A stretch of 63,205 bases of DNA, filler included, from Choristocarpus tenellus KU-1152 (lineage: Eukaryota > Protista > Phaeophyceae): the NCBI GenBank assembly GCA_964200185.2. It is 14 parts of 14 records of this genome, joined end to end, with 100 filler letters (N's around TTAATTAATTAA, not from the genome) between each part and the next. Parts side by side here need not be neighbours in the genome. Positions count along the whole stretch, not along the records: positions 54,946 to 60,452 come from CAXNAD020010575.1; 13 more parts are not named here. One strand, 5' to 3'. Below, in pieces: positions 1-63,205 of the stretch (the stretch's first letter is position 1; each line of letters starts with the position of its first letter). A model generated the notes under the pieces. The model saw nothing but the letters and a program-made list of their open reading frames with translations, was not told the origin of the DNA and searched no databases. The position numbers and the translations under genes were made by a program.

Positions 1-205
1 CCTTGTATTTCTAATATTGTTCATCTACACCAAGCTGTTCTTTGTCCTTCATTAAAGCACTATCTAAAAGCCGCGGGTCCAGTGTGGGATAGTTCAACAC
101 GTAGCACTTTCCGTGGAGACTGCTATTTTCGAACATGCAGCGAACGGTAAACCCCGCCAATATGGAAGGAATATTGTATACGAGAATGTACCATTACCGT
201 ACGCA

Positions 206-669
206 GACGAAAAAGATTTACGAGCCGACCCAGGTTAGATGTCGGGAGGGCAACCATGCACAGGTTGTGTTTGACATGGGGCAGATAGTAGTGAAGAAGT
301 TTGATGTATCGTGTCGGACGGTAAAGGCGATCAATTTCCAAAGCATGGCAAGACGGTTGAGAGTGGTGTGTACAGATTTGGAACAAGAACCCTAAGCAGG
401 AAAACATCCTGTGGAACCGAGAAAGTGAAAGATGAAGATCAAAAGGATTAACGCGCCGCCCCGGGTTAGATGTTGGGAGGGCAACAATGCACAGGTTTGT
501 GTTTGAAATAGGGCAGACAGTACTGAAGAAATTTGATGTGTTGTGTCAGACGGTAAAGGTGATCAATTTCCAAAGCATGGCAAGACGGTTGAGAGTGATG
601 TATTTCGATTTGGAACAAGAACCCTAAGCAGGAAAACATACTGTGGAACCGAGAAAGTGAAAGCATGAA
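206..669. repeat. Tandem duplication, 2 copies of about 231 bp
   Basis: About 206-436 and about 437-669 align along their length (GGTTAGATGTYGGGAGGGCAAC...TTTCCAAAGCATGGCAAGACGGTTGAGAGTG...GGAACAAGAACCCTAAGCAGGAAAACAT...GGAACCGAGAAAGTGAAAG). Boundaries approximate. Confidence 0.9.
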
Positions 670-1304
670 CGCACCGGTTTGAAACGAATATGACAATTTT
701 GGAACGTACTTCAAAGTATAAATTCGTTATGTTCTGTCAGTTGGTAGAAGCCATCAAATTCTAAAGTGAGGTTACCGTGGTTTTTTGGACCAAGCTACAC
801 GCGCGTATTGATACCATCGTGCGAGTTAAATCGAAATCGCGTTGCGACGTGATACAAACCTTATCGGAAACGTTCCAATCGTATCAGAGCCCTAACACGT
901 GCGTATCGATGGTATCACCATGTAACATTCAACAGACGGATGTTGTGGTGCGTGGAATTGGATCGTGGAATCTTTGTTCTATTTCGGATCAGTTGCCTGA
1001 TTAGTCTCAACGTAAGTCACTGCAACCCATGTTCCAATTTCGGGAAAAGGTTCAGTTCAATTCGCTGGAATTAATTCTAACGATAGCCACTGCATTGCAA
1101 CTACGTCAACATGTTAGATGTAAGGTGAAATCTGTCTCTTCGCGGATTGGGTTGAGTGTTCGACATGTAGGTAATTGATGTTGGTTAGGTTTAGGGTTAG
1201 GATCATAGGTGTTGCCTTCAGGTCTTACATTGTCAGCGACTGAGGTGGCATAAGACGGTTTATGAACGGTTTCGATCAAACAAATTATAGATGCCTGACT
1301 AGTG

Positions 1305-1820
1305 ATGTTGGTGATACCACGACTGACAGCTGGTGTGTACACGGTTCTAATAGTGATAAATACGGGGGCATCGAATTTGAAAATGTAATACCACTATTGA
1401 CAGCCTGTGTGTGCACGGTTGTAATGGTAAGAAATACAGGGGGATCGAATTTGAAAACGTTGGTAATACCGCTGTTGATAGCTGGTGGTGTGCACACGGT
1501 TCTAATGGTGATAAATACGGGGGCATCGAATATGAAAATGTTGGTGATACTACTATTGACAGCTCGTGTGTCCACGGTTCTAATGGTAAGAAATACAGGG
1601 GGATCGAATTTGAAAATGTTGGTGATACCACGGCTGACAGCTGGTGTGTACACGGTTCTAGTGGTGATAAATACAGGGGGATCGAACTTGAAAATGTTGG
1701 TGATACCACGGCTGGCAGCTGGTGTGTATACGGTTCTAATGGTAAGAAATATAGGGGGGATCGAATTTGAAAATATTGATGATGCCGCGGCTGACAGCCT
1801 GTGTGTACAAGCTCCGAATG
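1305..1820. repeat. Minisatellite, about 6.5 copies of a unit of about 78 bp
   Basis: Unit AAAATGTTGGTGATACCACGGCTGACAGCTGGTGTGTACACGGTTCTAATGGT(GAT/AAG)AAATAC(A/G)GGGG(G/C)ATCGAATTTG; unit starts at about 1380, 1454, 1535, 1613, 1691, 1770. Explains the overlapping repetitive ORFs in the track. Confidence 0.95.
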
Positions 1821-2450
1821 CTAATGAACTCATGAACATGTGTAGAGACGTGTGGTTGTGTTCACAACGGAGAAATCGCAATGAGGGGTGAATACATTGG
1901 AATCTCTTCACAACACCGCACATGTCGTTAATCTCAGCCTAACGTGAGCATTTGCTCCCTGGATTTCAAACAGCCATGACATGGAGGCCTCTTAGTGTAC
2001 ACCAGACAAATTGTCTCCAGTGTCGACAGATCGGTGCAATATACGACGGGATAGACAGACCGGCGTGCATAGGGTTTACTTTTAATTTTGACATGAAATT
2101 GCTTTCACTCAGAATTGTCTCTGGAACTTCCGCAGGATATTTACACAGGTGGTAACACAGCAATGGTAGTCGAAATTGGTATATGGTTGTAGACCTGAAA
2201 ACCTTTCTACATGACGTGATGGGGTCTCAATCGCTACCACTTTGCACGGTATTGTGCCGGAGGTAGCTGCACAAAGGGTGCACGTTTGTGGTAGGGGGAC
2301 TCACCTTCTTGTTCCCTTTGGAGGCATCGCGGCGTTCGGTGGTTGGACTAAGCCTCTCCTTTGATCGCATGGTGTCTGCATCGGGTGGGCACGTTATAAA
2401 TGGGATAGGGGAAACCAACACAAGGAGAGAGGGAAAATGTTGTGCGCATC

Positions 2451-2708
2451 GAGTGAAAGTATCTTAGAGGGTACGAGTTTTGCCCTGTTTGTCCGTTTGA
2501 AGCTTGGCTTCCCACAGGTTTTTTACGACACTTTCCTACTCCAAAATGTTTTAGAGTTGGTAAAATGTATACATTGTGAAAGGTGTGTCCGCAACAAGAA
2601 TATTGGCACTTGCTAGCAAACACGATAGGCAGAATTACATCAAAATCGGAACATTGGATTTTTGCCCCCAAAACGGACGTGGCTCTGCCCTCTAAGATAC
2701 TTTGACTC
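2451..2708. mobile_element. Non-autonomous TIR element (MITE-like, family A), 4-bp TSD CATC
   Basis: Termini GAGTGAAAGTATCTTAGAGGG ... CCCTCTAAGATACTTTGACTC; CATC at 2447-2450 and 2709-2712; internal sequence shared with six other copies in the window. Confidence 0.9.
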
Positions 2709-3087
2709 CATCGAGTCAGGTCCAGAGAGGATGGCATGTCGCGGTTGGGTTACATCATCCTCGAGTCGTACACACCTGATCACCTTGCACGAAGAGGAAG
2801 CCCTGTCATCTTTTTCCTTCCGACATGTCCGGTGTTTAGCGTTACGTACAGCGCACAGGGATAGCAGTAAACGAGTTCGATTCTCGTAAAAGGGATACGC
2901 ACCTAGTCTCCCTTGACCGAGAAAGTGTAACCTTTTCGACCTCTTCTTTTTTCCGTGGTATTTCAATTTCACAATTATCACCGAAAGAACAACCGCCCTT
3001 ACTGAATGTTGTACCCCTAAAAGGTGAGAGTTTATGAAGTAAACTGAGTTTTGTGGGCGGGAGAATTCTGGTTGGCTGGGGGCACAG

Positions 3088-3187
3088 NNNNNNNNNNNNN
3101 NNNNNNNNNNNNNNNNNNNNNNNNNNNNNNNTTAATTAATTAANNNNNNNNNNNNNNNNNNNNNNNNNNNNNNNNNNNNNNNNNNNN
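3088..3187. other. Artificial contig linker (first of 13)
   Basis: N44-TTAATTAATTAA-N44. Others at 11624-11723, 20892-20991, 23724-23823, 27024-27123, 30289-30388, 33047-33146, 37151-37250, 43602-43701, 46222-46321, 49273-49372, 54846-54945, 60453-60552. A separate 10-N scaffold gap lies at 24110-24119. Confidence 0.99.
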
Positions 3188-6100
3188 CACACCAGGCGCA
3201 AGAACGAAAGGCCGCACCTGTGTGAGAGTGGAAGGGGGGGGGGGGGGGGGGAAGGAAGGCCTCTCACTTATGTGGCCATCGCATAGAGATGAAAAAGAGC
3301 AATTGCTATGCAGTCTAAAACTATGATGCTTAACAAGCCTACAATGAAAACGTGAAGGACATCATCTTCCAATATGGGCATGGTTGATGGGAAGACCACC
3401 GCCACAGCTGATCCCAGAACCAAAACCATTTCAATAAAGGAGTCCAACACAATGTGTGTGGTCATAGTTGCCTTCACATAGGGGTACGAGGTGCAAGTCT
3501 TGTTCAAATGACTCCTTACAAAGCTGTAGGGCTTCTTTAACAAATAGTTCAAAGTATAATCGTATACTGTATAAGGAGTATGCAGTACATACATACAAAT
3601 GCATTTCTAACCCTAACCCTAAGACTAACTCCAACAACATACAAAAAAAAGAGTCATTCCAAGACAATGTACAAATCCTAACGGTACAAAGTGGGTATTC
3701 CTCCAATCGAAAATTCTTATATGACAATGCTGGTAAGTACTCTTTGGAGTAGGCTAACGCATGTTGTAGAAACACACAGGCCAAGAGAGATTCACCATGC
3801 AAATCCGTTTTTCGTTTTGACTACAATAGTTGGGAGGAGAGAGGGGACATCAATGTGCACGAGGAAGTGGCTCAAGATGTGCTCCAATTCACTTCCATTT
3901 TCCTAATCTGATTGAAATGTCATGATTAATACTGTTTGACCTCAACAACTAAGGCACGAACTGCTGTTGAACTTGATTATTTAGGAGACAAAGCAGCAAC
4001 AGTCAGCTCTTCAGACAAAAGAGTTGCTCAAAAATCAAACTCCAACAAATAAAAAGAAAACATAACTCTAGTTTACCCAGCAGTTTGGAAAATGTCCTGA
4101 GATTATGGTTAGACCTCAAGGCAGGAAATCTTGCACAATAGGTTTGAATGCAAACTATCACACATCTCCAGAATCCCCTCTTTGATCCAGTATACCAACA
4201 TCACCGCATGTGGAACCCTCACCATCCCTAGCATACATCACCAACTATAACTAATCCACTAAGTGCAACCCACCCCTTTCCACAAGAGGACCAAGTCATA
4301 CCAGAACTTCTGGCAGTGCTTACATCGAAAGGTGACCTCAGTAGAGGACACAGAAGATAGGCGTAACAGGGTAAAGGCGTTAGCATTGAAGACAGAACTC
4401 TTCTGTTATATATTTTTTTTAACTCACAATCAGACCTGAAAGTCAAGGGCCCCAACGGACACAGCCTGTGCTTGGGGACCTACTTCCCCACAAAGAGAAC
4501 AATTATGTGCACGGAAGGCCTTGAGCATATGCATTAAATAGGGTTTTGATTTTACTGCTCAAATCACAAATGTAACATCTCAAGATCTTTCTCTTACCAC
4601 AGTACCGCTTGATCTGGGACCTTGAGGAGACCAACAAAAGCCTCCAGCACTCCAGGAGTTTGCACCACCTCGGCCAGCCTTGCCCCACTGCCAGACACCA
4701 TGTTCCACACTGCAAATGCAGCCTCCTTTACCACATCATATCTTCCCGACAGCAACAATGATACCAATGGTCCCAAGGCACCAATTGCAAGAAGGGCTTC
4801 ACGATGTTCGCTGGATCCCCCTACCACGTTGGACGCAGCCCATGTTGCCTCCTTCACAAGAGCCCATTGATCCACCCGCTGGGGATAGGTAACAGGAGAT
4901 CATGAGGGGAAGCCAGCAGATAGATAAACAAGCTGGAAGAGGGAAAGGGGAAGGTAGCCTAGGACAACCAATCAACTGGGTAATCTGCATTGCAAGCCCA
5001 TATCCTACGCTAACAAAATCAAGTCATTAACCAGGAGCAAGCAGTGAGCCCAAACCATAGCACACACCCTTGAAGCCTTGCCCTGTCCAATTTGTTTGAC
5101 CTCCAAACAAGCAAACCAAGAGCCCATCAAACCGAGAGCACCTACAGAGAGAACCCAGCGGCCCTTGACGTTTGTGCTCACCTTGCTTTGCAGGATGTGA
5201 CACAAGGCAAAAAGGAATTGCCTCTCTGCCAATACAGCATCTGCCCACTCTTCTGGTCCACTCACGAGGTTCCCCAAGGACCTAAGCACAGGAGTGCATA
5301 GAGGATCCTACAAGTTCCAAAGGTTGAATCGAGAGGATGCAAAGAGGGGGATGAAAAGAACCCTTGGTATTGTAATGTTGTTGTCAGAAGTGTTACAGGC
5401 ACCAAAAGCACAACCAACAGTTTGGTGCACTGTTGTGTTTCGCTCTTCAAAGTGCACTCACTCACTGACCAGCTGTGAGTACATACCTAATGTTTATAAT
5501 ATGTTGAAGTAACTATTGTTCTCATGGGGCTTTGGTTGAACCCAATTTGTATTGATGGCATGGGGCACAATATAACAGTAGAGAGGACTGTACTTCAACT
5601 GGTAGATTCTTGTACTTCTTGCCAGCTTCAAATGATTGCCAAGGCTGGACAAAAATTCGCCAAGAAGATCATTGCAGGGGCAGGGGGAAAAGGGGGAAGG
5701 GGCAGATAACACAGTCATACAGCACGTGTCAACAACTGATTGCAAACACCAAGTCAGGCATGACTTAATCCCAAACTCAGCACCAACTTCCTTTTCATTT
5801 CGTTTATCACCTCTCCCCCGCTGCCCACCAGCGCTTCCACCAGTGCTGATACAATGCCTGCTTGAACAAGCCTTGAGCCAGATTCGTCATCCTTAGCCGT
5901 GAGAAACGCCAGCACCCAACCCGCCTCAACTGCCAGCTCCCTGTCCTTGGCTTCATTACGCATTGCATCAGCCAGGGAAGTGGCAAGACCCAAATCCAGA
6001 AAGGGCTTGGCTGGAGTATTCTGGCCACGAGCAAGATTGGAAAGCGCCCATGCTGCTGTTCGTGCCACACTGGGAGTCTGTTAAGAAGACGAAGTTTGCA

Positions 6101-6760
6101 TCGTTACGAGTGTTGAAAGACGACAGGGTGGGAAATAGATTATGCAAAACATTCTGAGTTGAAGATGTACTCTTCAGAAGCGAGAAGCAAGGAGAGAAAA
6201 AATGGAGAGTAGTGCCATTGCCCCTAAGGGATCCTGCATTGAGTTAGCACAGCTTTGAGTGCTTGGGTCGAAGAATCGGACTATCACTGAAAAGTATAGG
6301 CACAACAGAGTTCCAGCGTTAACCACCAAGAGACCTGAAGCACCAATTATGCTACAAGCAATAAAACGTCTCTACTGCGACTATTAAGGGGATGAAGCAA
6401 GCCATGATATGATCTATATGAATCTCATGAAGGACAGACAACAAGATCCGATCGGGGGACTTTACCGGTGGGTTCTGCAGGAGCCTTGCCATGGGCAGTA
6501 GAGCACCATTTGCGTGCAGCATCTCTCGGGACGAAACACTGTCTCCGGCAATATTTCCTAACGTCCAGAGGGCTTGCTCCTGTAATCTGGGATTAGGAGC
6601 CGAAAGAAAGTTAATCAGCTGTGGCGCCGCACCAAGAATTGACTCCGTGTGGCGAGTGTGACCACTGGCGATGTTAGTAAGGCACCTGAATGAGTGGTGA
6701 GCGAGAGATGGCAGAGGCGTATAACTATTGGATGAGCAACAATGAGTAATGGATAACGGA

Positions 6761-6801
<41 letters not shown>

Positions 6802-7339
6802 GGTTGACTAATCTGCATCAACAACACAAAATGGAGAAACGGAAGATATGAAGGAAAGGGTCAAGTCGCAGATCAGAACAAGGGATAAACGTGGGGTGTG
6901 GTCAGCGCAGTAAGAAGATACACACACACCATACGAATACATATATTTCCTGCTCATCTCACCAAGTAGCCTCTATCTGGATCTCGTCGTTGGATGCTGA
7001 CAGAAGGGCGATGAGGTTGTCGCCTATGCCTCCCTCAACAACCTCCTCGATGGGCGGGTCCTCCAGGGACAGCAACTTACGAAGGCTCACTAGTTGTGGT
7101 AGCACAGACGACAGGGGTGAATTCTTGATGCCAACCATAGCCATATGAATCTCCTCTTTAGACCACCTTCCACTTCCACTCCCCACATCATTGCTAGTCT
7201 TTCTCCTCTTGGCAAGGATGCCATCTCGCTTCTGACTTCGCAACTCGTTTGCCCTCTCCCTTCGCTTCTGCGTCTGATTTTCGCGAAGCAGTGACTTGTG
7301 TTGCCCCTTTCGCTTGGTATTCGCCGCTAGGTCTGACAT
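3188..7339 (-). CDS. Importin subunit alpha-like armadillo-repeat protein (divergent, IMPA9/TMCO6-like); multi-exon, 3' end truncated by contig end
   Basis: Phase-consistent GT-AG exons 7339-6963, 6685-6466, 6077-5811, 5307-5182, 4878-4598, 3217-3188. N-terminal IBB-like basic segment (KRRERANELRSQKRDGILAKRRK); ARM motifs EATWCLTNIASG, EQALWTLGNIAGD, RTAAWALSNLARG, VLRSLGNLVSG, KEATWAASNVVGG, KEAAFAVWNM. Confidence 0.92.
6765..6795. repeat. (TA)n microsatellite in importin intron 1
   Basis: About 15 TA units. Similar (TA)n tracts at about 17357-17377 and 24662-24678; (CTA)n at about 25160-25185; (TTA)n at about 18488-18512. Confidence 0.95.
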
Positions 7340-7519
7340 CTTCCTTCTACTTGAAGATGGTCAGGTTGATGATGGTACTTGGCTCCTCCTTTCCCATATC
7401 AAACAAAGCCTTCCATGTTGAACACATTATAGACATATTGAAAGAGTGTTCCACTTGCTGCAGTGAGGATAATTCGCCACAAGTCGACGAGACAACAACA
7501 GATAACAATAAGGTGTACA
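7340..7519. promoter_or_regulatory. Putative bidirectional promoter / 5' UTR region
   Basis: Only 180 bp separate the divergent ATGs of the importin-like gene (7339, minus) and the RraA-like gene (7520, plus). Positional inference only; no motif identified. Confidence 0.55.
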
Positions 7520-8041
7520 ATGTCAAATGAGTCGGAAGAAGTAAGTCCCCCAACAGCCGATATTATGGATGAATATGAGGAGTGCGTCCAAGTGGCACCC
7601 AACACTTTCAGGGATTATGGTGGCACCTCGCGCTTTTCGGGGTGGGTAGAGACCATCAAGTGCTTGGAAAATAACCCGCTTGTGCGTGAGCGACTCACAA
7701 CTGAGGATGGTAACGGAAGGGTTCTTGTTGTCGACGGTGGGGGTTCCATCCGGTGTGCGCTAATGGGTGACCAGTTAGCCACAGCAGCATGCGAGAACGG
7801 ATGGAAGGGGGTAATTGTCAATGGTGCAATCCGTGACTCAGTGGAGATTGGTCGCTTGTCTTTCGGGTGCAAGGCCTTGTGTAGCAATCCTTGCAAGAGC
7901 AAAAAGATTTCTCCAGGAGAGCGAGATGTGCCGTTGACATTTGCTGGGCTGCAATTCCGTCCGGGACAGTATGTGTATTGTGATGAAGACGGCATTGTGG
8001 TATCAGATAAGAAACTGGAATTGCCCCGACCAAAGATTTAA
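7520..8041 (+). CDS. rraA: RraA-family protein (putative 4-hydroxy-4-methyl-2-oxoglutarate aldolase / oxaloacetate decarboxylase), single coding exon, 173 aa
   Basis: Family motifs TADIMD, FRDYGG..RFSG, ENNPLVRE, GRVLVVDGGGSIRCALMGDQLA, NGWKGVIVNGAIRDS, PGQYVYCDEDGIVVS; ATG at 7520, TAA ending 8041. Confidence 0.95.
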   Translation: MSNESEEVSPPTADIMDEYEECVQVAPNTFRDYGGTSRFSGWVETIKCLENNPLVRERLTTEDGNGRVLVVDGGGSIRCALMGDQLATAACENGWKGVIVNGAIRDSVEIGRLSFGCKALCSNPCKSKKISPGERDVPLTFAGLQFRPGQYVYCDEDGIVVSDKKLELPRPKI

Positions 8042-10371
8042 GCCAGATCATGTAAGTAAGGGACCTTTGTCCTGAAGTTGCATTGACCAAACTGATCTTA
8101 ACCCTTTTTCTACTGTCAATTTAGTCATTGGCTATCAATGTAGGTCAGTCTGGGAATGGACATTACCAGACAGTACTATTTGTAGCTTAGTTCCGTTTGC
8201 GGTTAAGGCTCTTGATTTTCTTCCTATTCTAAACTTCTCCGGCGATCGATTGGTCGTTGTGGTCAACTGACTGAAGGAGTTTATGTGCAGAACCGGGCTT
8301 GTGGAGTTATTCGATTGATGGGCTTCGTTATTGTTTATCCTTTATTGTTTAGAACCTCACTCAGAGGATAATTGAGATGTGTGCTAAGCATTAAATTAAA
8401 CCCCCTTCACTTATATCCTAGAATGATTGCCAAACTCACCATGGACATTACCTGTACATCATTCCCTTGTTACACAGGTTGGAGGTATGGCCTATGGCCT
8501 CAAATAGATCTCCTTCCACGTTTTGTCACATCTTTGTATGTATCACAAAATTCTATAGGATAGATTGGTGTTCTACTGCTGTTCGTTCATTGGTTGAGGT
8601 GAAAGACTAGTGGTGGGACTTGTATTTCTCCTCTGCCTTCAGCAACCTCTCTGTGACCTTCGCTGGTGCACATCTAACATCAATTTCACTGATCCCTTGG
8701 CAGTAGTAGTGAATCACATTACTTTCTAATACTTGAAACTTCGAATATCCATTGACTTTGGAAGACAAGGTTGAACACCTTCAATGAAGAGTGAGAAAAT
8801 AATATAGCATGGATTACCTACTGAGCACCAACTATGTGTAGTTTAGAAGCATCAAATAAATACTTCATAGCTCATTGGTGCATACTTTAAGATAGTGCAT
8901 ATGCCAATGGAACCATTAGTCTATGATGAAGGCGGAGTAGAATGGAGCCTGTCACAGATCAGTCACAACTAATTGTTCCCCTGTTGCACCGACTGCTTCG
9001 CTCTGCATAATCTTGGTTGAACAATACCACTGTGTGTAGCAAACATGGCCTCAAAAGATCGCTACATGTTAAACTTCCACATGGCAGAATAATGAAGCAT
9101 TGGAAACAGTTCGATTAAATCAGACATACCTTCAAAAAAAAAAAAGTTGCACTGACTCTGTCGGTACATTTTTTTCAAGCCTCGCACACCACTCCCAAAA
9201 AAAGTGAAGCACTACCTACTAATAACCTGCACACACCAAGGCACAACGATCACTTGTCTCCTTTGCTCTGCTTCCGAGTCAGGCAGGTGCATGCTAACAC
9301 CTAAAAAAGGTGCTCCCACTTCACAGCAGGCGTAAGGTCAGAACCTTGCTACTGTGGCTGTGAAGCGGTCAACTCTCTCTATACGTTTCACACGCACACA
9401 CACACAGAATACACACACAATAGACACCCAAACATGCACACGGCGCTAGTTCTGATAATGGTTTAGAGCGAGGGTTGTAGGGACCTCTCTCACCATGCAT
9501 CTCTCTTGCAAGGGAAGAGGCAAAACTGCGGACTCATCAACACCCAAGAAGATATTCTTTCACCTATGTGAAGTAGGAAGTCAACAAACAACATACCCTA
9601 GGTTTTCCTTTTCTATGGTTGCCTCTCCCCCACTGCATAACATCAACATCTTGCCAAATGCACAATCATGAAACATGCAGGAACTCGGAAGCACAACGCA
9701 AGGGACATTTAGATTATCAAGGGGGCGGTATAGCCTATGGCGACAACAAAAGATAATCTTCGATAATATTGTCAAGTACTACAAATCTAGAATCCTTGCA
9801 TTTCTCTGGCAAACATGTACTCTCATATTCACCCCCCTCCCCAGAAGAAAAAAAAGGTCGACCCAGGCCAACAGCATAATCGAAACAATTAACACACCAT
9901 CCCCAGCCTCTCACTTGTAACAAAAAAAATCAACAGAGCATTGCTCTTCAGAGATCTCACACATACAAGAACAGCAGCATTAATGATTTGCTCAAGGCAC
10001 TACCACTTCACAAAACACAAAATCGCTTGAGACCATTGACACCTCCGGCGCACATGCTCAAGAGTCTACTACTGAGTACATACTACATCTGGTAGAAGCA
10101 AGCTGATTTCAATTACACCCCGACGCACAAAAACAATATACTCTAAGCCCGCCAAGGTCTTAGATAAAGAGAGGGTCGTGCTGCCACCCTCCTCCATACA
10201 GGGCAGCAGAAATGGACCAAACAACACAACACAACAGTTCAGGGTGAACCCCCTGCTACACTGGCACACCCAGCACAGTAGCCCTGAACACACAATAGTC
10301 AACAGGTGGCACACGTTCCATCCCCACGAAGCACACACACAGCCCTTAACCACAAATCCAAAAAGCAGGAG

Positions 10372-11486
10372 TCATACTCCCCCTCCATCATAGTAATCAT
10401 CCTCAGCATAACCTACAGCACCTACTCCCCAGCCCACACCTCCACCTCCTCTGCTTCCATTCCAATCCTGCCACCTGCTCCCCTCACCCCCTCCATCACC
10501 AAGCGCTCCATTGGATTGGAAGGAGGACGGGTACTGCGAGAGAGAACTATGGTGTCCATTGGGGCCACCATGAGCACCTACTGGTTCTTGTGCCTGGTAC
10601 GTTCTCAGCTCTTTCTCAGAGCTAGGAATCTGTACGGAACATGTTTGGTAGAGACAATAGATCAGTTGGGGTCTGCTAAACTTTACACATCACATCAGCA
10701 AATTTGAGATAATACTTGAGTGGGAAAACAAGCAAGGAAGGTGTGTAGGGTTTGGCAAAATGAATCAGTAGACTTCTCTCCCTTCACCTACCACCCAGGA
10801 TAGTCGATTAAATATTCATGTGCTTTCCACAAAACGAAAGGATTACTGTACTCATGGAAATTCAAAGCAAGTCCTGCTTGCCACGCTCGGAAGTGAAATG
10901 CTTAAAAGGATGTTAATGAGCACCCTGAGGGAGGTGGCATCAATGAAGCAGAGAGAGGCTCACTTTTCATGGGAGGACGATGGTGACCTTAACCACAACA
11001 AACAAGTTGACAAAACTAAGACTCATCAACACAACTCCAGCATCAGCACACCTGCTCATAACACTGATCCCCAGCTCTTATAGTTTCATTGGCATCACCC
11101 CCCGTCCTCCCATCTTCTTTTCCTGTGCTACCACCCCAATAGGACAAACCCCCTGGCATATTTCCCACACCGTTCCCATCCTGTCCAATTCCACCTGCCC
11201 AAGCACCACCAACTCCCGCATTAGGAGCAGCAGACACCTTGGGAAATGCCAGGTACACCTCAGCGCTCTGTCCCTCCACAAGGGGCCCGCCCACACCCTC
11301 CTGCAATTCTTGCCCACCTCCCCAGCTCTGCTTCTCGCCCTGTGTCTGCCCCTGCCCCTGCCACTCCCCCGACACCTGTGAGCGTCCATGCACCTGTCCT
11401 TGTCCCCCTTTCCCCACCAATGGTTGCTGGTGTGGATTTACCCATATAGGACGAGGGGGACTGCTCAAATACTGTGAAACTGAGCC
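10372..11486 (-). CDS. Last two exons of an unidentified gene, Gly/Gln-rich low-complexity C-terminus
   Basis: Exon 11486-11052 (cag acceptor, CAG|GT donor, phase 0) joins exon 10629-10372 (cag acceptor, IPSSEKELRTY...EDDYYDGGGV*, TGA). No family motif recognised. Confidence 0.55.
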
Positions 11487-11793
11487 CTGCTACAGGGTTC
11501 AAGAAAAAGATAGTAGTGAGAAATGTATGAGGGAGGGGAGGAGGGGGGGGGGGGGGGGGGGAGGGTAAAAAGACGGGGGGGGGGGGGAAGGGCCCGGTGT
11601 TATAAAGGGTTTAACGAAGGTGGNNNNNNNNNNNNNNNNNNNNNNNNNNNNNNNNNNNNNNNNNNNNTTAATTAATTAANNNNNNNNNNNNNNNNNNNNN
11701 NNNNNNNNNNNNNNNNNNNNNNNCTCCACCCCGCCCCCCTTCCTCTCTTGGGTGGTTTTGAAAAGAAGAAAAAAAAAAAAATTTTTTTCCCCC

Positions 11794-11834
<41 letters not shown>

Positions 11835-11899
11835 AGATACTTTGACCCTCCACTTTCACAATCACTGCCATCATCCTGCACAGACTTTTATTTGTGTCT

Positions 11900-13050
11900 T
11901 AAACACGACATCTGCATCACCAGCATAGAGTACCTCTCTCACAGGCGCCTCTCAAGTATTACCCCACTCCCTGTCGCTCCTACTCCTCTGATTAGGTTGT
12001 TTGTTAACACTCTATTGTTCACAACAATATCCTTGGGGATAGTCGGGTCAGAGGTGAACTCCTCAACAAACTCAACTAGCCTATACACTCTTCATCACCC
12101 ATTCGGACGTATGCCAGCATTCCAAGGTGGCAATAGCGATTGACATGAGATTTTTTTTTCTGACACTCCAAATTTGGAAGATACAGCTGACAGGAGATCG
12201 CGACAAAAAGTTAATATGCTGCTGTAGGTCAATAAAACATACCAACAGATGTACATACATTTCCCGCCTTAGCTCCTGAAACGTGCGTGGGGTGTACATC
12301 ATGCCCATTGTGGAGCGTCAAGGCCGAAAACCACACAGTTCCTCATGCCGAAAATCACACAGTTCCTCATGGAGAGTGTTCTGCTTTCTAGGTGAGGACA
12401 CAGACGTGACACAACAATCCTCAGGAATACTCTCAGGGTGTACCACCAATCAGATTCCCCTGTAGTTACGACAATCCGTCGATCGGTCTTCTCGTAGAGC
12501 AACTTGATTGGCTCATCTTTTCGAACCTGCCACACATCTTCCTGGTTTTACACAGCCAAAGGACTCTCGTTAAGCTTAGAAGATAATCCCGACCCTGTTG
12601 GGGCCAAGATTCATAATTATCTTCTGGGAGATCATCTGGTCCCATGGCCTTCTTGTTTGCTGTGACACAGATTGCCTGTACTGCTTCCACCAATATTGGT
12701 GCATCAGCAAATGGCGTGCAAGTGGATCGTTGGTTGAGTACTAAGGTCAACCTGTTGAGGTTGAATGACTTGCCATTTAGGAGGACCTCAAAGTGTTGCC
12801 CATACCGTTCCGTGACCAGTCCTTGCTCTCTCAGTAGCCTGCCACAATAATTGTCGTGTCAGATTGCACTTTTTCAGGTCTTCGCTACGTTAAATCTTTT
12901 CGGGAGTTCGTGAAATCCAACTTGATCCTATCGTTTGCCATGAAGGAGTCAAGACCCTTTCACAGGCAGGTTATCCTCACCAGTTTGAGACTTTTGCCAA
13001 CTGCTTTAAACTCCTGTTTGAAGGTGGCATTTTGGGGTTTGTGCGTTGTT
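11900..13050 (-). mobile_element. Decayed non-LTR retrotransposon (RTE-like LINE) reverse transcriptase
   Basis: Frameshifted and stop-interrupted pieces in canonical order: QHFEVLLN, AVQAI..ANKKAMGPDDLP, KDEPIKLLYEKTDR, YRGI*LV, FLRIVVSRL, EELCGFRP*RSTMGMM..FQEL..CFIDLQ, and LYAGDADVV (for LYADD). Boundaries approximate. Confidence 0.85.
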
Positions 13051-13831
13051 GTTGCCACGATCGTTCCCGATCCTTCTAGGCCTTCAAGAGCCGGTGTTGG
13101 GCTTGGTCACTTGCGTAGGAGCATCCTTCTAGGAATTGGTTTCTTCTGTGCGAAAGAATACTTCTGAACAACACTCACTCAAATTGTGGTGAGTTATATA
13201 CTAATTGTAGTATCTAATTGAACTGATAATATTGGTGAACAAAATACGTCTTTTCCAACAAATGCGCGACTTACGATACGGTGATACGAGTAGGAGTAGG
13301 ATGTTATCTTTAAAATAGTGTGGATTGTTTTCGAAAAAGGCCTTCCAAGACTTTTATCCAGAGATTTGTGTGTCATACTTGTCACAGGTACATAGAAAGG
13401 TCTGTGGACATGTGCAGACATAGACGGGGAGGAAAGGAGGCGCCCCCCCTGCAGAGGTCGCCGAATCTTTGAATAAACAAGGCTTGGCAACGGCCTTGGA
13501 AGTCCACAGGGAGGAAGGAACCTCCGTGTGTTCTGCCTTGGGTTTGTCACGGTCAATAGGTCGTTTTTGAACTTGGTTCACTTTTTTTGGTTTGGGAGGC
13601 TCGATTGTTGACTTTTTTTAGCTAACGGCTTAATATCTAAGAGCTCAGACTACAGGAGAGGTTATATATGCGTACTAAGTGCTCCTTCTATGGATTCCAG
13701 CAGTGAAAATCACGATCAATCCAATGCCAGTGGGACCGCGAAAGGTGAGTCATCTGCTTGAAGTCTGCGTTTGGTTTTATGCTAAGACAGTCTGGAACAT
13801 GACTTCACCGCAGACGAACGTCTTACTGTAG

Positions 13832-16800
13832 GACCTCAACCACCCTTGCTCTTTATCGCTCTCTTATTTTCGCGCTACAACGCCCCGTGGCAATGGAGAC
13901 CCTGGTCCTTCGATCAGGACATTGAAGTCTGCTCTTGAGTGTGCTGTGTGCTTGGCACTAGTCTGCGAACCAGTGTCACTGAGCTGTGGACATACCTTTT
14001 GCCGCAGCTGCATCGTCTCTACGCTGAGAAGAAACAAGAAGAAATGTCCTGTCTGCCGCGCTGTCTGCCACAATAAGTGAGTACTCCCTGTCGTGCTAAG
14101 ATATTAAGGTTGTGGTACCAGGCTCGACAAACTAAGCCTGAGGAACACAACTTGGTGAACAAGAACAATCTGTGGAGGACCTGTGTATGTCCATATTGAA
14201 TATTGTACCATGTGTTCCTCTGTCCAAGTGATTATCATTTCTTCCTCCAAAGTCGGGCTGTGCGTATGTTTTCCCTCGTAATTCTTAGTCGTTGATTCTG
14301 TTGAGTCATTTCCCAACTTCACAGCATACATATAAATTCCGCCAATGCTGCACAGCGCGGAGGATCAACCGGAGAATGTTATGATTACGCAGATCGTTAA
14401 TATCTGCTTTCCTGAGGAAGCAAGACAGCGACTGACCGAGAGCGCTGGTGACAGAAGTAGCTGGAAGTCCCAGCTTCCTGTCTTCTACTGTGAGTCCCAT
14501 TCCTCCCCTGCACACTTTATTTCAAGTGGAGAAGGCATCCTGTGTGCACACTGTGATGAATTTCGCTTTATCGAGCTGTGACCATTGCCTTTGCTACACA
14601 TCCTATTAAGGAACCCACCGATACATTATGGCAATATTGAGATCTTCCAATGACAGTGCAACTCTATATTTGGACACGTTCTATTGGAAGGCAACACGAG
14701 GATCAGATATTATTTTATGCACTTGCTCATACCTACCTATTGCCTTTTTGTCTTGTTTTCTTTGTGCTTGCTTTCTTTGTGTTCTCTGCGGTTGGGCTTG
14801 GGATGTGGGACTGGATCTGAGGGGCTCGATAGACAACCTTCCTATGTTTCCAGGAGAGACCTTGCACCTCCATCTGTTTGAGCCACGGTATAAACTAATG
14901 ATGCAGAGGATAGTAAACACTTCAAGGCGGTGAGATTCTACCAGTTGTGCGCTTATGGTCTTGTGTTCGTTCATCTCTCGAGAGGGGCCAACCAAGTTTT
15001 GGTGCCACATCTAAACCTTGGAAATGTGTTTTCAATGCACTTCTGTATGTGGTGTTTCTGTATGTGAGCCCCGCTCCATGACCGTCCACTCACTGTTGAA
15101 GATGAAACCAACACATTAACATTCATTTTTCGTTGTACCCCTGTGTGTGTGATACCTGTTGCTCCAAACATTGAAACATTTGCCATCCTTTGGCGCTCTG
15201 GCTTTCTATCCATGCATCTAACCCCCACATTGCCACCCTCTCGAATTCTTGCTGTAACTGCCTGCCCATCTATCCTCGGGGAATTTTCTCTGTGGTTTGT
15301 TCTTTGTTACCGTTGTGTGGCAGTTTTGGGTACATCCCCAACTACACGAATTACGATGCAACCCTTGGGGACGTGGCTCTCATAGCAGAAGTGGTGAGTG
15401 AGCTTCTTGTATGTGGGGTAACCAATGGGACAAGGGCTCGGGGTTAGCGGCATGGAATAGTTGTTGCGAAACTGTGAAGTGCATGCGCAGACACTGTAAA
15501 TAAGCCTTGTGGGAAATCCGCTGTTGCATTCAGTCACTTGTTGTCAACTGAACCTCTGTTAAAAGGGTGCAAAAGTTTTTTTATTTGTTTTCTGATTCTG
15601 TTTTGAACATGCTCGGTTTGAGAAGAACAGACATGAAGCTGTTACTTGATATGGATTTTGTGTTCTGAACTGGTAGGATGGCGTTGTTTAAGTCATGGAG
15701 TGTAAGTGAGGTATACTGCCTAATGATGATTGGCAGTGCTGATTGATTAATGTATTGTGTTTGAATAGCGCAAGCAGAATGCAGTGGATGGGAGCAATCC
15801 TGGAAAACATTTCATACTTCTTAAATTCACTGGCAGGTAGATGCTGATATTGGATTCTTACAATGCCTAAGGGATAAACACACCCATGGTTCGAATCTGC
15901 CTTTCAAGTAGTATCCTCCAAGGCTCTTTGTCCAATTCAAGACTGTAGTTTGTGATAGGTTCAATATGGACTGCAGCCTAGTTGCTAGTGTCTATGAAGG
16001 GTCTGGTCCTGGACCATGGCGCAATTCCTAGTGTTTTTTTAAGGTCAAGTCCAATTTGTGGGTTGGTTAAATCCCAGACCATACCAGTGCAACAGGTCAA
16101 TACAGTTTGGTGAAACCAGCCCAAGCAGCGTTGACCCCCAGATTTTGATTAGGTATGAATACAGTCACGCTGTCTGCGCCATGAACTGGTGTTCCGGGTG
16201 TACTGTTTTCCTTATCTAACCTACTGGACTGGCCTCCTCTCACACAGCGTTATTAGGCTGTAATGTACCGAATGTGTTGTGTTGGTACTACACTCGTGGT
16301 CCTGTACTTCTAATTGTACTCCTATGTACTTCTGACTGATAGAAACCGTCCACTTATGAGGTCTTTCTCTTGTAGATTATTTTTCTTCTTTTTTCAGACT
16401 TGTAGTCTGATCAGGGCTGGGTCAAGCAGGAGTAGTAGGGCTGGGCGTGTCTTTTTTCTAAGTGAAAGTTGTGTGTAGGGTGTTTTGAAGGAACATATCT
16501 TGGGCTACTGATGTCTGAGAAAGGCCTGGTCTAGGTCGCAACATGGTTGCTAGTGTTCAGAAGTTGTCACGTTCCTAGCCACTGGGGTTTGTTCAGAGAC
16601 TGGTGAGGGTTAGGGTAGGGGGTTGGGTTTAGGGCTAACCCGACTCATTCGTCTTGTTTGTATTTTGTAGTCTTTATGTTCCTGTTGTGATTTTTATTTT
16701 GATATTATATATTTTTTCAATAGAAGTAAATATATGCGGATTGGGAGGCCATGGGGCCCCCAGCCCCCTTGCCAGAGCTAGGTTCATAAGACATGAGAGT

Positions 16801-19161
16801 TATCCCTGCAAGTGACTATTGCCGTTACCGATACAAGTTCAGGTCTCACTATGAACGTTCAACCGTTACCTATGTTTCCCTTCAGTTGAAAAAGGTTGAA
16901 GATGTCGAGATGTACATACGCCAGTCTATTGCATAGCAACTGTACTACGCGCTCTTGGTGACACACATGAGGAGAAAGGGTTAGGGTTAGGGTTAGGGTT
17001 AGGGCTAGGGTTAGGTGCCCCTAACACAACTTTTCCAATGCGCTTGCTTGCCTCTGCATCCCGTCCCTGTGTCCTGGGTATTGACCGTGCTCTTTTTGGT
17101 CCCCTGGGAGGTAGTGTGAATGTGAATTTTTGAGTGATGGACGAGTGCTGCTGGAGGCTAAGCTGATTGGTCGATACACTGTTGTGGATCACTTTGTGGA
17201 GGAGGGAACTCAGGGCCTCCACTACTGCCAGTTGGAGGCTCGAGGCGATGATCCGCCTGTGAGCAGGGAGGGAGCTGTCTTGCAGGCCAAACTACATGAG
17301 GAGGCGCAAGGCCTGGTCAATCGTGTCATTGGCCCTGTGAAGGTTTGTTTTGGAGGTATATATATATATATATATATTTTTGTAGGGTCTCTAATTGTTC
17401 GGTTGTAGGGAACGGCGCTTGTACTCCTACTAGTTGAATATTTGAGGAGACGATGTCGCAGTGCCTTTACGTCGGGGTATGAGTCAGTTTTTAGGTGTTG
17501 TTTAGTGTAGGTTTGATGGTGTTGCTGGTGGAGAGGTGGCTCCTGAGGCTTGGGTCCTCTGCAGGAGAAGAGGGCCAGAACTTTTGTTGATTGATTGATC
17601 TACGTTGTTGAGAGGATATGATGTGGTTTTGTAGTGATGAGCAGGGGGGGGGGGGGGTTGTGTCCATGTTGTGCTTCTCGCTGGTTGTGCTACCTTCCTT
17701 GTGTCCTTTTCTTGTACATTTTGAAGAGGTTAGGGTTAGGGTTTCTGGTGCAATAGTGTAACTGTCATTATAGTAGAACAGTTAAAAGGTGAGTGCTATC
17801 ATAGGCCTGAATCTATGTCCTGGTCCTCACGGATACAATATTTTTTCATATTGGTCAGGACATTAGTTCTGTGTCTTTCTGCGTATTTCTAGACCGTTTT
17901 TTTCACTTGGCCCCCCCCCTCCCCAAAAAAGAAGAATATGTGCATACAAAGCATTTTTAATCTTGCCATATGTGATGGTCATGTATGCGATGACCTATGT
18001 TGGCATCAGGAATGTATCTACTACGTGTATGGGTGTTAGGGTTACATATCCCACCGAGTCAAATTATCTTAGAGGGTAGAGCTGCGTCCGTTTAGGGGTC
18101 AAAATCCAACGTTGCGATTTTGATGTAATTTTGGCTTTCATGTTTGTTAGTAAGGTTCAATATCCTTGTTCTGGACACACCTTTTCATAACGTATACATT
18201 TTACCTACTCCGAAACATTTTGGAGTAGGAAAATGTCAAAAAGAAACTGTGGGAAGCCAAAGCCCAAAATGGACAAAAACAGGGCAAAACTCGTACCCTC
18301 TAAGATACTTTCACTCACCAGTCATTATAATATTTTCACATATTAACAGCTCATCAGATGTATTCACTACACCTCCATCTGGGTATTTCCCTCCTCCCTC
18401 CCTCCCTGATGCTGATTCCAGTCTCTGGGTGTGTCTGAAATACAACCTCAGACCTAAGGCAAAACTGCGCTGAGCCATCAAGTATCTTTATTATTATTAT
18501 TATTATTTATTAAGCGGTTATAAGATGTCAAGGCGGCCACAATAGAATGGGCTGAAGGCACAAATTACTGTACTCCACACTATAAGCCATATCAAATAAC
18601 CCAGTAGACATGCAAGCTCAAGCAGTGTACCTCTTGTTTCTCACCACACCTTCCCCTCTTCCCGCAACCTCTGTTTACTTTATTGAACAGGCGCAGGTGA
18701 TATCTACACACGGGGAAATGCCTACTTCTGCAGAGGGCCTATCAATGTGGATTGCTTCCATCCTGCCAATGCCTGTCCCTGAGAAGCATCGGCACCTCTC
18801 AGGAAAGTCCACGATCAAACGCCTGGAAGGGTGTATATCTCTCCTCTCGGCTATGGGCGCTTCTGGTAAGGAGGAGGTGGATAGGAGTGGACAAAGAAGA
18901 GCATCGCAAGCCGCAGCGGCTGCAGCTGCAATGGGGTCGGGGTTGTCGTTTGGTTCAGAGGAGGTTGGCATGGTCCAAGAGGGGAAGGAAGGTGGAGACG
19001 AGGGACTACAAACAGAATCCTTGGGAACAGCAGGGGTAATTGGGGGGATGAGTGAGGAAGAGGAGGAGCAGGGGTTGGAGGCAATAGTTGTTGATGTAGC
19101 AACAAGTGAGGCGGGAGGGGGAGATGGGGTGGAATCGCCTGAGAGGTTGAGAGGGTACTAG
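13832..19161 (+). CDS. LONRF: RING finger + LON peptidase N-terminal domain protein (LONRF-like E3 ligase)
   Basis: Exons about 13832-14076 (C3HC4 RING: ECAVCLALVCEPVSLSCGHTFCRSCI...KCPVCR), 14356-14489, 14833-14929 (LPMFPGETLHLHLFEPRYKLMMQR), 15324-15393, 17115-17342 (LSDGRVLL), 18691-19161 (LSMWIASILPM..STIKRL, TAG); phases consistent. 5' end uncertain; a short upstream exon may end at 13744 (AAG|GTGAGT). Confidence 0.9.
16978..17015 (+). repeat. Interstitial telomere-type repeat, about 6 TTAGGG units, inside a LONRF intron
   Basis: GGGTTAGGGTTAGGGTTAGGGTTAGGGCTAGGGTTAGG read directly. Confidence 0.9.
18056..18316. mobile_element. Family A TIR element in a LONRF intron
   Basis: GAGTCAAATTATCTTAGAGGG ... 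CCCTCTAAGATACTTTCACTC; flanks CACC / ACC (TSD imperfect by one base). Confidence 0.88.
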
Positions 19162-20624
19162 TTGGGTTGGAGGTGTTGCAGGGTGTGTTTGGAGGAGTTG
19201 TAACGGGCGAGTACAGTGCTGGACAAGGGGTATTGGTCATGGGTAGGGAAGGAGGAAAGATGTGAAGGACTGCTAGGCTTGCAGTTTCGTTTTCTGCTAG
19301 AGGTAACATAGAGTGGGAAACTGTGGTCCTGCCCTCCTCGTTAGGCAGGGCGGAAGAGGGTACATCTCTTTGCGGATGAGGCCTTGGTTGTTGTTTTGAT
19401 GGCTCTTGAGAGAGGAATATTAGGTGGCATGGTGGGAGGGACAGCGGGAACTGGTGTATACTGTATGGTTACCTGTCTTGAATGCTGTTGTAAAAAGCAT
19501 ATTTTTCGAAGAGAGCCCTTGAATCAATTCTTATTTTGGCACTTTTAGTGAGTTTGTGGAGTAGGTGTGATGAGAGAAGCTTCTTGACCTTGCTGTGTTG
19601 AGGTCTCAAGAGTTGAGTTGTCTGAAAGAAGGGGGGAGGGGGGAAGCATTGTGCATTATTATTCAGCTAGAGCTTGTGTGGAGATGTGTATGTAGTGGGT
19701 CGGGCAGCAACAGTACACTCAGGAGTTTCATTTGTTGTGTCCCATTCAAGGTTCTGCCAGTCAGATACTGTTGTCTGCCCACAGAAGATAAGGAGGAGAT
19801 ATCTGTATGGGAAGGCTCTTTCATTTACATGGAGTTACTAAAGGTGCACATGGCATACCACATGATAAAATATTCAAACTTGGTCGACGTCTCTTTCAGT
19901 ATAATAGATAGTATGACTACGGTAGTGATCTCGGCTGACACGTGGTATGAAAAGCAGCACATCATATGTGTGTATTATGTGGTTTATGTACACAGAACAG
20001 CAGTACTACATGCAGAAAAATAACACAATGTGATGATGAGGTATGTATGTATGAGGGTGTCTTTTGACTCTCCATTGTAGGTTTTGACCTCAGCAACAAC
20101 TCCTTCTCAGTGGAACAAAGTCTTGGGTGTCTTGAAGGACAAGACAGGAAGGGCTATATTTTCAGGAGGAGAGAGGTAGTGGTCCGTTGCTAATCTTGGA
20201 GTGAGTGGGTGACACAGCGACTTGAGGGAGTGTGTGAGGGGTTTGTTGTAATATGCGATGATTGCTGGCTTCAGTTAACAATTGTTGTGTCGACAGGCAG
20301 TATAGATAGTAACTGCACAAGAAGTAAATTATGAGTAGTGGCAATGCAAACAAGATGTGTCAAGATGAACATGCAATGTCTAACTTGGGGTGTCTGGAGG
20401 CACTAGCAGGGGAGGCGGTCGGGTGGGATCTAACAAGACTACTGGTTGTCCTGGGATTTTCCTTTTCTGAGCAAGCTCCTTCATAGTAGTGCTATAGTTG
20501 ATGTGTGTTTAGCCCATACTAACTGAAGGATGTCAAGTCGTATTAAAAAATTTATGACTTTTCTTGTCTGAAATGTTTCAACAAGTCCATACTAGTCTTA
20601 TTGTTGGATAGGAAACTCTTTAAT

Positions 20625-20891
20625 GGCTCAAAGTATCTGGGGGGGTGGGTGGTGGCTGTCCATTTGGCGCCAATTTTTTCACGTCGCGATTTTTAACAGC
20701 CGATCACCAAAATTGAGGATGGAGGTTTTTATGGAGGATGAGCGAGACCCGGAATGGTGTGCGGAAAGTGCACATATTTTTTTTTGTAAATGTTGCGGCA
20801 CTTTTGGAGGGCCCCGCTACGAATGGGAATCCATCCAGAAGGTGGTAGTAGGACAGTGTGTGGGGCAGCAATGATTTTGTTTGATCGTCGT
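20625..20891. mobile_element. End of longer TIR element (family B) running into the contig end
   Basis: Starts GGCTCAAAGTATCTGGGGGG, then GGCTGTCCATTTGG..CAATTTTTTCA and ACAGCCGATCACCAAAATTGAGGATGGAG; the same blocks recur at 30220-30288, 43530-43601, 54768-54845, 54946-55015 and 63155-63205. Confidence 0.8.
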
Positions 20892-22171
20892 NNNNNNNNN
20901 NNNNNNNNNNNNNNNNNNNNNNNNNNNNNNNNNNNTTAATTAATTAANNNNNNNNNNNNNNNNNNNNNNNNNNNNNNNNNNNNNNNNNNNNTGTTGGGGG
21001 TTGGTTGGAGGGTGGGTTGGGTGGTGGGGGGGGGGGGGGGGGGGGGGGGGGGGTGGGGTCTACACCAGGGTGTCCATTCGGGCCATGACCAGGAGAAGTG
21101 AACTTACATTATCCATCCGACGCATGCAAGCAAATCACCCAAAAATCGTGACATGGAAAAACAGACCTCGAACAGACAGCCGCCACCCCCCACCCCCCGG
21201 TGGTAGCAACTGATGGAAGTACCCAGTCCATGGAAGAGGTGCTTTGGAAAAGATTACTTGCACCAGTCATGGACAACACCAAAGGTGGTTGCTATGAGCT
21301 CTCCTATCCCGTAGGGGGCTGCTGTTGAGTTGAGTATTTAAAGTCCCTGTTACTGCCTTCTGGTATATGTCCTTCTAGTACTCTGAAGGACTATTATATG
21401 TGCATGATGTGGATGGGCATTTATCTTCTCTTCAACAGGCAGAGCCTCCCATTGAGCGTTAGTTGCATTTCAAGGATGGCATTGGAGCAGAGCAAGAGCG
21501 TCAGTTAGAAGGCCTCAAGAGCTTTGAATACTCCAAACTGCCCGATTAGACCCCCTCTACGATATTTGAAGAATATTTTCCTGGTTTTTGTTATCTTTGT
21601 TAGGCATCCTCCACCCATGCTTACCAATTATGTGCTTTCCCCGCCAAGAATCAACAAACACTTTACGTTTCTCCACCCAAATTCTGTCCCCCCTTACTTT
21701 CTTTGGTTACAGGCTTTGTGACGATTGATGGTGCGTGATCCGTGGACGGTTGGTTGTTTCACAAGACACCGTGCGATACATCATGGTGCGTTTCAAGGTA
21801 GACTTGCACAAGCTTTGAAACTCTTCCTATAGCATCAGCCGCATTCTATCATCTGTCGTCATCTCAAGCGGCAATCTTACGATCAATGGTGACGATGGAT
21901 CGACTTCGAATATTGCTCATCCAGGGTATTCCATCTATACTTTTAGATAATACCAAAATGGAACAAACGAACCTAGCTAAACCTCATAAAAACACTCTGC
22001 AAATAATAGCAAGTATACTAATACTAAATACATTATGATGACTGAATGGCCTATGCATACATACATGCACAGGAAAGGACATGATGGCCTTGCTTCCTGG
22101 AGTCGAACGAACAAACCCTACTACTACTAATACAAACTCTTCAAACAAGACAAAGATCTTCCTTGTCTTCC

Positions 22172-22428
22172 GACCCAAAGCATTTAAGAGGGTAGGAGTT
22201 TTGCCCTGTTTGTCTGTTTGAGGCTTGGCTTCCCACGATTTTTTTGTGCCCTTTTTCGGCTTCCTGTATGAACACCGTTATCTAAAATGTATACGACTAT
22301 GAAAGATGTGTCCGGAGCAAGGATTTTGACACTTGCTAACAAACACGATAGCCAAAATTAATCATAACAGAAACATTGGATTTGGACCCTGAACCAACGT
22401 GGCCCTACCCTCTTCAATGCTTTGGGTC
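22172..22428. mobile_element. Diverged family A TIR element, 4-bp TSD TTCC
   Basis: GACCCAAAGCATTTAAGAGGGTAGG ... CCCTACCCTCTTCAATGCTTTGGGTC; TTCC at 22168-22171 and 22429-22432. Confidence 0.85.
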
Positions 22429-23181
22429 TTCCAAAAGTCAAAACATGTCAATTATCAGAAACACGTTCCTGTCCGTGTGCCAGGCCCCTACAGTAGCGCT
22501 TTTAGTACCTTGACGATATTTTACAGGTCAAGAACAGAACGTTCATTTACGTATGACAGCAACAGTAGAACTTGACTTGTTGGCAAACACTGCGTGCAAG
22601 GTATTACTTTGCAGTATAACACGACTAGGAAACAAGACAAAACGAAGACCAGATGAGACTGCCACAAAAAAATATAAACTGAGTTACGATGATGCTACAT
22701 ACAGTAGACCTGACACGGTAGAGGTCTTCTTCTACTTTGTTTTATTTTATTGTTCGTCTGTACAACAGTTACATACAGCAAAACGTCTGCAAGCCTCACG
22801 CTTGAAACAACACCCATCTACATAGATCTACAAGACTGAATATGGAAAATGTGCAACAACATATGCCAACATCGTAGGAGTTATGAAGTTTAACAGGTCA
22901 AAGAAAAGTGAAGGGATTATTCTGAAGAGAGCATCCAGATCAGGTGGTCAGGAAGGTGAAGTAGTACAGAGTATATTTAAATAAATATGTGAATACTACG
23001 GACTACTACTACTTCACTCCATACGAAGTAGTAAATAGGATACAATTAGAGCACTACAGAAAAAAAACAAAAATAATAGAAGATGTATGTCAACTTCTGG
23101 TTTGCTTACGCACAAAATACCTACCCCACGAACACACAAACTGCGTAACAATGACAAAGAAACTGAAGTAAAATATATATA

Positions 23182-23723
23182 CTACCTCCGTCCCATAAGT
23201 CTGTGTCGCGTTGTCCATAACGTTTTCAAGATGATGATGATATTCATTTCTGAAGAAGATTTGGAATCCTTGACGAATTTCTGGTTAGGGTCAGCTCTTT
23301 TTATTATTATTACTCCCCATCCATCACAATTTCATCAGTCACAGAAAAAGTCTCCATGCCTACCTTCGGTGTGTTTTCAAGCTCACCAGACAACTGCCTC
23401 TTCCTTACCCCTGTGTGCTCCAGACTGAACTCATTTCCCCCTTTGTATCTAAGTACTTGATTGTACACCACAAAACGGAGCTGCCAAGCCCTCTCAAGTG
23501 TAGTTTCATCATACTCCTCATACTGTTTCTTAATTACCTTCACCATCTCCTCGACAGACCCAAACCACTCCCCCATCACCCGGCATTTCAAAGACCTGAA
23601 GAAGCACAGGTCCATATTATGAGGTCAGGGGAGTTAGATGGTTGCGTCACAAGCCTAATCAACCACACCCCTCAGTCTTCCCTGCCCCTGAGAAGATTTC
23701 TGAGTTACCCTTGCCCGTGTGGG
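23182..23723 (-). mobile_element. Mariner-like (plant DD39D / Stowaway-type) DNA transposon, transposase C-terminus plus terminal repeat
   Basis: IRLVTQPSNSPDL, then a 1-nt frameshift, then MDLCFFRSL...TLERAW..VYNQVLRYKGGNEFSLEH (stop at 23310); terminus TA|CTACCTCCGTCCCATAA at 23180-23198 matches the Stowaway-type CTCCCTCCGTCCC end next to a TA target site. Confidence 0.85.
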
Positions 23724-25195
23724 NNNNNNNNNNNNNNNNNNNNNNNNNNNNNNNNNNNNNNNNNNNNTTAATTAATTAANNNNNNNNNNNNNNNNNNNNN
23801 NNNNNNNNNNNNNNNNNNNNNNNCCAACACCCTTCTCAAACGTTCCCCTGTGGGCGATCTTTTTATGGCAGCCTAGTTGGTTCAAGGTGTCGGGGGGGGG
23901 GGGGGAGGTGATTTGTGAGGGGGCATCCGTTTCGGTCAAACAACTTTTTTTTGCTGACATTTCAAATCCGACATGTGTGTGACCAAATCACACCAAAAAA
24001 GTGAAAATCGAAAAAAGGGCGAAAAACGGACTCCAACACCCCCCCCCCCCCAAAACCTTGGCCCCAAACCCTGGGGAACGTCCCCTCTGTCCGCCTGCCC
24101 CCCCAGTTTNNNNNNNNNNAACAAAACAACACAAAAAAATGAAAATCGAAAAAAGGGCGAAAAACGGACTCCCACCCCCCCCCCCCCCCAGATACTTTGG
24201 CCCCATAGCTTGTGGAATGTCTCTTGTGTCGGCATGCGCTGCAAGTTTGTCGACCCATAGATATCGAATATTGATCGCTCCGCCCCTCTGCATCCGCACT
24301 GCAAAGGAACATAGCCTTCCCCTTAAAGGAGGATATTGATATCCTCACTGTCGATGTCCTGTTGATCAGTCCCGAGAGGTTATTGGTGATTGCGTAAGCC
24401 TAGCCTACGGGGGGATAGGGGCACCGAAGCGTGGCTCTCAGTCGTGTCTTGGATTTCCGGACCAAGAGGCGTGATTGAGGCGTGAGGGAGAACTCTTTGC
24501 ACAAATAAGTTTGAGACGATGTTGTTGGTGTGGGCATGTCGCTGGAAATTTCTGCGGGCCGATGTTGTAGTGTTCCTCGTGCGTTTCCCACGATTTTTTG
24601 CTTTTTATTTTTATTGAGAATGATAAAAACGTAAATTGTGAGAGACATCTTCTACAGAAGGTATATATATATATATATACACCCTGAAGGTGACCTATCT
24701 TGAACATTTATGATGTTCATAGGAGATTTTGTTTTTGCATGTTGAGGGTAACATCTCCTTGAAGTAAGATCGGGTGGTTGGGAGTGACCTTACCAAAGCC
24801 CCCTCTTTTTAAGTTACCACCTGAACACTCTTTTCCTGAGTGATCTTCTGAGGGATTGCTCTCCCTTTTTTGCCTTGTCTCTCTTTGATCTTTCCTCCTG
24901 TGAGTCTTCCCGTTCCCCTTCATCTCGAAGAAACTGTCGGCTTATTTCACAAAATCCCTCTCATTTCCACCTGTTTCACAAAATCTTACATATGTGTGTG
25001 TGTGTGTATTGATGCACAGGTTTCTATTGACGTAAGAGTGGGGGTATCGTGGTGTTCGATTTCGAAAAGAGGTTGTCTGGCGAGGTTGCTTCCCTTCCTT
25101 TGCTTTTATTTGTTTTGCTTGTGTGTGCGAGCAGAGTTTATTGAAATTTCTGTACCACACTACTACTACTACTACTACTACTACTCTAATCGCAG

Positions 25196-26156
25196 GTGGA
25201 ACAGACAGCTGGTGGAAGGGCTACCTCAGCACTCATTCGACCGATTCCTGTTCGGGAGGGGAAAGTGGAAGTGTTGAAGGCAAGTAAAGAAAAAGATATA
25301 CCTTTTGTTTTGTTCGTCGGGTCAGTTCTTGTTTGGTGAACCAGAGAGAGAGAGAGGCACATGGTGCACGTTGCAAAACCCTCATGGCCCTCATAGTTCC
25401 CTCCTGTCATTTTGTTTTTTGTTTTTGTAATTGCACCTCTACCTGTTTCGCTGTGTATGGTCTTTTTGATCTCTTCTGTTAACCAGAGGAAGGGGGGAAG
25501 TCGAATGTGATCCTCACGTTTTGCATTAGAAATAAAAAAGAGAAAAAGAGAAAGAAATAAAAAAACTTATGGAAATTGTTCCTATTTTGCAATACTTCGG
25601 TGTGTATATCTTTTTCTTTACGTGCTAGCTGACTCTCAGTCGAGATCCATGTGACGGAGTGTGTTCCTGACTGTCTTTAGATTTGCAGTTGATATGAACG
25701 CAACCCCCTCTCGCTTTATACCCACAGATTTTTTCCGCCTTTTTTAATTGAGGTAGATCGTTCTCGCCTGCCTATGTGGGGTGTAGTCACTTCAAAACCT
25801 GACCTGGGGAAGACCCCTACCACATGTAAATGAGAACATTCGGGTACCAGTGCAGGCCTCTACTAGGTGCTGCGTTTCAAGTTCCGCCACACAGAACTAT
25901 GCTTGCCTGCACAGCAGACCACAGTTACGTATAAATGACACGTGCATTGTACCTTGCCCTCCGACACAATGCATGCCCTACGTACTCCCCACACCAGAAA
26001 GCATTCAAAGAGGGTCCTGCCCTAGCTGCAGGCAATTCGCTTGATGATGGACCAATGCTGAACTATGCCCGTGGATTGGCGCTTGTAGTCAATCCGAACT
26101 CAGTGGAGTTGGAGACTGAGGCACAAAAGAATGGCTGGAGTGTACACCATATCTAG
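25196..26156 (+). CDS. HAD-superfamily (IB / SerB-like) hydrolase, last two exons
   Basis: Exon 25196-25279 (VEQTAGGRATSALIRPIPVREGKVEVLK, motif III Lys) and exon 25998-26156 (KAFKEGPALAAGNSLDDGPMLNYA..LVVNPN..AQKNGW, motif IV; TAG). In-frame only through the GC donor AAG|GCAAGT. Confidence 0.75.
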
Positions 26157-28099
26157 TTGATTATAGTGTTTTCTTTTTGACTGTTTCAGAGTGTTACTGG
26201 TAGTGAGATTTCGTTGTGTGTGTGTGTGTTGCTAGGGTCTACAACTGTGGCCAACCCATGAGAGCAGATGAGAGCTCCAAGTTGGAAAGTAAGATGAGAT
26301 GTACAGTAGATCAGGTGTACCCTGGTGTTGATTGATTTCTTCACTGGTGGTTGATGACGTCTCGAGTGGAACTTGGGTCTGGTTTTGTTTAGGGTTAGGG
26401 TTAGTGTGTTAATGTGTCTTTTCGTATTTTTCAAGTCCTGCGACTGGCCTGTGTGCCCTCAACACATTTATTCGGCTCTGGGCTCTATTTTAATTGTTAT
26501 TTCCGTGTGGCCAAGAATGTGCTATGTCACGAAGCAAGTGGTTAGTCTTGGTGAGTATGATAGAGTTGTAGATATGGTGGCCTGACCTAAATCATGAAGT
26601 TGACTCTCCAATTTTGTGATCAGATACGTCCTCATGTATTATGAAACAGACCTCATTATTGTACCGTTGTAGTTCAGTCCGCCTATCTTAAGGCTCCCTT
26701 TACAGAAAATATCTTCTAGGCCATGATCAAAGGGGCATGCTTTGTGATCTATTTCCAGGGACAAGGTCCAATCCAATTTTCGGCTCAACTGCCCACCAAC
26801 TACATCACCTTCTCCAATCCTCCAGTAGTACTGTTGAGTATACGGTGGGTGTGACAGGTATGCCCTCTATTCTGAAATACTTCAAATTTCAATTTCAGGG
26901 CTCTAGAGAACAAGGTTAAAACAAGACTTCTCCGAGCGAGACCTGACAATATTAAAAAAAAATCTCATGTAATGAATCACAACCCTGTGGAGAGTTTCTT
27001 TTTTTTTTCAGGGGTCAAAGAAANNNNNNNNNNNNNNNNNNNNNNNNNNNNNNNNNNNNNNNNNNNNTTAATTAATTAANNNNNNNNNNNNNNNNNNNNN
27101 NNNNNNNNNNNNNNNNNNNNNNNCACAAACCACACCCCCCCCCGGCACTTTTACCCAGATAATAGGTGGATGAAATGTGAAGAGATAGAAAGGGCTTGTA
27201 GCAGCGAATCGTATCACCATTCAATTCTTTATACAAATGATCATTCTCGAACAAAATCCATTCTTTATTCACTTCAAGGAGCTAGAATTCGAGTTTCCAG
27301 TGAACAACAGTACCCCCAGGACATGTTACCTCAATCTACAACTTATGTGGTCGCTGATACAAGGCCTCACATGCTTCGAGATGTAAATCATTTCAAAATT
27401 GGCTTCGTAATGTCAAAAAAAAAATGTATAGATTGATGTCTGACCTTCCCATGTGATACGATTTGTGTGGAGTACAGACTTCGCTGGTTTCAGAGACAAA
27501 ACAGAGGAAGAAACTTACAGTTTCTAGAAAAACAGTCTACAAGGAAATGGACAAAAGGTGAATCACTCTCCTCACAGGTGGCAGGAAGACGGTAGGTAGT
27601 CGATCACTTCTTGAAGGTGATCGGGTCGGACCATGCTTCTGGCGTAAGTAAACTCGTGTGGAGGATGTCAATTCCAGGTGTTGTTGTGGGTCCTGCTGAC
27701 GCGTCAAGTAGGGCCAAATAATCCTCCTGTGGCACTTTAGCAATAGTCACAAACCAAGTTGCAACTACACTTCTCACGGATTGTGTGTCCACTTTGGGGC
27801 ATGCCTGGATATTAAAGATACCATATTGATAAGTTGACAGGGACCTTACTAAAGTAGCCTTAAAGTAGGGCTAGGGTCGTGATGATACCGCAAAAAAATC
27901 AAGAATATAGTATATACATTTAATGACCTTGTATACGCTCGTACTAGTACATGGTACACTAAGGTACACTCTCTGTATTCAGTAGTTTGCTACTGCACAA
28001 CTCATTTACCCCATCCCCTCACTCTGTTAATTATATCATATATCGTTTCCATGGAAAGGCAGACTTGACTCACCTCTTTTCCATCACATAGTCTGACTC

Positions 28100-28560
28100 A
28101 GGTAGACTATCCCAAGGATTGGAAAAAAATGTGGCTTTAGAGGTGCTCTAGATTCTGTGATCCCACAGAAATGCAGAAACCATTAATTCTTGCGGTCTAC
28201 CCATGTTTACCTTCGTTTAATTTATATTACGAGCAACAGTCCATGACATTATGAGGAGAAGGAGGATGAGGAGGATGAGGATACCCTAGAAAAACAAGAG
28301 AAATAACACCATGGTAGGAACTCGTGTGTCTGGTCAAAAAGACCTCAAAGGATGTAGCATCCGATGCTCAATGTTTCATCTTCCATGGCACCAACAGCCT
28401 CCAATTTCTCAACTTCCAAATTTTCAAGTAAGGGAGATGCCTTTGTGCATCTTCTACTCTTCTTCAGACTTGTTGGTGAATGCCATGCACAGAGAGAATT
28501 ATTCGAAGTGTGGGGTATCTGTGAAAACACCAAGTATTACCTGACAAAATCCTTCAAAGG
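28100..28560 (+). mobile_element. Possible highly decayed LINE reverse transcriptase remnant
   Basis: Scattered pieces DYPKDWKK and KGDAFVHLLLFFRLV in the order expected for (I/V)PxxWK ... QGDxLSPLLF. Weak. Confidence 0.3.
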
Positions 28561-28604
28561 GTTCTTCTATCACATCAGCAATTAAAATATTGATACTTCT
28601 CATA

Positions 28605-28700
28605 AAGTTTGAAATACGGACAAGTCTTCAACAACTGAAAAAGAAACTCAACAAGTTTGAAATACGGATAAGTCTTCAACAACTGAAAAAGAAACTCAAC
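28605..28700. repeat. 48-bp tandem duplication (2 copies, 1 mismatch)
   Basis: AAGTTTGAAATACGGAYAAGTCTTCAACAACTGAAAAAGAAACTCAAC at 28605-28652 and 28653-28700. Confidence 0.95.
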
Positions 28701-30388
28701 AAGGACTAACAGCCTCACTTCCACCTGCAGACCAGAAATCACCCCTATACCTCGAGCATTCTCTCACGGCCCTAAGGATATGGTGTTTCCACCATAATAG
28801 GAATACTAGATAGGAACGAACAAATAAAGAGAAAGAAAAGCGTAAAATGCTCCACACTTCCGGCACAGAACCACCACTCATGATGCAGGTCTCCTCCAGT
28901 AGTTGCCTCTATCCTACCATTGTCAGGTTCTAGTGCCTACTTGCAAATCTTTGAATGGGCAAAGTACGATCCAAGCTTACGCGAGGAGAAAAGGGACATC
29001 TTTCATAACAAATACAACGACCCAGCCTGGATCGGGCTCATAGGTTCAACATGTTCGAATCCAATTGTCCCGTCTCAAATGCAGTGCTCTTTAAGGATTC
29101 ATAGAGATATATCTACGATCTACGACCAAATACAAAACATGGAACAAGCGTTAGAAAAAACAAATATTTATCGAAAACAAAAATTATTCTATTCCAGTTC
29201 CATACCCCGAAATCATACCTCAGGTGTGACAGCAATTTCACCCACTTCCTCGAAAAACAAAGAGGTGGAAACTACTTCGTGTTATGCTAATCTTTGCATG
29301 CACCACATGCTGGCATACATGGAAGTCTACACGCCCAATTGGTTGTTCGATTTACAGCAGTGAGCATTGGTGTGCTTGCTTGATCTCCACCCGCCCATGA
29401 CATCGTCTCGTCAACTACCAGCAAGTCACTGTGCAACCTCATACCCATCCGCAGGTATCAGTCAATCTAGCCATGCTACTGCTAAAATTTAACAAGTCAT
29501 ACTAACGTATTTAATGTAAGAAACCTCGGGGATCCTTGTGTGATTTATTCTTTAAATTAAAGGCAAAATAGAAAAAAGTGCCGATTCGTTTTTTTAGTGT
29601 ACAATGGACAGACGACATCCCTCAGCACCCCTCTACTCCAGAAATTTACCAATCCCTACAGAATATTCCCTTGTTGCCAAAACTCCCGATGAAAAAGTGG
29701 TCCCTGTCATGATATATTTTACACAGATTGTGCCACTGCACAAAATGATTTTCTACGTCTCAGGTCAGGGATACTCCACCTTGTCCACCCCCTCGGTCTC
29801 ACCAGTGCCATCAGCTTCTAAACGTTTTGTTCATTTTCGTTTTTCCTCGGGGGACGTACATCCTGCTACCTCCACTATGAGGTACGATCTTGCTTCTAGG
29901 CAGGTCGGTATTCCATTACAGTACATAATCAACCTTTTCGGTCCCCCTTGTTTCCATAGATGTCCCTCTTCCTCCTCTTCACTTCATCAAAAAGGACCAC
30001 GTGTGAGGATTAGAGAGGAGACTGAAGCTGCCTATTTGGAAATTACCGACAAGGGCTATTAAATCGTACATCGAGTATTTTGAAACCTTCATGACAGAGC
30101 TGTAAGAGATACGATACACTGAAATATGTATATATATACTATTATTTCATCATTGACCATATTTCAACTCAGTTCCTTGCATTTGAGATACAATCTCCTA
30201 CATAATAAAAAATATAACTGGCTCAAAGTATCTGGGAGGGGGTGGCGGCTGTCCATTTGGGGTCAATTTTTTCATGTCGCGATTTTTGNNNNNNNNNNNN
30301 NNNNNNNNNNNNNNNNNNNNNNNNNNNNNNNNTTAATTAATTAANNNNNNNNNNNNNNNNNNNNNNNNNNNNNNNNNNNNNNNNNNNN

Positions 30389-30452
30389 CGGTGATTCTCT
30401 TCACCACCCTTGCCTGAGTGAACCACGCCGCCACAGAATCACACGATTCACA
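30389..30452 (+). mobile_element. 3' end of an LTR (3' LTR or solo LTR) of the Gypsy family at 34236-37150
   Basis: Near-identical to 34422-34485, ends GATTCACA, and is followed by unrelated sequence rather than the PBS. Confidence 0.85.
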
Positions 30453-32848
30453 CATCTTCCAGTTTATTTGTGCCTGCTGTTTGGGTACTACAGAACACAG
30501 TATTTCTTGAATGTACAGTCAATATGTATGTCAGTCCTCTTGCCTCGAATGGGTTTGAGAACGACATTATTATTTCAACTGAACAACTAATAGGCCACCT
30601 CTGCTTTCCATCTCCGATCAATTAAAAAAGTAAGTAGTTCATGATTTGGGAGTTCCCATTCACTCAATAGGAAATGCACGTTATATCCTCCTGTCTGTAA
30701 TGCCAGATCGGATCTTCCTGTCTGTGAATGCCTGGTTTGTAGTGAACGTGAAGGAGGGAGTTACTATCTGTTGTGTCGTTAGAGCACACAGAGAGAGAGG
30801 AACTCATGCTTGTATGAAAGAGGTTATACTACTGTACTAGATACTATAAACAACACAGAGGCATAGTAGTATGCACTTGTGATTTCATTTCGAACAAGGG
30901 TCCCTCACTGTTGTAGATTCTTTTTGTTGTCTATGGTCTTTGTTTGAGAGAAGTATATACGGAGTATATGTATGTGTATGTCTGTATGGAGCACGGACAC
31001 TAACGATACAGTAATAGTACAATGTGAGGAATGCCAGTGCATGTTGTACTGTTTCTCGGTACCTCCATGTTCCAGCACGCTCCAAAAGCTTACCTCCATA
31101 GGATGTATAGCTCCAATCTACAGGCCTATAGATAGCGCCGATGCTCGCACAAGCCTCCAGGATACTCCGACAGTCAAAGGTCCAACGAAGATTATGAATA
31201 TCCAGTATGCAGGTGAAGGTACTCTTATGAATCAATAAGCATAAATATGAGAATTGGTATCAGTTAAGAGTAGGCCATGGGGGGTCTTGAGCCGTTTGGG
31301 TCTGAGCCGTTTAGGATCTCTTATCATCACTTACCGTTTTGTTTTATTTTAGTTTACAGATGTTGGGATACATCTGAGAACCGTAGCAACATTCCCACGT
31401 TACAGATTTCACTCTGCAACTTTAGCAAATCGGAATTCCCCCTTCTAGGGTTCCACACGCGCGTATACTGCTTACGTCGGTTAAAGCACGGAAAGAAATA
31501 CTCACACTATTCGCCTCTAGCAGTACCTCATGCCACACTCCAACACGCATTGTTTTCTTGGTGAGAACAATGAGAGGCATCCATATAGGGACATGCGGAA
31601 CCAACGACTTGCAGGCAGCAAAGAAGAGTTCGTGGTGACTTGACTGCATATAGTAGATAGAGGAGCTTGTTCGAAACTACTATTCGAGGGTGGTAATGAT
31701 GTGGACGCATGTATGTTGATGTTGTATTGCATGAAGTTCAGTGAAGACATCCCACTAAGTTGTGCAAGAAAAGCAGTATACGAAGTATTTTGCTTACCCC
31801 ACTACTAGTACTTGATCTATTCTTGGATGAGGTAGCAACTCATGTTGTAGGAGGTAGGGGGGTTGATGGTTTCAGAAGAAGGGGGACGGTAAAATCGTGT
31901 TTATGGCTGAATAATAAACAATTGCTCAACTGGTGATATCATTAAGAGTTTTGTGTTTTAAAAGGAGGACTTCATTCCAGGGCATGAAAGTACACATACA
32001 TAGAGATGTGGGCACTGCACATAATAAAAACATTTGTACCACTGACCTCCGTGAAAACCTTCAATAATAGACTTGAATTTATACTTGTACAGAGGTAAAG
32101 GGTGGAAGTAATGGCGGAACCCTTTCACTGATCCTACACCTATACGGTCAACACATGCGTCAAGAACTGTGCAAACCTACTACTGTTCTATATAATATCA
32201 GATACATCAACCACAGAAATAGTGTATGTAATAAGCTAACATTGTCCAGAGTTAGACTGCTGCTTGCGTCAGTATGGAAGAAGAGAGAAGAAAGAGATAC
32301 TCCATCACGATATAGAAAAATGACCCCAACATGTGGACCTTCGATCTATCACTTGCCAATAAATAACCGCTAAGACACGAACCATTGTCCCGAATGCTTT
32401 CGGTACATTTACTGTAATTCATATCTTACTCTGCCGAAACATCATGAAGATCAGTCGAAAGGTACAGAAGGCTCGGAATATTTTCTTGCATGTACGACTA
32501 TGTATTTTATGGCAGGACCACAGGTTTATCGTTCGAGTTAAGACTCAAATACTTGAGGCAAAGCGAAAGCGAGATATTGACTGAGCTAAACATCAAGCTG
32601 ACACCGAACGTGGTTATCATCTGTGGACTCCCCTCGTACTGTGGACTCCCCTCGTAGCGTCGTTTTGAGGTCGTTGGATTTGAGTTGTACATCCTGGAAG
32701 GTGAGCATTGAGGGGCGCCTGTAACAGATACTGTCAATGGGGTAGGAGAGCGTTGACGGATTCGTGGGACTCTCCCTTTTATTCTCGCCCGCCTTCATAG
32801 AATGAGTTTAGGAATTGCTTTTCGTTGTTTTCTAGTCTACTACTGTTT

Positions 32849-32955
32849 GAGTGAAAGTATTTTAGAGGGCACGAGTTTTTCCCTGTTTGTCCATTATTTG
32901 GAGCTTGGATTCCCTCGGGGTTTTTATGATATTATACCAACTCCGAAATGTTTCT
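32849..32955. mobile_element. Truncated, decayed family A element (one TIR)
   Basis: GAGTGAAAGTATTTTAGAGGGCACGAGTTTTTCCCTGTTTGTCCA...CTCCGAAATGTTT; no second end seen. Confidence 0.8.
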
Positions 32956-34235
32956 GCGCGGGTCTCGATTACGTCTATCAAAAGAGGTATATCAAAAGAA
33001 CTGAGGGGTGGGTTAGGTCCACTCAGCCTTCTATTTCATCATCCACNNNNNNNNNNNNNNNNNNNNNNNNNNNNNNNNNNNNNNNNNNNNTTAATTAATT
33101 AANNNNNNNNNNNNNNNNNNNNNNNNNNNNNNNNNNNNNNNNNNNNAAAATCGATACTATACCATATAGATTGTGTGCCGCTTTTTTAGGGCATACTCAT
33201 GGGTGAACAAAATCGGGGTAGGTACTGTACTACAAACTTCGATTTGATATGAAGGAAAGATTTATGAAGTAATCCGAGTTTTGTGGATGGGAGAATTGTG
33301 GTATGATAGAAGGGGTGAGGAAGGAATAAAGAATAGTTAATAAAGGGTTGAACAAAGAGTTAAGTACTAGGTGACTATTTTCTGTTTGGCAGTGTTTTTC
33401 ATTGTCAAATGTTATGAAATTTCCCATTCCTAGTTCAAAACAATAGTAAAAAGCAATATGATGTTGGTAAAACCCATGGGGCAACATTCAAAGGTTTGAT
33501 GATCTCATAGAGAGGAATTATCCAACAGAAGCGACCAACATGCATTTGTTTTAGCCAACCAAAATGCTGCAAAAGCTGCATTCTACAACGACCAGACTCA
33601 CAATGGTTTGGGTATCACGGCAGATGCACGTGCTATGTTTGCTAGCATGTCACACCCTTTTGCTGCCTCAGATGAAACCCTGATCGTAAGGTAGGAACTA
33701 GGACTACCTCACCAGAACAGGACATCTATGCACGATGAGGTATCTAGCCAAACTTCACTGCCACACCAAGCTGTTGTCAACATTGTACTGTCAACCCTCA
33801 CACCGATGCTTCAATCTGTTTTAATCTAGAACTCCTCGCCTGCTGTATGTGCTGCCGTAAACAAATAACCTGCTTCAATTCCTGCGAAATACTGACCTGA
33901 TTCATTCCAAAAGGCAATGCATCAAAACCCATTAGATCAGTCACATCCATTCCCTAGCCTGTGCTTCGATCCCCACTTGCTTTAGCCACAGACAGGGCAA
34001 GCGATATAAGTCAACACCATTCGGGCAAAGACCTTCTCCATTGCTCAATCCACTGAGGAATGTCCAGGAAAGGGTCGAAATAGACGGAAGCTAACACAGG
34101 CTACGGGAGACGGCTCTTTCATCACGGGGCGCCCACTAACCGTGCTAAAGATGGTTTAAATTTCCCTGTCACCTTTGGGTGGCATTTCTTTTCTTGCATT
34201 TTTTCTTTTTGACAGGGAATTTCATTTTGCGCATA

Positions 34236-37150
34236 TGTGGAAAGCATGTTTGTCTGTTATTATACCGTTATTGCCGTATGCCATATACCGTTATACAGTG
34301 GTACTGGTGGTGATGAAGCCCCACCTTTGATGGTGCTCAATACTCCTAAGTTTGTACTTGACCAACCTTAACCTCGTACCCTCGGTCACGGTTCATCCTT
34401 GTTCGTGTGGTTCGTCTTACTCGGTAATTCTCTTCACCACCCTTGCCAGAGTGATCCACGCCGCCATAGAATCACACGATTCACATTGGCGACACCGGTG
34501 TCCTCACAAATAGGGTGACGGGGCATTTCTGTTTGACCGCGGAGGAAAGATGCCGAACTCTAGATCAAGACGAAGACGGAGGGCACAAAAGCAGAGAACC
34601 TCAGACCTGGCGCCATCAAGAGCACCAGAAGAGGCTCAAGACCACGAGTCCATGGAAGACATGGAGTCTTCCACCCACCTCGACTCTGACGCATCCAGTA
34701 TGGACTCCACGTCATCCAGCACCACCACACTTTCTGAACGGCGCCGTGGATCCCCCCTTCCCCTCTTACAGATTGGCCGGCGAATATCAGACCCGTGTCG
34801 TTGACCCTAGGGCATCATGTTAGCTCGGGCGACCGTGACACTCGTCGGGTCCTATTCCAGGGAGAACCAGTCCCACCACCAAGTTCGACTACTTGTAAGG
34901 TGGCCACGTCACGGGCACAGTTCGGAGGTGCTGCACCATCGTTCATCGCGCACCACGTTAATGAGTGCGCCAGAACGAACACGGTGCCTCCCGGATGGCT
35001 TCAGGACTTAATGAAGCTACAAGCTCGGGGAATAGATTCCAACCATGTTCCTCGTAGCGAACTCGAGCAATCACAACGAGAGTGCAAACGGCTCCGTACG
35101 GAGGTGGAACGTCACCGAGCAGGGGAGGCAACCCTCAACAGGGACCCAGCTCAGTCGTCGACAGGTCTACCTCCCTCAGCTGGGCAGTGTGACATGATCC
35201 CCCGACATGATGTGAAGACCATACAGTCACCTCATATCGTTTTAGGAGAGTTGAGCCACCAACATCATACCTCCGAGTTGTCCACACGTGGAATATTGTA
35301 GTCGCATGAAGAATATTCCAATCGAGGCTCAAAGTATCTGGGGGGTGTAGGGGCTGTCCATTGTGGGCCATTTTTTTTATGTCTCTATTTTTGGGTGATT
35401 TGGTTGCATATATCGGATGGATGATGTAAGTGCACTTTTCCTGGTTATCGTCCAAACGGACACCGTGGTGTAGACCCCTGTTGAAATCTGAATCGAATGC
35501 ATCGCACATGTAAGCAAAGTGTGTAGACTACGAGCGATGAGGAATCATGGTGTTGCAAAGCACCGATGAGGAATATGTGTAGTCTATGTTAGAGATAGAT
35601 ATGATTGTGCTGCAAAGCACCGATGTGTTTATTCTCTTGTAACTGAGGAGTGAAAGTATCTTGGAGGGTACGAGTTTTGCCCTGTTTGTCCATTAGAGGC
35701 TTGGCTTCCCATGGGTTTTTCAATGACATTTTCCTACTCAAAATTGTTTAGGAGTAGGTAAAATCTATACGTTATGAAAAGGTGTGTCCGAAACATAGAG
35801 TTAATGGCACTTCCAAACGAACACAATATAGTCAAAATTACATCAAAATCGCAATATTAGATTTTGACCCCCAAATGGACGCGGCTCTACCCTCTAAGAT
35901 ACTTTGACTCGGCACACTGACAGATCAACGCGACCACAAGACACGTCGCCCTATTCAGCCTCACCGTCTAACTCAACGTACACCATGGATCAGCAAAATA
36001 GTTAGTGCCAGTACCCGGGTTGCCAGGCAGCGACTCGTGAGGGTCACACAACCCAGTCGTGCCTGGACAATCCGCGGGGTGCTCGTTTGCCACACTTGCA
36101 TCGTAGAGGCTGGGGTCGTGGAAGTCGTGTTCGTGTTCGTGTTCGTGTTCGAGAGTACAGTGAGTCAACAACTGACCATTATGGTTTGCGTCCCTAGGGG
36201 TGCCCAGGTGGATTTGACTCCCGTCCACTTGGGAGCAGCCATGGTGTTGTTGTTGACACCATCGTAGGGAGTGGCAAGCGTCAGAAGTTGACACCAGTCA
36301 CACCTCTTGCCCCACAGGCATCGTTTATTGCCTGCACGCGTGTCACTAAGCATTTTTCTTTACCATTAGTTCAACCAAACTCGTGTAATAGTAATGATGC
36401 TTGGTTGGTTCAACAGTTCTTTGTGCAGGTATCCATCCATGCCCAAACCTTTATCGTTTTCATCACAAAGGGTGCGTGTATCTGGCACCGTTGAAGAACA
36501 AGAGGAAAATGACTTGACAATTGACACAGCCAGTGATGTACCATCTATTTCTGAAATATTTGTTCGCAATCACCCTCAACTGAAACGTTTTGACGTGCAT
36601 CCTGTCCCACCTGGTGCAATAAATCTACGTGCAGCAAATGGTTCACCTTTGCATATTCGTGGATTTATTCGTTTTGCACTTACACATGGTGACACCACAT
36701 TGCCAGTTGAAGCTTTAGTGATTCCCCAACTTGATCCCTATTAAATTCTGCTTGATAATAGTGTTATGCAGGCATTCGGTGCAATCCTTGATTGGCAAGA
36801 ACAACGTCTTTCATTTCACAACAGTTCGTCTACCATTCCAGCAAGACATCACATGACAAGGAGCCCCACTCAAGTACGTGATACAAGTACAACTCCTTCG
36901 TTCTCTGTGGTGAGTGTGCAACATGATTTTGACCCTATACCTGTTCGTGTACATAAGCAGTATAACATACCAGCTGGTCATGGAATCATCGTTACGTTGC
37001 ACAACTGATACTAGTCCGTCATTGGATACTGCCGTAGTAGTGGAGCCAGTCATACACTCCATGCCTGCTGTAGATCAAACCACTGAACCTACACATCCAT
37101 GGAATCGTATTGTAGCTGCTCGCACTCTCAGTATTTGGTCAGCCAATAAT
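34236..37150 (+). mobile_element. Decayed Ty3/Gypsy LTR retrotransposon, 5' part (LTR, PBS, gag, aspartic protease)
   Basis: LTR ends TTCACA at 34485 (probable start TGTGGAA at 34236); PBS TGGCGACACCGGTG at 34487-34500; gag-like ORFs 34550-35301; retropepsin LTIDTASDVPSIS...LRAANGSPLHIRG...VEALVIPQLDPY*ILLD...FGAILDW at about 36510-36810 with an in-frame stop. Interrupted by TIR elements at 35326-35910. Confidence 0.85.
35648..35910. mobile_element. Family A TIR element nested in the Gypsy gag region
   Basis: GAGTGAAAGTATCTTGGAGGG ... CCCTCTAAGATACTTTGACTC; flanks TGAG / GGCA do not match. A family B end begins at 35326. Confidence 0.88.
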
Positions 37151-38570
37151 NNNNNNNNNNNNNNNNNNNNNNNNNNNNNNNNNNNNNNNNNNNNTTAATT
37201 AATTAANNNNNNNNNNNNNNNNNNNNNNNNNNNNNNNNNNNNNNNNNNNNACCCCCCCCCCTTCCCAGATACTTTGGGTCAGAGACGGTCTATCTTTCTC
37301 TCCTGGGTGTCTCTTGCAACATCTTCTTGCGTGCTTGGTTCCTGTATGTAATGTTGTAATCATTTCTTTATGGTTGTCAACAGAATTACACTTCAGGATA
37401 ATTATATGGATTCAGACAAATCTGTTGCAACATTGATGCGGAGCGATAATCCTGTTAAGTACTCCTGTCTTACATGCGACAACGTCATTGTTGGCCACTG
37501 CCAACCTGATATGGGGAGGATGGGGTACTGCAGGGCACAATGCTGTATGTGGGTAGCAGGGTGGGTTCGTGCCAGGAGGGGAAGGGGAATGGAAAGTAGC
37601 CCCCGTGCTGCAGCAGCCCCAGGAGGAAAGAAATAGTTGAAGGTTGTGCCTGGGTAAGTCTGTGAGCATTGTGCTGAGGGGGAAAGAAGAGGAGAAGATC
37701 CATCACTGTGCTCAAGCAGTTGAGGAGGAAAGGAACAGGGGTCTCTGTACGATCTGTTGCTGGGGGAATGAAGGAGGAGAGACCCTACCAGCCAGCAGCT
37801 ATGACGCTCCAGCAGCAACAGGAGAAAAGGCATACCATGAGACCTGTACCTGGGTAGAAGGGGTAGACTGTGTCTGAAGGATCAGCGCATAGTATCGAGC
37901 TTCAGAGTGACTTCAAGAGGATTCATAATTATATTAAAGACATACCTTTGCACATGCATTTGAACATTTTGGCCCTTGCTGTGTAGTGGTAGCACACTCG
38001 GTTAGTTGTATATATATGCCCCATGTTGTGCACATGTTCCTTGCTATGTAGATATATTAAAGTACAACAAAATTAATGGCATTGGATGCTTACCCCTCCT
38101 GCCCTTTTTGACCAGAAGAAGGATCAACATGAGTGCGGTTTCCCAAAAGTATCAACTGTGTCTAAAGGTTTTGAGAGCAGGTTTTTGGAACTAACATATA
38201 TGTTGAATTTAAAAAAAGAAGAGAAGAAATAGAGCACGACACTCAGGAATTAGAGTTGCCTGCTGTATGCTGAAGCTGCAGGGCAATACAGAGCTTCTCC
38301 ATGGAGCTACAAAGTCGAGGTGTGTCTGTATATATCCACCGCATATTTCGCAGCTTTTTGAAACATAAATGACATGATCCTGTTTTTTTGTAGGTGTGAT
38401 AGAAATATATGGCAAAATTGCTTGCATACCAGAGCAACCTCAACACAAGTTGGATTATGATTCTAATGCACGGAAGCATACCATCTCATAGTAGAATCCT
38501 CAACAATCTTATAGCATCTGTAACTCCTTACATGCTATCCTACACTTCTGAATATAACCTATATTGAAAG

Positions 38571-41185
38571 GAGTTGGTGAACCTCCTCCTTCTTGGGCGG
38601 GCCCACTCCAATGTATTCAACGGGTCCCGCATAATGTCATCCAGTGGTGGGGATGGGGAGGACGGAGGAGATGGGGGAGATGAAGGGGATGGGGAGGGGA
38701 GAGTTGTGCTCATGGGAGCGCCCAAGCAGGGTAAGGTTGGATTTCTCACCCTCTTCGAGGCATACAAGTATGTTGAGGTGAGATGATCTCTATGAGTGAT
38801 GGCAAGAGAAACTAAGGGGTAATTATGTCCTATTGGTTGTCTGTGGCAAGTCAGTCACTGCACTGTACCGGTGGAAGAATTACTTTCATATTTCTTGCTC
38901 CTCGATTATGGAACAGAGCCTGCTGATGCACATAGGAATGTCTTGAACGTTAATGTTGTAAAGTGAAGGAAGAAAATGTCACCTCTTTCAAGCTACAACA
39001 ACATAGTATGCAATCAAATTGCAGCTTTGGGGTGACTTTAATGGGTTGATGCCTCTGCAAGTGCACACTAGCACAACAGAGAAAGGTTAACGCACGTGTA
39101 ACATAGTTGCAAGTGCTTGTATAAGTTCTGGGAAAAGCTATACATCTGAGGTGCTTTATAAGTGCTGGCAAGGGATGTACCCCTCTTATTTCCATCAAAT
39201 CATCTTTCCCTCTGTGACAAGTGTCGGTCGCCCCGTCACTCTGAACAGGTGGGTAGCTATCTCAAGAAACCCGAGTTTCCTGTTTGGGTAGTGTGCAGTG
39301 AGAGCCACTACTCTGTCTTATTTTCCACTGACCGCAGCACAGCTCCCTCATCATCCAACACAGCACAAGAGGAAGGCCAAGGAAACTTTGTTGGTCCCAC
39401 AGCAGTTTATGAGAACGGCAATGAGGTGTTTGACCTCTTCTACTTTGATGGGCTTGAGGGACAGGATGAGGTAGGCCTTCAAGTGCATGAACGTTTTGAA
39501 ACCGTTCCAGTATCCCTAATTGTGCCGTCCTGACAGCATAAGTGCTTCTAACAAGGTACATACTATGAAACATTGCATATATGCCTGACAGGATGTTCCC
39601 TGTCTAGGGTTCTCAAACAGGGTGATGCACATTTCTGAGGGGAAAAGTGGCCAAGGTGGTAATCAGGTTCAGAGGTCTTCATTTCACACCTTCCTTGTGT
39701 GAACTACTTTGATATACATATACCCTGTGGAAAGACTATTTTAGCTCGACAAGTCCCTATGCACTACTTCTCAATGTTATTGTGGAAACCTGCAGACCAC
39801 CATTATGATACCTTGTGAGACATATGAAATGATCAGGCCCTTGGTTGCAATATGAGTTTTGTAGGTGCAATGTATCAATGGCAATGGGATGAAAAGGAAG
39901 CAAGGTCATAGAAGCAATCAATCCAATTGACCAAATACAAAAAATATGAGAGATAATACGAGCACAGGATACTTAAGAAGTATGATATTAAAACAGTTTG
40001 GGATTTGAACGGCAACAATTTAATACAACTAGAGGAATTGGCAATGTACTAGGAGTATTCCAGGCGCGGACAACGGAGAGCAACAAGTTCAGCACAAAAA
40101 ACAACAACGAGGTTTTTCCAGGGGAAAGAGGGGTCGAGAGGTCTAGCAAGATCTTTCCACCAACCCACTCACCCACCCTTTCCATTTCTCATAAAGAAAG
40201 TTGGCTGTGAGTGGGAGAGGGTTTTAAGCTAGTGTGAGATAGATGCATTCAAAAGTTGAAGGATCAGCATTGTATCAAGGTTGAAACTGCTGAGAATACA
40301 TTGGTTACGTAGTAACAACAATTTGACTACATGTCAATGCTTATTGGTAGAAAAATCTGCTTTCTAGTGGACATGGTGGTGGTAGGGTGAAGTTTGGGTG
40401 GGTGCTGAGAGCAGGACAACATCGTATGTACAGAAAGACAGGGATTGAAATTAAATTGGAATTGAAATGGGCATGGATACACAGGTGGATGGTACCAAGT
40501 AGAAGTAGAATACAGAGTTCTTTGAGCAAGGCAAAATCCTGTGCGAGGTCCATGCTGTGGTAACACCCTTTATTGAGAACCACTCTCTACAGGATGTTGA
40601 CATCATATGGGATTTTGTGTTCTACTACAGTACTAGTACAAGATCCACCTCCTGGCGATAAGACCTGCAGTTTCACTTGTATGGCGTGCTTTGAGGAGGG
40701 TATAGACAGAGCGTCCTATTGGGTGCAGACTAGCCACGTGAGATTCATATGCTTGCAGTTTTTTTAACAAGAAAGTCGTAAATATCTCCTTCAGCATATA
40801 CAGGGGTTAGGTGTGTTTGCGTGGGTACTCATATTAATGGGCAGTGGTTGAATAAAGTATCAGTGACATCAAATCACCATTTATGAATATCGTTGTTTGA
40901 AATCTAGGTTTAGTTTGGACGTGTTTAACAGTACCATGTCCAGCATGCAATCTCAATTTATGTCCATATATATATTGAGTGCTGAAACCGCTTCAATTAA
41001 TGAATTTCATACCTGTCCTTTTGTCCTTCAATCACCAGGAAATAAGACTCTCGGTTGATCCCTGCTCCAAGTATCAGCCCCCAGAGAATGGAGAGGGGGT
41101 CCTCACACCCCCGTTGAATCTTGTAATACGGACCAGGTGGAAGGGGGCAAGCATTGACTGGAATGGGACTGATCCGATCCTTTGA
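38571..41185 (+). CDS. MINDY-3/MINDY-4 family deubiquitinase (FAM188), last three exons
   Basis: Exons 38571-38777 (ELVNLLLLGRAHSNVFNG...VGFLTLFE), 39249-39470 (VGSYLKKPEFPVWVVCSESHYSVLF with catalytic His; FDLFYFDGLEGQDE), 41039-41185 (EIRLSVDP..PPLNLVIRTRWKGASIDWNGTDPIL*); all phase 0. Confidence 0.93.
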
Positions 41186-41691
41186 GAGGAGAAGCACCAC
41201 CCTGCCACTTGTAGCACAGAACACTATGGGTTTGAAGTTTAAGACAGAAATTGAACTGAAAAGGGCGTACAAGTGTATATTTCATGTCAAAATGTTGCCC
41301 AGTGCCTTCAGTACAACACGGGTTACCACACTTGCACACTTCCTATCTCATCCAGCAGTAAATCTGTAATTTCTCTTGAACGACGGTGTCTGTACTTCCA
41401 ATGTTTGATGAGGTAGTTATATTCTCAATTTCAGATGGAGCAGAGCTTGGAAAACACCATCTTGTTAAACCTGATGAATTTGATTGCACTACCATTGCGA
41501 AAATCTTATTTCAAGAACTAACCAAACCATTCAGTGAAAATATATTGACCATGTAGGCTCCTTGTCATCATCTTGAACGGTATAACCCTAACCCCAACCC
41601 AATACTAGACGAACAGGAAAGCAGAACCATCTTGAACGTTTTGTACAACCTTCTTACATATGTCTAGGTTCCTCTGTGCCAAAGTGGAGGC

Positions 41692-41956
41692 GAGCCAAGG
41701 TATCTTAGAGGGTAGAGCTGCGTCCATATGGGGGCCAAAATCCAATGTTGCGATTTCGATGTAATTTTGGCTATCGTGTTTGTTAGGAATTAATTGTCAA
41801 TATTCTTGTTCCGGACACATCTTTTAATAACGTATACATTTTACCTACTTCTCGGAAATATTTTGGAGTAGGAAAATGTCATAAGAACCCCGAGGGAAGC
41901 CAAGTCCTAAATGGACAAACAGGGCAAAACTCGTATCCTCTAAGATACTTTCGCTC
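41692..41956. mobile_element. Family A TIR element, 4-bp TSD AGGC
   Basis: GAGCCAAGGTATCTTAGAGGG ... TCCTCTAAGATACTTTCGCTC; AGGC at 41688-41691 and 41957-41960. Confidence 0.9.
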
Positions 41957-43781
41957 AGGCATACATATGCAAAGGCACAGGGTCTGCAACTTCTAAATTT
42001 AGTACATGTAAATCCAAGCAACTGAACTGTCAGGCCACACTTTATCCAGCAATTGAATCCGCAACTTGAAGTCGTTTCAGAAGGCAAGGGAAGGAGCCAC
42101 TGTAGCCTGTTGGAGAAAGTGTACGTTTGAGCGTTGGAGTTTGTACATATATTTGTTGTAGTGAGTAGATTTATCTAGTTTTTCAGTTTTGTTTTTGTAT
42201 TTGGCGTAACTAACGTTGAGAATTACAAATTAAACTTTTTCCATACTACCAACACCACAAATAAATGATCAACAACGAAATAACTGTGGCTTGATATGTG
42301 GAATTCTAGCATTGTGAACCGAAAGAGTTTACAGTTACAGTTGAATCGAATCGTAAAAATCGCTTATTCCTACTAAACTGTCAGCATCCAAGTAAAAACT
42401 CTAAAGGTCTCAGCAGGCAGATCCGAATCTATGAAAAGTGAAATGATATCTAGTGAGTTTTGTGAGTTGTTGCATCTTGAGACAAATGTGTGATTCTGAT
42501 ATGTCTGATATGTTCAGTAGTTACAACTTCCAGTCGTAGTGTGAGTTTTTAAAAAAGGGAACCTTTTACGTTCAGTTATTCAGTTTTTCCAATTTATCGA
42601 ACTGAAACTGACTGAATTGTCGTCATTCACAACATCAGGGATTTCAGTTCGTTGTCCCTCCACACCTCCTCTTCAAACCTCATGGAATTAGACAGCACCT
42701 GTTCCTAGAGATGCGGCCAGTGGGGCAGACAACGAGTACTATTATGCTACGGTGTATACACTCGACAAATATTTCAACCCACACTCTTTTCATGCCTTCT
42801 TAATTCACACAATAGTTACTGTTAGATATGTTGGAGGTGGGGCAGATGATGAATAACTGAAGTCTGTATTCTTGAAGATTAGAACATACATGTCACGTAA
42901 CATACAACCACAGCAATAGATGGATGGTATGAGGTGTGATCTCTAAAGAAAAAAAGATAAGGAGTGTCAATATTGTGGGGGGAAAGAGATGAGTATCAGC
43001 AGTGCGTTTTACTGTTGCTGGAAATTCGACAAGGTGTGGGCGAATAAGAAATGAGGATTCATAATACTGTGTCGCGTTGTTCCTAGAACTTAGCGAAGTG
43101 TGGTGGAATGAGGGAAAAGGCAAAAAAACAGATGGGGGGAATTGGTGGCGGTGATACAAGGCAAGGCATGAGATCTCATCACTTTGCAATGTAGGAGGAG
43201 TGTTAATAGTGTGTCATACCGTTCCTGTGACATTGGCGAAGTGTTGGGGAGGGAGAAAAGGGGAAAAAAATTACTAATTTGTGTTGGTGACGGAACTGGG
43301 TCTTCAAACTGTGCCGAAAATTTGTGGTATGAGTTTATTGCATTTTGCATCCGAAAAATAACCGAATATTTGAAGTGAAAACCGTGATTGCGAAATTTCG
43401 GACGTTTTAATTTTTTTTTCTCTGTTGTTCCACGTTGTATATATTTAGGCGTCTCCATTATCCAAAACGTTTTTCTAACATTATTTTTTAGTAGAAACTT
43501 TTGCCTTTGCACCTGTCTTCCCCCTGAAACAGCCGATCACCAAAATTGAGGATGGAGCATACTATGGAGGAAGTGTTTGACCCAAAATGGTGCGCGGAAA
43601 GNNNNNNNNNNNNNNNNNNNNNNNNNNNNNNNNNNNNNNNNNNNNTTAATTAATTAANNNNNNNNNNNNNNNNNNNNNNNNNNNNNNNNNNNNNNNNNNN
43701 NGTAACGTACTGATTCAGGGAAACACACTCATGGTACGGTTTGATGCCCCTGAACCGTCACCCAGCTTGTTGCGTTAATGT

Positions 43782-45900
43782 TTAACGATGATCTACACCT
43801 ATACAAAAAAAATCGTTGCTCCCATGAAGAAGGGCGTGTGTGACGTAATTAATGAACCTGTTAATGAGGGAGTGGAGGGCCCTCATGGGGATGTCCGTTG
43901 CAGCACCTTGGTACTCGACGTCACACATGGTTTGGAGCACCGGAGGATCACTCCCGTGGCCAAATATGTCGTCGACAGTGACTTTCTTGTTGCACATGAA
44001 CACTGTCCCATCGTTGTGCGTGAGAAGAATCATGTCCTGGTGGCATCTGAGATGGTTATCAGCGCCTGCGAGAGGGCGCCCCCCCCCCTGGTCTTGTACA
44101 TTATAAGCAAGGGATGATCTTCCACAACCAAGCCCAACTTCGATGCCATAAGAGCCCCTGAATGAAGAGAAGGCGGGAGCGAGCACGTGGGTCTGGCATG
44201 CGTCAAACGTTACAGTGACAGCACACAAGTACGGTATCGTTGAGCTTCATGAAATCGCATACCACTAACATAATAATAGTACAACGAGGGTGGAACGCAA
44301 GCCAAATAACAAATACAAAAATGCAAACAATAGGAAATTCTGAAATAGAAGGAAAGACGGCAAAAAAAAAGTAGTGAAGACAAGAAACACCAGCATGCGA
44401 ATAGCGGACAATCAAACAAAGAACTACGAAGGACATGGGGGGGAAGAGCAAAAGACACAAAAGGAAATACAAGGTACGAAAAAGATGAAACAACATGAGG
44501 AAAGCGAAAAAAAAAAGACACGACAGAATCCGCATCTCTTAAACGGCTGCCACCGTTTCAAATCGACACACGGGCAGACTGATAACGGCCATGGCGGATG
44601 CAATAGTCTCCCACAATACACCCCGTATTTCAGCGCTGGCGAACTCTGAAACTCACCGTGTAGGCGGTGTGATTGCACGGCCCACGGGTGGGGCACAAAT
44701 AGCGCGATGGTGCCCTGAGGATGTATCTTCACCTGCAAGTACTTCATCACCTGGCGCAAGCGTGTGTTGGTCGCCTCTTCGTCGTTGAGGAGTGAAAGTA
44801 TCTTAGAGGGTACGAGTATTGCCCTGTTTGTCCAATTGGGACTTGGCTTCTCATGGGTTTCTTTATGACATTCTCCTACTCCAAAATGCTTAGGAGTAGG
44901 TAAAATGTATACGTTATGAAATGGTGTGTCCGGAACATGGATATTGACACGTCCTAACAAACAGGATAACCAAAATTACATCAAATTCGCAACATTGGAT
45001 TTTGACCCCCAAATGGACGCGACTCTACCCTCTAAATTACTTTGGCTCTGAGGAGTCTTGACTCGGCGGCGATGGACACTATGGCGAGCTTTGGCGCGTA
45101 GCGGAAGGCGAAGTCTTTCAGGCCGTTTAAGTGTAGCGTCGGGTCGAGAGGGCAAAGGTCGTGTAGTGCAGTTCTCAGCCCTGGTTGGACATCATGACAC
45201 ATGACAAAGTACACAGACAGCACGACGAAAAGGACAGCATCGTAAACAACAGTGCAGGCAATTGTATCAATAAGTGAGGACCTGATCATATTTTCCCGGC
45301 ATCCCCAAAATCTTAAGCCGTACCCTCCACAATGCCGGACCCATCAGATACATCTCGTGGAAGGAGGGGAGACGTCAAACAGGTAAGTTCCATGGCCATG
45401 GAAACCTCCAAAAAAACGCCATAGCGAACACACAAAGGACGAGCAATCCACATGATGTACAACCAGCCAAGACCCACATGCAAACCAACGCGAAACCGAA
45501 CATGCAGAGACAACTTGTATGTCCGTATAATGTGCAACCACACCGAGACCCACATGCACTTCTCCATGTCCGCCGTTTCACTGCGTGAGGGGGGACGTAA
45601 AAGGCTTCGCCTGCAGGGTGACCCGCCCGTGCTCCTTGCGTTACGTTTACCCTTACCCTTGCCCCTACCCCGACCCGCCGCTGCGTTCCCCACCGGTCCA
45701 GTCCCTTCACCGCCCTTCTGTGCCACGGGGCAATTGATACACAATCGATCCTTGTGCCTCTCGTCGCCGACAATCTCCACGTTGGCACATTAGCCCATGT
45801 GCGTGATGGAGCACTTTGGGCAGGAATACCTGCCGCACATGGCATCGAACGAGAGCGTCAAACAGACAGAACAGCATTTTTTCCACATCATTACTTAGGC
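43782..45900 (-). pseudogene. Intron-containing, probably decayed gene of unknown family with a Cys-rich (zinc-finger-like) segment; one exon interrupted by a family A element
   Basis: KKCCSVCLTLSFDAMCGRYSCPKCSITHMG*CANVE...LCINCP (in-frame TAA near 45790); exon about 45180-44657 reads through (SRLLNDEEATNTRLRQVMKYLQ) once the element and one TSD copy are removed, ending at G|GTGAGT; a further coding-like frame at 44228-43782. Confidence 0.45.
44790..45048. mobile_element. Family A TIR element, 4-bp TSD TGAG, inserted in a putative exon
   Basis: GAGTGAAAGTATCTTAGAGGG ... CCCTCTAAATTACTTTGGCTC; TGAG at 44786-44789 and 45049-45052. Confidence 0.92.
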
Positions 45901-46389
45901 GCAACAACGCATCGCGGGGATCCACGGCTACGAAGGACCACGAAATTGGCGGTACAAAACAATACGAACTACAGGTGAGATACAACAGTCAGTTGCGACA
46001 TGCACTAACACTCTTGGGCTGTGGCAAACAAAGAGACCTGGGGGTAGCGACCAAAGCGCCACACACAGAGGGACCCTGCGATATCCACCGGTGTGGTGTC
46101 GTGCATTGCTGAAGAAAGGCAACTTAGTTAGCCGTTCGGGCGATCAGATGAAGACCCAAAGTATCTGGGAGGGGGGGGGGGTCTACACCAGGGTGTCCAT
46201 TTGGACCAAAATCAGGAAAAGNNNNNNNNNNNNNNNNNNNNNNNNNNNNNNNNNNNNNNNNNNNNTTAATTAATTAANNNNNNNNNNNNNNNNNNNNNNN
46301 NNNNNNNNNNNNNNNNNNNNNGAGGAAAGGAAAAAAGAAGAAGGGGGGGGGGGGGGGGGGGGGGGGGGGAAGGGGGGGAGAAGAGGGGT

Positions 46390-46421
<32 letters not shown>

Positions 46422-47012
46422 GGACAAGGCAGAAACATGAAACACAATGAAGGCATAGCCAACTGTACTTGGCATTGAACAGCAGTACCCCTTGTGTTGT
46501 AATCAACAGGACTGGAATAAAAAAGTCAATCCATCAAGTCCACAAACCTGAGGTTTTCAATAGAGGGGGCCAATAGGGCCAATCAAGGGTGCATTCTATT
46601 TTCTAGGTCATCTACATTGCATCCATGCCTGTCATTCATTGGAAATGGAAGGTGGTGACATCACATGCATCCATGACTGATGACAAAAAAAAATCTTTTC
46701 AAAACGGCCTATAGTAGTACCACTCTAGGTGTAATGAGAGTACAAAGGGGGGGGGGCTGCCAAAATCTCAACAGGAACTACCAGGTTCAATGAGTGTCCA
46801 CCCTGACATTCCATTCCATTCCTGTCACTTCTACCTACAATCTCTCCAATCATTAACAGGGCTTGTACCAGACTATAAACACTACACACAGCACTCTGCA
46901 CAAATTTTTAGTATATGGGAAGGTGGCACTGTCCCTGAAAAAAAAGACACAGACCAGCCCCATCGTACTACTGCACCAACAGTGCATTTCCAACTCTTAA
47001 CCATACCCCCAC

Positions 47013-49191
47013 CTCTTCGGAATGCTCCTCTGGGGTGGCCAGCACATCCACCACATCACCCCCTGCCTCCTGCACAAGCTGCAAGGCCATCAGGTGCCCA
47101 TTCTTTGTGTTGAATATTGCACGAACCTCTCCGTCTTCACTACTACTAGTACCAGTACCAGTACCAGCTGGTACCTTGGTTGTGACAGTGAGTGTCCCCA
47201 GGTGCTTGTTCTCATGTACCTCCTGAGTACTATGGGAGATGGTGATGACACCCTCTTCTTCCTTGCTTTGGTTGTGTGCAGCACCAGCTTTGACTTCAAA
47301 GGCTGCTGGCATCTGATACACATTCATACATCGTTTTTTGATCAGCCACATGTGTAAAATTCACCAAACACAGCATATAGTACATAGACATGCGCCAAGA
47401 ACAACCCACAGTCGAAGGAGTGTGGTTATTAATAGTTAACCAAGAGATAGGGAGAAGGTTGGAGTACAGTCATTGTACAATTTAAGGTACAGTCAAAAAA
47501 GGGTCTTGAATTTTGTATATCATGCTCACTGTAGGTGGTCTCATCATTGTTCACAAAAGATTGGAGGGACAAAAGGTATTAGGGTGGGCTGTTTGAAGGG
47601 TCAGGGTTAGGAAAGATTGGAAGATAAAGATGACCTTGGAGGATAGAGCCAAACCTGTTTATGAAGCACTGAGCAACTTCGCTATGACCTTTGACAAGAT
47701 TGAGATTAACTGTTACACAGGGCAAATCCACTCACTGACTGTGCTCATCCCAAGGGGAGCAGGTGTTTGTAAGATGCTAATATATCTCTAGTATATATCA
47801 AGAGAACTGGAAATTTTAGCATCAATATCTGGTACTTTTAGAAAACTTGAGTTTTGCAAGGCTACTACTACCAAATGCACTCCACTCGTAGGAACTGGAC
47901 TTTTTTGTTTGTTAGTTAATTAATACTATAGCAGTTACACTTGTACAAAGGCATCATACATTTAATTTTTTTACTCATTCTAGGGGCTATATGGGATATG
48001 GGAAGTACCGAGCAGCACACACACACAAGAAGCCTCACTGATGAAAGGCTCTAGTGGAGGCAACTGACCCCCTTTCAACAGACTCTCAAGTTACTTCGGG
48101 ACACTCCTCAGTAGCCCTAACCCTTCATAAACACATATGCCCAACCTTAACCCCAAACCAGCGCCATTTGAACTTAACCCCAAAGGACAAGAAGACTTTC
48201 TACACGTCTGACTAAAATGAGCAGACAAGGTCATGAGTTTTCTATGTGAAACTATATCTCCAATGCGTCTAACACATGCTCATCAAGCCATAGACGTTTA
48301 CAAAAGGAAATACCTACACGGTCCACAACACTGCTAACTAGAGGTGGGGTTCATTCATATGCAAGGATTTGTGAAACTAGACTCCTTAACTCTCTAAAGA
48401 CTCTTCTTTAACTCTTCCAACACTGCCAACATCACACTCCGGAGCACTTGGTAATGCATACTATACACCAACAATAGATCAACTCGAGACATGGCACCAG
48501 GGTTCACACTCATACTACGCACACCTGTGCCACCCTGTCCTCTGCAAGGGAGGCAACAGCATTCCTATTTCATGATCTAGCTGTATGCAATAGTCAGTCG
48601 GTGATGCCCCCAAAAAGGTGACCACAATCACACAAACAATCAAGTGCACACTTCAATGACATTTCCTACCCTTAATTAAACCCCCATACACCCAATATCA
48701 AACATTTTCACATGTCCTTATTGCCCTCTCACCACGGTGTGATCTAGAGACAATTGCACATGCCCCACTGCATGCCCTGCCTCTGCCCAGTTCGTTGCCT
48801 TCTTGAGCCTCCCTGTCACAAGCAGCCAGCACTCCACATCCGGAGTCAGCATGGGGGCCTCAAACTCAAGCGAAGTCAAGTCTACTACCCTCATTACCCC
48901 ACACCCCTCCTGCCTAAGAGGCAGGTGCTGCTCTCCAGCAGTAAGAGGGGAGGCCGGCAGACTGCCCTTAGAAAGAGGTGAACCATCCAGTTCTACCTCC
49001 CAGTCAAGGGATAAGGTTCCCATGAGGTCATCAATGTGATCAAAGTGGTTTATTGCAGACAGGGAGACATTGACCTTAATCTGCTCCTTCCCCAGTTCCT
49101 TCTTGCCAGTCTGACTTCTACCCTCTACAGAAATATTGGAAATTTGTACTTTCTCGATTGAGATATCAAATGGCTGCATGAGGTGCTTGAA
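47013..49191 (-). CDS. Beta-galactosidase (glycoside hydrolase family 2, LacZ-like), two internal exons
   Basis: Exon 49191-48733: FKHLMQPF...INHFDHID..LSLDWEVELDG..LSKGSL...ECWLLVTGRLKKATNWAEAGHAVGHVQLSL (LacZ domain-4 pattern); exon 47312-47013 with VRAIFNTKNGHL (start of the small-chain domain). Both phase 0 with cag/GT ends. Confidence 0.8.
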
Positions 49192-50026
49192 CTGATCACG
49201 TATGGGCATTGGAACAGAACAGATATCAGAACAGCAGACACATGAGCAGGAGGGGGAGGGGAAGGGGTGCAANNNNNNNNNNNNNNNNNNNNNNNNNNNN
49301 NNNNNNNNNNNNNNNNTTAATTAATTAANNNNNNNNNNNNNNNNNNNNNNNNNNNNNNNNNNNNNNNNNNNNCCCCCCAGATACTTTGGGTCTCAAGTCA
49401 GAGAAGATGACTCCCACTGGTTCTCACTCCATCTCCTCCATCAAAAGTATTTTCCTGGACCTGTCTTGTGAAGTTTCCACCTTGATCTTGGTTCAGTGTC
49501 TTGTGGTGTAGACACAGAACGGATAGATAGTACAGGTGTATAATGGGGTGTGATGTAATCTCTATTTTTTGCTGCTATTTATCAACGAAGACATCAGAAA
49601 ATTGAAGCTAATCCTTACTAGTGCTGGGGTGACACTATCCCCATATACAAGACACCACCTTACAATATTTTCTAAAATTACAATATTTCCTAATTTTGAT
49701 TGCTGTAAGAGGAGGCACACTGGCATAAGATGAACCTCTGTATTTTTGTTGAATTTTCTTTGAAAAGGCATGGGATTTACGTTTTGAAACTACTCGTGCT
49801 ATTTCCTCATGGGAAAACATGTGTCTCTATTGCAATCGATCATACAATGCAGTAATACAGTAGTGTAATCTACACAGTGATCCCCGCCCTATCCCTAGTA
49901 CTAGCCCTAGACTTACGAGCCTGCGGCTGCGTTTGGATCCATCTCCTTTTACGCTGGTCCTGCTATCTGTGTATGGCTTGTGTGAGGAAGTCGTTTGAGG
50001 TTTCAGCTCTAGATGATGTCGATTCC

Positions 50027-50302
50027 TCAAGCTGTTAGGCGAAAAAATATCCGCATAACGAGGACTTCCATTGTGTCAACATGAAGACAGTTCCAAACCT
50101 TGATCTTGGTCCTGTTCTTGCAAGAAAATCCCCTCTCATGCTCCACGGAGGTATTCGGCAAGGTGATGTACACCTTGACCAGCTTGTATATTTTTTTCAA
50201 CTGTGGCTTCACAGTTGAGCTGCATTCGAACAACAACTTTAAAACAATTTGAATGTGCCTCTCGCTCTTGCCCTTACTATTCTCCATTAACGTGTGCGTC
50301 AA
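50027..50302 (-). mobile_element. hAT transposase C-terminal dimerisation-domain remnant
   Basis: QLKKIYKLVKVYITLPNTSVEHERGFSCKNRTKIKVWNCLHVDTMEVLVMRI matches the P-x-(T/S)-S-x-x-C-E-R-x-F-S...K...R-N-x-L pattern. Confidence 0.75.
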
Positions 50303-52501
50303 TGGCCTCTTCTAGATTCTCCTCTTGCACCTCCTCTTGTATCCCACGCTCAAGTCTCATGTGTTGGGTAGGGTCCAGGTTTAATGGTGAGGTAGAGCTT
50401 TAAAAAATCACCCCTCTGTAGAACATCCTGCATGAAATTCTTCGACTCACTTCACTCAAAAATGAGTGCTTCCCTGTTGACATGAGTGCTCAGTAGCATA
50501 GTGATTAGCAAATGCTCCAAGGTTCTCTTCCCTAAGTCACGAACATCTTCCTCCGATGATGACAAACCAACTATGGGGCTTGAATATTGATATTTATTGT
50601 ATCATGAAGCTGAACCTTGCCGAACCAATTATGGAGTCCTTGCAAGGAGCGTCTGCCATATTCAAAGCTCCTGCCACTGCCTTGAATTCGTTATTGGTGA
50701 TGGAGATGACCACACTATTATAGTTGTACTTGCATCCCAACTGCATAGATTGGTTGGGTAACATCTTCCCGCATTCCTTCCAGAAACGCAACCCACCCTT
50801 CAACTGTGGGTAGTGGCACCCACTACCCATGTGAAGCAAGGCACTGTTGCTCATAGATAGGTTATTGTCCCACCATTCAACACTACTCATCCTTCAATAT
50901 AATACGAATGGCCCTGGTTGGGTGATGGGTGCTAGATGCAGGGTACCGCTGCTGGTCACAGACTACATGGCACCTCCTCCAACCACCACCCATCGCTCCT
51001 AAGTGGTCCCGATCTCTCACGAAAAATCGAGAAAAAATGGGCGACTGGCACTACTACTATTGGGGGCATTCCCGCACAAAACCCCAATTCCAATTAGCCC
51101 ATGTATCTCAAAATTGTCGACACGAACATTTTTGGGGCTATAGTCGGTACCCTTGCACATTATCATGTCAGAGGAAAAGAAACATAAGGAAAGAAAAATA
51201 GAGAAACATTTAATTGTAAATACTTGTGCAATGATAGAGCGTGTGGATATTATGTGTGGAGAATAATCACATTATTAGATGTAAAGAACATAAAAATACA
51301 AACACTAACCGCTAGAGCTGTATTATAAGAATTTAGTTATTATGTGTAAAGAAAACCAAAAAAGCACTTCTAAACTGACCTTAGTAGTATGAAGTAATAC
51401 AATTAACATTAATCAAGTAGCATATAGGGTCAAAAACGGACGCCGGCACCTCCCCCCAGATGCTTTGACCCATATATGTGTGTGTGTGTGTTTGTAGGTC
51501 CGATTTCGACGTCACACCTTTGACTTGAACATAGTAATAAACTCGCTCACGCGCGTAAGGACGCAGGAGTCGCACCAAACTCCCTCCTCCCCTCTTCTGT
51601 CCCACGCGCAACCCCTGAACGGTCCAGCCCTTCTAGGGGGCTTGTATTTATAGTTTGTACGCGTTCGTTGCACTATTGCGACGGTTAATCGCACTACTAC
51701 TTCACTCCTGTTCTTCTCTTTCTCCGGCGCGGGATTCAGCCATCCAACCCTTCCTTCTTTCTCTCCGTCGTTGAATCTCGCCCTCTTCCCCAGGTTCGCG
51801 TTCCCCCTCAATGAAGCCTTGCCGCCTGGGTTTTGCATTTTTTAGTACTACCCTCGCACAGGATGGTACAGGATGGTACAGGATTGGACGTATATTATAG
51901 TAGATGGTACAACAGGTGTAAACCGAAAACCAGATTTTCTATCTCGAAGTTTTCCATCACAAATTTTGAAGGTATACATTGTTATACCATACTACCACTG
52001 TGCATTATGAAGTTTTTTGCATTATATTGATTGTAAAGGGAAGGGAGTCCTTCCAACCACTTGACATATGACGACTGTCGACTATCTATACATCACCTTT
52101 GGTTCTTCCTAATAACTTCCAAATCAAAAATCACATCCTACCATCATCCCAGCAAAAAATGAGGTCTCCATAAAATATTTTATGTTGGAGGTGTCATTCG
52201 CTATATATCATTATTGTTGGAGATATGGGAGTTCAATCAGAATTTATTTCAATTCACAATTCTATTAAAAGCGATCCTACATCATATATAGATATATTCT
52301 ATGAGAACTCTGAAGGTCTAAACCAAACTCTCTACAGTAGCATGTCTCCTCCATTACGGTTGTATGTCACATTTCTTTGAGAACAGGACACCGTTGTGGT
52401 GTTTAGTATATCCCTCATCGTACTACAGTCCCGTTGTATTCAATAGTTGGTTGTATGCAGTAGTTCGTACTATAGCATACCTGGAGCTAGGGTGGTGCAA
52501 G

Positions 52502-54516
52502 ATGGGTCTACATCACACAGCTCATGCGATAGAATTTTGCCTTCGGACTGACCATGTGTGCGAAAAGATAGATGAACACATTGGCTTTCAAGTGACCAAC
52601 GGTGTATTTTTGTTGTCTGCGGTATTAGGGGTTGCTCTATCGATTCGTGTTCTTGTCCGCTTGACCAGCGGCAACGTAGCGCTACGATTAGTGCTTTCCA
52701 AGGTGAGTCCTTTCATCATGCCATACGCAGCTACCCGTGAGAGTGGCCATTTGCCTCTCATGACATCTAGTACTCTCCAAAGCGTTCTATCCCTGCAATT
52801 GCCTCCATCACCCATGGGGTGCACTGGCCTCATACAATTCCATTTGACAGTGGAAGGCCCATGTCGACTACCCCTTTCCATCACCCAAGTTGCGATTTAG
52901 TGTCTTGAAAGTCAACGAATGCGAGGTTAGTGAGCACCACGCCTATTTGCGATACATCAACGTGACCTTGCGTCGCCTCTTCCTCTGGGATGAAAAGAGC
53001 TTCGAACTGTTGCTGCCTACGCATATGTCTCTATGTTTCCTCTGTCGCATTCACTGGAAAAGCGCAAGGCTGTGACGCCTTTGCTGGAGTTAGCGATTAG
53101 CATCATGTCTGTGGTGATCCACTCTTACCAACTCTGGTATGGTATCTCCATTTTCGGTGGAGCGAGACTGTTGACGGTGCTGCAGAGTTTGAAAACGTTT
53201 CTGTTTCTCGCTATCATGGAGCCCTGGATGTGCTACTCTCTCTTGTCCGTGTGCTTTGGGAGGCTCACCGATAGAGGATATGACACTTGGAAGAGGTGAG
53301 TGTGCTGAAAAAATATTACTAAAGTTTTAATCTGAAGAGGGTGTTCTATACTCGCCAGAAGCGATGTTGGTGGAGGGGGGGGTAAAAGAAATTTCACCTC
53401 GATACCACAAATGAGGTTGTCCTTTGTAGCCTGAGCAAGTCACACATTTATAAACCTCGTGTAAGACAGACTTCTTATTATCCACATCTCCTCTTCTCGT
53501 GAGGTTGTCAGCGATATGCTTTATAAAAGAGGAAAATGAAGTTCGAAATCTCGAGTTGCTGGGTATGAGATGGAGGACATTTGGACTTGGAACTATAGGC
53601 AGCAGAAACTATAAGTCAATCCTTCATTTTACAACTGATGCAATACTTGCTGGAAGACCGTGCTCTATAGAGTTGGTTGTACAGAGGACATCATCGATGG
53701 TGTACGATGCTACAATATTGTCCAGGCCAATGATATTACAGTCAGACATTCTAACCATTGTTTTATGTATCCACAGTGGTGCCACTCTTCGCATAAACCG
53801 TTCTTTATCTTGTTAGCGTTTCCGTCTTGCCCAGGCATGATACTGTAAACTAGTGAGCTTCTCTTGAGGTCTTCATCTGCCAAGCAGATTGACTGTTTGC
53901 GATGGATATCCCACCAACTGCTTGATCAGAAGACACTTGCGATGGCTATCTTGTGGGTATCTTGTATATTTCACTAACAATGTAATGACTCTATGTGTGT
54001 GGTTGCTGACCTGACGACACATGATCTCTCTCTTCGCATTTCTGAGGTACTTTTGGATTGTATCACAACTTCTGACCGATGCACTCTCACTTCCAGAGGC
54101 AGCGATGGCATTGAGCATAACATCACGCGAGATAATAATTATTATATCACTTGAGAAAAACTGTAGTACTGACTGTTTTTCGGTTGCCTGAATGACCTCA
54201 TATTGTTCGCATCGCACATATATTGGTGGGCAGGTTCAAGAAAATTATCATGGCAGGAGCTTTGTTCACCTTCATGGTATCTTTGTCTGCTTTTCTTCTG
54301 TACGGCTATGTGCAGCCCTTGGTGCCAAGCTATCTTTTGCTGGCCTTATTCGTGTTCGCAGCCTTGAGAGACCTGACCTTCTTCAATCTGGCCACTAAGT
54401 ACCTTGCATCATTGGTGGAGACAAGTCCAAATACTGCTGCCGGAGACAAAGTAAGGGAGCTGCAGTTGCACTGCATGAGGAACAACCGTATTAATTTTGC
54501 GGTAATCACTTCTGTG
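52502..54516 (+). CDS. Multi-pass membrane protein of unknown family (partial)
   Basis: Phase-consistent exons about 52502-52702 (AAG|GTGAGT), 53069-53295 (AG|GTGAGT), 54234-54516 (GTG|GTGAGA) give about five hydrophobic helices. Start and downstream exons uncertain. Confidence 0.6.
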
Positions 54517-55190
54517 GTGAGACTTCCCCCAGTCTGGAGAAACATCGTGATACACTAACACTGAAGAATCGACCTTTTTGATGACAGCCTCTAGTTTATA
54601 CCATTAGTGGTTGTGAGGGTGTGGCGATGACCTATTGGTGGGTTATTTCTATAAATTTGCCGATTAATCTTCTTAAAGTAAGAATATATCAATGTGATCA
54701 TACCCTAATAATATTAAAATATCCTCACCACTTTCCTCCACAAATTCATTGTTTATATTATGATAGAACAGCAGATTTCAAAAATTGAGGATGGAGCTTT
54801 TCATCGAGGATGGGCTTGACCCAAAATTGACTGGGAGAAAGTGACNNNNNNNNNNNNNNNNNNNNNNNNNNNNNNNNNNNNNNNNNNNNTTAATTAATTA
54901 ANNNNNNNNNNNNNNNNNNNNNNNNNNNNNNNNNNNNNNNNNNNNCCGCGCACCATTTTGTGTCAAACTCATCCTCCATAGTATGCTCCATCCTCAATTT
55001 TGGTGATCGGCTGTTATTGTGTATGGAAATGGGGAATGCCAATTTTGTGTACACCATTTTGCACATGAAGCAATAGAAATAGAGTGTATCGGACAGGGTA
55101 AGAAAGTGGATTAGAATGCAAAAGGGTCCAAACCTGCCTACCTCTCAATCGGGTTGACTCTTGAATGTTAGATTCCTCAATTTACGTAAT

Positions 55191-55350
55191 GGAGTAATCG
55201 TGGAAAGATTGCCAAAAACGATTTATATTGCAGTAATTGAAAGAGAGCCAGTTTCTATTTGACAGTTTAAACAAAAACTCTACTTAATTGATTTGGAAGG
55301 AAATCGTATTGCAAAATATTCAGGTGAGGGATTTTGCGAATTAATCCACG
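55191..55350 (+). pseudogene. ftsQ: Fragment of a bacterial (Rickettsiales-like) cell-division gene ftsQ with a nonsense mutation
   Basis: GVIVERLPKTIYIAVIEREPVSI*QFKQKLYLIDLEGNRIAKYSGEGFCELIH matches the FtsQ POTRA-to-beta-domain signature (R-x-L-P-x-T-I-x-I-x-x-x-E-R-x-P-x-A-I-W-Q...L-I-D-x-x-G); the conserved Trp is TGA at 55260-55262. Not in the ORF track. Confidence 0.75.
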
Positions 55351-56851
55351 GCAAGAGGAACATCATCATCGGATCAGCAAAATATTTCCAAGGAGCAAAC
55401 CTTTGATCCAGGCATTGTCCACCTTTTTAAGTAGACCATGGGCGCATGCCACCCTTCAAGAAAGTCAGCAGTACTTTCTATTTCACAATATGCCCAACGA
55501 AATTTTGCAGAGGATCAACACTCAGGTTTACTTGTCTTAATTCACTTTCCTTGCCCTCTTCCCTAGTTTGCACCTCCACACAACCCATGCTGCCATTCTG
55601 GATGCTTCACTTCAGTCATCCTACAATGACACTCTTCCTACATCTAACCTTAATCCATACTGTACTTACACTGCACAATACACCAAGCATCATCCATTCT
55701 AAATTTCAAATGATCTTGAAAATACAGTATGTACACGCCTCCTCACAAAATCATTAGTCCTTTCGTTCCTGAGCCGTTTCATCTATTACAAGCACTATCT
55801 AAGTTTTATATTTCTTCTGAAACTCACTACTGGAGGCTGAAAGAACCAACCCCTCTCCGCCAGCCTACCACCGTGTTGCTTGTGATCACATCCACTACTT
55901 CATCATAAAACATTGTAAAAACGTTCGAGAAGAAGTTGCACGAAACAAAACAAAAAAAGATGCATGCAGCATGCATGTCTCTCTCTGCTCACACTGCGTT
56001 CATCAAGAATCGTTAAATAAGATGTGGAGTAGTACTACCAAATAATTCCACAAGTATCTCCTGAATGACCCACATTTGGCAGGTCATGTTCAACAGACAC
56101 TCCCCTTAGCCGCCAAAAATTGTGACTTTTTTTGTCATAGGTAATGTAATTCCTTTTGTACCTTATGTCTCTGTTAAAATGGTTGCCAACAACAAAAACT
56201 ACGTGTCCCCTGGCTACCCTGGCTTAACTGACAGTACATGCAAGCACCACAGCAAAAGAATCGACAAAGAGTACTCCCCTCCTCACCCCCATGCCTTCCC
56301 TCCCTCTTTCCTTGCACCAAGCAAAGGAAGGGGTGGCTGAGAGACTACCTAGTGAAGCAATAAACTCCTACACCAATGCTTGCCTGTTTTTGATTTACCA
56401 CCTTCAACACAAAAGGTAGTGGTGTATGGTACAATTTGTTATCCCACCAAACTCAAGACTCACAAGATCATTAAAGGTACCCAACTCAACCTGCCCAATA
56501 CAAGAGCAAACCAAACCCTGCATGGCCTATAATATCTGGGACGTAACCCATTGCTTTTCACCACTCTAATGTTATCCCTAGAGACTTAGGACGCATTAGG
56601 TTCTTCCTACCTAGTAAGTATTCAGGCGCTGGAAAGGAAAAACTGATGCCAAAAGGGATAGTAATAGATGACAACAAGCCATGCAGCGACAGAGCAAAAG
56701 CAAATTCACTAGGAAAAACACCCACCCACCCAACCTTCTCCTCCCCACCTCCCCTATCACTGAAGCGCTATGAAGTTGGTCATTCCATGTGCCCTTCTAC
56801 ACATTGGCAACGATCTTCATTGAGAGGATCAACCCTCGACACCATTGGGAG

Positions 56852-59567
56852 CTAGCTAGATTGATTCTCATCACACCATTTGCGGGCGTTTTGGAACATC
56901 TTGAGCCAGGGACTGGCGGTGAGAGTCTTCCTCCATTCCTTGGGCATCCATGGCCACTATTAATTGGAGTGCAAACATTGAAGGGGACAGGGGAGAGAGG
57001 TAAGGGAGTCAAGGTCTGGTGGGATTGTGGTAGAGGTGGTTTAAGCAAGGTTTGTCCTATAATGCCAAAAAAAAGAAGGGATGTCTCTTCAATGGCGAGT
57101 GTATAGGGGTCAGGTGCACCCCCCCCCCGTCCACCTGACCTATCATATCCAAGGCCTCCAATACTATGGCCATGTCAGCGGTCATTCAAATAATCTTTTC
57201 CGTCTTTGCCGGAACCTAATTAACGTTTGCCAAGCCCTACAATTGCCAAGTGGGATCCATTCAGTCATGGCAACACTTCCAAATCCCCCGCCTCAACAAC
57301 ACAGAAGAACGTCTGTGTATCACCGCAGATCACTACCAGCTCCAAGTGCTTCAAGCCTACACAACTCTCCATGCACCAAGCCATTGTCTCCCAACAAGAT
57401 GAATTGCAGTCAAACCTAAAGACAACAGGTTCCTATGAGAACCTTCCCCTCCACTCCAACGAAGCAGTCCTTGATCACTTTAGTTCTGGGCATGAAGCAT
57501 CTAATCACCTGCCAAGTCAGGAAGCAGCGCTCAGGGTGGGGCATAACAGCCAGGTGGCGGCCATCCTTGGAGCAAAGCCCAGCTACTCCCTCAGGGGATC
57601 CGTTGGGGTTGAAGGGGTACTCCTCTGTTGGAGAATTGGAGTCATCCACATACCTTACAATAGAGGGTAGGGTAGGGTATGGTAGGGATTGGGTCTTTTT
57701 TTTTTTTTTAATGTGGGCGGGGATGGGGATTTTGAGGGTAGAAAAATAGATACTTCTTTTGTGTTTCATAAAGTTAACTCTTCACAACACTTCGGCATTA
57801 GTGAATATCAAAGGAGAGAGTCGAAAACTCCAAAGTGTCAAGACCATCAAGCTACTCTGATAGTAGTGTTGGTCGAGAAAGTTGATAGTAGGTTGTTAGG
57901 GTTAGAGGGGGATAAGGCTCACTCACCTTACTGGAGCAAGTCCTGCATTGAGTACACGGTCTTTGACACTCGACTTGGGGAAGTGCGCTTGACCCTCCCC
58001 ATGAGCTAACCACACGCCTAGGCTGGAGCCCTCCATGCCTTCCAGGAGGATAGAAGGTGACTCCATGATCTATTGAGGGGAGGTAGAGGTAGAGGAACAG
58101 TAGGACGATCGATTTTCAACAGTGAGTTGTACTCTGTGCACGTTGAAGTTGGTGTAGCGTGTACGCTAACAATAAACAAAATATTGCACACCACAGATGC
58201 AGCCATGCCACCAGCCACCAGGTCAAGCACAGGGGGTGAACAACATAACAGCGTTCAATACTTACATTCATGCAGGCGATCCCCGTCCACTATGTAGATC
58301 AAGTCGTAGAAAAAGGGTGAACAAGGAAAGCTCTACCTCCCAGTACACAAGAGCCACGTGTGCCAGAACATAGTAAAAAAAGAAAACGCTTAAAAGAATC
58401 CTTACAGAAACCTCAAGGCTGCATCATCAATACCCAACCATCCTGAAACGTTCACACAAGATCCAACACCCTCCATGATACATCTACCCCCCGCCCACAG
58501 CCCTCACCCCCCCCCCCCCCCCCCACTCACAGCCCCAAGTCCAATGACCATCGTCTTACCTTGAGAGTAGTCCAGCGACTCTCAAACCGCCCACTCTTGT
58601 TGTGCACAAATCGGGGCTGAGCCTCTTCCCCAATCCCTTCGTCTCCTTCTACCTCATCCTGCTCATCCAGCAAAAGCAGTAGCAAGGCATTGTCAACACC
58701 AGCAAGGTACAGGGTAGGTAGGTAGTAGCAAGCCAACCAAGATGGGGAAACTACACAGCCAAGAAAAAAAATATTAAAGACACAACCGCTACAAATAAAA
58801 AGCAAGAAAATCATCACACGGATGGTCAGAGCGGTCGAGAGCAAACAGCGTGCAGAAGAGCTGTCTCCACAGCTACCAACACTTTACTCTCAAGTAGGAG
58901 GTGTACACCTCAAATGGGTGGAGGGATGGGCGGGGAATGTCATTTGGAGTCCATGCCCGAACTCAATTCCCAACCCTGACCAATGATACGGTGCTACATA
59001 GTAATTGTTCCATGAATCTTCTATTGTTCCATGAATGACTTCGGAATAGAATCTTTGTCTCACCACAAACCAGTGTTAGAGAGAAGTAACAGTTACGTGC
59101 GTGTGCGTGTAGCACCCAAGAGCACGCCATCAGAATTCTCTACGAATACCGCAGAGACGAAGGCAGCGTACAAACAGTAGACGCGAGAAAGTCTACAAGA
59201 ACTACAGAGTGCCCCAGAGCCGATCAAAGCTCGTATGGCATCTCTGCACACACCAAAAGCAAGCATAAAATGAACACACCCTAACCTTACTTTTCCTTGG
59301 CCAATCGATGCCAAAAAGGGAAGACATGCCACAAAAAGGTGTACCTCTCTTCCTCCAACCAAAAGCCACTATCCTCTCTGGTACACAACCAAAGGGCTTC
59401 TGATTTCTACAGTGCTGTGTTTTTGAGTGTGGAGGCATCAAAGCCCCTCGACCTCTCAGTCTCACCTTAGGGACCCACCCCAGGAGTGCCATGAGCTGGC
59501 AGCCATTGCACACTCCAAGAGAGAAAGTGTCTTTCCTAGCCTTGAAGGCCTCGAACTGCTCCCACAC
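56852..59567 (-). CDS. PFAS: Phosphoribosylformylglycinamidine synthase (large PurL type), glutaminase domain, last five exons
   Basis: Exons 59567-59466 ([21 protein letters not shown], catalytic Cys), 58658-58560 ([15 protein letters not shown]), 58069-57927 ([23 protein letters not shown]), 57653-57509 ([31 protein letters not shown]), 56956-56852 ([21 protein letters not shown]); phases consistent. Confidence 0.96.
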
Positions 59568-60582
59568 CTGTTCTCTTGAAATGAAATTGAGCGACAATCA
59601 AGTCAAGGTACAGGAAGTGGTGGCAACAAATACAAAAGAGTCATGGCACACCATCAAAACGCTTCCATTCTTTTCCTAAAAAACGGTAACCTTTGCATGA
59701 ATACAGCTCCAAGATCCATCGACCTCTAATGCCATTAAACACAACAAAAATAACAGTTTGAATTTCCTTATGCTCTATTATCCTTGGACAAACTGTCAAA
59801 AACTTCAAAATCTCACACATGGTTAGAGGGAGGCTGTTTCACATCCCAAGGGATGTGAGCATCTCAGGACAGCAACCATCACACCAAGTGTTCTCATTTG
59901 CAACACTCACTACACCTCCATCAACACCAACTCCGTCACCCTTTGCTAGCCCAACTCTGCCCACAATGATATTATCAAGTCTTCGCACCACAAGTTGTAA
60001 CATCAAAAACACCCATGCACCTTTCAAGTTCAAGCCAGCTATCCCATACCATCCTCTCTAATCCAAGTTCAACACCAAGCCCCCTTCACCCAACAAAACT
60101 AGGGTTCAACGTTCTACATTCCTTTCCAAGGTTTAAGATCCATCACGCCCAAACACACCTCCAACCCGTTCTACAGAGAGAGCAAAACAGACAACTAAAA
60201 AAAAAAATGAAAAAGAAATATAATACACATACGCATCCAGAGTCTCTCCCATTAAACCAACAACACACCTCAGCCTCCTCACACAAAAAAACACATCAAC
60301 AGCACACGCCTTCTTGCAGCACCGATGATGAAAATACACAACAAACACATACCCACTTCAACAGCGGGCGCATACAGTATCCCTACCCCCCCCCGTGCGC
60401 CCCACTTTCGCAGTTCCTAACACATTCCAAGAAAGAAACACTACACCTCCCCNNNNNNNNNNNNNNNNNNNNNNNNNNNNNNNNNNNNNNNNNNNNTTAA
60501 TTAATTAANNNNNNNNNNNNNNNNNNNNNNNNNNNNNNNNNNNNNNNNNNNNGGTGGAAAGGGAATCGGTTTTGGTGTGCAG

Positions 60583-61092
60583 CCCTGTAGCGGCTCTGTG
60601 ACTGTCCCGGCTCCTGCTTCTGCAGTGGGTACTGCTGCCCCTGTCGGTTTTGACATGTCCAAGTTCCGTAAGCCAGGAGAGTGGAAGTGTGAAGCATGCT
60701 ATGTCAAGAATGGACCAGAGGATGTCAAGTGCTTGTCATGCGGAACGCCCAGGCCAGGTGCAACTGCTGGGGCTTCTGTTGGCAGTGGCAGCCCTCTCTC
60801 GTCCATGCCAGGATCCATCTCCTCGGGTGGGTTCAGTTTTGGTTCTTCCATACCCATCAGTGGCGGGGGTGGGGGAGGGTTCAAGTTCAATACACAACCC
60901 AGTGGAGGGTTTCAATTTACGGGTCCTATTGCCACACAAAATGCCTTTAGAGGTATTGCCCACAGTGGTTCATCTTCCAATAGCCTGTCCTCCTCTACTG
61001 CACTGAACAATTCAGGCGTTACAACTGAACCTGCCCCAGCTGCTGCTTCTCCAGGAGGATTTTTCTTTGGGGAAAATCCTCCTCGGCAATAA
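60583..61092 (+). CDS. Exon of an FG-repeat nucleoporin with a RanBP2-type zinc finger (Nup153/Nup358-like)
   Basis: KPGEWKCEACYVKNGPEDVKCLSCGTPRP (W-x-C-x2-C-x3-N-x6-C-x2-C) followed by GGFSFG, GGFKF, GGFQF, GGFFFG in Ser/Gly/Pro-rich spacers. Exon ends uncertain. Confidence 0.8.
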   Translation, partial: PCSGSVTVPAPASAVGTAAPVGFDMSKFRKPGEWKCEACYVKNGPEDVKCLSCGTPRPGATAGASVGSGSPLSSMPGSISSGGFSFGSSIPISGGGGGGFKFNTQPSGGFQFTGPIATQNAFRGIAHSGSSSNSLSSSTALNNSGVTTEPAPAAASPGGFFFGENPPRQ

Positions 61093-63205
61093 GTAGTTGG
61101 TCTTGCGAATCCTTGCCACCTGTTTTGAAATCAGCAGTAGTCCTTGAAAGTGTGGAGTAACCAGCATGTGTCAAAGCTGTTTGGGGATGGCAATTGCTGG
61201 TAGAGGGTGCTTGAATTGATATATGAAACCTGGACAGGATAGTTTGCAACAAAAATCGAGGGCTGGGGCATTTGCTACTTGTTGGTGGGTAGGGCACATG
61301 ATTTGGAACTGATGAGGTTGCTGGTTGCCTTTCTGTAAAGACAGTGATGTGCTCCTCTCTTGTAGGGAGTTCATATAGAAGGTGATGGCGAACATTGGTT
61401 GAAATTCTGAGGCTAAATGATTGGTGACATTTTCAGGAGGGCAGTGTTTACATGGACTTGCTTCATGTCTTTTGAAGCTAGGGGAATCAGCTGCAGTTGT
61501 GTATGGTTGCTCGTTCAATAGATGTCTTGTGACATGGTTTGTTTTGCAGTGTGTTGTCTCCTCTGGGCCTGGAAGGCGTTTTTGTTTTTGACTGGTCCTC
61601 CGTTCGTTTGTTCTTTGTTCGTTTCTTTCCTGGAGGGTACCATGGAAACGAAGAGTAGAGAGAGATCGAGAATTTGGCAGTGAAAAAATTGTTGTTGGTG
61701 ATATTTGCACATGGGAAGTCAGGATAGATTTTCGTATATCTCAAGGCATAGTGACAGCATTTACGGTGGGGCAGTGAAGGAGACCTTGGCATCACATGTA
61801 TGTATTGGCTGGTGTGGAAGTAGTGCAAGCATTAATTATTATTGATAGAGAAACGCATAATATGGTGTATTTTGGATGGATGATGACTGCGGGGTTGTAA
61901 GCAGGGAGTTGATAAATGAATTGGTGATGTTTTCTCCTTACTGGAGATACCTCACAGGGTGAAACGAGATATCTTTTGCTGCCAAACAGTTTGAGTGGGA
62001 GGTGGAGTACTTATTATCTGTGCCAGAGCTCCTTGATGGTGTCGGTGTGTATTTTGTACCTTGTATCATGTACCTGCTGCTTGTAGATGTGCTACTCCAA
62101 CTGGCTGTTTGAAGAGAGCCTTGGCTGATGTTTTCGTGGATCCAACTAGAGCTACTGAGCACATAAGTGATTGCTACGTAAGTATACACATGGTCAACCA
62201 TCTTCAAACTCGCGTCACTGTCAGTGGGAAGAGATACGAGGCAGTCGTATGTGAGCATGACGAGTAGTATGTAAGCTAGAACTTTCTTCTAATATTTTTA
62301 TGGTTGTGGTACACACACTGTCTACAGGGTAGCAAATTGTAGGAATTTCGTGTTATATTATCACATACATATAGATGAGGTTTATGCGATGATTCTATGT
62401 AGGGATATAATGCACAAGTATATACTCGGAGTGTGTATGAAGGTGACTGCATACTGACCTAAACGAGAGAGACTAGAGGCCCCTTATACTCATTGGCACC
62501 CCCCTCCAGGACACCATGGGTCAAAAAGTAAGGAACATGTGAAACGTGTACGGAACAGTTGACGAAAAGTCTTTCTTCTGAAGTGTATGTTTTGTACGGT
62601 GCAATTCTTATGTCGGACAACAGTACCCTTCAAGTTTCAAATCATACACCCCGCCATAGTTTAATCCTAATAATATAGTGTGTTTAGTAGGTGGATGTAT
62701 ACAAACAGCAATACCTCCAGAGTATATATTGCATGGTGATGATACTACTTGTTGCGCAGTACTTCAATTCATGCATTCACTCAGAAGTGTCTGAAGGTAT
62801 TTTTCAATAACTGTCAGGTTGGGTACAAAACTCTGGACAATCCTCCCTGGCTTTGTTCATCTTCTGCTGCTGTTCTGTGGGTAAATGGTACAGTCCGGGC
62901 GATTGGAGTGTTTGATTGTGTCTCCACGGGATAATACGATAAACTTCGTCCCCTGGAATCACGAATAAATATCATTGAGTGATATCGAAATTTGAATGGG
63001 TAAGGAGCATCAGCATGCTTGAGAAGCATGTATGCATGCATGTACTACCCCAAGCACATACTAGTAGGTGCGTTGACATACTTGTATATGTGCATATTAG
63101 TTATGTTATTCCATTGCTGTAACGGGTGGTATGTCTTGATGCCGGTTTTACAAAGGCTCAAAGTATCTGGGGGGGGGGAGGGCGGCTGTCCATTTGAGGT
63201 CAAAT

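Follow-up and report, generated by a model that had tools for sequence, protein, structure and literature searches.

The sequence analysed here very probably carries a dead relic of ftsQ from a Megaira-group member of the Rickettsiaceae, lodged between genes in eukaryotic nuclear DNA, some 1.5 kb beyond the 3′ end of the gene for PFAS. The window, by which we mean the whole stretch of 63,205 nucleotides that was analysed, comes from Choristocarpus tenellus KU-1152, and the piece examined runs from position 54946 to position 60452 (5.5 kb). Within it, 164 bp on the plus strand (55188–55351) represent an internal piece of ftsQ, corresponding to nt 349–514, or codons 117–171 of 263, of the bacterial gene. 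The fragment thus holds 54 of approximately 263 codons and spans the tail of the POTRA domain and continues ~30 residues into the C-terminal domain of FtsQ/DivIB. The features on which the argument depends are collected in Table 1.

Translation of positions 55161–55406 on the plus strand returned the peptide quoted in the first-pass annotation, with a TGA in frame at 55260–55262, and a sliding-window profile placed this peptide in an AT-rich island (~55146–55395) with a GC content of 0.31–0.36, as compared with 0.42–0.55 in the surrounding DNA. The GC content of the fragment itself is 0.33, versus 0.46 for the whole piece. The original description of about 160 bp of AT-rich, ftsQ-like sequence with TGA at the position expected to encode Trp was therefore reproduced. 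Its location was also correct, and its extent, given at the time as 55191–55350, proved to be slightly too narrow: homology has edges at 55188 and at approximately 55351, and beyond both of them identity in ungapped comparisons is at background level.

To identify relatives, a nine-residue motif from the fragment (YI...EREP..IWQ, taking the stop as Trp) was back-translated into a degenerate DNA pattern, which was scanned against one genome per bacterial species. The pattern matched 21 genomes or loci, mostly from Rickettsia, Rickettsiaceae or Rickettsiales, and the open reading frames around the matches were ~265 aa long. In the L018 and L007 frames, Pfam recognised POTRA_1 and FtsQ_DivIB_C, and ddl, murB and murC were located just upstream; for L018 FtsQ the domain boundaries were 70–136 (POTRA_1, PF08478) and 140–253 (FtsQ_DivIB_C, PF03799). 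When Rickettsiales FtsQ proteins were compared with the 5.5-kb piece by tblastn, the sole match spot was 55182–55349, and L018 FtsQ gave the best score among the pattern-found loci (71 bits, E 9e-18). The fragment is colinear with residues 116–171 of P0028, the closest protein identified (see below), and with residues 117–171 of L018 FtsQ, an alignment that takes in the end of POTRA_1 and the start of FtsQ_DivIB_C. Agreement with Rickettsiales FtsQ reaches well past the nine residues that the pattern prescribes, and since the E values range from 9e-18 to 4.5e-24, the resemblance is far beyond chance. These comparisons show that the piece derives from ftsQ, and the FtsQ resemblance noticed at first reading is borne out at both the protein level (tblastn, to E 4.5e-24) and the DNA level (blastn, E 4e-47).

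More conventional searches were uninformative. The two halves of the fragment, 55161–55259 and 55263–55403, retrieved nothing from Pfam, NCBIfam or PDB sequences when searched separately, even at E 10, because each half is too short once the sequence is split at the stop. A search of the ESM Atlas with the first half gave no usable match, and E. coli FtsQ (L001) showed no tblastn match at the fragment because that protein is too distant.

Starting from L018 FtsQ and continuing with its best match, a word-index search gathered about 150 FtsQ proteins. The closest to the fragment was P0028 (89.7 bits, E 4.5e-24 in tblastn), which is 73% identical without gaps and ~83% identical with one gap, the latter being a hand count from the codon alignment; P0038 was the second closest by tblastn. 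The gene for P0028, from an uncultured member of the Rickettsiaceae, lies on Logan contigs from DRR496536 (L023) and SRR29999183 (L024), whose ftsQ is 85% identical to the fragment over 164 nt of DNA (blastn, E 4e-47), and P0038 is encoded on contig JAANSX010645739.1 of GCA_024449895.1 (L025), with 79% DNA identity by blastn. In each of these alignments, positions 55188–55348 pair with ftsQ nt 349–512 across a single 3-nt gap. All three contigs have the gene order acpS-murC-murB-ddl-ftsQ and an intact 263-aa FtsQ, which identifies them as bacterial. The fragment shares its reading frame and motif order with the FtsQ of these bacteria over 164 nt. They differ in that the P0028 and P0038 bacteria have an intact ftsQ in a murC-murB-ddl-ftsQ operon, whereas the window has codons 117–171 only, with a stop and a codon deletion. 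A scan of a metagenome collection with the degenerate pattern yielded nine more loci, none of them closer than 79% over 63 nt.

Several of these sources have features of their own. The contig numbering of GCA_024449895.1 implies several hundred thousand contigs, and the assembly is probably that of a large eukaryote; its L025 contig is purely bacterial and of the Megaira group (glnA, acpS, murC, murB, ddl, ftsQ), and probably represents either a symbiont or contamination there. UWPOB_RICK2 originated from a photosynthetic bioreactor. L021, a Pseudomonadota metagenome-assembled genome (MAG), has an ftsQ-like frame that continues without interruption for 588 codons, which suggests either that ddl and ftsQ share a stop-free frame or that they form a fused open reading frame.

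We placed the fragment in a maximum-likelihood tree of 143 rows, consisting of the fragment with X at the stop, homologues of at least 230 aa and the genome loci from the motif scan; L021 and genome-locus frames shorter than 200 aa were left out. The fragment, P0028 and P0038 form one clade (SH-aLRT 99), in a placement that draws on 54 fragment residues, a quick tree search and one named Megaira anchor. This trio sits within a 65-row clade (support 94) made up mostly of unnamed environmental sequences, and Rickettsia and Orientia are found in a separate clade (support 99). The anchor is P0034, a member of the 65-row clade whose 90% cluster includes the FtsQ of a named species of the Rickettsiaceae, Candidatus Megaera (Megaira) venefica. 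For the MurC encoded on the P0028 contig, the best match among named sequences was labelled "Rickettsiaceae bacterium" and showed 74% identity; identities to named Rickettsia, Tisiphia and Trichorickettsia were 66–69%. Since the fragment groups with P0028 and P0038 and with the M. venefica cluster, apart from Rickettsia and Orientia, the tree points to a donor in the Megaira group of the Rickettsiaceae, and we make this assignment at the level of the group and not of the genus in its strict sense. The earlier proposal that the peptide is closest to Rickettsiaceae FtsQ is upheld by the best relatives as well as by the tree. P0120, an FtsQ from a MAG labelled Janthinobacterium lividum at NCBI, falls in the Rickettsia/Orientia clade, suggesting a mis-binned or mislabelled contig.

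The fragment bears several marks of lost function: it is cut short on either side, the TGG codon of a conserved Trp now reads TGA, and 3 nt have been deleted. With neither a start codon nor a membrane anchor, and with the greater part of both the POTRA and the C-terminal domain missing, it would encode nothing usable, and we see no plausible function for it. None of the features of a functional FtsQ/DivIB gene (a complete open reading frame, an anchor, full domains and a position in a dcw cluster) was found. The two small lesions consist of a G-to-A change and the loss of a single unit from an AGAAGA repeat, and either type of change can be imitated by sequencing errors.

The substitutions bear a different signature. 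Differences from L023 are distributed 5/2/16 over the three codon positions (P 4e-4 against an even spread), and 13 of the 18 fragment-specific changes are at third positions (P 9e-4). Nei-Gojobori estimates of omega were 0.11 for the fragment versus its closest relative and 0.24–0.30 for L023 versus L025, which are bacterial orthologues. We infer that most of the 15% divergence arose in bacteria under purifying selection, and the third-position bias and low omega suggest that the true donor was an unsampled relative of P0028, approximately 15% divergent in DNA. As nearly all of the differences bear this signature, the insertion would be young relative to that divergence, and neutral decay since the sequence left a working gene probably does not exceed a few per cent. 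The first-pass annotation had spoken of a decaying insert. That description fits the discrete lesions, namely the stop, the codon deletion and the truncations, but not general decay, which the omega of 0.11 and the third-position bias speak against.

The surroundings of the fragment are eukaryotic on the side where genes can be recognised. Searched singly against Pfam, the exons of a gene for PFAS (FGAM synthase) appear as five colinear GATase_5 pieces on the minus strand. The first four are followed by GT donors, and AG acceptors are clear in the last three pieces and less certain in the first two. These data confirm a spliced eukaryotic PFAS gene on the same contig as the fragment, with its stop codon at 56852, as had been described. 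The fragment lies ~1.5 kb beyond the 3′ end of this gene. Within a PFAS intron there is a long C-rich run at 58489–58525, in which the plus strand reads C more than 15 times in succession, and GC skew on that strand is strongly negative across 55400–56800 and 59600–60450.

Table 1. Positions of the ftsQ fragment, its lesions, its flanks and the PFAS exons (window coordinates)
Feature	Positions	Strand	Basis
Left flank, ~40% GC, ends at edge of piece	54946–55187		blastn/tblastx of L007, L018, L023–L025; composition
Rickettsiaceae ftsQ internal fragment	55188–55351	+	blastn to L023/L024; tblastn with P0028; ungapped boundary comparison; Pfam on L018 FtsQ
3-nt deletion site, one Arg codon, AGAAGA context, versus all relatives	55208–55209	+	blastn gaps; codon alignment
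In-frame TGA, TGG in every relative (conserved Trp of EREP..IWQ motif)	55260–55262	+	codon alignment to L023, L025, L018; translation
Right flank, intergenic or 3′-downstream DNA up to PFAS stop	55352–56851		blastn/tblastx, Rfam, tRNA searches
Last PFAS exon, stop codon 56852–56854, GATase_5 positions 242–260	56852–56956	-	Pfam; AG acceptor just upstream
PFAS exon, GATase_5 positions 184–235, then GT donor (GTGATT)	57509–57653	-	Pfam E 3.7e-24; splice signals
PFAS exon, GATase_5 positions 143–186, AG acceptor, GTAAGG donor	57932–58069	-	Pfam; splice signals
PFAS exon, GATase_5 positions 108–141, GTAAGA donor, 5′ boundary approximate	58560–58658	-	Pfam; splice signals
PFAS exon, GATase_5 positions 74–113, GTGAGA donor, 5′ boundary approximate	59466–59575	-	Pfam E 1.7e-13; splice signals

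Bacterial similarity in the piece is confined to the fragment. When the donor-type loci L007, L018 and L023–L025, which supply acpS, murC, murB, ddl and the rest of ftsQ, were compared with the piece by blastn and tblastx, the only match was at 55182–55361. The absence of a start codon and of operon neighbours, which had been remarked on at first reading, accordingly extends to remnants of ddl, murB and murC anywhere in the piece. Searches of 54946–57681 for Rfam families and tRNAs found none, and neither terminal inverted repeats nor a target-site duplication was found bracketing the fragment. In the assembly, then, the bacterial 164 bp are contiguous with non-bacterial flanks on both sides, the left of which is only 242 bp long and is ascribed to the host by its lack of bacterial similarity. 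Of the 31-mers sampled from the 5.5-kb stretch, 76–97% were present in three runs, all from one 2024 study that is possibly the source of the assembly, so that they do not constitute independent support. Independent public contigs across the junction were looked up via three open reading frames of the window, and none was on record. An internal 164-bp piece between non-bacterial flanks, with two inactivating lesions and 15% divergence, argues indirectly for integration on the grounds of the assembly.

An alternative is that the contig is an assembly or library chimera, in which the 164 bp would come from a bacterium in the culture or in the host cell, and the stop and the 3-nt gap would be sequencing errors. 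The bacterial part is short and internal, which fits poorly with this reading, as misjoins normally produce one junction and a long bacterial arm, and up to 97% of the sampled 31-mers occur in the contigs of a single run. An omega of 0.11 does suit a gene that is still under selection in a living bacterium, and the intact related ftsQ contig, L024, is on record in three samples that are possibly the same runs as those containing the window piece. Even so, the fragment is 15% away from P0028, and if P0028 were present in the host's runs a second, unsampled member of the Rickettsiaceae would still be needed; two independent inactivating lesions also count against the idea. We regard a chimera as very unlikely. 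The record of L024 has a bearing on the present state of the host as well. One of the run numbers among its three samples suggests 2024, and these samples and the three 2024 runs that contain the stretch may coincide; if they do, a living Megaira-group bacterium exists alongside the nuclear fragment. That a P0028-type symbiont of this group lives in the host today, with the fragment derived from a second, 15% divergent lineage in a very recent event, is in our estimation quite unlikely.

In a variant of the main reading the fragment, perhaps multicopy, would be the one visible part of a larger rickettsial insert that has been rearranged and either interrupted by host repeats or transported by a host mobile element. 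There is a model for such an arrangement in Volvox carteri, where the rickettsial region is a mosaic with multicopy host sequences and a transposon (PMC4324946). In the first-pass annotation a host repeat is placed 170 bp left of our fragment, and the piece ends 242 bp to the left. We nonetheless consider a larger insert unlikely, given that the five donor-type loci matched nothing more in 5.5 kb and that the fragment has no terminal inverted repeats or target-site duplication. A very different proposal, that the resemblance is due to chance or that the sequence is the remnant of a host repeat protein whose second half resembles an NHL beta-propeller, was raised by a phmmer search of 55263–55403 against 1.84 billion representatives. 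This returned 23 proteins at E up to 0.001, and of six that were checked with Pfam, five were multi-repeat NHL proteins and none was FtsQ. These matches are sums over 2–9 short stretches of an LY.(A/I)D..GNRI-type motif, the best of them reaching 57 bits, whereas FtsQ gives one colinear stretch over both halves at 89.7 bits and 85% identity at the DNA level. NHL proteins also leave the first half, the codon-position pattern and the AT-rich composition unexplained. NHL-repeat identity was rejected as a motif-level coincidence outscored by FtsQ over both halves, and this whole class of explanation is exceedingly improbable. A leucine-rich repeat was dropped too, owing to a misfit in repeat spacing and to the decisive FtsQ match. 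At 55275–55325, the FtsQ segment LYLID.EGNRI.KY mimics the NHL-repeat consensus closely enough for NHL proteins to outrank FtsQ in phmmer, and such mimicry is a trap in the annotation of short fragments.

For the nuclear ftsQ relic that we favour, a simple history can be proposed. An intracellular Megaira-group bacterium would have lysed, allowing its DNA to reach the host nucleus, where a piece of ftsQ may have been joined into a broken chromosome at an intergenic site, most likely as filler in end-joining repair. The nonsense mutation and a slippage deletion would have been acquired after insertion. Precedents are familiar. Wolbachia-to-host inserts are common in arthropods and nematodes, and these inserts, together with mitochondrial and plastid DNA in the nucleus (NUMTs and NUPTs), are short, usually non-functional nuclear fragments that subsequently decay and are presumed to originate through end-joining repair. 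It is because organelle-derived and Wolbachia-derived nuclear inserts arise in this manner that we propose capture by end-joining here. The Wolbachia cases differ in that the donors are Anaplasmataceae, whereas the donor here belongs to the Rickettsiaceae, and the fragment is very small.

The nearest parallel is in the nuclear DNA of V. carteri, where truncated 16S, murB and ddlB sequences of rickettsial origin occur together with 75 bp from the 5′ end of ftsQ (Kawafune et al. 2015, PMC4324946). That insert was demonstrated by BLAST and PCR, is mixed with multicopy host sequences and a transposon, and was attributed to past endosymbionts (PMC4324946). The two cases are alike in having a donor of the "hydra group" or Megaira type within the Rickettsiaceae, a eukaryotic nuclear recipient and genes of the dcw cluster that include ftsQ, and in both the pieces are truncated, non-functional and set among host sequences. 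They differ in the part of ftsQ that is represented and in its context. In V. carteri the 75-bp piece is a 5′ end, start codon included, and its neighbours on scaffold 6 are fragments of ddlB, murB and 16S, whereas the 164-bp piece in the window comes from the middle of the gene (nt 349–514) and stands alone near PFAS, at another locus. The V. carteri nuclear genome is also richer in GC than the 46% of the piece examined here, which suggests a different host. No other insert of this kind turned up in a literature search on nuclear ftsQ and Megaira. The phenomenon, rickettsial ftsQ in nuclear DNA, is thus already documented; what is new is the part of the donor gene, the locus and the occurrence of a lone fragment.

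As the fragment is functionless and the phenomenon known, the gain is incremental. In this assembly the fragment is a ready marker by which true integration can be distinguished from contamination by a symbiont, and it gives reason to screen the genome and the raw reads for further rickettsial DNA or a complete symbiont genome. Megaira-group Rickettsiaceae are obligately intracellular, and given this mode of life in the donor group, a nuclear fragment would be a heritable record of a past infection of the lineage. Nuclear records of this kind can reveal the host range and history of a symbiont after the bacterium itself has been lost. The same argument has been made for symbiont-free strains of V. 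carteri (PMC4324946). Should the host prove to contain a living symbiont together with an insert from a second lineage, this would mean repeated infection and an ongoing flow of DNA from symbiont to nucleus outside animals, in what would be a tractable system for its study.
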